In this document: positions 1 through 64,000 of the stretch, piece by piece
How the letters are laid out: every line of letters begins with the position of its first letter
Numbering within the stretch: the stretch's first letter is position 1
The notes under the pieces: generated by a model
What the model was told of the DNA's origin: nothing
Database searches by the model: none
Seen by the model: only the letters and a program-made list of their open reading frames with translations
Assembly: GCA_964035545.1 (NCBI GenBank)
Contig: OZ037770.1
Coordinates: forward strand, 9,058,973 to 9,122,972
Length of the DNA: 64,000 nucleotides
From: Bugula neritina
Lineage: Eukaryota > Animalia > Bryozoa
Reading direction: 5' to 3'
Translations under genes and position numbers: made by a program

Positions 1-1703
1 AGAAATTTATAAGTATTTTATGCCTGCAGAATCCTAGTATTAAATAAAGCTAAACTCAAGAATAGTTATATGATGATATGAAAGTAGGAAAAAATAACAA
101 AATATAAAAGCATGAACAAAATTGAACATTTAATTATCAAATACATTGATAATACAATTTTTTATTAATTTTTAATATTTTCTGGTCAACACAATATTAT
201 AATTGCGCAATAACGCTCATACTTATTAGTATTAAATAGCAATGTCCTTTTATTCGTTGGGTATTATTATAACCCATTTTATTAACCATAAACTCTAGTT
301 TTTATCTTAATTACCTATCATGTTACAACTATAACATATTGGGTGATTATGATCACAGTTTCATTAGGAATAAGCTCAAACATGTTTTGCAGTCACCCAG
401 TCATTGGCAAAATAATATGGGAACTATTCTAATATTAAGAATTTACTAAAAGTGTTGTTAACCAGCACAAGGGTATAGAGCACTCCCATGAGGAATTAGG
501 TTTCAATTTAGTTACTTAATTTATTTAAATTGCAACCTCCAATGTTCATTTTGGAGAGGGGATTTTTTGTATATTTTTAACAAAAACTTGACTGTTCTTG
601 TTTCTCTAACCATTTGCATGTTACATGCAAGTTGAACTGTCGGAAAGAGAAAGAAGACAACCCATTAAATCAAAACCTTATGCCACCAACTCTACGAAGC
701 TGGAGATATCTAACATGAAACTGGCATTGCATATAATAAGTTAAATTTTCATGATGTAGAGCAGCTTCCTTGTGGCAATCTTCCAAAGAGGAAAAACAAA
801 GTTATGAGTGCGAAATGTACTAACAGTGAATTAAAAAATGCTGATAGCAAATTACATCAGGTAAGTTAATTGTAATTCAAATTTGTGCTATTTATAATTT
901 GTATCGTAAGGAAATAAAAAACTTATGCTCACATTGGCTTTCTAGCCCAAGGTTTGTGCATCTGCGTATAAAGTGTAATTGAAATATATTTGCATAAAAT
1001 AAACTGCAAGTCAGTTTATATTTTAGGCAAAAGCATAAAATGAATATTTTAGATGTGTGAGCAATAACTTTGCTACTTGTAGGAAGGTAGGTGCAGTATG
1101 TAGAAATTGAGAAAAACCTGTGTTCTAGATTAGAAATGTAGCAAAAGAAGCTATGTTTTTAAAAGAACTTCAACTCACACCTTAAACCAAAACTAAATAA
1201 TAAAATTAGAAAACTTGGACTATCTCAATTTTTCCACTACTGCTCCTAAATGCCTGTAGGTGGCCACGTTTCCCAAGTACAACTTGTACTCTTAAGTTAT
1301 AATGTTTATCCTAAAATAACAGTGCATATTTGAATGTCAATAAGCCCTACCTGTAATTTAAACAGCTGTAATAACAACCTATTGATTAACCAAATTTGTT
1401 TGTCAACATCTGTCCATTTTAATGGGAAAGTACATAACCTGTGTCTTACGACTGGCTGTGAATTTTAATGCACAATGAGACATGTCTATTCTTCACTATT
1501 TTCTTTGTTTTTATACTAAAACATTATTTTTGTTCTGATGAGACTGCTACTTGCTTTGTACACCTTCAATGCCTAGTGAACTAGAACCAGCCACTACTTT
1601 AGAGTAATAAATTATATCACAATTTGTCTAAATTTGTCTCAGTCCAGCTAAATAGTAAATAGAAAATTATTAAAGAAAAGTGGTCAGTAAGAACAAAAGG
1701 TGT

Positions 1704-1916
1704 CATGAAGTTGGACTGTATGTTATAACTAAATACTGTGTGTTATAACTCAATACTATACTTAGCCTACTTATAGCTACATGAGTGAAAGTCCCTTGCC
1801 TTTACATGTGATTGCAATAAACGGTTTCATGAAGCTGGACTGTATGTTATAACTAAATACTATATTTTCTTATAACTACATGAGTAAAAGTTTCGTGCCT
1901 TTACATGTGATTGCAA
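1704..1916. repeat. Imperfect direct tandem duplication (~90-120 bp x2)
   Basis: CATGAAG.TGGACTGTATGTTATAACTAAATACT...TACATGAGT.AAAGT....GCCTTTACATGTGATTGCAAT occurs at ~1704 and ~1828. Confidence 0.75.
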
Positions 1917-2368
1917 TGCTTAGCAAATCAAAATGGCTACACTGCAAATTTGATCATATTTTATGCATCTGGCTGTACTCAAAAAGTAGACTCTTTAAAT
2001 AAAGCTCATCAAATTAGACCATTACCACAGCAACTTTTCATAGTAAGTTCAACATTATGACCACACGAAACTACTACTCAATATTAACTTTTCATATATG
2101 AGAGTCAAATTATTGTACTTATAACCGGCTAACAACCTATAAACACATAATTCTTGACCATTTAATATAATTTTTAGAAAAAATTACAATGATCAGACTG
2201 CAATAATGTATTTCAACAATACGGATGATAGGCCATGCAAAACAGTTATATTAAATTTAATATCTTTGTAAATGATAAAAGCATTTTGTTTATTTTATAA
2301 ATTTATAACTTCAAATAGGAGGACTAAATCATTCACACAAAAAAGATATCTCATTCAATGCAATTTAC

Positions 2369-2483
2369 CTGTCAGAGAATCCTTCTTAGCAGAGGTGCAA
2401 AGGTTACTTTCAAGGTCATTATACAGTTGACTGGGTTCAGTACTGCTCAAAGTTTTCTTGTTTCCTGATTTGTTGTTCTCCAT
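2369..2483 (-). CDS. Probable first coding exon of a second SLC16/MCT-like paralog continuing beyond the left edge (partial)
   Basis: Acceptor tcttgtag, then caagATGGAG, open frame MENNKSGNKKTLSSTEPSQLYNDLESNLCTSAKKDSLT and a phase-1 donor ACAG|GTAAAT. This mirrors exon 1 of the adjacent MCT gene (caagATGGAG ... RKDTLA, phase-1 donor). Confidence 0.45.
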
Positions 2484-3319
2484 CTTGTCTATCTACAAGA
2501 TATGATCTTTTAGTTGGGAATTTACATGTTTATTTGTTTATATATTTTTGCTTTGCTTGATATTTTCTGCCTTTTGAAATGAAAACATGTTTTTTAAACT
2601 TACTCATTAGCTAAAAGACAGAATTTTTCAGCCAGTTAAAATACTTGGCATTGTTGTATTGTACCTACTTTATTGAGTACACACCAGAGAATCAGAAATT
2701 AGCTCAAAATTTAAGAAAATCTTCAATTGTACTAGGCAATAGTTTGAGGGTTGGTTCTAAAGATGTATAAGAACAAAACTCAGAAAAAGTCCTGCAAAAA
2801 AGTTGTGATTTATGACAAAACACAATCATACAGAATCAGAATGTACTTGTAAAAAGCTGCAATCTTTTAGTAAGCTATATTGTGCTAGCATCATAGCAAT
2901 GAGGTAAAACATTAATACAGCTTGTAGAGCTGCAATATTTTTAGATCGCAAATAATTTACAATTTTATGTGGAATATAATGTTCTCAAAAGAATTAAATA
3001 ATATGATTATGAGCAGTGATGTAATAATCAGAACTGCACCTTGTGCTTTTTAACTAGTAATTTAACCAAAAAATATACAGAAAAGCAGCAAAAGTTGAAC
3101 AATTTATCATTTTTCGTTGAAATGATTTTTCTTAAATTCTTTCTGTTTTACTCACCAGATCTGTATTGTGTTGTCAGTCCTATGGTGATACATGGCAGTA
3201 TAAACAGGTCTTATATAACAGCTCTGGCCAATAACAAAGCATTTTATTACATTAGTTGTGGAAACAAACTGATTATGATTATTACATGAAAGTGCTGAGT
3301 GTAACCAGTTCAGGAAGGC

Positions 3320-3845
3320 AATGCCTCTTTTGCAATCGACATGACGGGGATGACTGTTTTACAAATCAGACCTTGATTTGGTTGCCTCTCTCCACACGAC
3401 TTTGTCCTTATAGCTGTCACTCTCCAGGAACTAAAATTCTCTACTTCATGTTTCTCATGGCAATTTTTTTAAATCTATGTCGATGTCTTCCTCTCTCTTT
3501 TTTTCTTCCGTTAACTGTAAGCTAAGCATTTGTCTTAGTAGTCAGTCATTTTCCATTCTGTCCACATGGCCTAACCATTTTAGGTTCTTTTCTATAAGAA
3601 TGTCAGCCATGCATGGCAAGTTAGGATTTCATCATCATGATATACTATTTTACAGCCACTATCTGTCGTAATTTTCTCATCATAAAAGTGGTAAGCTTCT
3701 TCACCTGTCTTCAGTATATTATATTCCATGCTTTATAATATATCTATAGTATTTACATTTAACTTTTATGGAAACATGTCCTTGCTCTACGTAACTTCTG
3801 CTAGAGCCTTCTGTAAGCTTCACTTGCTTTGCTCATTTACCTGTT
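3320..3845 (-). mobile_element. Degenerate RTE-clade LINE 3' fragment
   Basis: Broken minus-strand translation: MSKASEAYRRL*..., EKLTTFMMRKLRQI..., EKNLKWLGHVDRMEND*LLRQML...RGRHRHRFKKIAMRNMK. This matches the RTE ORF C-terminal motif (LRWLGHVxRM...RGRPRxRFKD). Confidence 0.7.
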
Positions 3846-5001
3846 GCTTGCCTAAAGCTACTAGGCTAGGCAGGTGTAGCAGAATGTAGCAGAAAATTAC
3901 AAATAACAATAATATAATGGTAGTAAACCTTGACTTACAATATTAATAAATAAGTTTAGCAATCTGTGATAATATTTAACAGTGAGCAAAATCTTGCAAG
4001 CAGAAGAGATACTGTAATAGCTGTAATAGTGCTGTTATTATATTCTCAAACTAATCACTTAAAGAAAGTTATAACTAAACTAACCTCAAACTGGTGCCCG
4101 CTACTCTGTGAGTCTGTAGCTTCACTTACTTTTTAATCAAAATATATTTTAATCTGCAAGTTTTATTTGGATTTTCAGATCAGAGGATTGTCCCGAACTT
4201 GATTTTAGCCTTTACACTACTGCTCCATTTGTATACATAGCAATAACTTGTAAAGGGAGGGCAACTCCTTGTTTTAAAAGTTACCAAACCTTCTATATAA
4301 AACAAATTAATAGGCAGTCAAGTTAATAATTTTATATTAACAGATGAGCTTTTAGCTTAAGATGTTTTGTTTATAACTTGTTGTAAAACAAAAATAGATA
4401 AAGTTGAAGAGTTTAGGCTAATGATTGCAATAACAAATAAAACTATATTGTTTTAGTATATAAAGCTGTTCCCTTAGACTACTTTTACACCAAATTGCAT
4501 ATGATTCATTTACTCCAATGTAGACATTTTATAATATGAAATACGTGATTGTGAAGCTAGAAAATAATTTTATAGAGGAGATAATTCTTGATAAAGATAA
4601 ATTTGCATACTTCTATTTAACATAGTATTTTCATTTTATTTATTAGATAGAAACTTTACAAGATCTTTGGCATAAAAAGTAAATAAAAGAGTATAAGGAA
4701 AATTTATATGGCTTGCAGTAGTATATAAAATAAAACTTTCAACTTAGTATAACATCATAGTTAAGAAGTATACTGCACAAACTAAAAAGGCGGACCTTTC
4801 TTAAATTAAGTAATATTGTATGTATAAGAATCTACACTAGTTATTTGTAATAACCAAAATATTGCACTTTAAATAGTAAAATGAATGACTGGCTTTATAA
4901 TAATTATTTTTTGCATAGCTGGTTTAAAATTCCAACTAAAAAATTCTCTAATATTGATGAATACTAAAGCAATGGCCTTTGATCTCTGACTTTTGACACA
5001 G

Positions 5002-8000
5002 TTACAGTTTCACTGTGTCGCTGTTTGCAAACTTGTTCTACAAAAAAAGAACATTAATTTTACACAATAAATTGCAACTTAGTCTAAAACTCTAAGTTAA
5101 AAAAATGCTATAAATTATTGCTCAATCGTTATACTATATGCTATATTTAAATGCATATGATTGTTAGTTTCAAATAAGTAGGTATTGTAACATGACACAT
5201 ATAAAATTGACATTTTATTTCAAACCTTCTGAGAAATTGGTACAGACATGCATATTAATTATATGTTAGCTATTTTTAATCTACACAAATACTAAAACTG
5301 AAATGTTAGTGGTAATCGACAAATGTACTGCATATGGTTAAAGATTGCCCACTGTAACTGTGTATCAAACTAATGCTTGCTTTTGAAAGTGGGAATCCCT
5401 GTGGGAATCCCTGTGGGAATTCCTGATGACAAGGTATTTCTAAAGCAAGCTAAAGACTTGCTTTTGCTATGACACCTGAGCATAGGTGATTGATTTCTTT
5501 GATATAATCAATGAGCTTTGAACCCATTTGAACCCATGAACTTGTTCGCCCTAAGCCAGTAGCCTAACTACTAAATTACAATTGCTCCATTTTAACTTTG
5601 TATAAACACAGCAGAATTTATTAATTTTATTTAAACTTTAAAAAGGCATTAATTTTGAAACTTTTGCAAGGTCGGTAGAAATAAAGCAGTTTTATAACCC
5701 ACAAGCTCTATGTGATGCATTTATATTGCTATAGTTAAAAGGTAATGGCTAAGCGAATTTCATTTACACTATAATATAAACATTTTTAGTAAGGCTACTA
5801 ACAACATTCTGCTTTTTGTAATATTCTCACTTCATAAAGTTACAAAATGCATTTGGATTTTGTACCTTTGTTTCTACCACAACTCTATTTCAATAGAAAT
5901 TAAATTATATTTCAATTCTATTCTAATTCAAATAAATTATCCCAAACATAAAAAACCAAATGTGCAATTAAAGCTATTTTTAGAAATTTATGTATGATAC
6001 AAATCTTTACAGATAAAAAACTAATTTATAACACACCAAAGCATTTTATTATAAGTTATTCTATCAATTCAAACCAGCTCTAGGTATTAGCAGAGAAACA
6101 CAAATTTTCACAATAAAAAATTTAAAATTAGAGGCAAGCAAGCAGTTTATTATTGTCTCAAAAACCTAAACTTTAAAGTTATGTGGTTTTAAATGCAGCA
6201 ATAGTTTTTGTTAATATAGGTTTAGAATGAACCTTTTTGGGCACTAAATTTATAAAGAAATCAACTCTTGTCTTACCTCCACATCTTCAGTAGGTTCCTC
6301 CGATGAAATTAATGCAGCAGGTTTATCGTTAGTTTGACTGTGTAATAAAGGAGCGTTAGCTACATTCATACCTGTGAAAAGTACAAGACCCAGGAAATAC
6401 TCGAAATAATTGCAGGTGTCGCAACTATTCAAAACAAAAAATATTTGACATGAAAACATCCAAACAACCACTTAACAATGCAGAAAATCAGTCAACCACG
6501 TAAAGGGCATAACAGGTATGTTTGCAGGCTAACAAATTATTCTTCTTTATTGAAAGTAGAAATAATTCCTGACGTTAGAATACATAATATGAAAATATTA
6601 CTCAATAACATTGCAAAAAACAAAGGAAAAACTTGTTTTCTAAGCTGATCATCTTGACGCAAAGTCCAATGGAAAATTCTGAATCTGTGGTGATCTAATT
6701 TAAGGCATACTTGAATGTTGATGTCTTCCAGGGACTACAGGGTTATGAAGACTCCATTGAGAGATGGAGGCAAAAGCGTCAGCTTGAGTTCCACTTTTAT
6801 CAGTATTTGAATTTATTTTTGGTAAGAAGAACATAATAGTTGCCCCAACCATGGGAGGAACACCAGCAAAATAGAAAGCGTAGTTGTAGTTTGAAGTTTC
6901 GTCATATATCCAACCTAAATCAATAGGTACAATCTCTACTGCACATTGGCATTGACTGGAAAACCATTTATATGCAAACAGATTTTAAACTATAATCTAG
7001 CAGCAAAACTTCATAAATATATATAATATAATATTTAATATAAGAATGCATAATTATCAACAAACATACAATAAGCTGTTTACGTAAATGCTTACTGATT
7101 TGCATATTTAAAACAAATTGGTTTTCTTTTACATGCCAAAGACATAAATTTCTAAATTAGATTGTGTTTACTGCACCAAGATATATAGCAAAAATGCATA
7201 CAAAAAGAAAACTTATAATCAATTGTCCATGCATATAGACTGAATTCTAGCATATCTAGACTAAGCTCTTACCTCCTATCATAGGCCCTGTCATGAGGGG
7301 TATTGAAATCATAGCCAACAAGAATCCCATAGCCTGAGATGCATTCTGTGCTCCAACAAGATCAAAGACTATTGGTCCAAGTAGACAAATGAAGCAGCCA
7401 TCCATGATCCCCAAGAGAATGCATACACCAATGAGACCTGTTGTAACAAAGATAGTATATAACGGGCTCTGCTACAGTACTGAAAAAAATATTTGCTTAT
7501 GCTTCAATAGAAACAAATTACATTGCAGTCAGCTTCATCGGTTTTGTATAACTAAATTAAATATCGATTTATTTTAAATTATTGAGGAAATAAATGAATG
7601 CAACTTATCAATTTTATTATGGAAAAAGTACTTTTAAATTGATTAAATAACTTCAAATTTTTCTAGCTTGCATTCTTTAGAATACATGTATTGTAGAGTA
7701 TATCTGCATTACACACCACCGCCCAAGCACTGCCCTATAAGTCCACTGAAGCCCATCAAAATTCATAGTATATATGAATTCTCAAATTACTTGAATTTAA
7801 ATGTTTACTTCTATTTTAATAAAATGGGTTGCACTTTGCCTCCCTATATATCATTTTACTAAATTAAAATGTAGTACAAGATATTGTATAGAAACATTCT
7901 TATATGTAACTCTCACCTTCAAAAACAGGTATAAGTGGGATAGTTAATGTAGCAGCGCCAAAGAGCACTATAGCCACCTGCTGGAAGCGTACTCTGTTGA

Positions 8001-11000
8001 CACATGCCATGTCACCTAGCTTGCCACTCACCAACCTGCCGACACCTGACACACCACCTATTGTCATTATCAGTATCTCTCCATTCTTTTCAGGAAACCT
8101 TTGGCGGACATAGTTATTCTAAAATGAAACGTGTGCAGACTATTTTATACTTTATACTTACTCGTACTGTACGATATGCTCGGTAGTTTGTAGACATATA
8201 CCATGAATTTATAGCTACACATGACAATATCTCTAAAATATGATGAGAAATTAAAATATACGTATAAAGCAAAAGCTTTTGGTAAACTAGGAACTGCATT
8301 AAATAATTTCTTGAAATTTAGTAGCCATGCAAATCTACAGGGTTTTGTTAAGTGGATACTCACAATATGTACAAGAGGGATAAAATAACCAAACAAAGCA
8401 AATGTCACTCCAATAGCCCAGATTATATAGCCTTTATTCTTCCAGATATCGACATTGAGATAACGCTTAAGAAATGCCCAACACTTGGTGACTTTTTTTG
8501 TGGCGTCATCGTATGCTTGCTGTATACTTTCCGTTGACAAAAATGCTCTTGCACTACACTCAAAACAATCAAAAAAATTGAATGCATTAGTTTGTAGTTT
8601 CAGAATATTTACAATATAATAAAAGCAACAGTAATCTACAGTAATAAAATAATTAGTAAACAATACCTGAAAAGGAGGGGCTAGCTGAATCGTAACATTT
8701 TATTTAAAATACTCACCATTAGGTTTTAACAAATAGTTATTTCAAGCAAATGGGTTGATTGAATCTTTAATCAAACTTGGAACATTGCATTTACAAAATA
8801 TCCACCTAGCTGTAATTATTGCAGTATGACGATATAAAAACTGGATTACGTAAACGCACTTCAGTAACTTTGCTGAGCACATTAAAATAGAAGCAGAATA
8901 TTACTTCTGAGCCGAAATGTTACGTTGCTTTGTGTAATTTATAAATAACTTTGCTAACAACAATGAAACGCTAATGGCATTGCTCATCAACAAAATAACA
9001 AAAATACAATTACATTCATGATATTATATGTACATAGTATTGTTTTATAAGTTGTGTATGTTGATTGTTATACATTCTTAGGATTCCAACTTACGAATAT
9101 TGCCGATTAGCATCTTTTTTGGAGTTGTCATTCTGCTTAATAAGAGGTTTGAACACAAGTCCACAGAGGATCGTTGTAGCTACCAGCCCACTTTCTATCT
9201 GTAGAGTAAAGGCTAGCCCTTTGTTTTCCAGCAAATACTTAATCAGGAATGGCAAAACTACAACAATATAATGAACATTTCATATTGCAACATAGAGTAG
9301 ACAACTCCCCTGTCTGTAGAGATAGTTCCAGTAGTCTAGGATGTAATTTACTAGAAATCTTAGGCTACAAAAAGTTTGAATTTTGCCTAATTATGATGAT
9401 TAGATAATATTCCTTTTGCTGCACATGCTGGCTATAAAATTGCTAGATAAATAAATTTTCCCAATATGATACAAAAGTGGCTATACAATAGTGACAGTGT
9501 CACAACATCTTTGTTGGAGCACCAGTGGTCTGGTGGTTGGAGCACTAACTTAGTAAACACAAAGTTATTGGTTTGATCTCTAGTGAAGGTCATTGATAAT
9601 GTTAGGAATAGCATTCATTCATGATTGTGGCTTTTCATGAATAATTCCCTAGCCGATTTTAAAAACAAACCTTTTCCATCAGGGGTTTCTCGCAGGGATA
9701 GTAACTATTATACTGTGTGAGTATTACATAATAACATTGTCACAGTGCTGCAGTGCTACAGGCACTGTGACCCGGTTACTGTGATACAAACAGTCAAATT
9801 TTGAAATAATGTAATATAGTACGTTTTTGTAATACTAATTCATAATTTTTGCAACTAAAAAAACGTTAATGACTAAAATGGTCTAAATCGAAATTATGTT
9901 GCTATTTTTATTAATATTACTTATAACTAATAAAAATATTATAAATATAAAATATGTAATCTAAATTTTTGTCATTTATAAGTTGAAGCATCAATATGGT
10001 AAAATTGATTAATTTTTTCATAATTTATTATGTAAAGTAGTTTGAATTAAAGTCATCTAATATATTGAAATACAATTATTAAAAATATTATTAATTTAGT
10101 CATAAAACTTGTAATTAATTGCACTGTTTTGTCAGAAAAAAACAGAAAAAAAACACACTCTAAAATAAAAAACATAACGTCACTGGGATTATAAAACTCG
10201 AAATATCATAGTATTTTCGTAGCACTTACAGCAACACTAACTGAATATAAAGTTTAATTATATATAGCATTACTTAGCTAAAGCATATAAGTTGTGGCAT
10301 TACCTATTGTAAATATAGCACTTCCTGTAGTAACTATTCCATTTACTAGAGACATTTTTTTCTTGAAGTAATGTCCTAATATAACAAGACTTCCTGAATA
10401 TATGAAGGAAGATCCAGTTCCAAACATTACACCATACGTCAGATACAGTACACTCAGACTCTGAAATATTCCATATTCTTAGTATAGCAATAATAGTTTC
10501 ATAACCTACTTTTCATTCATTCAGAGCAGTGGATGTTGAAATCTGCAAATATACTGTTTATGTTCTAATTATTCTTTAAAATTTGTAAGAAAAATTTGAT
10601 GAAAATAAATAACAAAATGGTAAATTAAAATTATTGATTGATACAAAATGTGTTATATAATACACATCAATTATTTCAACTAAACTCCTATCTAGAAAAT
10701 ATCTTAATTTGTGAGTAGCAAACTTTGAATAAAAACAAGCAAATAATATTTTAATACCGTTTGCTATTTTATTATTTTTAGGTCAACAATGAGTTTGTTC
10801 ATACTTTAACAAAGGATGAAGATAGTAGACCAGTAAAAGACAGGAGAGCTCCAGCTACTGCTACTTTTCTGATCCCCAGTTGATCAGCTGCTATTGATGA
10901 TATCATAGAAGTGAAGAATGTCATGAAGAGGGTGATGGAGGCAATCAGTGCTGTAACATAGTTTAAATATAACTCAAAGTAAAAAGTGTGGTGTTGAAAT

Positions 11001-14000
11001 TCCTAGTAGCCCCTATGGCCTATGGCCTATAGTGTAATGGGTAGCACACAGGTTTGCAAGTTGCGTGTATAAGATTGTGGTTCAATTCCCGGTGGAGGCA
11101 GTTGTTTTATAGAAAGTAGGTTGTTTCTACATTACGAACTTAAGTTACTTGTGCATTGTTAAAATTTTGCCCCAACCGGGGATCGTACCCAGACCTTCCA
11201 CCTGCAAGCCAGTGTGCCAGCGTGCTAGCCAATAAGCTATGAGGGCTATTGGGGAATCAGAATCCCGTGTACATGTATTGCATATACTTTTGCTCAAGTC
11301 CCTGAGTTATGTAAAAGGTTTGAAATTTAGTTTGGTAATAATGCAAATAGCCCTATATTATGATAGCAAGAACCTAAAATAAATAAACTTATACTTTCTT
11401 AGATTTGTGTTAAGATAGAATTATTTCTCAGAATAATCAGTTACATAAGATGGATTCAAAGCTGGAATAACATGGGCAGAGGAAACATTCTCAATGGCTA
11501 AAGCAATATATTTCTATTTCCTGTGAGTTTAGAATGTTAGTGCAACAGCTTGTTGATCGTAATAATATTTTGGTACATCCTGCCAAATATGTTCTAAAAA
11601 TAGCTGAACTAAGCAATATTTTCGGATATTGCTTGTTCTAACTGCTCTATAAGTAAACAGTTTTGAGACTAAGTATACAAAACATGACCAAGTAATATTA
11701 TGTTGAAACTTGTCCTGCACTAAAACCTTGCTAGACTTTGAAAGTTATACCAGTAGGATATTAGGCAAAACTTTAATAGAGGATAGTAAACAAATGTTGG
11801 GTATGTAATCTATTTTCTTTTTTCTAAAATAAGCAGTATAGCCGATAAGTAAATATTTGCTTTTTAAAACAATTTGGAAGGTTAAAAGGGTAAGTGACCA
11901 ATTAAATGACCAAGGATGTAGCTATAAGGCTGTGTTTTATTTTAAAAACATATTTTCAGTTCAAACTATTAGGATGTTTGGTTATAAATATTATGTTAAC
12001 TGAACACATCTATTTCTTATGTAAAGCCACAACTTCTTGTTAAATAGATATTCCAGTGCTTCCATTCAGTACGCACTGGATAATCAAACTACACAGGTAA
12101 AGGCATAATATTATGCAATGGTCACAACCAGTAGAAATAAACAATCTTCATGGTACACCAACCATGTTGGTTTGTGGTGTCATACTAGCTACCAAATTAC
12201 TTTAGGCAAACCAGATAACTAGGTTAACATAAACATTGATCTAGATACTGGTAAATTAGATGAATTTTTATATTACCATTTAATACTATTATATTATTGT
12301 GTTATTATATAACATTATTATATTAGTATTTGCAAGGAATATAAAAAGCACAAAAGTTCATATTCTAATATAATAGAAGATCTTACAATAATATCAAACG
12401 TTAAGAAAAATAACCCTGTATCAGGATTATTTGCATCTACAGGATTAATATAGAGTTGTCTTCCCTCACTATATTCACAACTATGGAATAACAAGACAGC
12501 ACACTCACAGACTTAGTATTAATATAGAGTTGTCTTCCCTCACTATATTCACAACTATAGAATAACAAGACACTACACTCACAGACTTTAGTTGTCACAT
12601 TCTCTTCACTATCAGCTAGCTGACTCAGATGTGGCAGCAGAATTCCAAATGTATTCAGCATTCCAAATACAACTCCATTTACCCAGAAAGAAGCTAAACA
12701 CACTAGCCAACCTCTACCACCATCAGGGGGGACAAACTCCTCAAAATCATCTGCATTTATGATATTTTCTTTATACTTGTGTCCTTCCACTAAAGATAGA
12801 TAGATATTATAGGACATAGGTAGATGTTACAGGCAGATAATAAAGATATATAATATGGATATATATTATATATTGTATAGGTAAATATAATATATTATAT
12901 AGGTAGATATATTACAACTCACTCGAGTTTTGAGTTATATATCTCCCTATATAATATATAGTATATATCCATATTATATATATCTAATATCTGCCTGAAA
13001 CATCTACCTATGTCCTATAATATCTATTAAAAATATTAGAGATACATAATATGGATATATATTGTATAGGTAAATATATATTTTATAGGTAGATATATAT
13101 ATTATAGATTGACAGATGTTATTTCACTTTTAGGGCATTTGAGGGCCATTTTTCACAACAAAATAGTAATTGTGCTTATTTATTTCAAAGCCAACAATCT
13201 ATTATAATTAACTTCTTTCCCTGAAACTTTGTGCAGTATATATATTTATATTATGCTACATATACTAAAATATGTATACATAGTATATACCTATCTATAT
13301 ATCTTATCGTAATACATTATACGAGTATACAGTTTTGGGGGAAATCTACATTAATATTGCTGTACAAGTTGCTCTTGTTTAACAACGTGCTAAGGTATTT
13401 TCATTGTTATCATTAGTAATTTGCTTTTTAGTTCATTAAAGTGAGTCATGTTTGAAATTTGTATTTTCATGGAGTTTGGCTATTTTGGGTTATACAGACA
13501 TTTTAAGATGAATATCATAACACTTTGATATTAATATTTCCTGCTCTTCTATATATAGCTTAATATTCCATTGTATTGCTATGTTATGACTTTTTATAGA
13601 ACAGGTTGGAATCTGCATGCCAGGTGCATCTTTATATGCAAGTAGGCTACTTGATCTTATTCTATATCTTTGTTTGACTTTTTGATGAAAACATGAAGTA
13701 CATTTGAGATTGGTTGAGTTTAATTTTGACTCTAAACATGCTTTCAGTTTACTTGCAACGGCAACTTCTAAGATGTAAAAACTTTTTTATAAACAGCAAA
13801 TCAACATTTTAGTACACTTTGAGCAATTTTAAGATTTTCAAAACTCTAATAAAATTTTGTATTTTTGAAGCATTATTGGCTAAAGGATAACTATAAAACA
13901 TAAGCCTACACCTGCATATTATTGTATAAAAGTGTACCCGCTAAAACATATTTTTAGAGGTACTGCTCAGATTAGAGATAAACAGCTATTCTAACCCAAG

Positions 14001-15587
14001 CACCAGCAAGTACCTGTAACTCTATATATTTTAATTATTTAATCGTTCTACCTGCAACTACTCAGGGTGTGCTCTAAAGCAGAACCCCTATTGAAATATT
14101 ACACTAAGCAAACAGGAAAATTATTTGCTGAAACCTTCATCAATATTTGCTTTTTGTCAATGCAATTCATGCTGAATCCGGCAGAATAAGTTGTTTTGAA
14201 AATTTGTAATAACTTGTCTAACTATCAGCTGATCAAATGTTCCGGCAAATACTATAATATAGCAGTAGACTTGTGCTATAGCATGTTACTATATACAGTA
14301 CTTCATCAGCTAATATTAGCATCTTGTTAGACAGTAAATGCCACTTGGTGAAGACATGCTGTGGTTTTTGTACACGCCAGTAATAGTAGTAGTTATGCAA
14401 ATACCTCTCTGGTTTTCCACACAATAAACAATTCGAAGCTCTAATCAATGTTATACAAATTATTGACTAGCCGGTTCTATAATTATAGTAAGCAGTGAGG
14501 TTATTGATCATTAACACTATCTTTATGTTAACAACAGCAAGGAAAATTTATGTAAAACAGTAGCTATTAATACATTGTGTTCATGTCATCAGGTTACTTA
14601 TACTTAAGTTGTCACTAGCTATAGCATCCCATGGAGGAAGGTTAAATATTCAATGATGGCTTGCTTGATGATAGACATTGGTCCAAGTTATGGGGTATAC
14701 ACGGGTACTCCAAACTCCCACCAGCTTCTTTAAATTCCCACAAATCTAACTGCACCTTCACCATTTGATTCTATTGCATTTCAATGTAAGACTATTCATT
14801 AGTGGTTAGTTTGACACGATTTGAGATAGTGATAATGCTCTATAAAATTTCAAAATCCTGTTCAATTTTTTAGGTCTATATGTTATTGGTGGGTGTTTTA
14901 ATTATATAAATATAAAGTCTAATGCAAATTATTTTCAGCAAATGAGTATCAATATAAGATCTTTTTATAATTATTTTATTTTTCAAACAATAATATAATT
15001 TTACTTATAAAAAACCATAAAAATAACTTGATTTTTGCGCAGATGCAACATACTTTTGTTTCATTTTCAAAGTATAGGCTGTAAATTTCTAATATTTTCC
15101 TTAATTTATTTTACCTCAAACTGATGAAAAATAGAAACTGAAATAATTAGAAAAATTGATGGTGCATGAGACTACTTTACTGTGTTTTGCCAACCTACCT
15201 TATGCCACAAGAAAACTGTAGCCTGTTTTAGACCCTAGTAAAATTGGTAATGATGTTTTTACTGTACTCACTATTTTCTTTATACCTTGGTCACCATTTA
15301 GACTGAAAACTTGCAAAATATTGTATAACCAAAGTCATAGCCTAAATAAATATGTTACTGAATACAAGTAAGGTACCTGGTTTCAGAGATTGTAGTCTAT
15401 ATAAACTATATATAAGATAATATTATATTTATAGGCAGCTATATAATAGCGTGGGGAAGGGGATATTTTATGTGAATAAATGATCACCTGCAAGGGTGTC
15501 TTTCCTGGATTCCTCTTGAGGAAAGAGACTGTTGTCTGGTTCTTTAAACTCCAGAACTACCGAGCTTGTGGGTTTTTTATCCTCCAT
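5002..15587 (-). CDS. Monocarboxylate/aromatic amino acid transporter, SLC16 family (MCT10/MCT8-like), ~554 aa, 11 coding exons
   Basis: Exons 15587-15488, 12789-12583, 10950-10805, 10460-10304, 9257-9095, 8553-8364, 8118-7917, 7437-7273, 6914-6711, 6371-6277, 5037-5002; all GT-AG and phase-consistent. Motifs [59 protein letters not shown]...AFYFAGVPP. The last two exons are less certain. Confidence 0.9.
5389..5424 (+). repeat. 12-bp tandem triplet GTGGGAATCCCT
   Basis: gtgggaatccct gtgggaatccct gtgggaattcct. Confidence 0.85.
11020..11100 (+). mobile_element. tRNA-derived SINE-like head
   Basis: A-box TAGTGTAATGG, TTGCAAG anticodon-like loop, B-box GGTTCAATTCC; no intact cloverleaf. Confidence 0.6.
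11162..11250 (-). mobile_element. tRNA-derived SINE-like head (inverted relative to 11020-11100)
   Basis: Reverse complement: AGCCCTCATAGCTTATTGGCTAGC...GGCTTGCAGG...GGTACGATCCCCGGTTGGGGCAAAATTTT. Confidence 0.55.
12447..12589. repeat. 74-bp tandem duplication spanning the MCT exon-2 splice donor
   Basis: AATATAGAGTTGTCTTCCCTCACTATATTCACAACTAT.GAATAACAAGACA..ACACTCACAGACTT at 12447 and 12521. Confidence 0.85.
12799..13028. repeat. AT-rich foldback/inverted repeat abutting the MCT exon-2 acceptor
   Basis: ATAGATATTATAGGACATAGGTAGATGTT.CAGGCAGATA at ~12799 and its reverse complement ending ~13028. Confidence 0.8.
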
Positions 15588-17339
15588 CTTGCTTCCTAAG
15601 CTGATGAAACACTATCAATTATCTGCCAGTTGCTATAAAAGGAGAGACAAATCCTGTTAACTACAACATATACCACTACAACATGCTGGTAATATTTTCA
15701 GTGATATAAATATGTATTAATTCTTTGAAAATCTCATGTACCACCAAGCTTATAATAATATGATAATATTATCTAATACATCATAATATATTAATTAGCA
15801 ACATACTTTATACCATGTAGTACATCAATCTGGCTAATTAGCAAAACAGAAAAGCAATTATCAGTAGTTATATATGTGCAACTGTTTATATACATTAACA
15901 ATGGTATTGTATAGGTGTAGAATATGCCTATCATACATACACCACATTTTCTTCACTATTCAATAAATATAAAATACCAACTTGCCATTCCTTACATTAT
16001 CTACTAACTTGGTAACTTAAAAAGCTAATAACACCCTGCTGAAACTGCTATATATTCAAAAATAAATGCACAGTTTATGGTGCCTATCAAAACTTTCAAG
16101 TTGAAGAGGTAGTCTGTGGGTACGGTGTGTTAGCTCTTGGTAAACTCACTGCTGGACATTTGTTTTTGAAACTTAGTCTAATACCAGTCTAGTAGGTGCA
16201 TAGAAGCTTACTATGCCAATATATAGATGTGTGAATAGTTCAGACCAAAGTTTTTATATCATTTTTTTAATCTTATATTTTATAATAATAATATATTATA
16301 GTACTTGCTTAGCTAAAATTATTGTATTAATAATAAAAAATCATAGATAATGTTGAGACGCCATGAGATATTTAGTACTACATAGGACTGTGAGTTGCAC
16401 TCTTTGAGATTGAGACAAACTGCTACTATATAGCAGCTGTCATATTCACTTTGAATATGTAAATTACTCACTGTTTCATAAGTTATAAATCTTTACTTGC
16501 ATTAAGCCAATATACAGCTGAACTTGCATGCAATGCTTAAGAAAGTATATTCAAGTCAATGGTTGCTTAACCTTAAGTAATGCAATGCAGTTAAAGCCAA
16601 ATATCAAGTTGGCTGTAACAGCGCAGCTAATATAATACCATACAAGCCTCATTCAACTTATGGCAAAGTACTAATTTGAAGACGGTTTCCCCTACTTTGC
16701 ACTTATGGGAATTGCTAGCTATGAAATCCAATAACAGACAGTAGTTTCATGCTATAAGCTAAAAGACGAACTTATATAGACCGGCAAGCTACAGTCTGCA
16801 AGCCTGCTAAACTCACCACTCTGCATCTCATGAAACACTACATAGCTATTTGACTCAAATATCAATATTTAAAACTAGATTTGCTACTACAAATTACACT
16901 CAAGACCTCAAACAAAAGTGGGAGCTGCAATTACAAATCTTTATAGGCTATAGTTATCATGCAGCTGATTAAATGTAAAATTTTTATTGAATAAAATAAT
17001 AAATTATTACAGCTTTTTGCAGCTTTAAAGCTACATATAATATAATTTGGAAAGTACTTTAAAGAATAAATCATTGCATAAATGACATTCATTTTTACTA
17101 ATGATGGAAAAAATTCAGACAAATATTCACTCTAACTATATAGTTTAAGCTCTAGGGCTTAGAAAGCAGCTATTGCATAAGCTAATTTAGATATTAGTTT
17201 CTTGGGTTTATGATTATTTCAACCAGCAATGTTCTAGCTTACCTTAAATCCAAGTTGAAGTTCTTCTCTCATATTTTATTAGCCTGTTTACTTTTTAGAT
17301 AATTCATTGGTCACAATTAGTTATCAAAATAATCTTACC

Positions 17340-17764
17340 TTGCAGATTCAGAAAATAAACAACTGCAACTTAGATTTAAAATGCAGAGCTCTGTGCTGGT
17401 AAACTTGTCTGTGCGTATATCTATGTGCTAAATGCAAGAAAAATATAATAATCAATAGTTGTTGTGAGCAGCGTTTAGCGTTATTTAAATTGTTGCGCGG
17501 TCCGCCGGGTTGTTGGGCAATGAAATCGAACGCTGAAAGAACTACACCAATAGTGTGTTAGTAGTAAAATCTATCAGCAAAGAAGGGCGGTTATTCTTAT
17601 TAATTCGTTGTTAACACTGGCTTAGAGCAGTATTGAGAACGAGTGCTAAACAGGAAGCACATGATGCATGTCGTCATCAGTTTGTGTTTAGTAGGAGTTT
17701 TTCTTCACACCGACTCTTCACGAATATTTTTTATTGGTAAAATATTCTACTTCTAGTTTTCATT
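17340..17764. promoter_or_regulatory. Probable bidirectional promoter (MCT / SNX3)
   Basis: Locally CpG-richer stretch between divergent genes; minus-strand donor-like sites at ~17338 and ~17242 suggest MCT 5'-UTR exons. Confidence 0.45.
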
Positions 17765-20700
17765 ATGGCTGCAACTTCTCGCCTTCCTGCCAAGCAGCAA
17801 ACTTTAGCCGACGCATATGCTGTACCAGCTAACTTCTTAGAAATTGATGTATGTGATGCACAGACCCACGGCATAGCTAACAAAAGATACACAGATTATG
17901 AAGTCAGATTGAAGGTTAGACTTACAGTTGGTGTTACTCATTACTGAGTTAGTGTAACTGTTAGTTTTACTCTTACTGTTTGAGTGTTTTAGTCTTACAG
18001 TTGCTGTATACTTCTAGACAGCAACTTTTTTGGTTCACGTTTACAGTAACCCAAGCTGAAGCTGATTGCCATTGTGATTATATTAGTTTATTACTCATAA
18101 TAATTAATATTAGTATAAGTATTAGTTTATCACTTGAACGACCATCATCATCATTATTAAATTTGATATAAATTAAAATTATTATGATATTGATATTTAT
18201 CTGGAATATCGATATCATAATCTCAAGGCCAATGGGCAACCGCAACGGCATGATCATCATCATTGAGTTCAACATCATCATTATGATAAAGTAAAATTTG
18301 TGATTATGATATTCAGATTATATAATTTTATTCTTATGATTTTATCATTATAATAATCCTAATCGTTGTTACAATTAATATAATAATTTATATTATTCAA
18401 TGTTTAAAAATTATAATGATAATCATATAATTCATGATCATATTGATGTTCTGATTCATATTTAGTTATTCAGTCAATGATGTAGATAGATATAAACCAT
18501 TTAGCGATTGATGATCGAATGGAATTTGAAAATATCACCATTATTATAATTATTGTAATTGTTATGATTAACTAAATTGAAGTGCAAGTAACTGTAATGC
18601 ATTAGTTATAATTGTAATAGTTATACTCATACTAGTGACAACCATGATAATAATGAATTTTCTGTTTGATTTTAATTTTGTAAAACTACTTGAGTACTAC
18701 TACTAATACTAGTAGTAGTAGTAGCACCAGTAATAAACCCTGTGAAGCTTTCAAGTAATAGTTGTAATACTAATTTTTCTCACCTATCTCTGCTTTTTCC
18801 TGTTGGGCAGTGGGTTAGTTGTAATACTAACACTAATACTTTAATGATATGCAATTAAAACTATTATTAGTATTAGTGTAACCTATAAAATTAGGTGAAA
18901 GTGTGATAATTATAAGTATAATAATAACTTCAAAGTTATAGCCTATAACACTAACATTATAACTACTTATAGTATTAGACTCTTGTAAACACAACTCTAA
19001 CTGTAGGTACAATTGTTGTTGTAATTCATTGTGAGTAATTAAAGTAGTAAGGAACCAGGTGGTTATAATAATAATACTGGCCATTTTTGTAACTTCAAAT
19101 TAATTATGGTCATGAAAGTAAGGGGTATAATCATAATAATAATAGCTAGGCTGCTCCTACTCCCACCAATTGAATCTTCATGAATAATTAATTTCAGTAA
19201 CATGCTGCTCAAAGATCTTGAGGTCTATAGCAACTTCTATGGGACTATATTTGACATTTATATTTTATATTAGTATTATATTTACTTCTAGTATGATGAT
19301 TTAGTATTTGTATATATATTTTTAATTTTCATTTTAAAAATTGAGAAAAATAGGGTCGTTTTAGTGATTTGGTTTAAAACCATAAATTTTATTCAAAGTT
19401 TAGTCTTGAAATTTTTCCAATAATTTAAAAAAACTAATTTTGCCACTACTTCTAGTTCTTATAGTTACGAGAATAAACCAGTTTCTATGTTGTGATTGTT
19501 ACTTAAGATTATTTTTATCATTTTATTGAAGAAGCAGTCAAAGTATGAAAATTGAATTATTTAGATTGTCAGCCAATAATACTGATAGAATAGCAGAGAA
19601 TAAACCCTGAGTCTAAAGTGGGCTTAGAAGAACAACAAAGTTCTTCTATAGCTTTAAACATTCAAATAGATGGCAGTATGTGTACATAGTAGTTTTTAAC
19701 TTACTTTCCAACTTGACTCGCAAATTGTTGCATATTTATTTCAACTTGTAACCTACATTTGAATTTAATAGTTTGAATTATTTGATGTGAATATTACTTT
19801 AAACAGTTTAAAGTTTTGCTTTTTCAAGGTTATAGTGTATAGAATTATTCAGAATGAACCTATTTGTTTGAAAGCACTATATTACTACCCTCTGGTTTAA
19901 GTTGGGTTTTGGCTTATTATTAAACTCTTAGCATGTCCAAATTATTGTTTTCTTCAATACCAGTGTAGTCTGTGCCACAGTTTAGGACTGTCAATGAATT
20001 AAAAGAAAATTTTATACTATTACTCACCAGTTATCTTGTCAGCAGTTCATGGTACTAGTGTATCATTGTTGGAAAAAGGACTAAAATGAAACATACTATG
20101 ATGACTATGATGCAGTTTATTTTTGCTCACTGTGTAGTTAAAGCTAATTTATACTATTTTCTTAAATATTATATGAAATGTGACATTTTTGCCAAATTAC
20201 AGTAAATTGATCCACGAACTGAGCTGTTAAGTAAAGCTGAATATTTCATCATTAGAGGGATCTTCTACTTATTCAAGATAGGTTGATGGAAGAGATAACT
20301 GTCTTGTAATTTGTAGACTAACCTACCAATATTTAGAGTGAAGGAATCATCGGTACGAAGGCGGTACAGTGATTTTGAGTGGTTAAAGAAAGAGCTAGAC
20401 AGGGATAGTAAGGTAAGAGCTATTGTATCTGTTATCTTGTACACATTGGTAGCTTTTTCAATTATACAGAAAGAAAACCAGTTACATATCAACAGTGTTT
20501 TGGCAAAAACTCAAAACTGTTTATATTTAAATTGTGCTGGTGGTGTTGCTAACAATCAAAATACTCTCTATGTAGCATCGGGTAAACATGTTTTGTTTTT
20601 CATTCTAGTATTTTCTAATTTGGCTGTTGGAGTTATCATTCCTTTGATAATTATTTAGTTTTACAACACCAAATTTTGGAGCACATATCTGAAAAAATTA

Positions 20701-21647
20701 CTAAAACTTCTTGCCATTAGGGTGATTGCAAGACAATTAACAAGTTTGAAAATCTCTAATTTACTAAAACGCTTGATTTCTATAGCATTTTGATCAGTCC
20801 TAGTTTGGAAATTATATTTTTATAAATTTAAATTTAATAAAATGGAAAAATTATTTTTTATAATTAAATCCCTCTTAGATAAGGGATAGAATTGATAGCA
20901 GCCTTCTAAACCTACCTGGTATATATTGTCATGGAGTGTACAGATTCCTGATTCTTGATTCACTGTGAACTTGCAATACAATTTATGCAACAATGCAACT
21001 TATCTTATAATTCTTATTGTTAGGAATTCCTTTAGTTTTTCTACTCTTTAGATTGTTGTGCCAGCATTGCCTGGTAAAGCCTTTAAAAAACAACTGCCAT
21101 CATTCATGAGATCGGACGATGGTATATTTGAAGATGACTTTATTGAAGAGAGGCGTAAAGGTTTGGAGCAGTTCATAAACAAGTAGGTGCTTGCAGTAAC
21201 TCCAGCATGTGCTTTGTATTACAGCTCACTAAACTGTGCTTTTTATTGCTAATGTTTTCATTCCTGATGAAATAGAAAGCTAAGATGATTTATTATTTTC
21301 TCAGACCGGTCTAGTGGTTAGTTTTCATGGGTTCTGACAGCTTATCTACAGTGTGAATTTGTAGTAAGAAGTTCTCTAAATAGATAAGGGAAGGGACGCA
21401 GCAGCGCCCCCTCCCTTCTTTCCCTTAGCAAGTTATCCTGCGCTAGTCTAACTCACCATACTGTGGAGGCAATGACTCTGTGCATGCAGATTATGTATAT
21501 AGGTCATAGCCTAATTTCCTAATATTTGGTGCTATTTTCAGAGTTGCGGGACATCCTCTTGCCCAAAACGAAAAATGTTTGCACATATTTCTACAAGACG
21601 CTGAGATTGACAAGAACTATGTGCCAGGTAAAGTGAGAACAACGTGA
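17765..21647 (+). CDS. SNX3: Sorting nexin 3/12 (PX-only), 160 aa, 4 exons
   Basis: Exons 17765-17914, 20317-20412, 21052-21182, 21542-21647. Motifs DAYAVPANFLEIDV, RYTDYEVRLKTNLPIF, VRRRYSDFEWL, VPALPGKA, FIEERRKGLEQFINKVAGHPLAQNEKCLHIFLQ, YVPGKVR. Confidence 0.95.
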
Positions 21648-23600
21648 ATCTGTTCAGCCTGCACCAATCATCTACCCTACGTACATGTACCTCAGTTATT
21701 ACTAGTGAACAACATTCGCTCAAGCCTGCAGTTGTAATCTTGTACGTTGCAAACCTAGGTGGAGACAATTTCACATTACAGCTCTTTTTTTGTACACCGA
21801 CAAGTTCGTCTTCGTGAATATGACAATTGTAATCCTTTTTTCATATAATGGTATAATTATTCTTCTGCATAATTATTTACTAGTAAGCTAGTGGTTTTAA
21901 TAAGTTTTGTATTAAGAATGTTTGTGCCACCTTTACTTAAAGTTTAGTTTTATGTTATAATTTAGCGCTAGCTTCTCGCAGTGATTAAGTTCATTATGGT
22001 GCATACACTCATTAATATTGTACTTTGTCAAATTGCTGAAATAATTAACACTATTCAATCCTTGAGCTAAGTTTCTTATTTAGATGGAAATCTGATGGAG
22101 AGTTGAACTTCTTGTTTTTGTGTATTTCGTTTCGATTAATTCCGTTTGGACTCCTATGATTTATATATTCTTGCAAATTTAATTATATATCAATACACAA
22201 TATTTTATAAATATTATTTAAGCAGTGGTAACATGTAATGCAAGCAGTTGTGAATATATCAAAGTCAAGCTACAAATGGTTATTGGTACAGCTGTCAAAC
22301 CATGCATATTGAGATTTGAGAGTTGCCTTCTCTGATATGTTATCTTCCAAGAATTTTAGTAGAATATCTACCCTATATAGCTGCTAGCTATGTTCTAAAT
22401 TACTAACTAAACTAAGTTTCAAGAGATGAAAGGTAAAATAGAGCCATGCCTACCAATATCAAATGCAATATCTTTCAAAATAAAATAGTTGTGATTACAC
22501 TTTGGGCTTGACAAAACATGCTTCTACATAATATTTGCTTGTTGGTATTTTTTATGCATGTGGAGTTAGGGATGTTGTAAAGAAATTAACATAGAAAGTA
22601 TTGATGCAAGTAATTGACATGATTAATTAATTGCCCGGATGCTATGATTTATTTTAATAAGTTTTGCTGAATTCTCTCTTTTTTTCAAAAATTAGTGAAA
22701 AGCGCATTTTTGTTCATGAAAAATTTGCCACTGAGAGATGTAGTAATAATCTAAATTTTCTACAAGCCAACTGCATGTCAGAAACTAAGCAGCTGAAGAC
22801 TTGCACTTTCCTCAAAGAAAAAATGACCTGCACCTTATGAGTCACACAGTTCTGCTGTTAATCACAATTTCTAATCATGAGTGTAATGTGAGGAATTTTC
22901 ATATATAAAAGCAATTTTTTAATGAGCCATCGTTTTGTTATAGGAATACTTGCATTATAAAAAACAATGAGTCGAAGCATGTTGATATTATTCTCAAACT
23001 GTATTTAAATCAGTTAGATTCAAAACTACATAGTTATAGATTATAATCACAATTACTTTTAATTAAAAATACTAATTAACCCGCAGCTAGTTGAAAAAAT
23101 GGAGTACAAATTATGTCGGCTGACAAACTTCCTAGAAGTACCAGAATTGATTTATAAAATACATTAAATTATTGGATAGAAATATGATTAGTATTATAAA
23201 ATGAGCTACCACCATAACTCAGGCAACCGTGTAGATATTAGATGCTAGATGGTAGCAGCTTTAGAGTGAATCCAATAGCAGTCAGACTCAGCCATCTAAA
23301 AATAATGAAATCAAACACTACAACGTTATGGTATTACACCTTAAATTGTTATAAAATTAGCCTGTTTAGTTAATGGTCTCAAAGTTCATTTTATTATGGC
23401 GTAGCAGTTTATAGATGGAAACAGGCTATGCTTAGTCGATCACAACATTGCCACCTAGTTCCAAAACTAAAACAAACTTGTTTGCAAATCAATAAGTGAT
23501 GATTGTCAAGACCAGAGCCGCCTGAATTTCATGAAGTCAACATAAGCATAAAATGTTTGGGTAACAAAATCCTTACCAAATGATTTTGCCTCATAAAATA

Positions 23601-23809
23601 CAGTGCTCTTTCCATATCCCACGGTTCCCGCTCTCACGAAACTCCATAGGTTACGAGAAGGGCTTGAACCTCAATTTTGTGGCTAATGTACGAGTGTATA
23701 GGTCAAAATGGCCAAATTTAATGAATCAATAAGTTAAATCTGGTATTCTATTATATCACGAGTTACGGTTTCGAAACCCGCAGCTTAGTGAGATACGGAG
23801 AGAGCAATT
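23601..23809. mobile_element. Degenerate pogo/Tigger-like MITE
   Basis: TA-CAGTGCTCTTTCCATATCCCAC at the left end matches the reverse complement of GTGAGATACGGAGAGAGCA at the right end. Confidence 0.5.
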
Positions 23810-23957
23810 CATTTCTAATATTTTCTGAAACTAACTCAAGGTGAATAGATCACTGCTTTTTAATTTGTAATAAAATTTAAACTCATTATGAATAAAACAA
23901 TTATTTTGAAGATTATTAAAAACCATTACCTGTAACCTAAAGTTGGTAGCTGCTTCA

Positions 23958-24752
23958 TCATGAGAGACCGGCTTTTGTGAGGATGTCTTGGAAGATTGCT
24001 GGTGTAGTGGTGGTAGCCAAATTATCTAGCATACTTTGACCTTTAGCAGGATGTACTTTGGGGTCAATTGGCACTCGTCCCAGAAAGTTTATACTAGCAT
24101 GAGCAGCGAGAGCTTCTCCACCACCACTGGAGAAGATATTAGTGCAGTCTGAGCAATTGGGACAAACGTAGCCGGACATATTCTCAATAAGGCCAATAAT
24201 CTTTACACCAGTCTTTCTGCAAAAGGAGATTTCCCTTCTAACATCTCCAATGGCAACTCCCTGGGGAGTGGTTACGAGAATAGCGCCATCTGGATTCCAC
24301 TCTTGGATGTTTTCAACAACAGATATGTGTTCATCACTTGTACCGGGAGGTGTGTCGATAATCAGATAGTCAAGGTCTTGCCAGTAAACATCCTCTAAAA
24401 ACTGCTTAATCATTGCATTCTTCTTTGGGCCTCTCCATACAATAGGATCCGTACTTTTTTGAAGAAGAAATGCTATAGACATGACTCCTAGTGTCTGGTC
24501 CTTATCAGTATAGACTGGCACCCAACCGTCTGGGCACTGATGAATCTCTTTGTTTTCTAAGTTTAGCAACACAGGTATACTTGGTCCACAAAGATCAACG
24601 TCTAGTATACCAACTTTTTTCCCAGCTTGTCTAAGACTGTATGCCAACTGTACAGTTACAGTGCTTTTTCCAACTCCTCCTTTACCAGACAGCACCAGTA
24701 TTATGTGTTTAACTTTAGAAAGATTAGATTTAGCTGTGGATATGTCTTCCAT
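23958..24752 (-). CDS. NUBP2: Cytosolic Fe-S cluster assembly factor NUBP2/Cfd1, 264 aa, single coding exon
   Basis: SGKGGVGKS deviant Walker [37 protein letters not shown]. No N-terminal Cys cluster, so not NUBP1. True start is MEDISTAK (24752), just after an acceptor at 24761-24762. Confidence 0.93.
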
Positions 24753-26269
24753 GATGGTTTCTAATAAATATACAACAATGTTGCATGGTGAAAATGCTAT
24801 AAGGAGGCTCAAAATTAATACAGCACACTTTGCATAATAGGTACACAATTTAATTTAATTTTATCAATTATCTGAAATCATTATATGCAAAATACATATA
24901 TATCTAAATTAGCATGTTAAAGTAATAGTTGATTTATGTTTACTTTAGAGAACGAAAAGACTGCATAAATATAAGCAAGAACTCTTGCAAGTGACAATGT
25001 AATGAATAAAGTATAAAGGAAGCGATCCCAAATATATCAGTGTGTTTGCATTTATAGCTTTAGAAACCTTAGACACGCTAAATAACCAATAATTTACGCG
25101 AATAAATTCAAAACCAATGTTATATTGCTAGAAAAAAACTCACTTCAAGACTATGAAATTGCAGTCTAAGTATCAAATTATAAACAAATTTTGAAGTCAG
25201 ACATTTTTAAAACTTTGATATTTCGAGACTAAATTTAAGGCTAGCCATAGAAACTACTTCTCCAAAAACAGTGAGCTCCTTGAAGAATTAGCCTCCTGAT
25301 CTTGGTATGATCGTGTAATCAATATTATGTAATAATAATACTACTAGTAAAAAGTGCAGGGTATCTTAAATGAGTCTTGATACAACATTTAATACTAAGT
25401 CTAATGCCAGTGACAGTTGAGATAAAAAAGCCAAATTGCTTTTATTTCACTAGCAATTAGTATTACTAATTCAGTAATACTAACAGTAACTAGTAATTGA
25501 ATAAGCAAAAATTTGTTAATAGATATTAATATAATGCAATAAATATAATACTAATAGACATGATTATTAGTATTATTATCATTATGATTATTACTACAAG
25601 CTATTGCATGGTATAATTATAATTTAAATGATATCTGATTTATTTCAACTGAAATATTGATACTAAAGCTAGGTTAAACTCAAGTTAAAGATTATCCTTA
25701 TTGCAGATATATCAATCATCAATAATCAGACAAGCATATTAATATTATTATTAACATTGATAACTATATCCATATATTCATATTCACATTCATGCTAGTA
25801 CAAGGATCTACTCAAAACTACAATCATAATGATGTTTGATTGATAATTATAACATAATGATAATGTCAATATAAGTTATAAAATCAAATATAATATTCAA
25901 ATTGATGTGCATATAAATATGACATATTGATACTGATATTGATATTTTAATTTATATTGAGAGTGATAGTGATACTAAGTTTAATATTCATATCAATTTC
26001 ATATTCATATTAATTCTCATTTGCTTTTAGTGACTGTCATCCTCAATGACTGCGAGTCTCACTCTCAATCTGAGAGTGACTCAGAGTGAGAGTCGGACTG
26101 AGACTGTGAGACTCACTCTGAGTTTGAGTCTCATTTTTATTCTTATTTTCTGTTTTTATTTGAGATGCACTCTAACACCAGCACACATCACTACATTAAA
26201 TTTGTTAAAACATTTTAAACTTCTAATAAACTTGAATAAATACTTAGAATTAGCAAACTCCATACACTC

Positions 26270-26510
26270 TTAGTTACGTAATTTATTCAGGATCATTTGA
26301 CTATTTTCAACCCATATGAAAAAAGTTGAAAAATCCTAAAAGGGAATTGTTTCAGAACGCGAGTTACTGGGCTCGTCAAATGTATAATTTCAGTGCCTGC
26401 TTTTTTCTTCGTCTAACATATATGCTTTGTTTCGATATGTTTGTGTTTTTTTGTATAACAATGTAGCTGCTAAAGTTTTTCCAGGTGTTTGAGTTTCCGA
26501 AAATTGTAAG
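26270..26510. promoter_or_regulatory. Probable bidirectional promoter (NUBP2 / orphan gene)
   Basis: Short CpG-containing stretch between two divergent genes, flanked by donor-like sites and low-complexity intron sequence on both sides. Confidence 0.4.
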
Positions 26511-28364
26511 CATCGGACTCGCATTAGCTTTACCATTTTTATTTTACTGAAGCTCATTTCTACCAGTTCTGTTTTATAGTGTGGCTGAGTCAATTTAAAT
26601 TTGCATGGCAATTTTAACAATATCAAATAATTTATTGAATAGTTACACAACGCGGTAAACTTCCACTTACTTCTTGAGTTCTTACTATCTTAGGAACTGG
26701 AAGTGATCTTCAAGTTCATATTCATATTCATATTGATATATTAACATTATGATATTCATATTCATATTGATATTGAAATTGATCTACATCTTCATCTTAA
26801 TTTTTTGCATTGATTATTTATCATTATTATAGTCATTGTGACTTTAAGTATCAAGTATTAGTATCATTAGTATAAATTATGCTACTAATAGTAAATGTAA
26901 TACTTCTAATATTTAATGTTATACTAACTACTAAGACTTTAGTTTAGTAAGAGTAAGTTAAAGACTAAGTCTAATGCCAATGTTAATGGCCAATCACTCC
27001 AATGGGTCATTTTATTTTTACTTTCTTTAATTTTAGTACAGACCAGCAAATTAGAATCAAAAGTTAAAGTTGGGTAATACTAATAACCATAAAATAAAAA
27101 AATGTAACAGGTTGAGGTTGTGCTATTTTAATGATTATTACAAATATGTATAGGAAAAAGACTGAGAGGGAAACCCACAACAATAAACTGCATTTAATTG
27201 CCCTACAGCTACTGGGAATTAAAAAATTGGTTGTGGACAATTGTGTGGACAGTGTCCATAAGGATAAAATTAAAAAACATCATTATGACATGATCAGTGT
27301 GAGTGATCATAATTATTGTGATTATCCTGGGTTCAAGTAATTTTGTACACAAGTCGTTTCGTACACATCTGATAGGTCGATTCATACACATTAATATAAA
27401 TCAGCTAAAATACATATTTTTTATATTGATTTATAATTTAATACAGGAGTCATACAGTACCGCTCACAAATAATTCGCACATTTCATTTCACCGCATGCT
27501 CAGCTATTATTGTGATATGTGGATGTTAGGACGTGAACTGCATTTTTAGTTTAAGTATTGTTATCAGTAGATGGCAGCACATAGGATAATATAGAATATT
27601 GATCAATAGGTGACATGAGAGGTGTGAAAGATACATGCTGAGATGCACTAAATAAGTAAACTAGTATCATTTAAGTGGTTATCCAGTGAATTCATTTATT
27701 ATTTACTTTTTGTACAAAATATACAGCAATTTGTTTACGGATCTACCATTTTGTATACAAAACAAACAGTGTACAAAATGGGAGTAACCCATTATCATAA
27801 CTATAATTATTATCATTATTCATTACCAATATGATTATCAAATTTTCAGATTGTATGAAAGCTTATAAAATAAACTGTAAGTAAAAGTGAGTGACTTGTG
27901 AACCTACTCTCAAAAAATTAGGTTAGTAAGTAAAACAAAATCAATTATTGGCAAGAAACATTGTATTTTTTAACAATTTTTTTTCACCTATCTTCGCTTT
28001 GTCCTGTTCAACAAATTATTGCTTCAATTTATCCTAAATCATCTGATTTTTCTTTTTACATCTGCTTGGAAGTGCATCAAAATCAAATATAAATTTTGGA
28101 TTTTTCTCCAAACTGCAATCTAAAACTTACCATAACTCATTTATTTCAGTTTTGCTTATGGAACCATTCATTCAAATTAAGCCCTTGAGTCTAACTAGAT
28201 TTTAGGCATTCTATAAGAATTGGTTAACTTAACCTCACGTCTCATCATTCAGTGATCATCATATCAAGTTTGCAGATTTTTACCAAATTTGCATTCAAAG
28301 CTAAAATAGTATTTATTTCATTTTAGTAATCTAGATTTACAGAGTACTAGTAGAGATACTGGAA

Positions 28365-31300
28365 ATGATAGAGGTAAAGTTTAATCCACAAATAGCTCGT
28401 TTGCGAGAAATTTTAAAGAGAGAAAAGAAACCTGTTTTTGGTAGGAGTGCCTGTAGTGAATTAGTGAAGAAGTTAAACTCTATACATGTGTCAGATGGTG
28501 AACTGTTTGCCTGTTTGGTAAGTAATGAATGAATATATTTCTACGCTTTTTATGTCATTAGATTATCTATAAGTATCAAAAAGCTGAATTTTATGATGAA
28601 AATGGAAAATTTTGCTATAAATCTATTATATAGGCCTAGGTGGGACCTTTATTGGTGGTTTTTTACTTTCCAGCATGTCATAATGTACTTTAATATCACA
28701 CAAAACTCTGCATATATATTTGATCAAGCTTAATGTACAGCTTTTCTGAATGCAAAGTGCCTCCAAATATCTTGTATCTATCAAGTGGTTTGTCGTGCAT
28801 ATCAACATTTTAATGAATTTTCAAGCTCATATTTATTAAATCTATGCTATTTTCCAAAGTGGAAACTGATTCTTCTTAAATAAATAATAAATCATAAATT
28901 CTGAACAAAGACCTGAATTATTAAAGTAACACACAAACATGCTAGTTTCTTTCATTTAATTTTTTGTCTAATTAAATTAAATAATTTTTCTTAGGATTCC
29001 AAGGAATAGTGATTTAGCACAACCTAACCGAAACAAAACGTTGTGTTGTCTTTATCAAGCATTTTTATCACTTATACTTTTTTGTGTCAAAATATGAGCA
29101 AACTTACTCTAGTCTTGAACGATCACATAGCTGTTTATGTCAAACTTTTATTTGCACATTGGAAAGTTTATCTAATATATATCACTAATGTATTCTTTTT
29201 CTTGACTTTTAAATTGTTTCATGTTACACTTTTTATTCTTATTGAGCTTGATAGTTATGTGCGTATGGCATTCTATACTCACGGAGTTACACTTTATTTC
29301 ATGCGCTATTTTCTTTTGATTTTGCTCAGGTATTTTACACCAAACAAGAGATATGGCGCTCTGAACACTCTCTCTTCAGAGCTCTCAACTCTTTGTCAAC
29401 AACTTTATCACCTCCTCTATTTGTGCAGCTGGTGGAAGAATTGAAGCTTCAATCCTACTATTTAAAGGTAGCTTCTAACGTCTTTATTCACCCAAACTTA
29501 CTTATAGATCGGCTTTATAGTATAGCATGATACATGATCATCATTTCTTTCTCTAGATTCCCACTTTTCCCCTATCAGTCTGCCAACATTTGATCTCTCT
29601 TCTCCACACTCACTATTATGATGTTGATCGGAGCTCTAATATTCTCGACGCTATTGCCGTTGAAATAATTTCACGGTATGAAAAGAATAGCCATCTTGGT
29701 AAGTCCTTTCGTTTATTTATGTTGCTTTGAAGAAGATATATGAAGTCTGCATCAAAAGTCATTTCCTGTTACAAATCTCATATGATTATGCAGTAAAGAC
29801 TTGTACTATTATTCGTATACGTAGTTAAAGTGCTGCATATGATACTGACGACCGGAAGATTACCCTTGGAGACGCTTGCTGACTCTCTCGTCTACCTTGC
29901 TGACCATACTGTAGAATCTGAGGCTAATTTAGATGCTGCAAGCTTTGCTATTAACCAGTATGTGAGATCAGTTCTACAGCACAGCAAAGCACGCCACACT
30001 GTCGTGTTGGCTAATAGTGAGTACATTGATGTTATCTTAAAGACAAATACACAATCCTTAGACAACACTTGAATTTAAAATAAGAACCACTGTGTTAGAG
30101 TTCAATTTAAGAATTAACTGTAATGAGCAGCTGTTACTGGCAGCAGCCAAAAAGTGTTTTCTGAGCTTGATTTGCAGTTTCAGTTGAACTTGTTTATTTT
30201 TTTCTATTTTACAACTTTGACCTTTAAATAGCACTGCCTTAAAGGTGTGTGTCTTCGTAAAAATTAACATTCAAACAATATTTGTTCGAATGATTTTATG
30301 AGGACATGTATTTATGTTGAAGTGGAATGTATACTCAAGTAGCTTGTGGTCCATTGTATAAGCCTATGAGGCAAGGTTGTGGGTGCTGAGCGAGTACGAA
30401 TATGACTCATACACTAGTGCTTTCCTTTCAGGTGTTCTTTCGATGGAATATGAAGCCAGCGATGTGAGCACACGTGACCTAGTTACTACAATGATGTCTT
30501 CCCAAAGCCCCTGCAATCTTATCCACTGCATAGCTGAGTGTACAGAAGAGCTCAAGAAACTGCTGAGCACTAAGCAGGATGTTTCTGCCTTGTGGTAAGT
30601 GAGGTGTTACTTCTTATGAGTATCTCCCTGTACTCTCACTGACATATCTAGCAAGTCTATTACACCACGTATACTGTATAGTGTACAACTATAGTGAAAA
30701 CATTTTATTAGTTTTAACCAACTATAATGCTTCTAGCTTACCTTGTGTCGTATGATGTCATTTAGTATGGCACTATAATCAGCCAATATGCGTGTGGTAT
30801 TACTACAATGTTATGTAGTGTCGTTCAGAACTAACCAAAATGTGTGCATCACTATCGCAAGCTCATCAGTTGTTGTTTGACTGTACAATGCACTGCATCC
30901 ACTTGTTTGTATTTGAACATTATTATTATATTTTATAAATAATACATTTATTCTATCATTGGAACTACTTTGTGATATTATATACACAGCAATGTAACAC
31001 CTTGTTATCTCTAAATTATATTGTGTAGTAGAAGTAAAATTGCAGCAACTAGTGCTATTTATTGTATGTTTTATAAACCGAATTTACTATTCAAGGAAAC
31101 AAAAACAATTTATTAAAAAACTATTGTTTTCATTTAGCCGGTGTTTACACAAATCGAAAGGAAGGGTGGCAGTCTTCCAAGAGCATGTGACTTCCACTTT
31201 GTCTCCCACAGCTGAAGGTACTGAGGCTACCAGCAAACTACAGGATGTGATTCAGCAAGGTGAGGCAAGTCACAGCTGACTGGAATCTTACATCTCTCTG

Positions 31301-32147
31301 TCACACTGTCACATAGCCCTTGTGTACTGTATGTATTGCTGGTATGTTACTCTGTCTGTTGAATTTACTTCTTATCATGTTCACCTTGAGGTGTCTGTAT
31401 CATATGCTAACCTGTGTTATACTTTGCATATAGCTGAGTGCTATGTGCTACAGAGCGAAACATTCATGCCGTATGTAGTAAACTCCATTGGTACCCCCAA
31501 CTCTTCACTTATGCTCTCTCTAGTATCACAGTCTATCTTGAGCTATCTTCAGCACACCGGGTAAGCACATGGACTTCGCATATCTCTGTTTCCTTCTAAA
31601 CTAGAGTTATCTTTCCTTTATCAACTCAAATAATACATGTTATCATATATTAAAGAAATTCTTGAAGCTTTTTTGTGTGTCGAGGTTACTGTTAGAAATA
31701 ATTATAGAGTTTTTTGTAGAATAAGAAAGTTGCTGCTATCAAGTAATCTTTCTGATGTGAAATGGACTAAAGAGCAGACTAACACATTGTTACTCACATT
31801 GAAGTCGTTATACAAGGAGAGTAGCTTGCAGGAAGTGATGTCAGATGAAACACACGGGATGTTAAAGCAGGATTTGTCAAAGGTGTGTACTACTACTACT
31901 ACTACCACAACTACTACTACCACTACTACTACCACTACTACTACTACTGCTACTACTACTACTACTGCTGCTGCTACTGCTACTACCACTACTACTACTG
32001 CTACTACTACTACTACTACTACCACTACTACTACTACTACCACTACTACTAACACTACTACTACTACTACCACTACTACTAACACTACTACTACTACTAC
32101 CACTGCTACTACTACTACTACTACTACTACTACTGCTACTACTACTA

Positions 32148-32220
<73 letters not shown>

Positions 32221-35200
32221 CACTACTACTACTACTACCACTACTACCACTACTATTACTGCTAGTACTAGTACTACTACCACCACTATTACAACTAATA
32301 ATCTGTTATAATATTCCTACTGTGTTTGTTTTTCAGATTCTCCTAAAAGCACTGCCCCAATTAAACAAAGACTCTTATCTACTGAAGTTCTCCAATCTCA
32401 ATGAGTTCTCCAGTTGTTTTGATTCAGAAGTCTGTAGACAATTGATGAATTTATCTTTGAATACTATAAGGCCGCAGTATGAGCAAGTGGAGGTAACTTC
32501 TCTTAATATTCATTACATCTTCATGTTGATATTGTGTAAATCTTTGCTCAATCTGTGGCATTATTTTAGAGTTCCTCGGCACAAACACTGACTGCTCTGC
32601 TTGCTGTCAATCCCAAAGATGTCATCAGAACCTTCACTCATCAGCTGCTCAAGTCTAAATCTGCCCTGGCCTCTGTACTTGCTAAGGTAATTCTACAGTC
32701 TCTGTACTTGCTAAGGTAATTCTACTGTCTCTGTGCTTGCTAAGGTAATTCTACAGTCTCTGTACTTGCCAAGGTAATTCTACAGTATCTGTGCTTGCTA
32801 AGGTAATTATACAGCATCTGTGCTTGCTAAGGTAATTATACAGCATCTGTGCTTGCTAAGGTGATTCTACGGAGAGGGTAACTCTCGCACATCATTCTGT
32901 TTATTCTTGCTCTCTGCTATGAAATGATGAAATATCTTTTCTTTTACAACATGCTTAATTATCCTTTTGAGTTATACTGCGTTTACAAGAGGAAGATTTT
33001 CTGTTGTCAAAGCCCTCTTTACTGGTCGTGTGACAAAGCAATTTTATTTTTGTGAATTACTTTATTGCAGAAATGTTTTCTTAAAGTTTTGTGACTTAAA
33101 CCTGGTATTAATTCATGCAAGTATAATGCCTGTAATTGTGACCATGTTGCTGAAAAGTTATTCCTCTGTGTACAAAATTGCCGTTTAATAGTTTGCAGCT
33201 CACCAAATTCATGCAACATTAAATTACGCTGTGGTGTGAATTTCAGTCCCAGAATTATCACCAACAGGAAGTGTAATTATCTTCTCTGTTTAGCTAAGAT
33301 GGCTGATCGTCACTAGTGAAATGTCATTCAGACTATTCCTGCTTTAGGTGTACATGGTGGTGATGGAGACATCTATGCTGCCCACAGAAGTATATATACC
33401 TATTCTAATGGAACTAGGTCTTTCTGAACAGCAGACGGATGACCTAGTTTTTAAGTGTCTCATTGGCTGCTTGCAGGTAATTGTCTTTGGGTAGTTCTAT
33501 AGTCATTGCATCATGCTGACGCTATTACTAATATCTAGTATGAAATACTGTTACTAATACCTAGTATGAAATACTGTTACTAATATCTAGTATGAAATAC
33601 TGTTACTAATACCTAGTATGAAATACTGTTACTAATATCTAGTATGAAATACTGTTACTAATACCTAGTATGAAACACTGTTACTAATATCTAGTATGAA
33701 ATACTGTTACTAATATCTAGTATGAAATACTGTTACTAATACCTAGTATGAAACACTGTTACTAATACCTAGTATGAAATACTGTTACTAATACCTAGTA
33801 TGAAATACTGTTACTAATACCTAGTATGAAATACTGTTACTAATACCTAGTATGAAACACTGTTACTAATACCTAGTATGAAATACTATTACTAATATCT
33901 AGTATGAAATACTGTTACTAATACCTAGTATGAAACACTGTTACTAATACCTAGTATGAAATACTGTTACTAATACCTAGTATGAAATACTGTTACTAAT
34001 ACCTAGTATGAAATACTGTTACTAATACCTAGTATGAAATACTGTTACTAATACCTAGTATGAAACACTGTTACTAATACCTAGTATGAAATACTATTAC
34101 TAATATCTAGTATGAAATACTGTTACTGATATCTAGTGTGAAATACTGTTACTAATATCTAGTATGAAATACTATATATTACTATGTAGACAGACTGCCC
34201 AGTGAGTCACCACATCATTAACCTCTCATACAGCAGAATGTCTCTAGACAACAGAAATCTGAATGAGATGTTGAAAAACGTGGAGTGTGCTCTATCATAT
34301 GGCAGTGCTGTGAGTGTGTGCAGGTGAGTGGTAGACTATACAGTATACCAGTTTAGTACAGCACTATGTTACTCTAATGAATACACTATACAGTATACTA
34401 GTTCAGAAGGGCACGCTGTTACTCTACATAAAATGTACTGTATACCAGTTTTCTAGGGTACTTTTTACTCTACTGACTATTCTATACAGTATGCCAGTTT
34501 AGTATAGTACTAGTTTACTAAAGTATTTTAAGTTGGTGAAAATGGTATATGTACTTTAATAATGTGCTTTGTCACAGCCTATTCTGGCCATTACCTAGTT
34601 TTATTTCACCTGTCACAACCTGTCTCTAATGGTCACTGATTGCCACCTGTCTTGACATGCCTAAGCTCTGGTTTGATTGTTTCACACACTGGTCTCTTGT
34701 GTGACACAATGTACTGTGATAAACATGTTTTGGTGTTGCATGTTTTATTCTACTGCCATTCTGTGGTGTAGACAGTGTAAGCCTGTAACACTTTTTACTG
34801 TGATTTCTTTTGCAGGTTGCATATGGATGTTATGAATGCAATAGCCTTATTTCTGATCAGTGTAATAGACTCGGGGTCCGCTGAATCCACCCAAACACTT
34901 ACAGTCAGTCTGTCTTCTAAAATTATCTCTTCATCACACCTTCAACACGCTTTGCAAGGTAAGATTACATACTTGCTTTAATTGGGTAGTGTAAAAATTT
35001 TGCCGCCACTGGGATTCGAACCAGAGACTTCCGACTTGCAAGCCGGCAAGCTAACCAATTACATCACGTGGACCACTAGGTAATCTTCACACTACAAGGA
35101 GTCATATAAGTTACTGCTATCTAAAACCACTAGCTAGTGTCTGCTCTAAAGCTAAACTTTCTTTATAATCATAACCCGGATTCATTGGGATGTGATTTGT

Positions 35201-35525
35201 CTCGGATGACCACTCCCACCTTTTCCTCTCTCACTGTAAGCTCCTCCTCTCTCATAGCATGACTAAAGAAACCAATACGTTTTTAACGCAAAGTAATAAC
35301 ATTTCTTCTGCGTTCAGTAACTGCCAATGATCTCTGATATCAAATTCTATGTTTTTACTTCAAGTGCATGTGCTGCATTGATTCTCTCATCTACGTCACT
35401 GATACAACGCATGTACTGTTGTAGAGTTACAGGAGACCACGCTGTTCCGGAAGTTTATTGAATCCCTCCATACCGAAACCATTGCTTATCTCAAACAAGA
35501 ACACTGCCTAAGTTCTCTCAATTAA
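28365..35525 (+). CDS. Uncharacterised Leu/Ser-rich alpha-helical protein, ~682 aa, 14 exons (possible divergent Gemin4-like)
   Basis: Exons 28365-28517, 29330-29467, 29557-29698, 29825-30016, 30363-30594, 31138-31259, 31434-31560, 31720-31882, 32337-32492, 32570-32686, 33348-33476, 34190-34323, 34816-34958, 35425-35525. All GT-AG, phase-consistent and stop-free (2049 nt). Start codon and identity uncertain. Confidence 0.8.
31889..32295. repeat. (ACT)n microsatellite with ACC/GCT variants, intronic
   Basis: ~135 trinucleotide units; source of the poly-T and poly-V ORFs. Confidence 0.97.
32670..32870. repeat. 29-bp minisatellite (~7 copies) built from the exon-10 end plus splice donor
   Basis: Unit TCTCTGTACTTGCTAAG|GTAATTCTACAG; the first copy is the real exon/intron junction at 32686/32687. 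Confidence 0.92.
33525..34175. repeat. 26-bp minisatellite (~25 copies), intronic
   Basis: Unit TTACTAATA(C/T)CTAGTATGAAA(T/C)ACTG repeated head-to-tail without spacers. Confidence 0.97.
34995..35080 (-). mobile_element. tRNA-derived SINE-like head
   Basis: Reverse complement: TGATGTAATTGGTTAGC..CCGGCTTGCAAGTCGG..GGTTCGAATCCCAGTGGCGGCAAAATTTT; acceptor stem does not pair. Confidence 0.6.
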
Positions 35526-36153
35526 TCTGGTGTAATTTTTAGAAACTTGGTCTATTTGTTTCTGTGTTATCCAAAATATTATATTGCACATTATGTGTGT
35601 TGAATGTTTCTATAGTTATTCTGTAAATTTGTACATTTATTTTATTTTTGTATCTAGTTACACTTGCTAATGGATATTATAAATGGAGATTTGTGCTTTA
35701 AATCCTTGCATTTCTAATAATAAAATAAGTCTACTGAATTGAGTCAACCCAAAGCTCATAAACTGGTTGAAAAGAGGTTGTACTAGGAGTTATCTCCACT
35801 TATGTAAATAAAACTGAAAACATGTACAGTATCACTCAATGTGTGAGAATATTCCAGGTTCCAGCTTTTTATAAAGGATTTGTCACCAATTAGGAGTTTT
35901 CTACTCTTTAGATTTTTATTTGAGTTAGTCCCTTAGTAAGAGCCTATAAAACACACTTTTCCACAAGTTTACTACATTCTCACGTCTACAACAGTGTATC
36001 AGGAAATATGAGCATGGTCAACATAATAAGATTTATCTACTCATCTTAGTTAGATGCCTGGTTTGTAACAGTGTGCCGGGAGATCTATCTGCTAGTGAGT
36101 TTATGCAGGTGTTTTGTTTTCAAATTCTCGCGCTGCTGTCAATTAGTTGAACG

Positions 36154-36286
36154 AATGGTTCTATAAGCAGCTCCGAGTTGGGGTTGACTGAGTGCAGTTG
36201 TTTGGGTTCTAAAGTTGGGCATTTCAACAAACTTCAGAACTACTGCACTCAGTCACCCCCAACTCAGAGCTGCTTATAGAACCATT
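36154..36286. mobile_element. Short palindromic MITE-like element (~45-bp TIRs)
   Basis: AATGGTTCTATAAGCAGCTC.GAGTTGGGG.TGACTGAGTGCAGT ... ACTGCACTCAGTCA.CCCCAACTC.GAGCTGCTTATAGAACCATT. Confidence 0.75.
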
Positions 36287-37554
36287 ATAGTTGAGCTCGG
36301 CCAGCAAATGGTGTACAATGCTATCAGCAATTATATAGTGCTTAATATAACACATTGATCAAGCGTTGGTGATGGAAACCAAGATATGTAATATATTAGC
36401 TATGTAATTCCATTAATTAACAAACTTTATAGAGGGTTGAAATTGTCAACCCTGCATGGTTTGCTTATAATATAATTACTGTATGAAAAATGCTGTAATT
36501 TCATTTAGAAGCTTCAAGGCCCATAAAATACAAAAACTATAAATTAAGTTAAATATTATTATACTACAAATATTATGTTGAGGAAGCATTGCTCTAATAA
36601 ATCTTTTAGTTGAAAATTGTTGTGTGTTATTCTCTGAAGTTAATTTAAAGTCGCATGGCTAAATGTATGTAAATTATTTTAATTCTGTGATCAGCAAGGA
36701 ATTGCATTCCCTTGCATGAACTACCATTATTATTGATATATAACATACCATATACTATGGGCTATTGTACTTGTAGGCTATATTGAAAACAAAATCTTGC
36801 AGTATGGAAGGCTTGCTTTTTAAAAATTTAATACATAATGGTACTTCAATTTTTTTTTATATAATACAATCTTATTAAAAGACAAGAATTTGCTGAAGAA
36901 GATTTAATTCATAAAATTCTTGTGAATTTTATCTATTGTATCATAATCTATATAGGCTATAATACTTGAAACATTTCATGTAGCATAACTGTAAAGTTAA
37001 CTTTAATATTTCTAGCTGGTGTTCTCATAGAAAAGAATAATTATGTTGAAGCCACAAACCTTATTGAACTGCACTAAACTAAGTAATTGAAGAACGTCAC
37101 TCTGGTTTTAACATCTTTTCTGACAACTAAATGAGTTGTTTTAGAATTTTATTCAAAACTTATTATGTGAAATATCCACTTTGCAGCTTTGTCAAATATT
37201 AAAACATAAATAATATGTGTGTATAAAAATATAGTAGATACAATATGGTATAATAGGCATGTATGAGTCTTACTAACACTACATTCTTTATAATTATGTG
37301 AATAACTACTAAATTCCTTTTTAGCTCATATATAACTTGGCACGATAGAATTAACTTATTACAAATTTGCAGTACATGCTATTAATATTATGCAAAAGTC
37401 AAACTAAATATTACGGATACCAACCATAATGAAAACCCAAGCCATGTACAACTTATAACACACAATATGTGAAGCAGTCTAGCTTTATCATGAATATACT
37501 CAGTGTATTAGCTCTACAACTACACATCACTGTAGATATGTGACATCAGGTCAA

Positions 37555-39634
37555 TTATGTATCAACCATTTCACTGCTGTTTTCTTGTAGCTGCTGGTGG
37601 GGCTGCTGCATGCTCAAGTCAGCTGACTGCAACTCGTTTGATAAAGCAGTTTCTGTGTCAAAGTTGATTTCAGAATATTCGTTAGAATTTTCATCAACCT
37701 TCTGCAAGCTTATCGAGCATGACATGTCATCTTCTGATTGGCTCTCTGCTAAGTCATTCTCTGCAGCTGAATCTGTTTGATGAGTGGGCGTGTCTAAAGA
37801 AAAGTCAAACCTCCTAGAATAAGGTATCAGATCTTCATTGGCAGTCAGTCTTATTATAACATCATCATCTTGACCTTGATACAACATCTCTCCCGGGAAT
37901 TCCACTAGTCTCCATCTCCTGGCCCGGAGTAGTAGTCCAACAACTTTGTTTGATATCGGGATGTAGTATTTGAACAGTTTGCCAAATGGAACTGTTATTT
38001 CTCCGCAATGTTCGTCAGGTGACCCAATACCTCTTATTATACAGAGAAGAGTTGCCAGCTCTTTGTTGATGTGTCTACACGCCTTCTTAGCCCTCGCTTC
38101 TGTCAGGGAACCTTCAGGGGGTTTCCCATAATTCTCATCTTTCCCTTTGAATTCAATCATGAATGTCTTAGTCGGATCCCAAACATCTTCAGTAACAGTG
38201 GTGTTTATTCCTGAAAAATTAGACAACATGTACATTTATTGTGGCATCATTTTAGAATTACATAATTACGCATAACTGTTTTTCAAATAAATTTGTAAAT
38301 TCAACAATTTTTATGCTCTCAGTTTTGTTCCAGAAAGCCGGAAATAGCCGGAGCTTGTTTATGTATACTAAGATCTTGGTTAATATGCATATTGTATACT
38401 CCTAATATATACATTATATAATGCAGATTGAATCCATTTGCCATAAGTTAGGGTATTAATTAGTTAGCATTAATTGGTAAACACAGCAATTCTACTCAAG
38501 TTTGTTATATTCTTTTAGGTTTCTAGATAATTGGTTAAAACACTAAGTGCACTAATGTGCTTGGTTATATTCAAGTATTATTATTATAACCATAGCAAGA
38601 TACCATGCAGATTTCATCTAAATTGTTCCTAAATAAATATCTTATACCAGCTAAAAAGGCTTCTCACAACTGTGGTCTACTAGAAAATGCCAAAAATCTT
38701 GCTCGTGTTTACACTGCAAATAAAATAGCTACACAGTTTATAAAATAGATTTGAGTCTGTAAAATAATTGCCCCACCAGGGTTCGAACCGCAGACCTCTG
38801 GCTTGCATGGCGCGCTAACCAATTACGCTACTCGGGATTTCAAACAACAGAATCATTTTACTTAATTTAGTACACACGTGAAGTCTCCAGTTTTTAGCTA
38901 TTTTTTACAATTTAGTTGTTAATGAACATGAGTTTTTGCCTAAAACTAGTAAAATATGAATGAACACACCTAAATGATCAAGTTTTTTCTTAATTTTGCC
39001 TAATTTCCCATGTTTTTTTTAATTATTTAACTATTTTTGATTTCGGAGAGTTAGGGTTTTTTCATAACACCCTGCTATCAAAAGTTGCTGAATAATTAGG
39101 AAAAAGCACAGGATATCAAGCAAATTTAAGAAGAACCTTGATTATTTAGGTGTGTTCATTCATATTTTATTAGTTTTGGGCAAAAGCCCTTGTTCATTAG
39201 CAGCTAATTTGTGAAAAATAGCTAAAAACTGGAGATTTCCAGTGTGTACTAAAATAAGCAAAATGATCCAGTTCCATTTATTTTAAAGCTATAACTAAAA
39301 CACCTAAAAACTAAAAAAATATGATATCTAATTATTTATAACTTATGAAAGTTACACACTTGACATATAATTATACTGCAGACCTCAATGGGAGATGTGT
39401 AAGGACCACCTGTTTGCAGGTACCCATGTTTATAATAGCATACTTGAGTAGAGTTTATATTCTCAAAAATTATTTTTAAAATATCCAAGTTCGAATGAAA
39501 ATAGAGTTAAATTCATTTATAAAAAATTTGAATGTGTAATTAAAATTCGAAATAAACAAGATTGAAATTTAGTCAAAAACCTCACCCATATTGGTATGTA
39601 AATTATGTGGTTGTTTGCTAATATCATGCCCCAT
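37555..39634 (-). CDS. ABRA: Actin-binding Rho-activating protein (ABRA/STARS)-like Costars-domain protein, ~234 aa, 2 exons
   Basis: Exons 39634-39586 and 38210-37555 (phase 1). Motifs YGKPPEGSLTEARAKKA..HI..E, FGKLF..Y..ISNKVVGLLLRARR..LVEFPGEMLYQGQDDDVII.L. Confidence 0.85.
38766..38840 (-). mobile_element. tRNA-derived SINE-like head
   Basis: Reverse complement: TAGCGTAATTGGTTAGCGCG..TGCAAG..GGTTCGAACCCTGGTGGGGCAA. Confidence 0.6.
38851..39268. mobile_element. Foldback/MITE with ~160-bp imperfect TIRs, in the ABRA intron
   Basis: TTAGTACACAC..GAA.TCTCCAGTTTTTAGCTATTTT...AAAATATGAATGAACACACCTAAAT mirrored at ~39110-39268. Confidence 0.8.
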
Positions 39635-39895
39635 GATAGCACACCTCAGCTTCCAGTGTAGCAAGAGTGTTATACAGCAGACTGACCTAATGACTGCAGG
39701 TACAGACGCCTACCTTCCTTTATACCAGCTTAAACTTAGACTGCACGTGCATGCAGCTGTTTTCATACGTCAGCCACACAGGAAGCATGTGTCTGATTCA
39801 CAATTCAGCAGCCGGTTTCTAGGAATGTGAGAGTTTCCATGTATACCACCCACGCAAATAAGAAACACTTTCAAATGCTAAGGCATATATAGGCC

Positions 39896-40190
39896 TACTA
39901 CATACCCATGTACTGTATATACTACATACCCGTGTACTGTATATTCTACATACCCATGTACTGTATATTCTACATACCCATGTACTGTATATACTACATA
40001 CCCATGTACTGTATATACTACATATCCATGTACTGTGTATACTACATACCCATGTACTGTATATACTACATACCCATGTACTGTATATACTACATACCCA
40101 TGTACTGTATATACTACATACCTATGTACTGTATATACTACATACCCACATACTGTATATACTACATACCCATATACTGTATACATATAC
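39896..40190. repeat. 24-bp minisatellite (~12 copies)
   Basis: Unit CTACATACCCATGTACTGTATATA. Confidence 0.95.
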
Positions 40191-42149
40191 TAGTTCATTG
40201 AGAATTTACTTCGCTTGTACAATGCTATGAACTTTTAAAATTAATTTGTCGGCATAAAAAATTGTGTTTTAATGGAGGAGTCAAGACATGATAGACAAAA
40301 ATGTATTTCCAACTTATAACTAAAAAGCATAATTTAAAATAAGCTATATGCAAAGGAAACAATAATTTTACATTATATTATGTTTTTATATATGTCATAT
40401 ATATTTAACTAGCCCGGAATTGTACAACTGATAAAAATTATATAATGAGGTTGTAAATGTGGCCAAATATGTTAATAAAATATTAATCCTCTCAATTTCT
40501 GACAGAGCTGAGGATTGTGAAGTTTCTACCCAGTTTGGTAAGAATTTTAAGAGACCTCAAGCTGCTCACTGGTCACATGTCTTGAACTAACTTTGGAGCA
40601 ATAATGATCAAACTCTCTTCCACTATCAGTGATTGCCCTGCCAGAATTCAAATCCATTATATCATGGGTATCAAACTTTTTCAGCGAAAGGACTATACTG
40701 AAATGAAATATTTCGTGGCAAAGGCCACTTTGTAATGTTTAGCGTAAGCTCAGCATGTTAGTGTTTTTTAAATTACTTTACTTAAAGTTCCTTGGAATCA
40801 TTACAAAATGATGTCCCAATAACAACTGCGGGGCAAATGCTTTGCTGCATGTATATAAATAAGAGATTTAAACGTAGTTTTTTCACATCCAAATTAATGT
40901 ATACGTTGTGCAAAATAATTTTATGTTTTATGCCTTCGAGGGCCACATACGTGTAGGCTGGGGGCCGTATCCGGCCCTGGAGGCAGTCTGTTACACACCC
41001 CTGCACTAGACCATTTACCTATTAAACCACTGCTGCTCCCAGTTCCTAATTCATGATTTTGTTGCTTATTCTCTTTGTAACTCCAAGGTTCACCACAAGC
41101 TATATATGGTCACATATAAAATTTACAAACATATATTATATTTTTGTAGAAGCCGTGACCTATAGTGACACACCAAGTTTTTTTAACAAAATAAATCTAC
41201 CATTTAATATCTGTAACTTATGGATCTGCTGACATGAGAAAATTAGACTTTCTATATAAATGGTGCCAGTCGAATTTAAGCAAAGCCATGCATTTATATT
41301 TTATTTAGTCAGCAACTTAAATATTTTTATAATATGGGAGACTACCAGTACCTCCCCTTCCCTTATGTATAGATAATTGCGTGAATCCCTGGTTGATGCA
41401 AGCCAGTTCAAAAGTTCAAACATTAGATGCATCTCAATTCTCAAATTGTACGACAGCTGTATAGAATATTTTCATTGCACAATCATTTCTACAATATATT
41501 ATACACCTTATCTTGTTTTCCTACAGTGCCTTATTGCCCGTTACTCAATACATTTTCTATTAATATTGAATCAGTCATAAAAGAATGTAGCATCATGCAT
41601 TCACTAGACCACATTTTAGCTAAATTTATTGCTAGAGTAAAGAAGTTTACAAATAAGAATCCTTATGTAATAAAGGCTAATAGTGCTATAGGCTAACTAG
41701 TAATGAAGGTCTATAAATAAAGGCTTTGGGCTGTTATATGGATATACTTGAGTGTTTTCACTGCTAATTTCCTTCTGATTAGAAAGTTAGTGGTATAATT
41801 GATAGCTGAACTGTATCATATACTATTAAATAGGCTGCAGCACAGCGCATACTTTCAGTGGCCTGCATTTAGCACGAGTTTTTACGTAATCTAATTAAAC
41901 TAATTGGTTTCAATGTGCATTTTATGAGCAGTATAACTACATTCCTGGTCCAGAAACTATAGTATATAGATATAATGTTGTTTAGATTATTTAGATTTGG
42001 TTTATGAAATTTCAAGCATTAAGCAAAGTTGTAATATTTACATATGTGTGCTATTGTTTTAAAATGGTTGCTAGCCAATTGCTGCTATTTTCAGTCACTA
42101 AAGAAAAATAATATAGTTGTTAGTTCATATATCTAATAGTAAAGTTAAA

Positions 42150-42545
42150 TTCTCAAGGACATTCCCAATAGCAAACTAACCAGCGGTAGCCGAAGGCAAC
42201 TTCGGTTGCGCTACAAAGACGTCTGCAAGAGGGATATGAAGGCTATCGGCATAGACACAGCGTCCTGGGAGGATCTTGCATCCGATCACACAAGTTGGAA
42301 GAGCAAACTAAAATACCATCTCACACCGGAAGAAGAAAAACTTCTCAGTGGCAGCTGCTAAAAATAAGGCACGCAGAAGTGCTCAGGCCACCACTAACAG
42401 ACCAGAGTCCACTTACAAGTGTAACCTTAGTGGCAAGGACTGCTGCACACAAATTGGTCTGTACAGCCACAGGCACCGCTACTCAGCCCAATCACAGGGT
42501 GCATTCCAAATGGTCGAATCAACCGACGGAGACCAAGTTCAAATG
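42150..42545 (+). mobile_element. RTE-clade (BovB-like) LINE 3' fragment
   Basis: LRLRYKDVCKRDMKAIGIDTASWEDLASDHTSWK, a frameshift, then YKCNLSGKDCCTQIGLYSHRHR (degenerate C-terminal zinc knuckle) and a short 3' UTR. Confidence 0.85.
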
Positions 42546-44995
42546 TAAAGTGAGAGTCCTGAAAGTTACTGCAAGCTGAGCCTAGCTTATCTTCAATATT
42601 TCTTGCGATATGAAAGGTTTATTGTCATAATTTTTGTTGTAAAGATGACTAATTGGCAGTTATAAAAAAGTCATGAAAAGTTGCTCTAATACTCTGTAGC
42701 TATTTTATAATAGTAAAATTTCATCAAATTTGCTTATTCCAAGTTTTTCTTTTTCTAACTTGCAAGAATGATTTCACTTATTTCATGACCCCCAATTTAA
42801 TGCTTGAGAGAATAGATCAAAATTGTTGAAGCAGACAACTCCTTTATATGCAGCTAATGAAGGAGAGTGTATCAAGTAAGGCTGAGATTTGAAGAAATTG
42901 TAAAGCAAAATATGAAGATAGATAAATATGGATAAAGATAGCTGGCTAATGCAGGCTAAATATGGAGACGACTGGACATGTTTGATTTAACCAAAATGAA
43001 AACACTTTTCTCTAATTGACAGATTGCAATGATCATCAACTTGTTGGTATTTTGTTATAGGTATAATTTTGTGTTAAACATTTAACCTTAAATAAAAAAT
43101 ACAATAATTTGTAAAAGTGCTTGGTGTTCCGTAAAAAAGTAATCAACAATATGTATAGCTTATTTGGGACAGTAATAAATATAGGTAAGAGGTAAACCTA
43201 TGATTTCATGAAACTATACAGGTCTTTCAATATAGGACATTACACAAAACACATGCACATTGTATTTCAACCAATAGTAGATAATTATAGACATAAATAG
43301 AGTGACCACCATTGAATGTTGATAATTTAAAAACAAGTCAGCTTCATGTTTTAGTTGATTTAGCTAATACAGTGAAACTATGCAGGTTGTGCTAGGTACA
43401 ACAATAAAAATTTACTTGAGATTATTTATGTTAATGTTTATATGCTAATGGTGAAAAGTCACACAGCCTCCCACACTCTAATACAGCTCTGTGTTGAAGA
43501 ACTCAGTCTACCAAGTCAACTATGAGAATCATCTAGAAATAACAGACACAGTGTATATGTAGAAGTTGTACATCTCAAACATATCATCACAAATATGTAC
43601 ATTAGTAGAAAACACAGAGTTGAGCACCAGATGTATTCAAACAGAGTCTAGTGAGATAAACACTATAATAAATGTACCACAAGATGGAATAATATTCTGT
43701 CACACACCTGTTTAGTTTAGCTGGTAAAACAGAACTTTCTTCTCATTCCATCTAGGTACAATGAGAGTGTCTTTATACACATGAATATCACACACACTAC
43801 TCTCAGCTCTATCAGTTGGATCTTCTACTTTGAACAGTTGTGTACCTGTAACAGGAAATGATGTATTAGTGTGTCATCACTAGTACATAGCATAGTATAT
43901 TTTATAGTGTGAGACTGTGAGAAATGCTAATATATTGGTAACAGTAGTTAACTAACCAATGTAAAACTAACCTGTCTCCACATCCAGTATCCAGATGGTG
44001 GTTTTACTGCTGTAGTTAGTCACAAGAATATATTTACTTCTATAGCAGGTCACACCTTGTGGTCGAGATACATCCTTGCATGTCCAGATGACTTTCTCTG
44101 TTGTCAAGTCTAATTTAAATACTTGAGAAGAACTAGAGTCAGAAACTACTACACAATGTCTGTCTGCTGCACAGATTGCTGTATAACTATTACTGAATAG
44201 AGGGCAGGAGACATGTTTAATTACCTCCCCAGTAAGAGAGTAGATTGTAAGTCTTTTACTGTGTCTATCAGGAACTACAACCTGATCATCAACAATAACA
44301 AGTTTGTTTATACTCCCACAACTGTCATGGTGAGACCAGCTGGTCACCTGTTTCCCAGTAAGATCATACACATTTACCATCCAATAAGCACCGAAGATAC
44401 GCTGTAGAGCATACAGCTTATTCCTATGTACTGTGACTCCAGTTACTGTGTTAGTAATAGAAGAAAAAGACTTGGAAACACTGAAACTCTCATCTATTCT
44501 GTCTATCCCTGCACCACTCAGCCCTACATAAGTGTTACTCCCATATTTACAGACAGAATAACAGTAATTAGAAACATCAACAGACTGTACGAGTTTGAGA
44601 GATTTAGGAGGATCTAAACTAATGATTATGTCTGCTGCAGGAACCAAGTCTATTTCTACATCTCTCTTCTCTTCTACAATATACATGTGAATATGTGTGT
44701 ATGTGTGTATACTTATATATAAGTGAGTATGTATATATAATATGTATGTCATATAAAAGTGAGTAGGTGTATAAATTCTATTAATAGAAACTCTGAGTAA
44801 ACCTACACACAGGGCTATTTCAACAGATATTCAATTTTTCCAACCAGCAGTTTCACACACATGAAGAGCACTATCAGATAATAATATACTGATCAATATT
44901 GATGTTCATATATTACATTATATAATGCATATACACGATTATTACAAAGTTTTTATTAATATCAGTAATATAATAATGCGGGTATGCACTAGATC

Positions 44996-45778
44996 AGCCA
45001 TGCTTAACCTGCGGCCTTTTGACGGCCTTTTGAGCTGGTAAATGTGGCCTTTTGGTTTTTTAGTAAAAATAAAAATTTAGTTCAGTTTCAATCCTTCCTG
45101 AAGTTTGCTTTTTACTAATTCTCAAGTTTACTATATGAATCATGACTGCTAGCACATATTGATGTAAACATTTATTTTCTTAAATGGGGTCTGCCAAAAG
45201 CAAATTCAGATTAAGGCCAACAGACTCCTATCTGGCCGATATCCTTCACACATCAACATCGGACATTAATCCATACTGTGTTCTGCTCAATGTACAAAAA
45301 ATGCTCACTTTGCTGAACAAATCAAGTTATTCTCCTGGATCTTTTTTTTTCATAAAATGAATATGATTTTATGTAAAAATGGCACCGGTGAAAGAGGCAC
45401 GGTAAAAATGGCACAGCTAATAATGGCACAAAAAGAAAGTAGGTAAAAATGGCAAGCTGATGTTAAATCTTTCCAAACCCCCCACCCAAACCCCCCACCC
45501 AAACCCAGGCGCCTAACCCTCAACCCCACCCCAAACCCTAATATTGAAAATAAAACATTTTTACCTACTTTGTCACTTGCGCCATTATTACCTGTGCCAA
45601 TATTACCTGTGCCACTTTTACCGGACATTAATAAATACACATAAAATTTGAAAATGGGCTTTAATTATTAATATATGGAGGGTTTTGACCGTGAAAATTA
45701 CACTGAACTTTCTAGTGGCCTTTTTGGTAGCTCAGGGTTATTTTACAGCCTTTTCCCAAAAAAGGTTGAGCACTAGAT
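44996..45778. mobile_element. Old hAT-like non-autonomous element with a nested element; shared by both duplicates
   Basis: CAGCCATGCTTAACCTGCGGCC ... AAAAGGTTGAGCAC ends flanked by CTAG-containing sites; counterpart at ~58053-58785. Confidence 0.4.
45372..45623. mobile_element. Non-autonomous element with inverted 15-bp subterminal repeats (GGTAAAAATGGCAC) and a CCTAACCC/CCCAAACCC core
   Basis: Repeated TAAAAATGGCAC at left, GTGCCA.TATTACC at right, C-rich telomere-like core; partly deleted counterpart at ~58437-58630. Confidence 0.6.
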
Positions 45779-45815
45779 TCTAGAACAATAGTGTAAGTAA
45801 TCCACAGTCTAGTTT

Positions 45816-46580
45816 CACGGGCATTTCTCAGATCGATCTCGCTGAGATCGATCTGAGAAATGTGCTCAGATCGATCGTTTTTCCATGAGAGTGTCAGATC
45901 GATCTCGCGAAGTTGCCTCCTCTTAAGTAAAGGATACTTTAAATGCATAATTTGTTCACCTATTTGAGTGTTTAAAGCTACTACTGTTGAAAACAAGATG
46001 GTCGTAGTCTAAAATTTAATCCCAGTTATAAACTATACGCAGCAAAGCTTTTAGTGTATGGTAATTTGGCCAATTTAAAATAATTAATTTTAATTTTTTA
46101 GCCTGACAGCTTATATAAAATTAATGGCTGTCTTGCAGGTTATTAATAAACTTACAGGACTGTTAGGCTTAAAATTACAAAGAAAATAGCTAATGAAACT
46201 AAGTTTCAATAGTCATTTAAATTCGATTTAAATTCTCCCATTTTTTACCTTCTACTACATATAATTGAGTTTTCTTAATCATTGCACTGAAAGTCAAAGT
46301 TTTGGCATCTGAAAAGGTGGCTATCATAATTATTTAATACTTTGCTTAGTAATTATCAATAAGTTATCATTTTTATTAGCAGACAACATTGTAGCGCGCA
46401 GTCTTTTTCTACTTCTCAGATCAATCTGGCGTCTTTCCATGGTCTTATTGACATGAAATCGATCTGAGTTCGAGCTCCACAGACCGACCAGCTCAGATCG
46501 ACGGAGATCGATCTTTGGCGTTTTTCCATGGATCGATCTCGCTAAGATCGATCTGAGATCGGTACATGGAAAGCCGGTGT
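45816..46580. mobile_element. GATCGATC-rich MITE with CAC...GTG termini (CMC/CACTA-like)
   Basis: Absent at the paralogous site (~58815 CTAGTTTATC); 2-3-bp A/T target duplication; second copy inverted at 62555-63308. Confidence 0.88.
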
Positions 46581-46585
46581 TTATC

Positions 46586-46678
46586 TACCTTTGACCTTTA
46601 GAGACATGACATCACACAGCTCTAGTTTAGTATACTAACCTTTGACCTTTAGAGAGATGACATCACACAGCTCTAGTT
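46586..46678. repeat. ~51-bp tandem duplication of the TRIM exon-6 end and donor
   Basis: ACCTTTGACCTTTAGAGA.ATGACATCACACAGCTCTAGTT twice; partly deleted counterpart at ~58826-58910. Confidence 0.8.
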
Positions 46679-47857
46679 CAGGTATCTCAACAGATATCAG
46701 TCTCTGTATTTTATCTTTAATCTCTGCAAATCCTTCAACCAGATCCACCTACAGTATATAAGCATAGCATTAGCCAGTGGGACTAAAAAGACAGTCTTTC
46801 TAGTTACAACTTCCTATTGTTTTTCTGCATTAGTTCACTTAAAGTTACGAATGGTAAAAAAGTGTGGTGTGCCTGGCATGAACATATTGCAGCAAAGTAC
46901 CTATTCAAAAACGCTATGGCTAGTATCCTATTTAGAATTAAAAAAAACTTTGATTTAGGCCGACACAACTTTACAACAATTCTTGTAAATACAATTTTGT
47001 AACACATTGGAGTTTGCAAGCACACAACTATAGAGCTAATACAGATTTATGAATAATCAGGCATCGTGATTGTTAATCTAAGTATTTCATCAGTTTTTTT
47101 TAACTTAAAGGTTCACAAAAACAGAATCTAAATATATTTAGCAAACAGATGGTGAACACTGCTCACCTGGTGGTTTTGTTTAAGTTGAGCTTCTATCTTC
47201 ATTCTACTGTTACTCAGTTGAGACAAAACAGTTCAGACTTCTCTCTCCATGTATCTGTTCAGTTCCTCGTTAGTCTTCTTTCTACTAGCTAAGAATTCCT
47301 TCTCCAGTTTCTCATACTTTAGTCTCACTTCAGTCAACTACATCATACATTGTACCAGCATATTGTAGAAAGTGGACAACACATAAGAGAAAGTGTTTCA
47401 GAGTTGATTGTAAAAGAAAACAACATTGTAAAAAATAGTATTTTAATTCACACGGAATAGTTGCTATTCACCTAGCTGTTACTCTTAAGTATTAGTATTG
47501 CAATGTTTTACTAACACCCGACTACAGAATGTAGATTACAGAGTAACACAAAGTATTTTCTATAAACACACAACCTGTTCATCACGCTGTGTATGAAGAA
47601 TATTCAGCAATTCCTCCGTCTCATTATCAAAGTCTGACACAGTTTTAGAAAGGTGTTTGAAGAAAGTAGACATCTTGTCTTCAGTGGTGAGAAGATCATC
47701 TATATTGATAAGCTCTTTGATTAAGTCATCTAGATTAACCATGTCATGTTTAGAGTCTAAAATAGAAATGAGAATAATATATGCAAATTAGTACACATTT
47801 CATTAACCTGATAGCACTACAGTAATATAACCTTACAGTAGTTAGACAGACAAGTAA

Positions 47858-48199
47858 GCCTAGGGCCACACTGTGCATATTTTCGCATGCGAAAGTTGAA
47901 ACCACAAGTAGCAAAGATGTCCACTGTAGCGTCAGTCATGCGTGATAAATAAAGCTTTCATTTTTAATTCGCACTCGCTTTCAATAAAACGCAATTTACT
48001 GGAATGTAGCACTAAAATAAAGAAAGTGGGCTCGCTGAATAACTAACAGCCAATTAGGTGACGATGACAGACGATTCGCACTTGCGTTGAGAATGCTGAG
48101 CGACAAGTGCGAATGTTTTCTCAACGCGTACAGTGGACACCTTTGCTACTTGTGATTTCAATTTTCGCATGCGAAAATACGCACAGTGTGGCCCTAAGC
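47858..48199. mobile_element. PIF/Harbinger-type MITE, TAA TSD, ~75-bp TIRs
   Basis: TAA-GCCTAGGGCCACACTGTGC.TATTTTCGCATGCGAAA ... TTTCGCATGCGAAAATACGCACAGTGTGGCCCTAAGC-TAA. Confidence 0.8.
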
Positions 48200-51100
48200 T
48201 AACCAGTACTACATAACCAGAAGGTAGTGAGAAGCTGAAATATCACCACATGCTATGACTACTAGATAAACAACATGTCCTGTCACCTCAAAAAGCTTTT
48301 TAAAGTTAGAAAATACACTTAAAATCTATCAACTAGTTAATTTAAGGCAAAACCCTTTTGTAAATTAGTATTAATAAAATCAGACTAAATGCCAAGTTAC
48401 GACAGAAAATTTCACGATAAACTCAAACGAGCAGTTATATTATGTAATTGTAAAGGGGGTCGCGTAAGGGTTATGCAGTCAACATTTAAAACTATACCGA
48501 TTACAGTAAAACGCAATGAGTTACAGCAATGACAAGCTTCAGACAAGCTGTACAGGTTATGGGAAGATAGTACTTAAAGTAATGATAGGACATGTAGCTT
48601 CATAGCACTTCTACTCAAACTCTAGTGTTTATCTATTCTTATCTAATCCTAGATTTACTAAAGAAGCCATAAAAAGTTATGAAACTCACATGAGATATAG
48701 TCGCCACCCCCCCCCCACCCCTGTGTGAACACCAGATGAAAAAGGTCATAGAATTCACATTACTATATAGTCCCCATTATTGTGAGGCAACAAATGAAAA
48801 ATGTAGGTTACTCAAGTGTGAGAGCCCTTATAAACTAGATGCTTAAAGTAGGCGAAGCTTTGTTTTTGATTCCTGACATCATGACCCCTAACCTAATCTG
48901 GAATTCAAACTAATACCAGTGCTCTAACCACTATAGCTGTGCCCACACTGAAGAGGATATATTATTCATTAGATATACTAAGGTTTATCAAATAGTTTTC
49001 AGTGGAACTTTCTTACCTCCAACACACAAGTTGCCTGAAGAGACACACTTCAAACAGAACAGCTGTACACAGATTTTACATCCGTGTATGTAGGGATATG
49101 CTGTGTGTTTAGGACAAACTTTTCTTTCCAGTCTCTTGGCTTGTATTCTGTAGTCAGTGATGGTCATCTTCTGGTGGTCATCACTGGTGTCATCATGTGA
49201 CTGAATATAACATAATACATATTTACTGAGAAATCTAACTCAACTATTCATATAGTGGCAAAAAACAAACTTAAAAATACATGATCCAAACATGTACACC
49301 TATATATAGGTAAGCAACAATTTCCATCAGCACATAGTCTAGAAATAAATGCATAATCTGCATAAAAATAAATAAAGCAGATAATTTAAGTAAAACATGA
49401 TTTCTAAATGTTTTCTTACAAAACAACATTCAAGTATAACAAATATGTAATCAGAGGCTGAGTTAGAGTATGCAGTGTTGAACATCAACTGAAGAAGTAT
49501 TTAATGAAAGTATCACCTCATCATGTTTTCTGCAGAAGAGTTTACGGCACACAGTACAGTATATGACTGCTGGTACTTTTTTCAGTCCCTTTTTAGTGCA
49601 GACGCCACATGATATGAAGTTGTCTGCTACATAAGCAGATGGGAGATTCTCCACTCTCACATCAAACACTTCTCTGTGACGAGACAAATCATTAGTTAGT
49701 AATAATCGAAACAATATATAGCAGAATACAATAAAATAGTATAAGGTATAGCAAATGATGTAAATCATCAACTTCTTGCCAGCAGTACGTCTGCGCTCTG
49801 CTTATATAAAACTAACTTACCTACACCAGGGACACCTGATCATGTCGTTCACATCAACATTACGAGTAAGACATAGTAAACAGTGTACATGACCACATGG
49901 TAGACACTTGGGAGTCTCTAAACCTTCTTTTAGTAAACAGAATCCACACTCAACTTCTTCTGCTGCAGCCATTTCACTCAACTCTATATTATAAAACAGG
50001 AGAACATATTATAAAGTATATTCAGATCTCATGCAGTTCACTGTAATGAGAGCATATAGTAGTTTATGTTTGTGTCTCTTCTCACTCACTACATATGATT
50101 TGCACCTTAATAAAAGTTCTCAGATTGCACTGTAATGTAAGAAGTGCAAATCTCATTATTTAAAACAAACATTAATTGATACAACTAGGCACTTCATACT
50201 AGTAGACAATAACCAAATACTGCTAAGACTAGTAACACTAGTCGGTGCTTACACTTTGAATCAGAATCAGAATCAGAATGACACCCTCACAGTTATCAGA
50301 CTCATTTATGGCATTGGTAGAGATATAGAAAGTTAAACTAACTTGAGTCTTGTTCGAGTTTCTAATCTACCACAAGGAAACCACGTTACACGAAGAATCT
50401 TCAATTTGGATCCTGCTCTTCAGAGAGAAACTGTGAGTCCAAGGACAGCTACAGTTTGAGTTTCATTTTGCAGTCAAAGTCAACTCAAAGTAGAACTTTG
50501 CCCGGAACCGGGAAACGCCTTTTTCGGAAAAGACGTCAAAATGTGCCTACTTTCATCACCAGGGTTGCCCTCTCTTGTTTTCATCAAAATTCTACTAAAG
50601 TTGGAAGTGATACTTGCTCGGGTGACGATTCTAGCTGCACATCACAATGACATGTCGCTATGGTTATAGTGTGACGTTACCAAGCTACACAATATTACGA
50701 AGTCAGTCTTTCATAATAATTATGTCGCAGTCAGCTAGAGGCTGCCCCATTCATGTATCCACAACTCAAAAACAAGTTTTTTAAACTCAAATTACATTTC
50801 AATTACAGTAATCAGCTCATACTTTAGAATAACCATATATAAAGCTATATTGATTGTTTAGTCAACACATTTGTGCTGGTCTATGAAGCATGTATGCTGT
50901 TCTAAAGCCTAAAAATTAAATTCACTCAACATAATACAGCTGAAACTTGTAAGTATGGCTGGAATATATACAGGTAACAGATGTAGGTAACTTATACAGG
51001 TAGCTTATGCAGGTAACTTATGATGCATATTAGTAGCAAGTTTCCACCTGTTCACTAAAATTAATTAAAGTGCAGTCCCAACTGTGTATTATTTCTCAGT

Positions 51101-52380
51101 GAATATCGCAGTTTAATTTCTTGCTATAATAAAATCATTCAATTCTGAAATCAGTTTTTTGTTTTGGATCATCTCATTTATATCCTTGAACCTGGCTGGA
51201 TGTGTTCAAAAGTGTTGCATCACACAGCTCTTAGTCATCCGATGTTAAAGCAATTATTTTCATAATAATTTTTCTAACAGCAAAAAGTAAAAACAGTGCT
51301 AGGCTTGCTTCTCCAATAACGAAACATAAGCAAGAAAATACATGCTTCACCAACATTGGAATAATAGCTTCTTTTTTTATATATTATGAACAGTGCACTG
51401 AACATGAATAAAACTGTATTGCAAATTTGCTGATAGCAAGAAGTCAAGTCAAGGTAAGCCAACTTCTCTAATAACTCAAGTAAGAATCTACAACTCTGCA
51501 TCTATAACAAGCTGCTAAATTGCTAATGTTATACTCTATACATAATAGAAATTCTGTAACCTAGTTTACTGCAATAAGACATGGTGATGTGTTCATATAG
51601 TGAAATATTTAGCCAGTAGCAGCTGTAGTCACTTTAATTTATTCAGTGTTTATGGGATATATTGGAATAATTATTCCCATTGAATATTATTCTAACACAG
51701 CCAATCAAATGATAAGATAATCACACAATATCAAACAGGTTATAGACTATATTATATAAAATATTAGTCTGTCATACAAATGCAGTAAATGGAGACTAGC
51801 ATAAACTACAGAGTAAAATGAATATAACAGATTAGTGAATGGCATCTGATAGTAAACAATAAACATTGTAATATAATAATATTACAGTCTGCAGTAGAAG
51901 TAGAAATTGAATTACCATTATAAACACATTGATAGATCTATGACTTTCAATACAAGTAAGGTTAGATATATAAAAATTGCAGTCTAGCTGATACATTGAA
52001 GTCATTCAGGCTGCATAAAAGAGGCTTAGCAAAAGCGAGAATAAATTGTTACTTGAAGTTAGTTATGTTTAGGTGTATTACTGAGACGTCATATGTTCTC
52101 CCACTGTATAAGTGAGCTACTGGGTCGTCATGCAGCTTTCCACACAGTATCATAGCTTTGGGTTGAAGAACTCAGTCTACCGAGTCAACTTTGAGAACCA
52201 TCTAGAAATAACAGACACAGTGTATATGTAGAAGTTGTACATCTCAGACATATCATTACAAATATGTACATTAGTAGAAAACACAAAGTTGAGCACCAGA
52301 TGTATTCAAACAGAGTCTAGTGTGATAAACAATATAATAAATGTACCACAAGATGGAATAACATTCTGCCACACACCTGT

Positions 52381-55300
52381 TTAGTTTAGCTGGTAAAATA
52401 GAACTTTCTTCTCATGCCATCTAGGTACAATCAGAGTGTCTTTATAGACATGAAGATCATACACGCTACTCACAGCTCTATCAGTTGGATCTTCTACTTT
52501 GGACAGTTGTGTACCTGTAACAGGAAATGATGTATTAGTGTGTCATTATAGTGTGAGACTGAGAAATTTTATTATATTGGTCATTGTAGTTAAATAACCC
52601 CCTGTTCCCACATTGCCGTATCGTAAACCGTAACAGCGCAAACAAAGTGGCGCACTGTTACATTTTGTCAACAGGCGTTCACACATTGACGTAAAGTACA
52701 ACGCATGACGTTCAGCTGTGACCAATCACAATGAGGTTAATTCTTGTCTGCGGTGACTTGTACGCTTTTGGATATTATTCACAAATTTGTCGCAACATTC
52801 TTCTCAAAAGATATGATAAAAATGTTATTGACTAGATAAAATCAATTTAAAGAAGAAGTCTCTCTTTTAAATACATGAGTCTTTAAAATAATTGTGCAAA
52901 CTAATTTGAATAATAAACATTCAGGTCGTCCAATTAATTTTTTGGTTTGTGTGCTTTTGTGATTAGTGAAAGCTAAATTTTTAATTGTTTAATCTTTAAA
53001 AACTTTTAAATTGGTTAAATTAAATCAACAATAAACGATTAAAATAAACTAGCGAAAATGTTCTTTAAATGTTAGTACCAGATCAACTCAATCAAGCACT
53101 GCTTGATCACACATATACGCATATACTGGGATTCAGCCCGAATGTTATCAAATATGGCAGAAATTTGCAGTTATGGCGTGTGTGTGTGTGTGTGCGTGTG
53201 CGTGTGTGAACAGGGGGTAACCAATGTAACACTAACCTGTCTCCACACCCAGTATCCAGATGGTGGTTTTACTGCTGTAGTTAGTCACAAGAATATATTT
53301 ACTCCTATAGCAGGTCACACCTTGTGGTTTAGGTACATCTTGGCATGTCCAGATGACTTTCTCTGTTGTCAAGTCTAATTTAAATACTTGAGAGGAATTA
53401 CAGTCAGAAACTACTACACAATGTCTGTCTGCTGCACATATTGCCTTGGAACTATTACTGAGTAGAGGGCAGGAGACATGTTTAATTACCTCCCCAGTAA
53501 GAGAGTAGATTGTAAGTCTTTTACTGTGTCTATCAGGAACTACCACTTGGTCATCAACAATAGCAAGTTTGTTTACATCCCAACTATTATCGTGATGAGA
53601 CCATCTGGTCACCTGTTTCCCAGTAAGATCATACACATGTACCTCCCAATTAGTGTTGATGATACGCTGTAGAGCATACAGCTTATCCTTATGTACTGTG
53701 ACCCCAGTTACAGAGTTGGTAAGAGAAATGAATGACTTGGAAACACTGAAACTCTCATCTATTTTGTCTATCCCTGCACCACTATGCAGCCCTACATAAG
53801 TGTTACCCTCATATTTACAGACAGAGTAACAGTAATTAGAAACATCAACAGACTGTGAGAGTTTGAGAGATTTATGAAGATCTAAACTAATAATCATGTC
53901 TGCTGCAGGAACCAAGTCTATTTCTACATCTCTCTTCTCTTCTACAATATACATGTGAATATAAATAAGTATACGAGAAACATTGTTGATTTCTTACTTT
54001 ATTAGGTAAAGTAATTATACTGATATTTCGGGTACCACTGTACCCATCTTCAGAGTAGCAATGAATGTAATTCAAAAATTATTACGTTACGTTAGACGTT
54101 ATGCATGACACAAAGAATAGAGAATGGCAGTTATTGTAAATTATTAAAACTCAGGGAGATAGTCTTATTTTATATATTACGCAGGTCAAGAATTATATTG
54201 ATTTTTTTGCATAAAAATTAAATTAGAGTTGACAAAAAAAAAGATATCCAAATATAAAAACAGCAAGAATTAGTGAAACTATGTGAGAGTTGAGTAGTGT
54301 GGAGCTATTGATATAGTTTTAGTGGTATGGAGTAATTTTGTTTATTGAGTTGCGGTTTTATTTGTTTAATGTAGAGAGCTTCAGCTACCTTTCGATGGTG
54401 GATTCCTTTAAATGAATGATTTAAAACTGTTACATTGTCTATTGATATGTTTCCATGATTAGTGGTGGAGATGTGTTGATAAATTTTGGAATTGATGTCA
54501 TGGCAGTGTTCATGTATCCTGTGTGATAGGCGACGTCCGGTTTCGCCTACATAGGTTTGTCGACAGGTAGCTTCAGGGCAGGTTATTTTGTAGACTAGGT
54601 TGTGAATGTGTTCTTTATTGGTTTTATCTTTGAGATTAAAATGTGAACTTAAGGGGGTTCTTTTAAATAAAATCCGGGCATTGAGTTCATTTGGAAAAGA
54701 GTCTGTAATTAATTTATTGAGGGAGCGGATTAGTTTTTCTCCTGTTACTCCTTTATAAGGCAGTTGGAGTAAAATGTGTTTCCTGTTGTCTTTTTCACTG
54801 AGTAGTCCGTCACCAATGTTGTTAATAGTTTTCTCTATTACATGTTTAGGGTAACTATTTTTATGTTCAAAATCATTTCGAATATAGTTTAGTTCTTGGG
54901 TCTTAAGTGCTGGAGTAGAACAGATTTTATTAGCCCTTAATACTAGTGACTTGAGTGTGCTTAGCTTCCATGTTTTTAGTGAGAAAGAGTTCCAAATTCC
55001 AATGTAAATATGTATCGTTATGTGTTGGTTTGCGGAATACTGTGGTTTCCACTGAGCTATTGTGTCGCAAAACTGTAACATCCAGAAAAGAAAGTGATTT
55101 ATTGGTTTCTAGTTCGTGTGTAAATTTTATGTTAGGATGAAAATTATTAAGTGTGTTGAGTGTTGTGTTAATATAATCAGGGTCTATTGTTGCAAATGTG
55201 TCATCTATGTATCTCAACCAAGGTGACATTGAATTCAATTTTGGTATTACTTTCTGTTCTAGTTTTGTCATGAATATATTCGCAACTATTGGTCCTAGAG

Positions 55301-58300
55301 GAGATCCCATAGCAACACCATCCCTCTGTGTATAAATGATGTCGTTGAAAGTAAAGTGAACTTGTTTTGTACAAAGGTTGAGTAAGTTTATCATTTTCTT
55401 CTTTGGTATAGTTGTTTGGATTCGTTGTTTCTCATAAATATCATTTATGATTGCTGAAATCGTGTAGTCAAGTGGTACAAAAGTAAAGAGGGAAACAACA
55501 TCAAATGATATCAGTTGATGGTTTGCTGGAATATGAAGTTGCCGTATATATGTAAGAAAACTATCGGTTGATTCGATATTACTTTCAGATTTACCAAGTG
55601 GTTTTAGCATTTTAGCCAGGTATTTCGCAAGTTGGTATGATGCAGGTTATTCTACTTATAAGGACTAAATAAAAAAGCAAACTTAATTTCTTTTGAAGAT
55701 ATTGCTTGACTTCAGTGATAGATTGTTGTACCTTTTTTTTCTGGTAGTGTTTGTTCTTTAATTCCTGTTCCATAATTAGTTTCGAAATTTTAGCTTTTAA
55801 TTTGTAGTTCTCACCAGGAATAGACAATTTCACTTGAGAAAATGTAGGAGATAAAGATTCTCTTTTGCAAATTAGAATATAATTTATGTCAGCTTTAATC
55901 TTTGTTGATTTAATCTTGAGTGATTCGTAACGTCTTGCTGATAATCCCGTGTTTCTCTTCGATTAATTTAAATATATCTTTACGAGCTAGCAATTTGATT
56001 ATAAATAGGTATACGAGAAACATTGTTGATTTATTACTTAACATACCAACTTGCGAAATACCTGGCCAAAATGCTAAAACCACTTGGTGAATCTGAAAGT
56101 AATATCGAATCAACCGATAGTTTTCTTACATATATACGGCAACTTCATATTCCAGCAAACCATCAACTGATATCATTTGATGTTGTTTCCCTCTTTACTT
56201 TTGTACCACTTGACTACACGATTTCAGCAATCATAAATGATATTTATGAGAAACAACGAATCCAAACAACTATACCAAAGAAGAAAATGATAAACTTACT
56301 CAACCTTTGTACAAAACAAGTTCACTTTACTTTCAACGACATCATTTATACACAGAGGGATGGTGTTGCTATGGGATCTCCTCTAGGACCAATAGTTGCG
56401 AATATATTCATGACAAAACTAGAACAGAAAGTAATACCAAAATTGAATTCAATGTCACCTTGGGTGAGATACATAGATGACACATTTGCAACAATAGACC
56501 CTGATTATATTAACACAACACTCAACACACTTAATAATTTTCATCCTAACATAAAATTTACACATGAACTAGAAACCAATAAATCACTTTCTTTTCTGGA
56601 TGTTACAGTTTTGCGACACAATAACTCAGTGGAAACCACAGTATTCCGCAAACCAACACATAACGATACATATTTACATTGGAACTCTTTCTCACTAAAA
56701 ACATGGAAGCTAAGCACACTCAAGTCACTAGTATTAAGGGCTAATAAAATCTGTTCTACTCCAGCACTTAAGACCCAAGAACTAAACTATATTCGAAATG
56801 ATTTTGAACATAAAAATGGTTACCCTAAACATGTAATAGAGAAAACTATTAACAACATTGGTGACGGACTACTCAGTGAAAAAGACAACAGGAAACACAT
56901 TTTACTCCAACTGCCTTATAAAGGAGTAACAGGAGAAAAACTAATCCGCTCCCTCAATAAATTAATTACAGACTCTTTTCCAAATGAACTCAATGCCCGG
57001 ATTTTATTTAAAAGAACCCCCTTAAGTTCACATTTTAATCTCAAAGATAAAACCAATAAAGAACACATTCACAACCTAGTCTACAAAATAACCTGCCCTG
57101 AAGCTACCTGTCGACAAACCTATGTAGGCGAAACCGGACGTCGCCTATCACACAGGATACATGAACACTGCCATGACATCAATTCCAAAATTTATCAACA
57201 CATCTCCACCACTAATCATGGAAACATATCAATAGACAATGTAACAGTTTTAAATCATTCATTTAAAGGAATCCACCATCGAAAGGTAGCTGAAGCTCTC
57301 TACATTAAACAAATAAAACCGCAACTCAATAAACAAAATTACTCCATACCACTAAAACTATATCAATAGCTCCACACTACTCAACTCTCACATAGTTTCA
57401 CTAATTCTTGCTGTTTTTATATTTGGATATCTTTTTTTTTTGTCAACTCTAATTTAATTTTTATGCAAAAAAATCAATATAATTCTTGACCTGCGTAATA
57501 TATAAAATAAGACTATCTCCCTGAGTTTTAATAATTTACAATAACTGCCATTCTCTATTCTTTGTGTCATGCATAACGTCTAACGTAACGTAATAATTTT
57601 TGAATTTCATTCATTGCTACTCTGAAGATGGGTACAGTGGTACCCGAAATATCAGTATAATTACTTTACCTAATAAAGTAAGAAATCAACAATGTTTCTC
57701 GTATACTTATTTACAATCAAATTGCTAGCTCGTAAAGATATATTTACATGTGAATATGTGTGTATGTGTGTATACTTATATATAAGTGAGTATGTATATA
57801 TAATATGTACGTCATATAAAAGTGAGTGTGTGTATATATTCTATTAATAGAAACTCTGAGTAAACCTACACACATGGCTATTTCAACAGATACTCAAATT
57901 TACCAACCAATAGTTTCACACACATGAAGAGCACTATCAGATAATATACTGATCAATATTGATGTTCTTATATTACATTATATAATGCATATACACGATT
58001 ATTACAAAGTTTTATTAATATCAGTAATATAATAATGCGGGTATGTACTAGATCAGCCATGCTTAACCTGCGGCCTTTTGACTTTTGGCGGCCTTTTGAG
58101 CTGGTAAATATAGCCTTTTGGTTTTTTAGTAAAAATAGAAATTTAGTTCAGTTTCAATCCTTCCAGAATTTTGTTTTCACTGATTCTCAAGTTTACCATA
58201 TGAATCATGACTGCTAGCACATATTGATGTAATCATTTATTCTCTTTAATGGGGTCTGCCAAAAGCAAATACAGATTGAGGCCAACAGACTCCTATCTGG

Positions 58301-61300
58301 CCGATATCCTTCACACATCAACATCGGACATTAATCCATACTGTGTTGTGTTCAATGTACAAAAAATACTCACTTTCCTGAACAATTCGAGTTATTCTCC
58401 TGGATCTTTTTTTTCATAAAATGAATATGATTTTATGTAAAATGGCACCGGTGAAAGAGGCACGGTAAAAATAGCACAGCTAATAATGGCACAAATGGAA
58501 AGTAGGTAAAAGTGGCAAACTGATGTTAAATCTTCCCAAACCCCCCACCCAAACCCAGGCGCGTAACCCTCAACCCCCACCCCAAACCTTAATATTGAAA
58601 ATGTGTAAATCTTACCTACTTTGCCACCGGACGCCAATAAATACATATACAATTTGAAAATAGGCTTTAATTATTAATATATGGAGGGTTTTGACAGTAA
58701 AAATGACACTGAACTTTCTAGTGGCCTTTTTGGTGGCTCAGGGTTATTTTACGGCCTTTTCCCAAAAAAGGTTGAGCACTAGATTCTAGAATAATAGTGT
58801 AAGTAATCTACAGTCTAGTTTATCAACCTTTGACCTTTAACATCACACAGCTCTAGTTTAGTATACTAACCTTTGACCTTTAGAGACACGGCATCACACA
58901 GCTCTAGTTCAGGTATCTCAACAGATATCAGTCTCTGTATTTTATCTTTAATTTCTGCAAATCCTTCAATCAGATCCACCTACAGTATATAAGCATAGCA
59001 TTAGCCAGTGGGACTGAAAAGACAGTCTTTCTAGTTACAACTTCCTATTGTTTTTCTGCATTAGTTCACTTAAAGTTATGAAAGTGTGGTGTGCCTGGCA
59101 TGAACATATTGCAGCAAAGTACCTATTCAAAAACGCTATGGCTAGTTTCCTATTTAGAATTAAAAAAAACTTTGATTTAGGCTGACACAACTTTACAACA
59201 ATTCTTTTAAATACAATTTTGTAACACACTGGAGTTTGCAAGCACACAACTATAGAGCTAATACAGAAATGAATAATCAGGCATTGTGATTGTCAATCTA
59301 ATTATTTCATCAGATTTTTTTAACTCAAAGATTCACAAAAACATAATCTAAATATATTTAGCAAACAGATGGTAAACACTGCTCACCTGGTGGTTTTGTT
59401 TAATTTGAGCTTCTATCTTCATTCTACTGTTACTCAGTTGAGACAAAACAGTTCCAACTTCTCTCTCCATGTATCTGTTTAGTTCTTGGTTAGTCTTCTT
59501 TCTACTAGCTAAGAATTCCTTCTCAAGTTTCTCATACTTTAGTCTCACTTCAGTCAACTACATCATACATTGTATCAGCACATTGTAGAAAGTGGACAAC
59601 ACATCAGAGAAAACTTTTTCAGAATTATGTTAAACAATAGTTTGAATCTTTTTGCATAATATTTCTAAATTCTTAGATAAAAATAGTGTTTTAAATTACT
59701 CTGAATAGTAGCTAGACACCTAGCTGTTACTCCTAAATATTAGTATTGCAATGTTTTACTAACACCTGACTACAGAATGTAGATTACAGAGTAACACAAA
59801 GTATTTTCTATAAACCTGTTCATCACGCTGTGTATGAAGAATATTCAGCAATTCCTCCGTCTCATTATCAAAGTCTGACACAGTTTTAGAAAGGTGTTTG
59901 AAGAAAGCAGACATCTTGTCTTCACTGGTGAGAAGATCATCTATATTGATTAGCTCTTTGATTAAGTCATCTAGATTAACCATGTGGTGGGGTGAGTCTA
60001 AAATAGAAATAAAACACCACATTCAACGTGACTATTGCAAAACCATGACAAAAGTTAAAAAGAGCAAACTTCAAACAGACTGTACAAGTGAATAGCATTT
60101 GAATATAAAAACAATTCACTCTTATTTAATAAAACACTTTTAACTACAAAAAGCACAAATTTCACATTCAGTTATTTCGAGTTATAAATGTTTCACTATT
60201 GACCCTTTTCCAACATTCTTGCTACTCAATTTATAATTTACAGTTGTTTTCTCCGAGTAGGGATCAATGTATAAAACACAGAGCTGGCTATAAATTTCTA
60301 ATGGTGCTATTCACGAGCAGCCCTCACAGTGTAATGGGTAGCAGATTGACTTAAGTTGGAGGACTGCAGTTTGATTTCAGGGGTAGCATTCTTATAAGAT
60401 TTACTGAGGTGGCTATACAGTTTATCAGATTTACTGAAATTTAGCAAATAACAAAAGTCTTCTTACCTCCAACACACAAGTTAGTGCAAGATGTGCACTG
60501 CACACAGAACAGCTGAACACAGACTTTACACCCTTGTATGTAGGGATATGCTGTGTGTTTGGGACAAACTTTTCTTTCCAGTCTCTTGGCTTGTATTCTG
60601 TAGTCAGAGATGGTCATCTTCTGATGGTCATCACTGGTGTCATCATGTGACTAAATATAACAGAATACATCTTTACTGAGAAATATAACTCCCCTGTGCA
60701 TATAGTGGCAAAGAAACCAAAATTAAAAATATATGATCTAAACATGTATATATATTTATAGTAAAGTAACAATTTCAATCAGCACATAGTCTAAAAATAA
60801 ATGCATAATCTGCATAAAAACAGTTAAAACAGATAAAAGTGAAACATGATTTCTTAATGTTTTATTACATATCAACATTCAAATACAACAATATGTAATA
60901 AGAGGCTGAGTTAGAGTATGCAGTGTTGAACATCAACTGAAGAAGTATTTAATGAAAGTATCACCTCATCATGTTTTCTGCAAAAGAGTTTACGGCACAC
61001 AGTACAGTATATGACTGCTGGTACTTTTTTCAGTCCCTTTTTAGTGCAGACGTCACATGATACGGAGTTTTCTGCGACATCAGCAGAAGGAAGATTCTCC
61101 ACTCTCACATCAAACACTTCCCTGTCACGAGACACATGTTTGTATAGCAATAAACAGAATGCAATATATTAGTATAAGGTCAAAAATATAATCTAAATTG
61201 TCTCTCTACCAACAATATTTCTCAGCTCTGTCTATATAAAACTAACTTACCTACACCAGGGACACCTGATCATGTCATTCACATCAACATTACGAGTAAG

Positions 61301-61402
61301 ACATAGTAAACAGTGTATATGACCACATGGTAGACACTTGGGATTCTCTAGATCTTCTTTTAGTAAACAGAATCCACACTCAACTTCTTCTGCTGCAGCC
61401 AT
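52381..61402 (-). CDS. TRIM (RING, 2 B-boxes, coiled coil, NHL-like beta-propeller) E3 ligase copy B, ~597 aa, 8 coding exons
   Basis: Exons approx. 61402-61251, 61121-60965, 60650-60467, 59996-59815, 59577-59407, 58978-58870, 53941-53237, 52514-52381. No stop seen; same architecture as copy A. Confidence 0.82.
52598..53217. mobile_element. MITE with CCCCCTGTTC TIRs and TAA TSD (PIF/Harbinger-like)
   Basis: TAA-CCCCCTGTTC.CAC ... GTGTGAACAGGGGG-TAA; empty site in copy A (~43950 GTTAACTAACCAATG). Confidence 0.88.
54014..54062 (-). ncRNA. Minimal type-I hammerhead ribozyme in the Penelope pLTR (sense to host TRIM pre-mRNA)
   Basis: Minus strand reads AUUGC-UACU-CUGAAGA-U-GGGUAC(AGUG)GUACCC-GAAA-UA-UC^AGUA-UAAU; predicted cleavage at ~54022. 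Confidence 0.8.
54305..55640 (-). pseudogene. Penelope RT + GIY-YIG, frameshifted arm
   Basis: ORFs 54930-55610 and 54305-55081 are near-identical to the + arm but split by a 7-bp duplication at ~54990 (TTGGAATTTGGAAC). Confidence 0.9.
55640..56035 (-). pseudogene. N-terminal fragment of the Penelope ORF (spacer between the arms)
   Basis: MFLVYLFIIKLLARKDIFKLIEEKHG...KADINYILICKRESLSPTFSQVKLS...LIMEQELKNKH, frameshifted; its start is repeated at the 3' tail of both arms. Confidence 0.75.
56023..57369 (+). CDS. Penelope-like reverse transcriptase + GIY-YIG endonuclease (5'-truncated, otherwise open)
   Basis: SFDVVSLFT, QRDGVAMGSPLGP, RYIDDTF, FLDV, VFRKPTH; LVYKITC...YVGETGRRL..RIHEH; EALYIK..KPQLNKQ. 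Homology starts at ~56041 (TYQLAKYL). Confidence 0.93.
   Translation: MLIYYLTYQLAKYLAKMLKPLGESESNIESTDSFLTYIRQLHIPANHQLISFDVVSLFTFVPLDYTISAIINDIYEKQRIQTTIPKKKMINLLNLCTKQVHFTFNDIIYTQRDGVAMGSPLGPIVANIFMTKLEQKVIPKLNSMSPWVRYIDDTFATIDPDYINTTLNTLNNFHPNIKFTHELETNKSLSFLDVTVLRHNNSVETTVFRKPTHNDTYLHWNSFSLKTWKLSTLKSLVLRANKICSTPALKTQELNYIRNDFEHKNGYPKHVIEKTINNIGDGLLSEKDNRKHILLQLPYKGVTGEKLIRSLNKLITDSFPNELNARILFKRTPLSSHFNLKDKTNKEHIHNLVYKITCPEATCRQTYVGETGRRLSHRIHEHCHDINSKIYQHISTTNHGNISIDNVTVLNHSFKGIHHRKVAEALYIKQIKPQLNKQNYSIPLKLYQ
57613..57661 (+). ncRNA. Minimal type-I hammerhead ribozyme in the Penelope pLTR
   Basis: Stem I TACT/AGTA (extendable), core CTGAAGA 57622-57628, stem II GGGTAC/GTACCC, GAAA 57646-57649, vestigial palindromic stem III (ATAT), ATC cleavage triplet ending at 57653. 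Confidence 0.8.
60318..60390 (+). mobile_element. Degenerate tRNA-derived SINE-like head
   Basis: CAGCCCTCACAGTGTAATGGGTAGCA resembles the 11020 and 11250 copies; B-box decayed. Confidence 0.4.
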
Positions 61403-61764
61403 TTCACTCAACTCTATATTACAAAATAGGAGAACATACTATAAAGCGTATTCAGATTCCATGTAGTTCACAGTAATGAGAGCATTTAGTAGTTTATGTT
61501 TGTATCTCTTCTGACTCACTACAATAGACTTGTTAACATATGATTTGCACCTCAAGAAAAATTCTTAGATTGCACTGTAACACTAGTCGGTGCTTACACT
61601 TACAAAACTTGCGTTTAAGCTCATAAACATATGGTAAATGATTGTTCATAGCCATGCAACAACAGAATTACCATTGCGATTGTGATTGCGATCCATCAAA
61701 TTTAATATGAGCAACAACAAATCATTCAATAGGAGCAACAAGCACCATGTACATAAAATTATAT

Positions 61765-61912
<148 letters not shown>

Positions 61913-62554
61913 TTAACTACTAAGTACTACCATTGGCATTACGCCATCACATCTGATTCCGCTGTATTATTTAGGACTGTGGAAAGCATTCAAAATACAG
62001 GCATTCGCTTCAACTAACTTTATCCAGCTTCAAGATTATGTAAAGTTTTAGTTCTTAAATGAAAATGACTTTATTAACGACCATACTTCTAGTTTGTTAT
62101 GATTATATTATTAATATATAAATATAATTATTTTTAATTTGTGAAACTGAATCAGAATCAGAATGACACCCTCACACTCACAGTTATGGCATTGGTGGAG
62201 ATATAGAAAATTGAACTAATTTGAGTTTTGTTCGAGTTTCCAGTCCACCACAAAGAAACCACGTTACACGAAGAATCTTCAACTTGGATCCTGCTCTTCA
62301 GAGAGGAACTGTGAGCCCAAGGACAGCTACAGTTTCATTTTGCACTCCGCAGTCAAACTCAAAGTAGGACTTTGCCCAGATTAGAGCAACGCCTCTTTCG
62401 GAAATGACGTCAAAATATGAATGCTAGCATCGTCAGGGTTACCCCCTCTTGTTTTCATAAAATTTTACTAAAGTTAGAAGTGACAGTTGCTTGCACTGAA
62501 CTGAAATTATAGTTCAATGGTTGCTTGGGTGACGATTCTAGCTGCACATCACAA

Positions 62555-63308
62555 ACACCGGCTTTCCATGTACCGATCTCAGATCGATCTCAGGGAGATC
62601 GATCCATGGAAAGACGTCAAAGATCGATCTCAGTCGTTCTGAGCTGGTCGGTCTGTGGAGCTCGAACTCAGATCGATCTCAAGGCAATAAGACCATGGAA
62701 AGACGAAAGATCGATCCGAGAAGTAGAAAAATGACTGCGCGCTACAATGTCGTCTGCTAATGAAAATGATAACTTATTGATAATTACTAAGCAAAGTATT
62801 AAATAATTATGATAGCTACTTTTTCAGATGCCAAAACTTTGACTTTCACTACAATGATTAAGAAAACTCAATTATATGCAGTAGAAGGTAAAAAGAAATG
62901 GGAGAATTTAAATTGAATTTAAATGACTATTAAAACTTAGTTTCATTAGCTAGTTTCTTTGTAATTTTAAGCCTAACAGTCCTGTAAGTTTATTAATAAT
63001 CTACAAGACAGCCATTAATTTTATATAAGCTGTCAAGCTAAAAAATTAAAATTAAATATTTTAAATTGGCCAAATTACCATACACTGAAAGCTTTGCTGC
63101 GTATAGTTTATAGCTGGGGTTGAATTTTAGACTAAGACCATCTTGTTTTCAACAGTAGTAGCTTTAATCACTCAAATAGGTGAACAAATTATACTTTTAA
63201 AGTATCCTTCACTTAAGAGTAGGCAACTTCGCGAGATCGATCTGACACTCTCATGGAAAAACGATCGATCTGAGCACAATTCTCAGATCGGTACATGGAA
63301 AGCCCGTG
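62555..63308. mobile_element. GATCGATC-rich MITE, second copy (inverted relative to 45816-46580)
   Basis: TIR CAC(C/G)GGCTTTCCATGTACCGATCT; empty site in copy A at ~50645 (CACAATGAC). Confidence 0.9.
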
Positions 63309-63630
63309 AATGACATGTCGCTATGGTTATAGTGTGACGTGACCAAGCTACACAACATTACGAAGTCTGTCTTTCATAATAATTATATCACAGTCAGCTA
63401 GAGGCTGTCCCATCTCTGTATCCACAACTCAAAAACAAGTTTTTTGAACTCAAATTGCATTTCAATTATAGCAACGAGCTGATAGTTTAGAATAACCATA
63501 TATAAAGCTATTGATTGTTTAGTCAACACATTTGTGCTGATCTATGAAACATGTATGCTGTTCTAAAGCCTAACAATTAAATTCACTCAATATAATACAG
63601 CCGAAACTTGTAAGTATGGCTGGAATATAT

Positions 63631-63925
63631 TGTAGTAATTCGTGCAATTACTGTGCGTGGGTTCCTAGCTTGTAATTATAGTCTATTTATCCACATCAAT
63701 AAAGTATTTAAGTAAGATTCCACAAGGTTTATTTACTACTAAGTATATTGAAAGATACAAAAAGTACGCAGATTAGAAAAACTACATCTTTACTTGTTTA
63801 GTATGCTCTCTCTATTCTACTGCTACTACTACTCGCTGAGGGTTATCACATGACGCACTCTGATTGGCTAAAGGGGCTTGGGGGACGCGCGTATTACGTA
63901 CTCACTACACCGCCCCCCCCCCCCC
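63631..63925 (-). mobile_element. 3' LTR (~279 bp) plus polypurine tract of an LTR retrotransposon extending beyond the right edge
   Basis: TGTAGT...ACTACA termini (63631-63909). On the minus strand a G-run (G)nCGG directly precedes TGTAGT, with CCAAT and AATAAA inside. It interrupts the duplication homology exactly at 63630. Confidence 0.72.
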
Positions 63926-64000
63926 AGAAAGCCCTACTTTCTGATAACACAGATACAGTTAATACTAAGACATAAAACGTTACAAAAACTATAGAACTGA

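Follow-up and report, generated by a model that had tools for sequence, protein, structure and literature searches.

A minimal hammerhead motif of a Penelope-like element on an inverted-pair insertion in the last intron of a TRIM/NHL-like gene of Bugula neritina

The hammerhead motif located shortly before the last exon of a TRIM/NHL-like gene of the bryozoan Bugula neritina is, with high probability, a Penelope-like element's own minimal hammerhead, which arrived on an inverted-pair insertion and is carried as a passenger in the host intron. It was found within a window of 64,000 nucleotides, this being the whole stretch of DNA analysed (assembly GCA_964035545.1, contig OZ037770.1, positions 9,058,973 to 9,122,972), which holds two tandem TRIM-like paralogs on its minus strand, hereafter copy A and copy B. 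The motif is a feature of the whole Penelope-like element (PLE) family and is absent from the empty site of the paralog, so that it is better regarded as a recent passenger than as a conserved host element. Nothing found here would indicate that the hammerhead regulates the host gene.

Anatomy and detection of the hammerhead motif

Inspection of the minus strand at 54057-54018 revealed a complete type-I hammerhead of the minimal form, comprising the core CUGANGA...GAAA...U-H with its cleavage triplet. A preliminary description of this DNA had placed a complete core on this strand, with cleavage at about 54022, and each of its elements was indeed recovered at the expected position. The features are as follows.

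54057-54054, minus strand: UACU, 5' strand of the 4-bp helix I
54053-54047, minus strand: CUGAAGA, hammerhead core
54046, minus strand: unpaired (bulged) U after A9
54045-54030, minus strand: helix II of 6 bp, GGGUAC / loop AGUG / GUACCC
54029-54026, minus strand: GAAA of the hammerhead
54026-54023, minus strand: palindrome AUAU, replacing helix III, with U16.1 at 54023
54022, minus strand: C17, the predicted cut lying between 54022 and 54021
54021-54018, minus strand: AGUA, 3' strand of helix I
57622-57653, plus strand: twin hammerhead, an identical motif on the other PLE arm

The window motif has every hallmark published for PLE minimal hammerheads: one additional nucleotide separates A9 from G10.1, helix II is long and closed by a G10.1-C11.1 pair, helix I is short, and positions 15.1-16.1 are palindromic. 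The earlier reading, a minimal PLE hammerhead whose helix III is vestigial and which lies in host sense about 80 nt before the last exon, agrees with these hallmarks. A structural descriptor demanding the core, the G10.1-C11.1 pair, H17, a palindrome at 15.1-16.1 and no fewer than 4 bp in each of helices I and II matched two sites in the 64-kb window, namely this motif and its twin, and matched none of 300 dinucleotide-preserving shuffles.

Searches with Rfam returned no hammerhead, either in the whole window at the gathering score or in a 301-nt region at E values up to 10, and model RF00163 had no match over the whole genome, where its own control was likewise silent. A further control on six loci with visible hammerheads gave no match either. 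More canonical-looking hammerheads were observed in the flanks of related loci of the same genome, and Rfam missed these too. Since visible and more canonical hammerheads of the same genome also escaped detection, the blank result carries little information and may reflect the sensitivity of the models rather than the absence of a hammerhead; Rfam models appear to miss this hammerhead class.

The carrier element, its family and its relatives

The hammerhead sits in the 3' tail of a 5'-truncated PLE, which is one arm of a composite insertion organized as follows.

53951-53962, minus strand: left copy of the 12-nt target-site duplication, present as a single copy at the empty site of paralog copy A
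53963-57745: PLE composite, an inverted pair of about 3.8 kb, flanked by the 12-nt target duplication
53963-55639, minus strand: 5'-truncated PLE arm of the short tail form, with a frameshifted ORF of RT and GIY-YIG type
53994-54014, minus strand: 8-bp hairpin of the PLE tail, UUACUUUA / loop / UAAAGUAA, with AATAAA in the loop and 3' arm
54003-53998, minus strand: AATAAA
55640-56041: spacer of 402 nt between the PLE arms
55966-56039, minus strand: 74-nt PLE tail-end fragment within the spacer
56042 to about 57745, plus strand: 5'-truncated PLE arm of the long tail form

The ORF lies directly upstream of the hammerhead on the same strand and ends at 54305; the hammerhead is at +252 from the stop codon. 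It contains the Pfam domain RVT_1 (E 3.5e-8, above cut-off) and has 1102 homologues at E 1e-10 or better. Tentative assignment of the endonuclease to the GIY-YIG type is based on motif inspection, Pfam and PDB profile searches for this domain being blank: the motif VY..C....C...YVGET.RR...R..EH, with two cysteines in its core, and a C-terminal E...P.LN were both found to be conserved in 23 homologues of the ORF.

Descriptions of complex PLE insertions mention an inverted 5'-truncated copy, a target that is AT-rich or a microsatellite, and, at one end, an optional tail of 30-40 nt that is attributed to the use of two start sites for reverse transcription. The present insertion has the same inverted truncated copy, one-end tail and AT-rich target. 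The tail of the plus arm is about 30 nt longer than that of the minus arm, its last base and the right target duplication being located within 57745-57785, and the target was a TA/CA-rich stretch in the last intron of the TRIM/NHL-like gene. At the equivalent position, paralog copy A has an empty site with one copy of the 12 nt immediately before its acceptor. The two arms are 99.1% identical to each other over 1.68 kb, from which a young insertion can be deduced. The element would have inserted as a composite of two inverted 5'-truncated copies, generating the 12-nt duplication, and each arm would end in the 3' tail proper to the family, made up of the hammerhead, a small AATAAA hairpin and the region where reverse transcription starts.

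Tails of this PLE are abundant: the 216-Mb genome yielded no fewer than 46 scored matches, and 416 candidates at first look, at 94-96% identity, many of them arranged as inverted pairs. Among 34 family copies, the two tail forms recur, usually one of each per inverted pair, with (TA)n as the site of most copies. The hammerhead is intact in 30 of these 34 copies, a proportion which, at 95% identity, has little power to show selection; in the other four, G10.1 is changed to A or U16.1 to C. The AATAAA hexamer belongs to the conserved 8-bp hairpin of the tail; it is kept in 32/34 copies and the changes in its stem are wobble-compatible. Past the hexamer, family copies run for 35 nt if the tail is short and for about 65 nt if it is long, and a poly(A) end was never found among the 34. 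Because the copies continue past AATAAA without poly(A), the PLE template RNA probably reads through it. The location of a hexamer within the tail hairpin may well be happenstance.

Homologues of the PLE ORF in other organisms, one of them in the hydrozoan Clytia hemisphaerica, showed 37-49% identity. The PLE family is new, no entry of the protein collection exceeding 49% identity to its ORF. Eight contigs encoding such homologues were taken for comparison of the hammerhead. A hammerhead-like motif was found 89-236 nt past the stop codon in seven of the eight relatives, the remaining one (L037) giving no hammerhead parse. Helix pairs were counted with a purpose-written parser; a MAFFT alignment was out of structural register and was set aside. 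The window motif and its seven relatives all have an unpaired nucleotide after A9, which is U in seven sequences and C in L035. Helix II pairs 10.2, 10.3 and 10.4 are formed in 8/8 sequences, with three to four types of Watson-Crick pair at each, and G10.1-C11.1 is kept in 7/8. The 15.1-16.1 palindrome reads AUAU in five sequences, UAUAUA in two and ACGU in one, and a GAAAUAU-H ending is common to five of the eight relatives (L034-L038). Two relatives have a compensated G3-C8 core in place of C3-G8. Non-canonical positions were also encountered, namely A6U in L033 and L038, and GAA-UAUAUA-G in L031 and L033; on these sequences the motif is not uniformly intact in the lineage and decays in places. 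The motif is a clean and well-documented case of a PLE minimal hammerhead, with covariation support, a natural G3-C8 core swap in its relatives and the full set of PLE insertion hallmarks.

The host gene and the expected effects of the insertion

The insertion interrupts the last intron of copy B, the gene model of which was searched exon by exon.

61399-60965, minus strand: RING and B-box 1
60641-60465, minus strand: B-box 2
59989-59813, minus strand: coiled coil
59557-59387, minus strand: exon 5, donor GT at 59386
58979-58871, minus strand: exon 6, 109 nt, ending in phase 1, donor GTTAGT at 58870
58870-53942, minus strand: intron 6, 4,929 nt, including the 3.8-kb PLE composite
53941-53235, minus strand: exon 7, the last, phase 1, NHL-like beta-propeller, acceptor AG at 53943-53942

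The acceptor that had been proposed at 53942 is supported, as predicted from sequence, by the reading frame and by homologue colinearity: exon 6 ends in phase 1, in agreement with the phase in which exon 7 begins at 53941, and full-length homologues of about 600 aa (P0031 and P0074, found with the last exon as query) are colinear with copy B. Likewise, the label of propeller exon holds, since the profile of exon-7 homologues matches the NHL propellers of Brat, Thin, TRIM2, TRIM3 and TRIM71 (E about 1e-11). With its 415 representative clusters for the propeller, the gene family is a large one that evolves fast. A protein search with exon 7 for transcript-derived proteins spanning exons 6 and 7 yielded nothing but single-exon genomic ORFs of JGI metagenomes, with identities no higher than 83%, and a search of sequencing runs returned only Logan contigs containing 0.05-0.30 of the words, probably corresponding to the multi-copy tail.

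At the level of the PLE family, the literature suggests that PLE transcripts are the probable substrate of the hammerhead, which would work as a dimer where an RNA holds several copies, with the aid of the element's protein, or both. The situation in the host pre-mRNA would be different. Each strand has one sense hammerhead, the twin appearing as its complement in the host transcript, and a dimer in cis is impossible because this transcript carries a single sense copy; for a dimer in trans, the AUAU palindrome offers only four A-U pairs. The preliminary description had the antisense arm transcribed before the hammerhead, and this is borne out by the map, on which the plus arm (56042 to about 57745) precedes the minus arm in the host transcript. 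Paired with the earlier-transcribed arm, the sense hammerhead would occupy the base, the outermost segment, of a hairpin about 1.68 kb long, and this hairpin would be expected to zip up as the second arm emerges. Folding predictions gave -10.3 kcal/mol for the isolated hammerhead fold, which is less stable than the minimum free energy structure (-12.1 kcal/mol), where CUGA is paired with UCAG across the cleavage site, and -97.4 kcal/mol for a 55-nt duplex with the antisense arm, to which it is perfectly complementary. Masking by the antisense arm is a plausible default state according to these models, nothing suggests regulated unmasking, and the hammerhead of the host transcript is expected to remain double-stranded and uncut. 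If the host gene is affected at all, the 3.8-kb palindromic insertion as such is a likelier cause than catalysis by the ribozyme.

It is possible, though on balance rather doubtful, that the insertion harms copy B without any participation of the ribozyme. The branch-point region would have been displaced and a long double-stranded RNA created, so that exon 7 is mis-spliced or the transcript degraded; copy B would then be a decaying paralog like copy A, and such a situation is compatible with a passenger hammerhead. The insertion took place about 20 nt upstream of exon 7 and spares only the last 21 nt of the old intron, beside the acceptor, and the stem of about 1.68 kb is 99.1% identical. Moreover, the reading frame of copy A is already interrupted by a premature stop in exon 5 (about 47235-47233), upstream of its propeller domain, and the 415 representative propeller clusters also speak for this view. 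However, every mapped exon of copy B is open, and a branch point could be provided by the pyrimidine-rich sequence that now lies ahead of the acceptor.

The preliminary description went further and proposed a structure-controlled switch, in which the sense hammerhead would cut the copy-B pre-mRNA, or AATAAA would polyadenylate it, before the propeller, antisense pairing blocking these events so that production of a propeller-less TRIM would be regulated. The arrangement lends itself to such a model: the hammerhead is in host sense 81 nt before exon 7, the antisense arm is transcribed first, the hexamer, confirmed at 54003-53998, is followed by CA and a U/GU-rich stretch, and a precedent is found in the CPEB3 intronic ribozyme, which is tuned against co-transcriptional splicing. 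Nevertheless, the switch was not supported by our data and appears very improbable. The motif is a family-wide trait brought by a recent transposable element and lacking in paralog copy A, the transcript contains a lone sense copy, and pairing with the antisense arm is overwhelmingly favoured (-97 vs -10 kcal/mol), with no regulator of unmasking in sight. Published work reports no detectable cleavage by single minimal hammerheads and low activity of dimeric or trimeric constructs; by these reports, minimal PLE hammerheads are inactive as monomers and weak as dimers, or else need the PLE protein, and in one studied case read ends were absent at the hammerhead site. As for polyadenylation, AATAAA is common. 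The window's minus strand contains it 103 times (1.6 per kb), and intron 6 accounts for 11 of these, ten being upstream of 54003-53998; by these counts, the presence of the hexamer at this position is not above chance. In the family, copies run on past the hexamer by 35 or about 65 nt and lack poly(A). The related suggestion that both paralogs converge on propeller-less TRIMs is borne out in so far as copy A has its stop in exon 5 ahead of the domain, and is not supported for copy B.

Helicases could open the long hairpin, or editing could alter it, and hundreds of PLE copies provide partners in trans within the cell. Conditional truncation of the TRIM before its propeller, through a hammerhead freed in an opened or edited 1.7-kb hairpin and assisted in trans by PLE protein or RNAs, or else through use of AAUAAA, is nevertheless given very little credence here. 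If RNA data were to show a transposon-borne minimal hammerhead cutting a host pre-mRNA, the importance of this locus would be raised. Finally, a chance resemblance to a hammerhead within AT-rich DNA, for which the lack of Rfam matches might be invoked, is practically negligible and was rejected on the basis of the 300 shuffles without a descriptor match and of related PLEs holding the motif at the equivalent position with covariation.

Comparison with known systems

The anatomy, the context, the copy family and the cross-species covariation of the PLE passenger motif make its assignment to the known minimal type-I hammerheads of metazoan PLEs well supported. These were described by Cervera and de la Pena (2014, PMC4209133), and also by Lunse, Weinberg and Breaker (2017), as cited in PMC6765202. 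The window motif shares with them the core, the unpaired nucleotide past A9, G10.1-C11.1, the 6-bp helix II and the 4-bp helix I, as well as a palindrome without any helix III, a location in the terminal repeat region of an element with RT and a putative GIY-YIG domain, twin motifs on opposite strands and a genome-wide family of copies. It differs from them in that its palindrome is only AUAU, which would give four A-U pairs in a dimer, and in that it belongs to a new PLE family.

Poseidon from Anolis carolinensis (PAc, PMC11167929) resembles the present element in its AT-rich targets, in having a hammerhead in its repeat region, and in an optional tail of 30-40 nt that is explained by two reverse-transcription start sites. 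Cleavage by the PAc hammerhead required the protein of the element, insertion in vitro could do without the hammerhead, and RNA-seq read ends were absent from its site (PMC11167929). This hammerhead overlaps the start of the ORF, whereas the window hammerhead lies about 250 nt after the stop codon in a 5'-truncated copy. The protein dependence of PAc cleavage was established by assay; cleavage of the window hammerhead is predicted from its sequence.

CPEB3 and the amniote intronic hammerheads likewise have a self-cleaving-type motif within an intron, in sense orientation and ahead of an exon. Those ribozymes are active as monomers and have long been conserved at orthologous loci, whereas the window motif is minimal and dimer-type, and lies on a young insertion absent from the paralog. 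Membership in the class of domesticated intronic ribozymes, which is marked by conservation at the host locus, was considered and rejected: the site is empty in copy A, the arms are young, and hundreds of copies are dispersed over the genome.

TRIM paralogs and their intron 6

Exon 5 of copy A, the TRIM paralog with an empty site, carried an in-frame stop at window 47233-47235 (-), at a position occupied by a Gly codon in copy B, and its propeller exon (43970-44673) was still open. The Penelope-like element (PLE) was absent from the intron preceding this propeller exon. An ORF of about 90 aa was common to intron 6 of both paralogs (window 58392-58652 (-) and 45350-45640 (-)); it probably belongs to the duplicated intron or is a further repeat.

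Tail hairpin, spacer and arrangement of the PLE arms

Changes in the AATAAA-containing tail hairpin (window 53994-54014 (-)) and its family copies were exclusively pairing-compatible, with G in place of A or U in place of C, each leading to a G-U pair. The RNA that is recognised to start reverse transcription may include this hairpin. Between the two arms, to the left of a 74-nt tail fragment, 326 nt (window 55640-55965) showed no match to either arm and contained a Lys/Glu-rich 73-aa ORF on the minus strand; this segment may represent residual sequence from the 5' region of the PLE. A distant relative on an ENA contig (L031:1-3726), with an ORF identity of 49% or less, also lay head to head with a second PLE ORF of opposite orientation, and the inverted-pair layout thus recurs across the PLE lineage.

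Core variants and neighboring hammerheads

The core motif CUGANGA was replaced by GUGAUCA or GUGAGCA in related PLEs from two metagenome contigs (L036:2421-2465 and L035:2544-2588); in these natural variants, G3-C8 takes the place of the core pair C3-G8. A sub-lineage of related PLEs was characterized by the helix II loop UGGAA(A/U)GU:

L033:2580-2630, hammerhead with this loop
L038:3044-3091, hammerhead with this loop
L031:3852-3901, hammerhead with this loop

Core position 6 was U in L033 and L038, and GAAAUAU-H was replaced by GAA-UAUAUA-G in L031 and L033; these hammerheads are either a non-canonical variant or decayed copies.

At least four further hammerhead families adjoined B. neritina copies of the window PLE, frequently near (TA)n:

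L010:2654-2719, further hammerhead
L010:2850-2912 (-), further hammerhead
L010:3101-3163 (-), further hammerhead
L015:3073-3143, further hammerhead
L029:2033-2104, further hammerhead
L023:1394-1456, further hammerhead

None of these sites was matched in Rfam at E-values up to 0.1. With their short helix III stems and palindromic loops as caps, they are canonical animal type I hammerheads.
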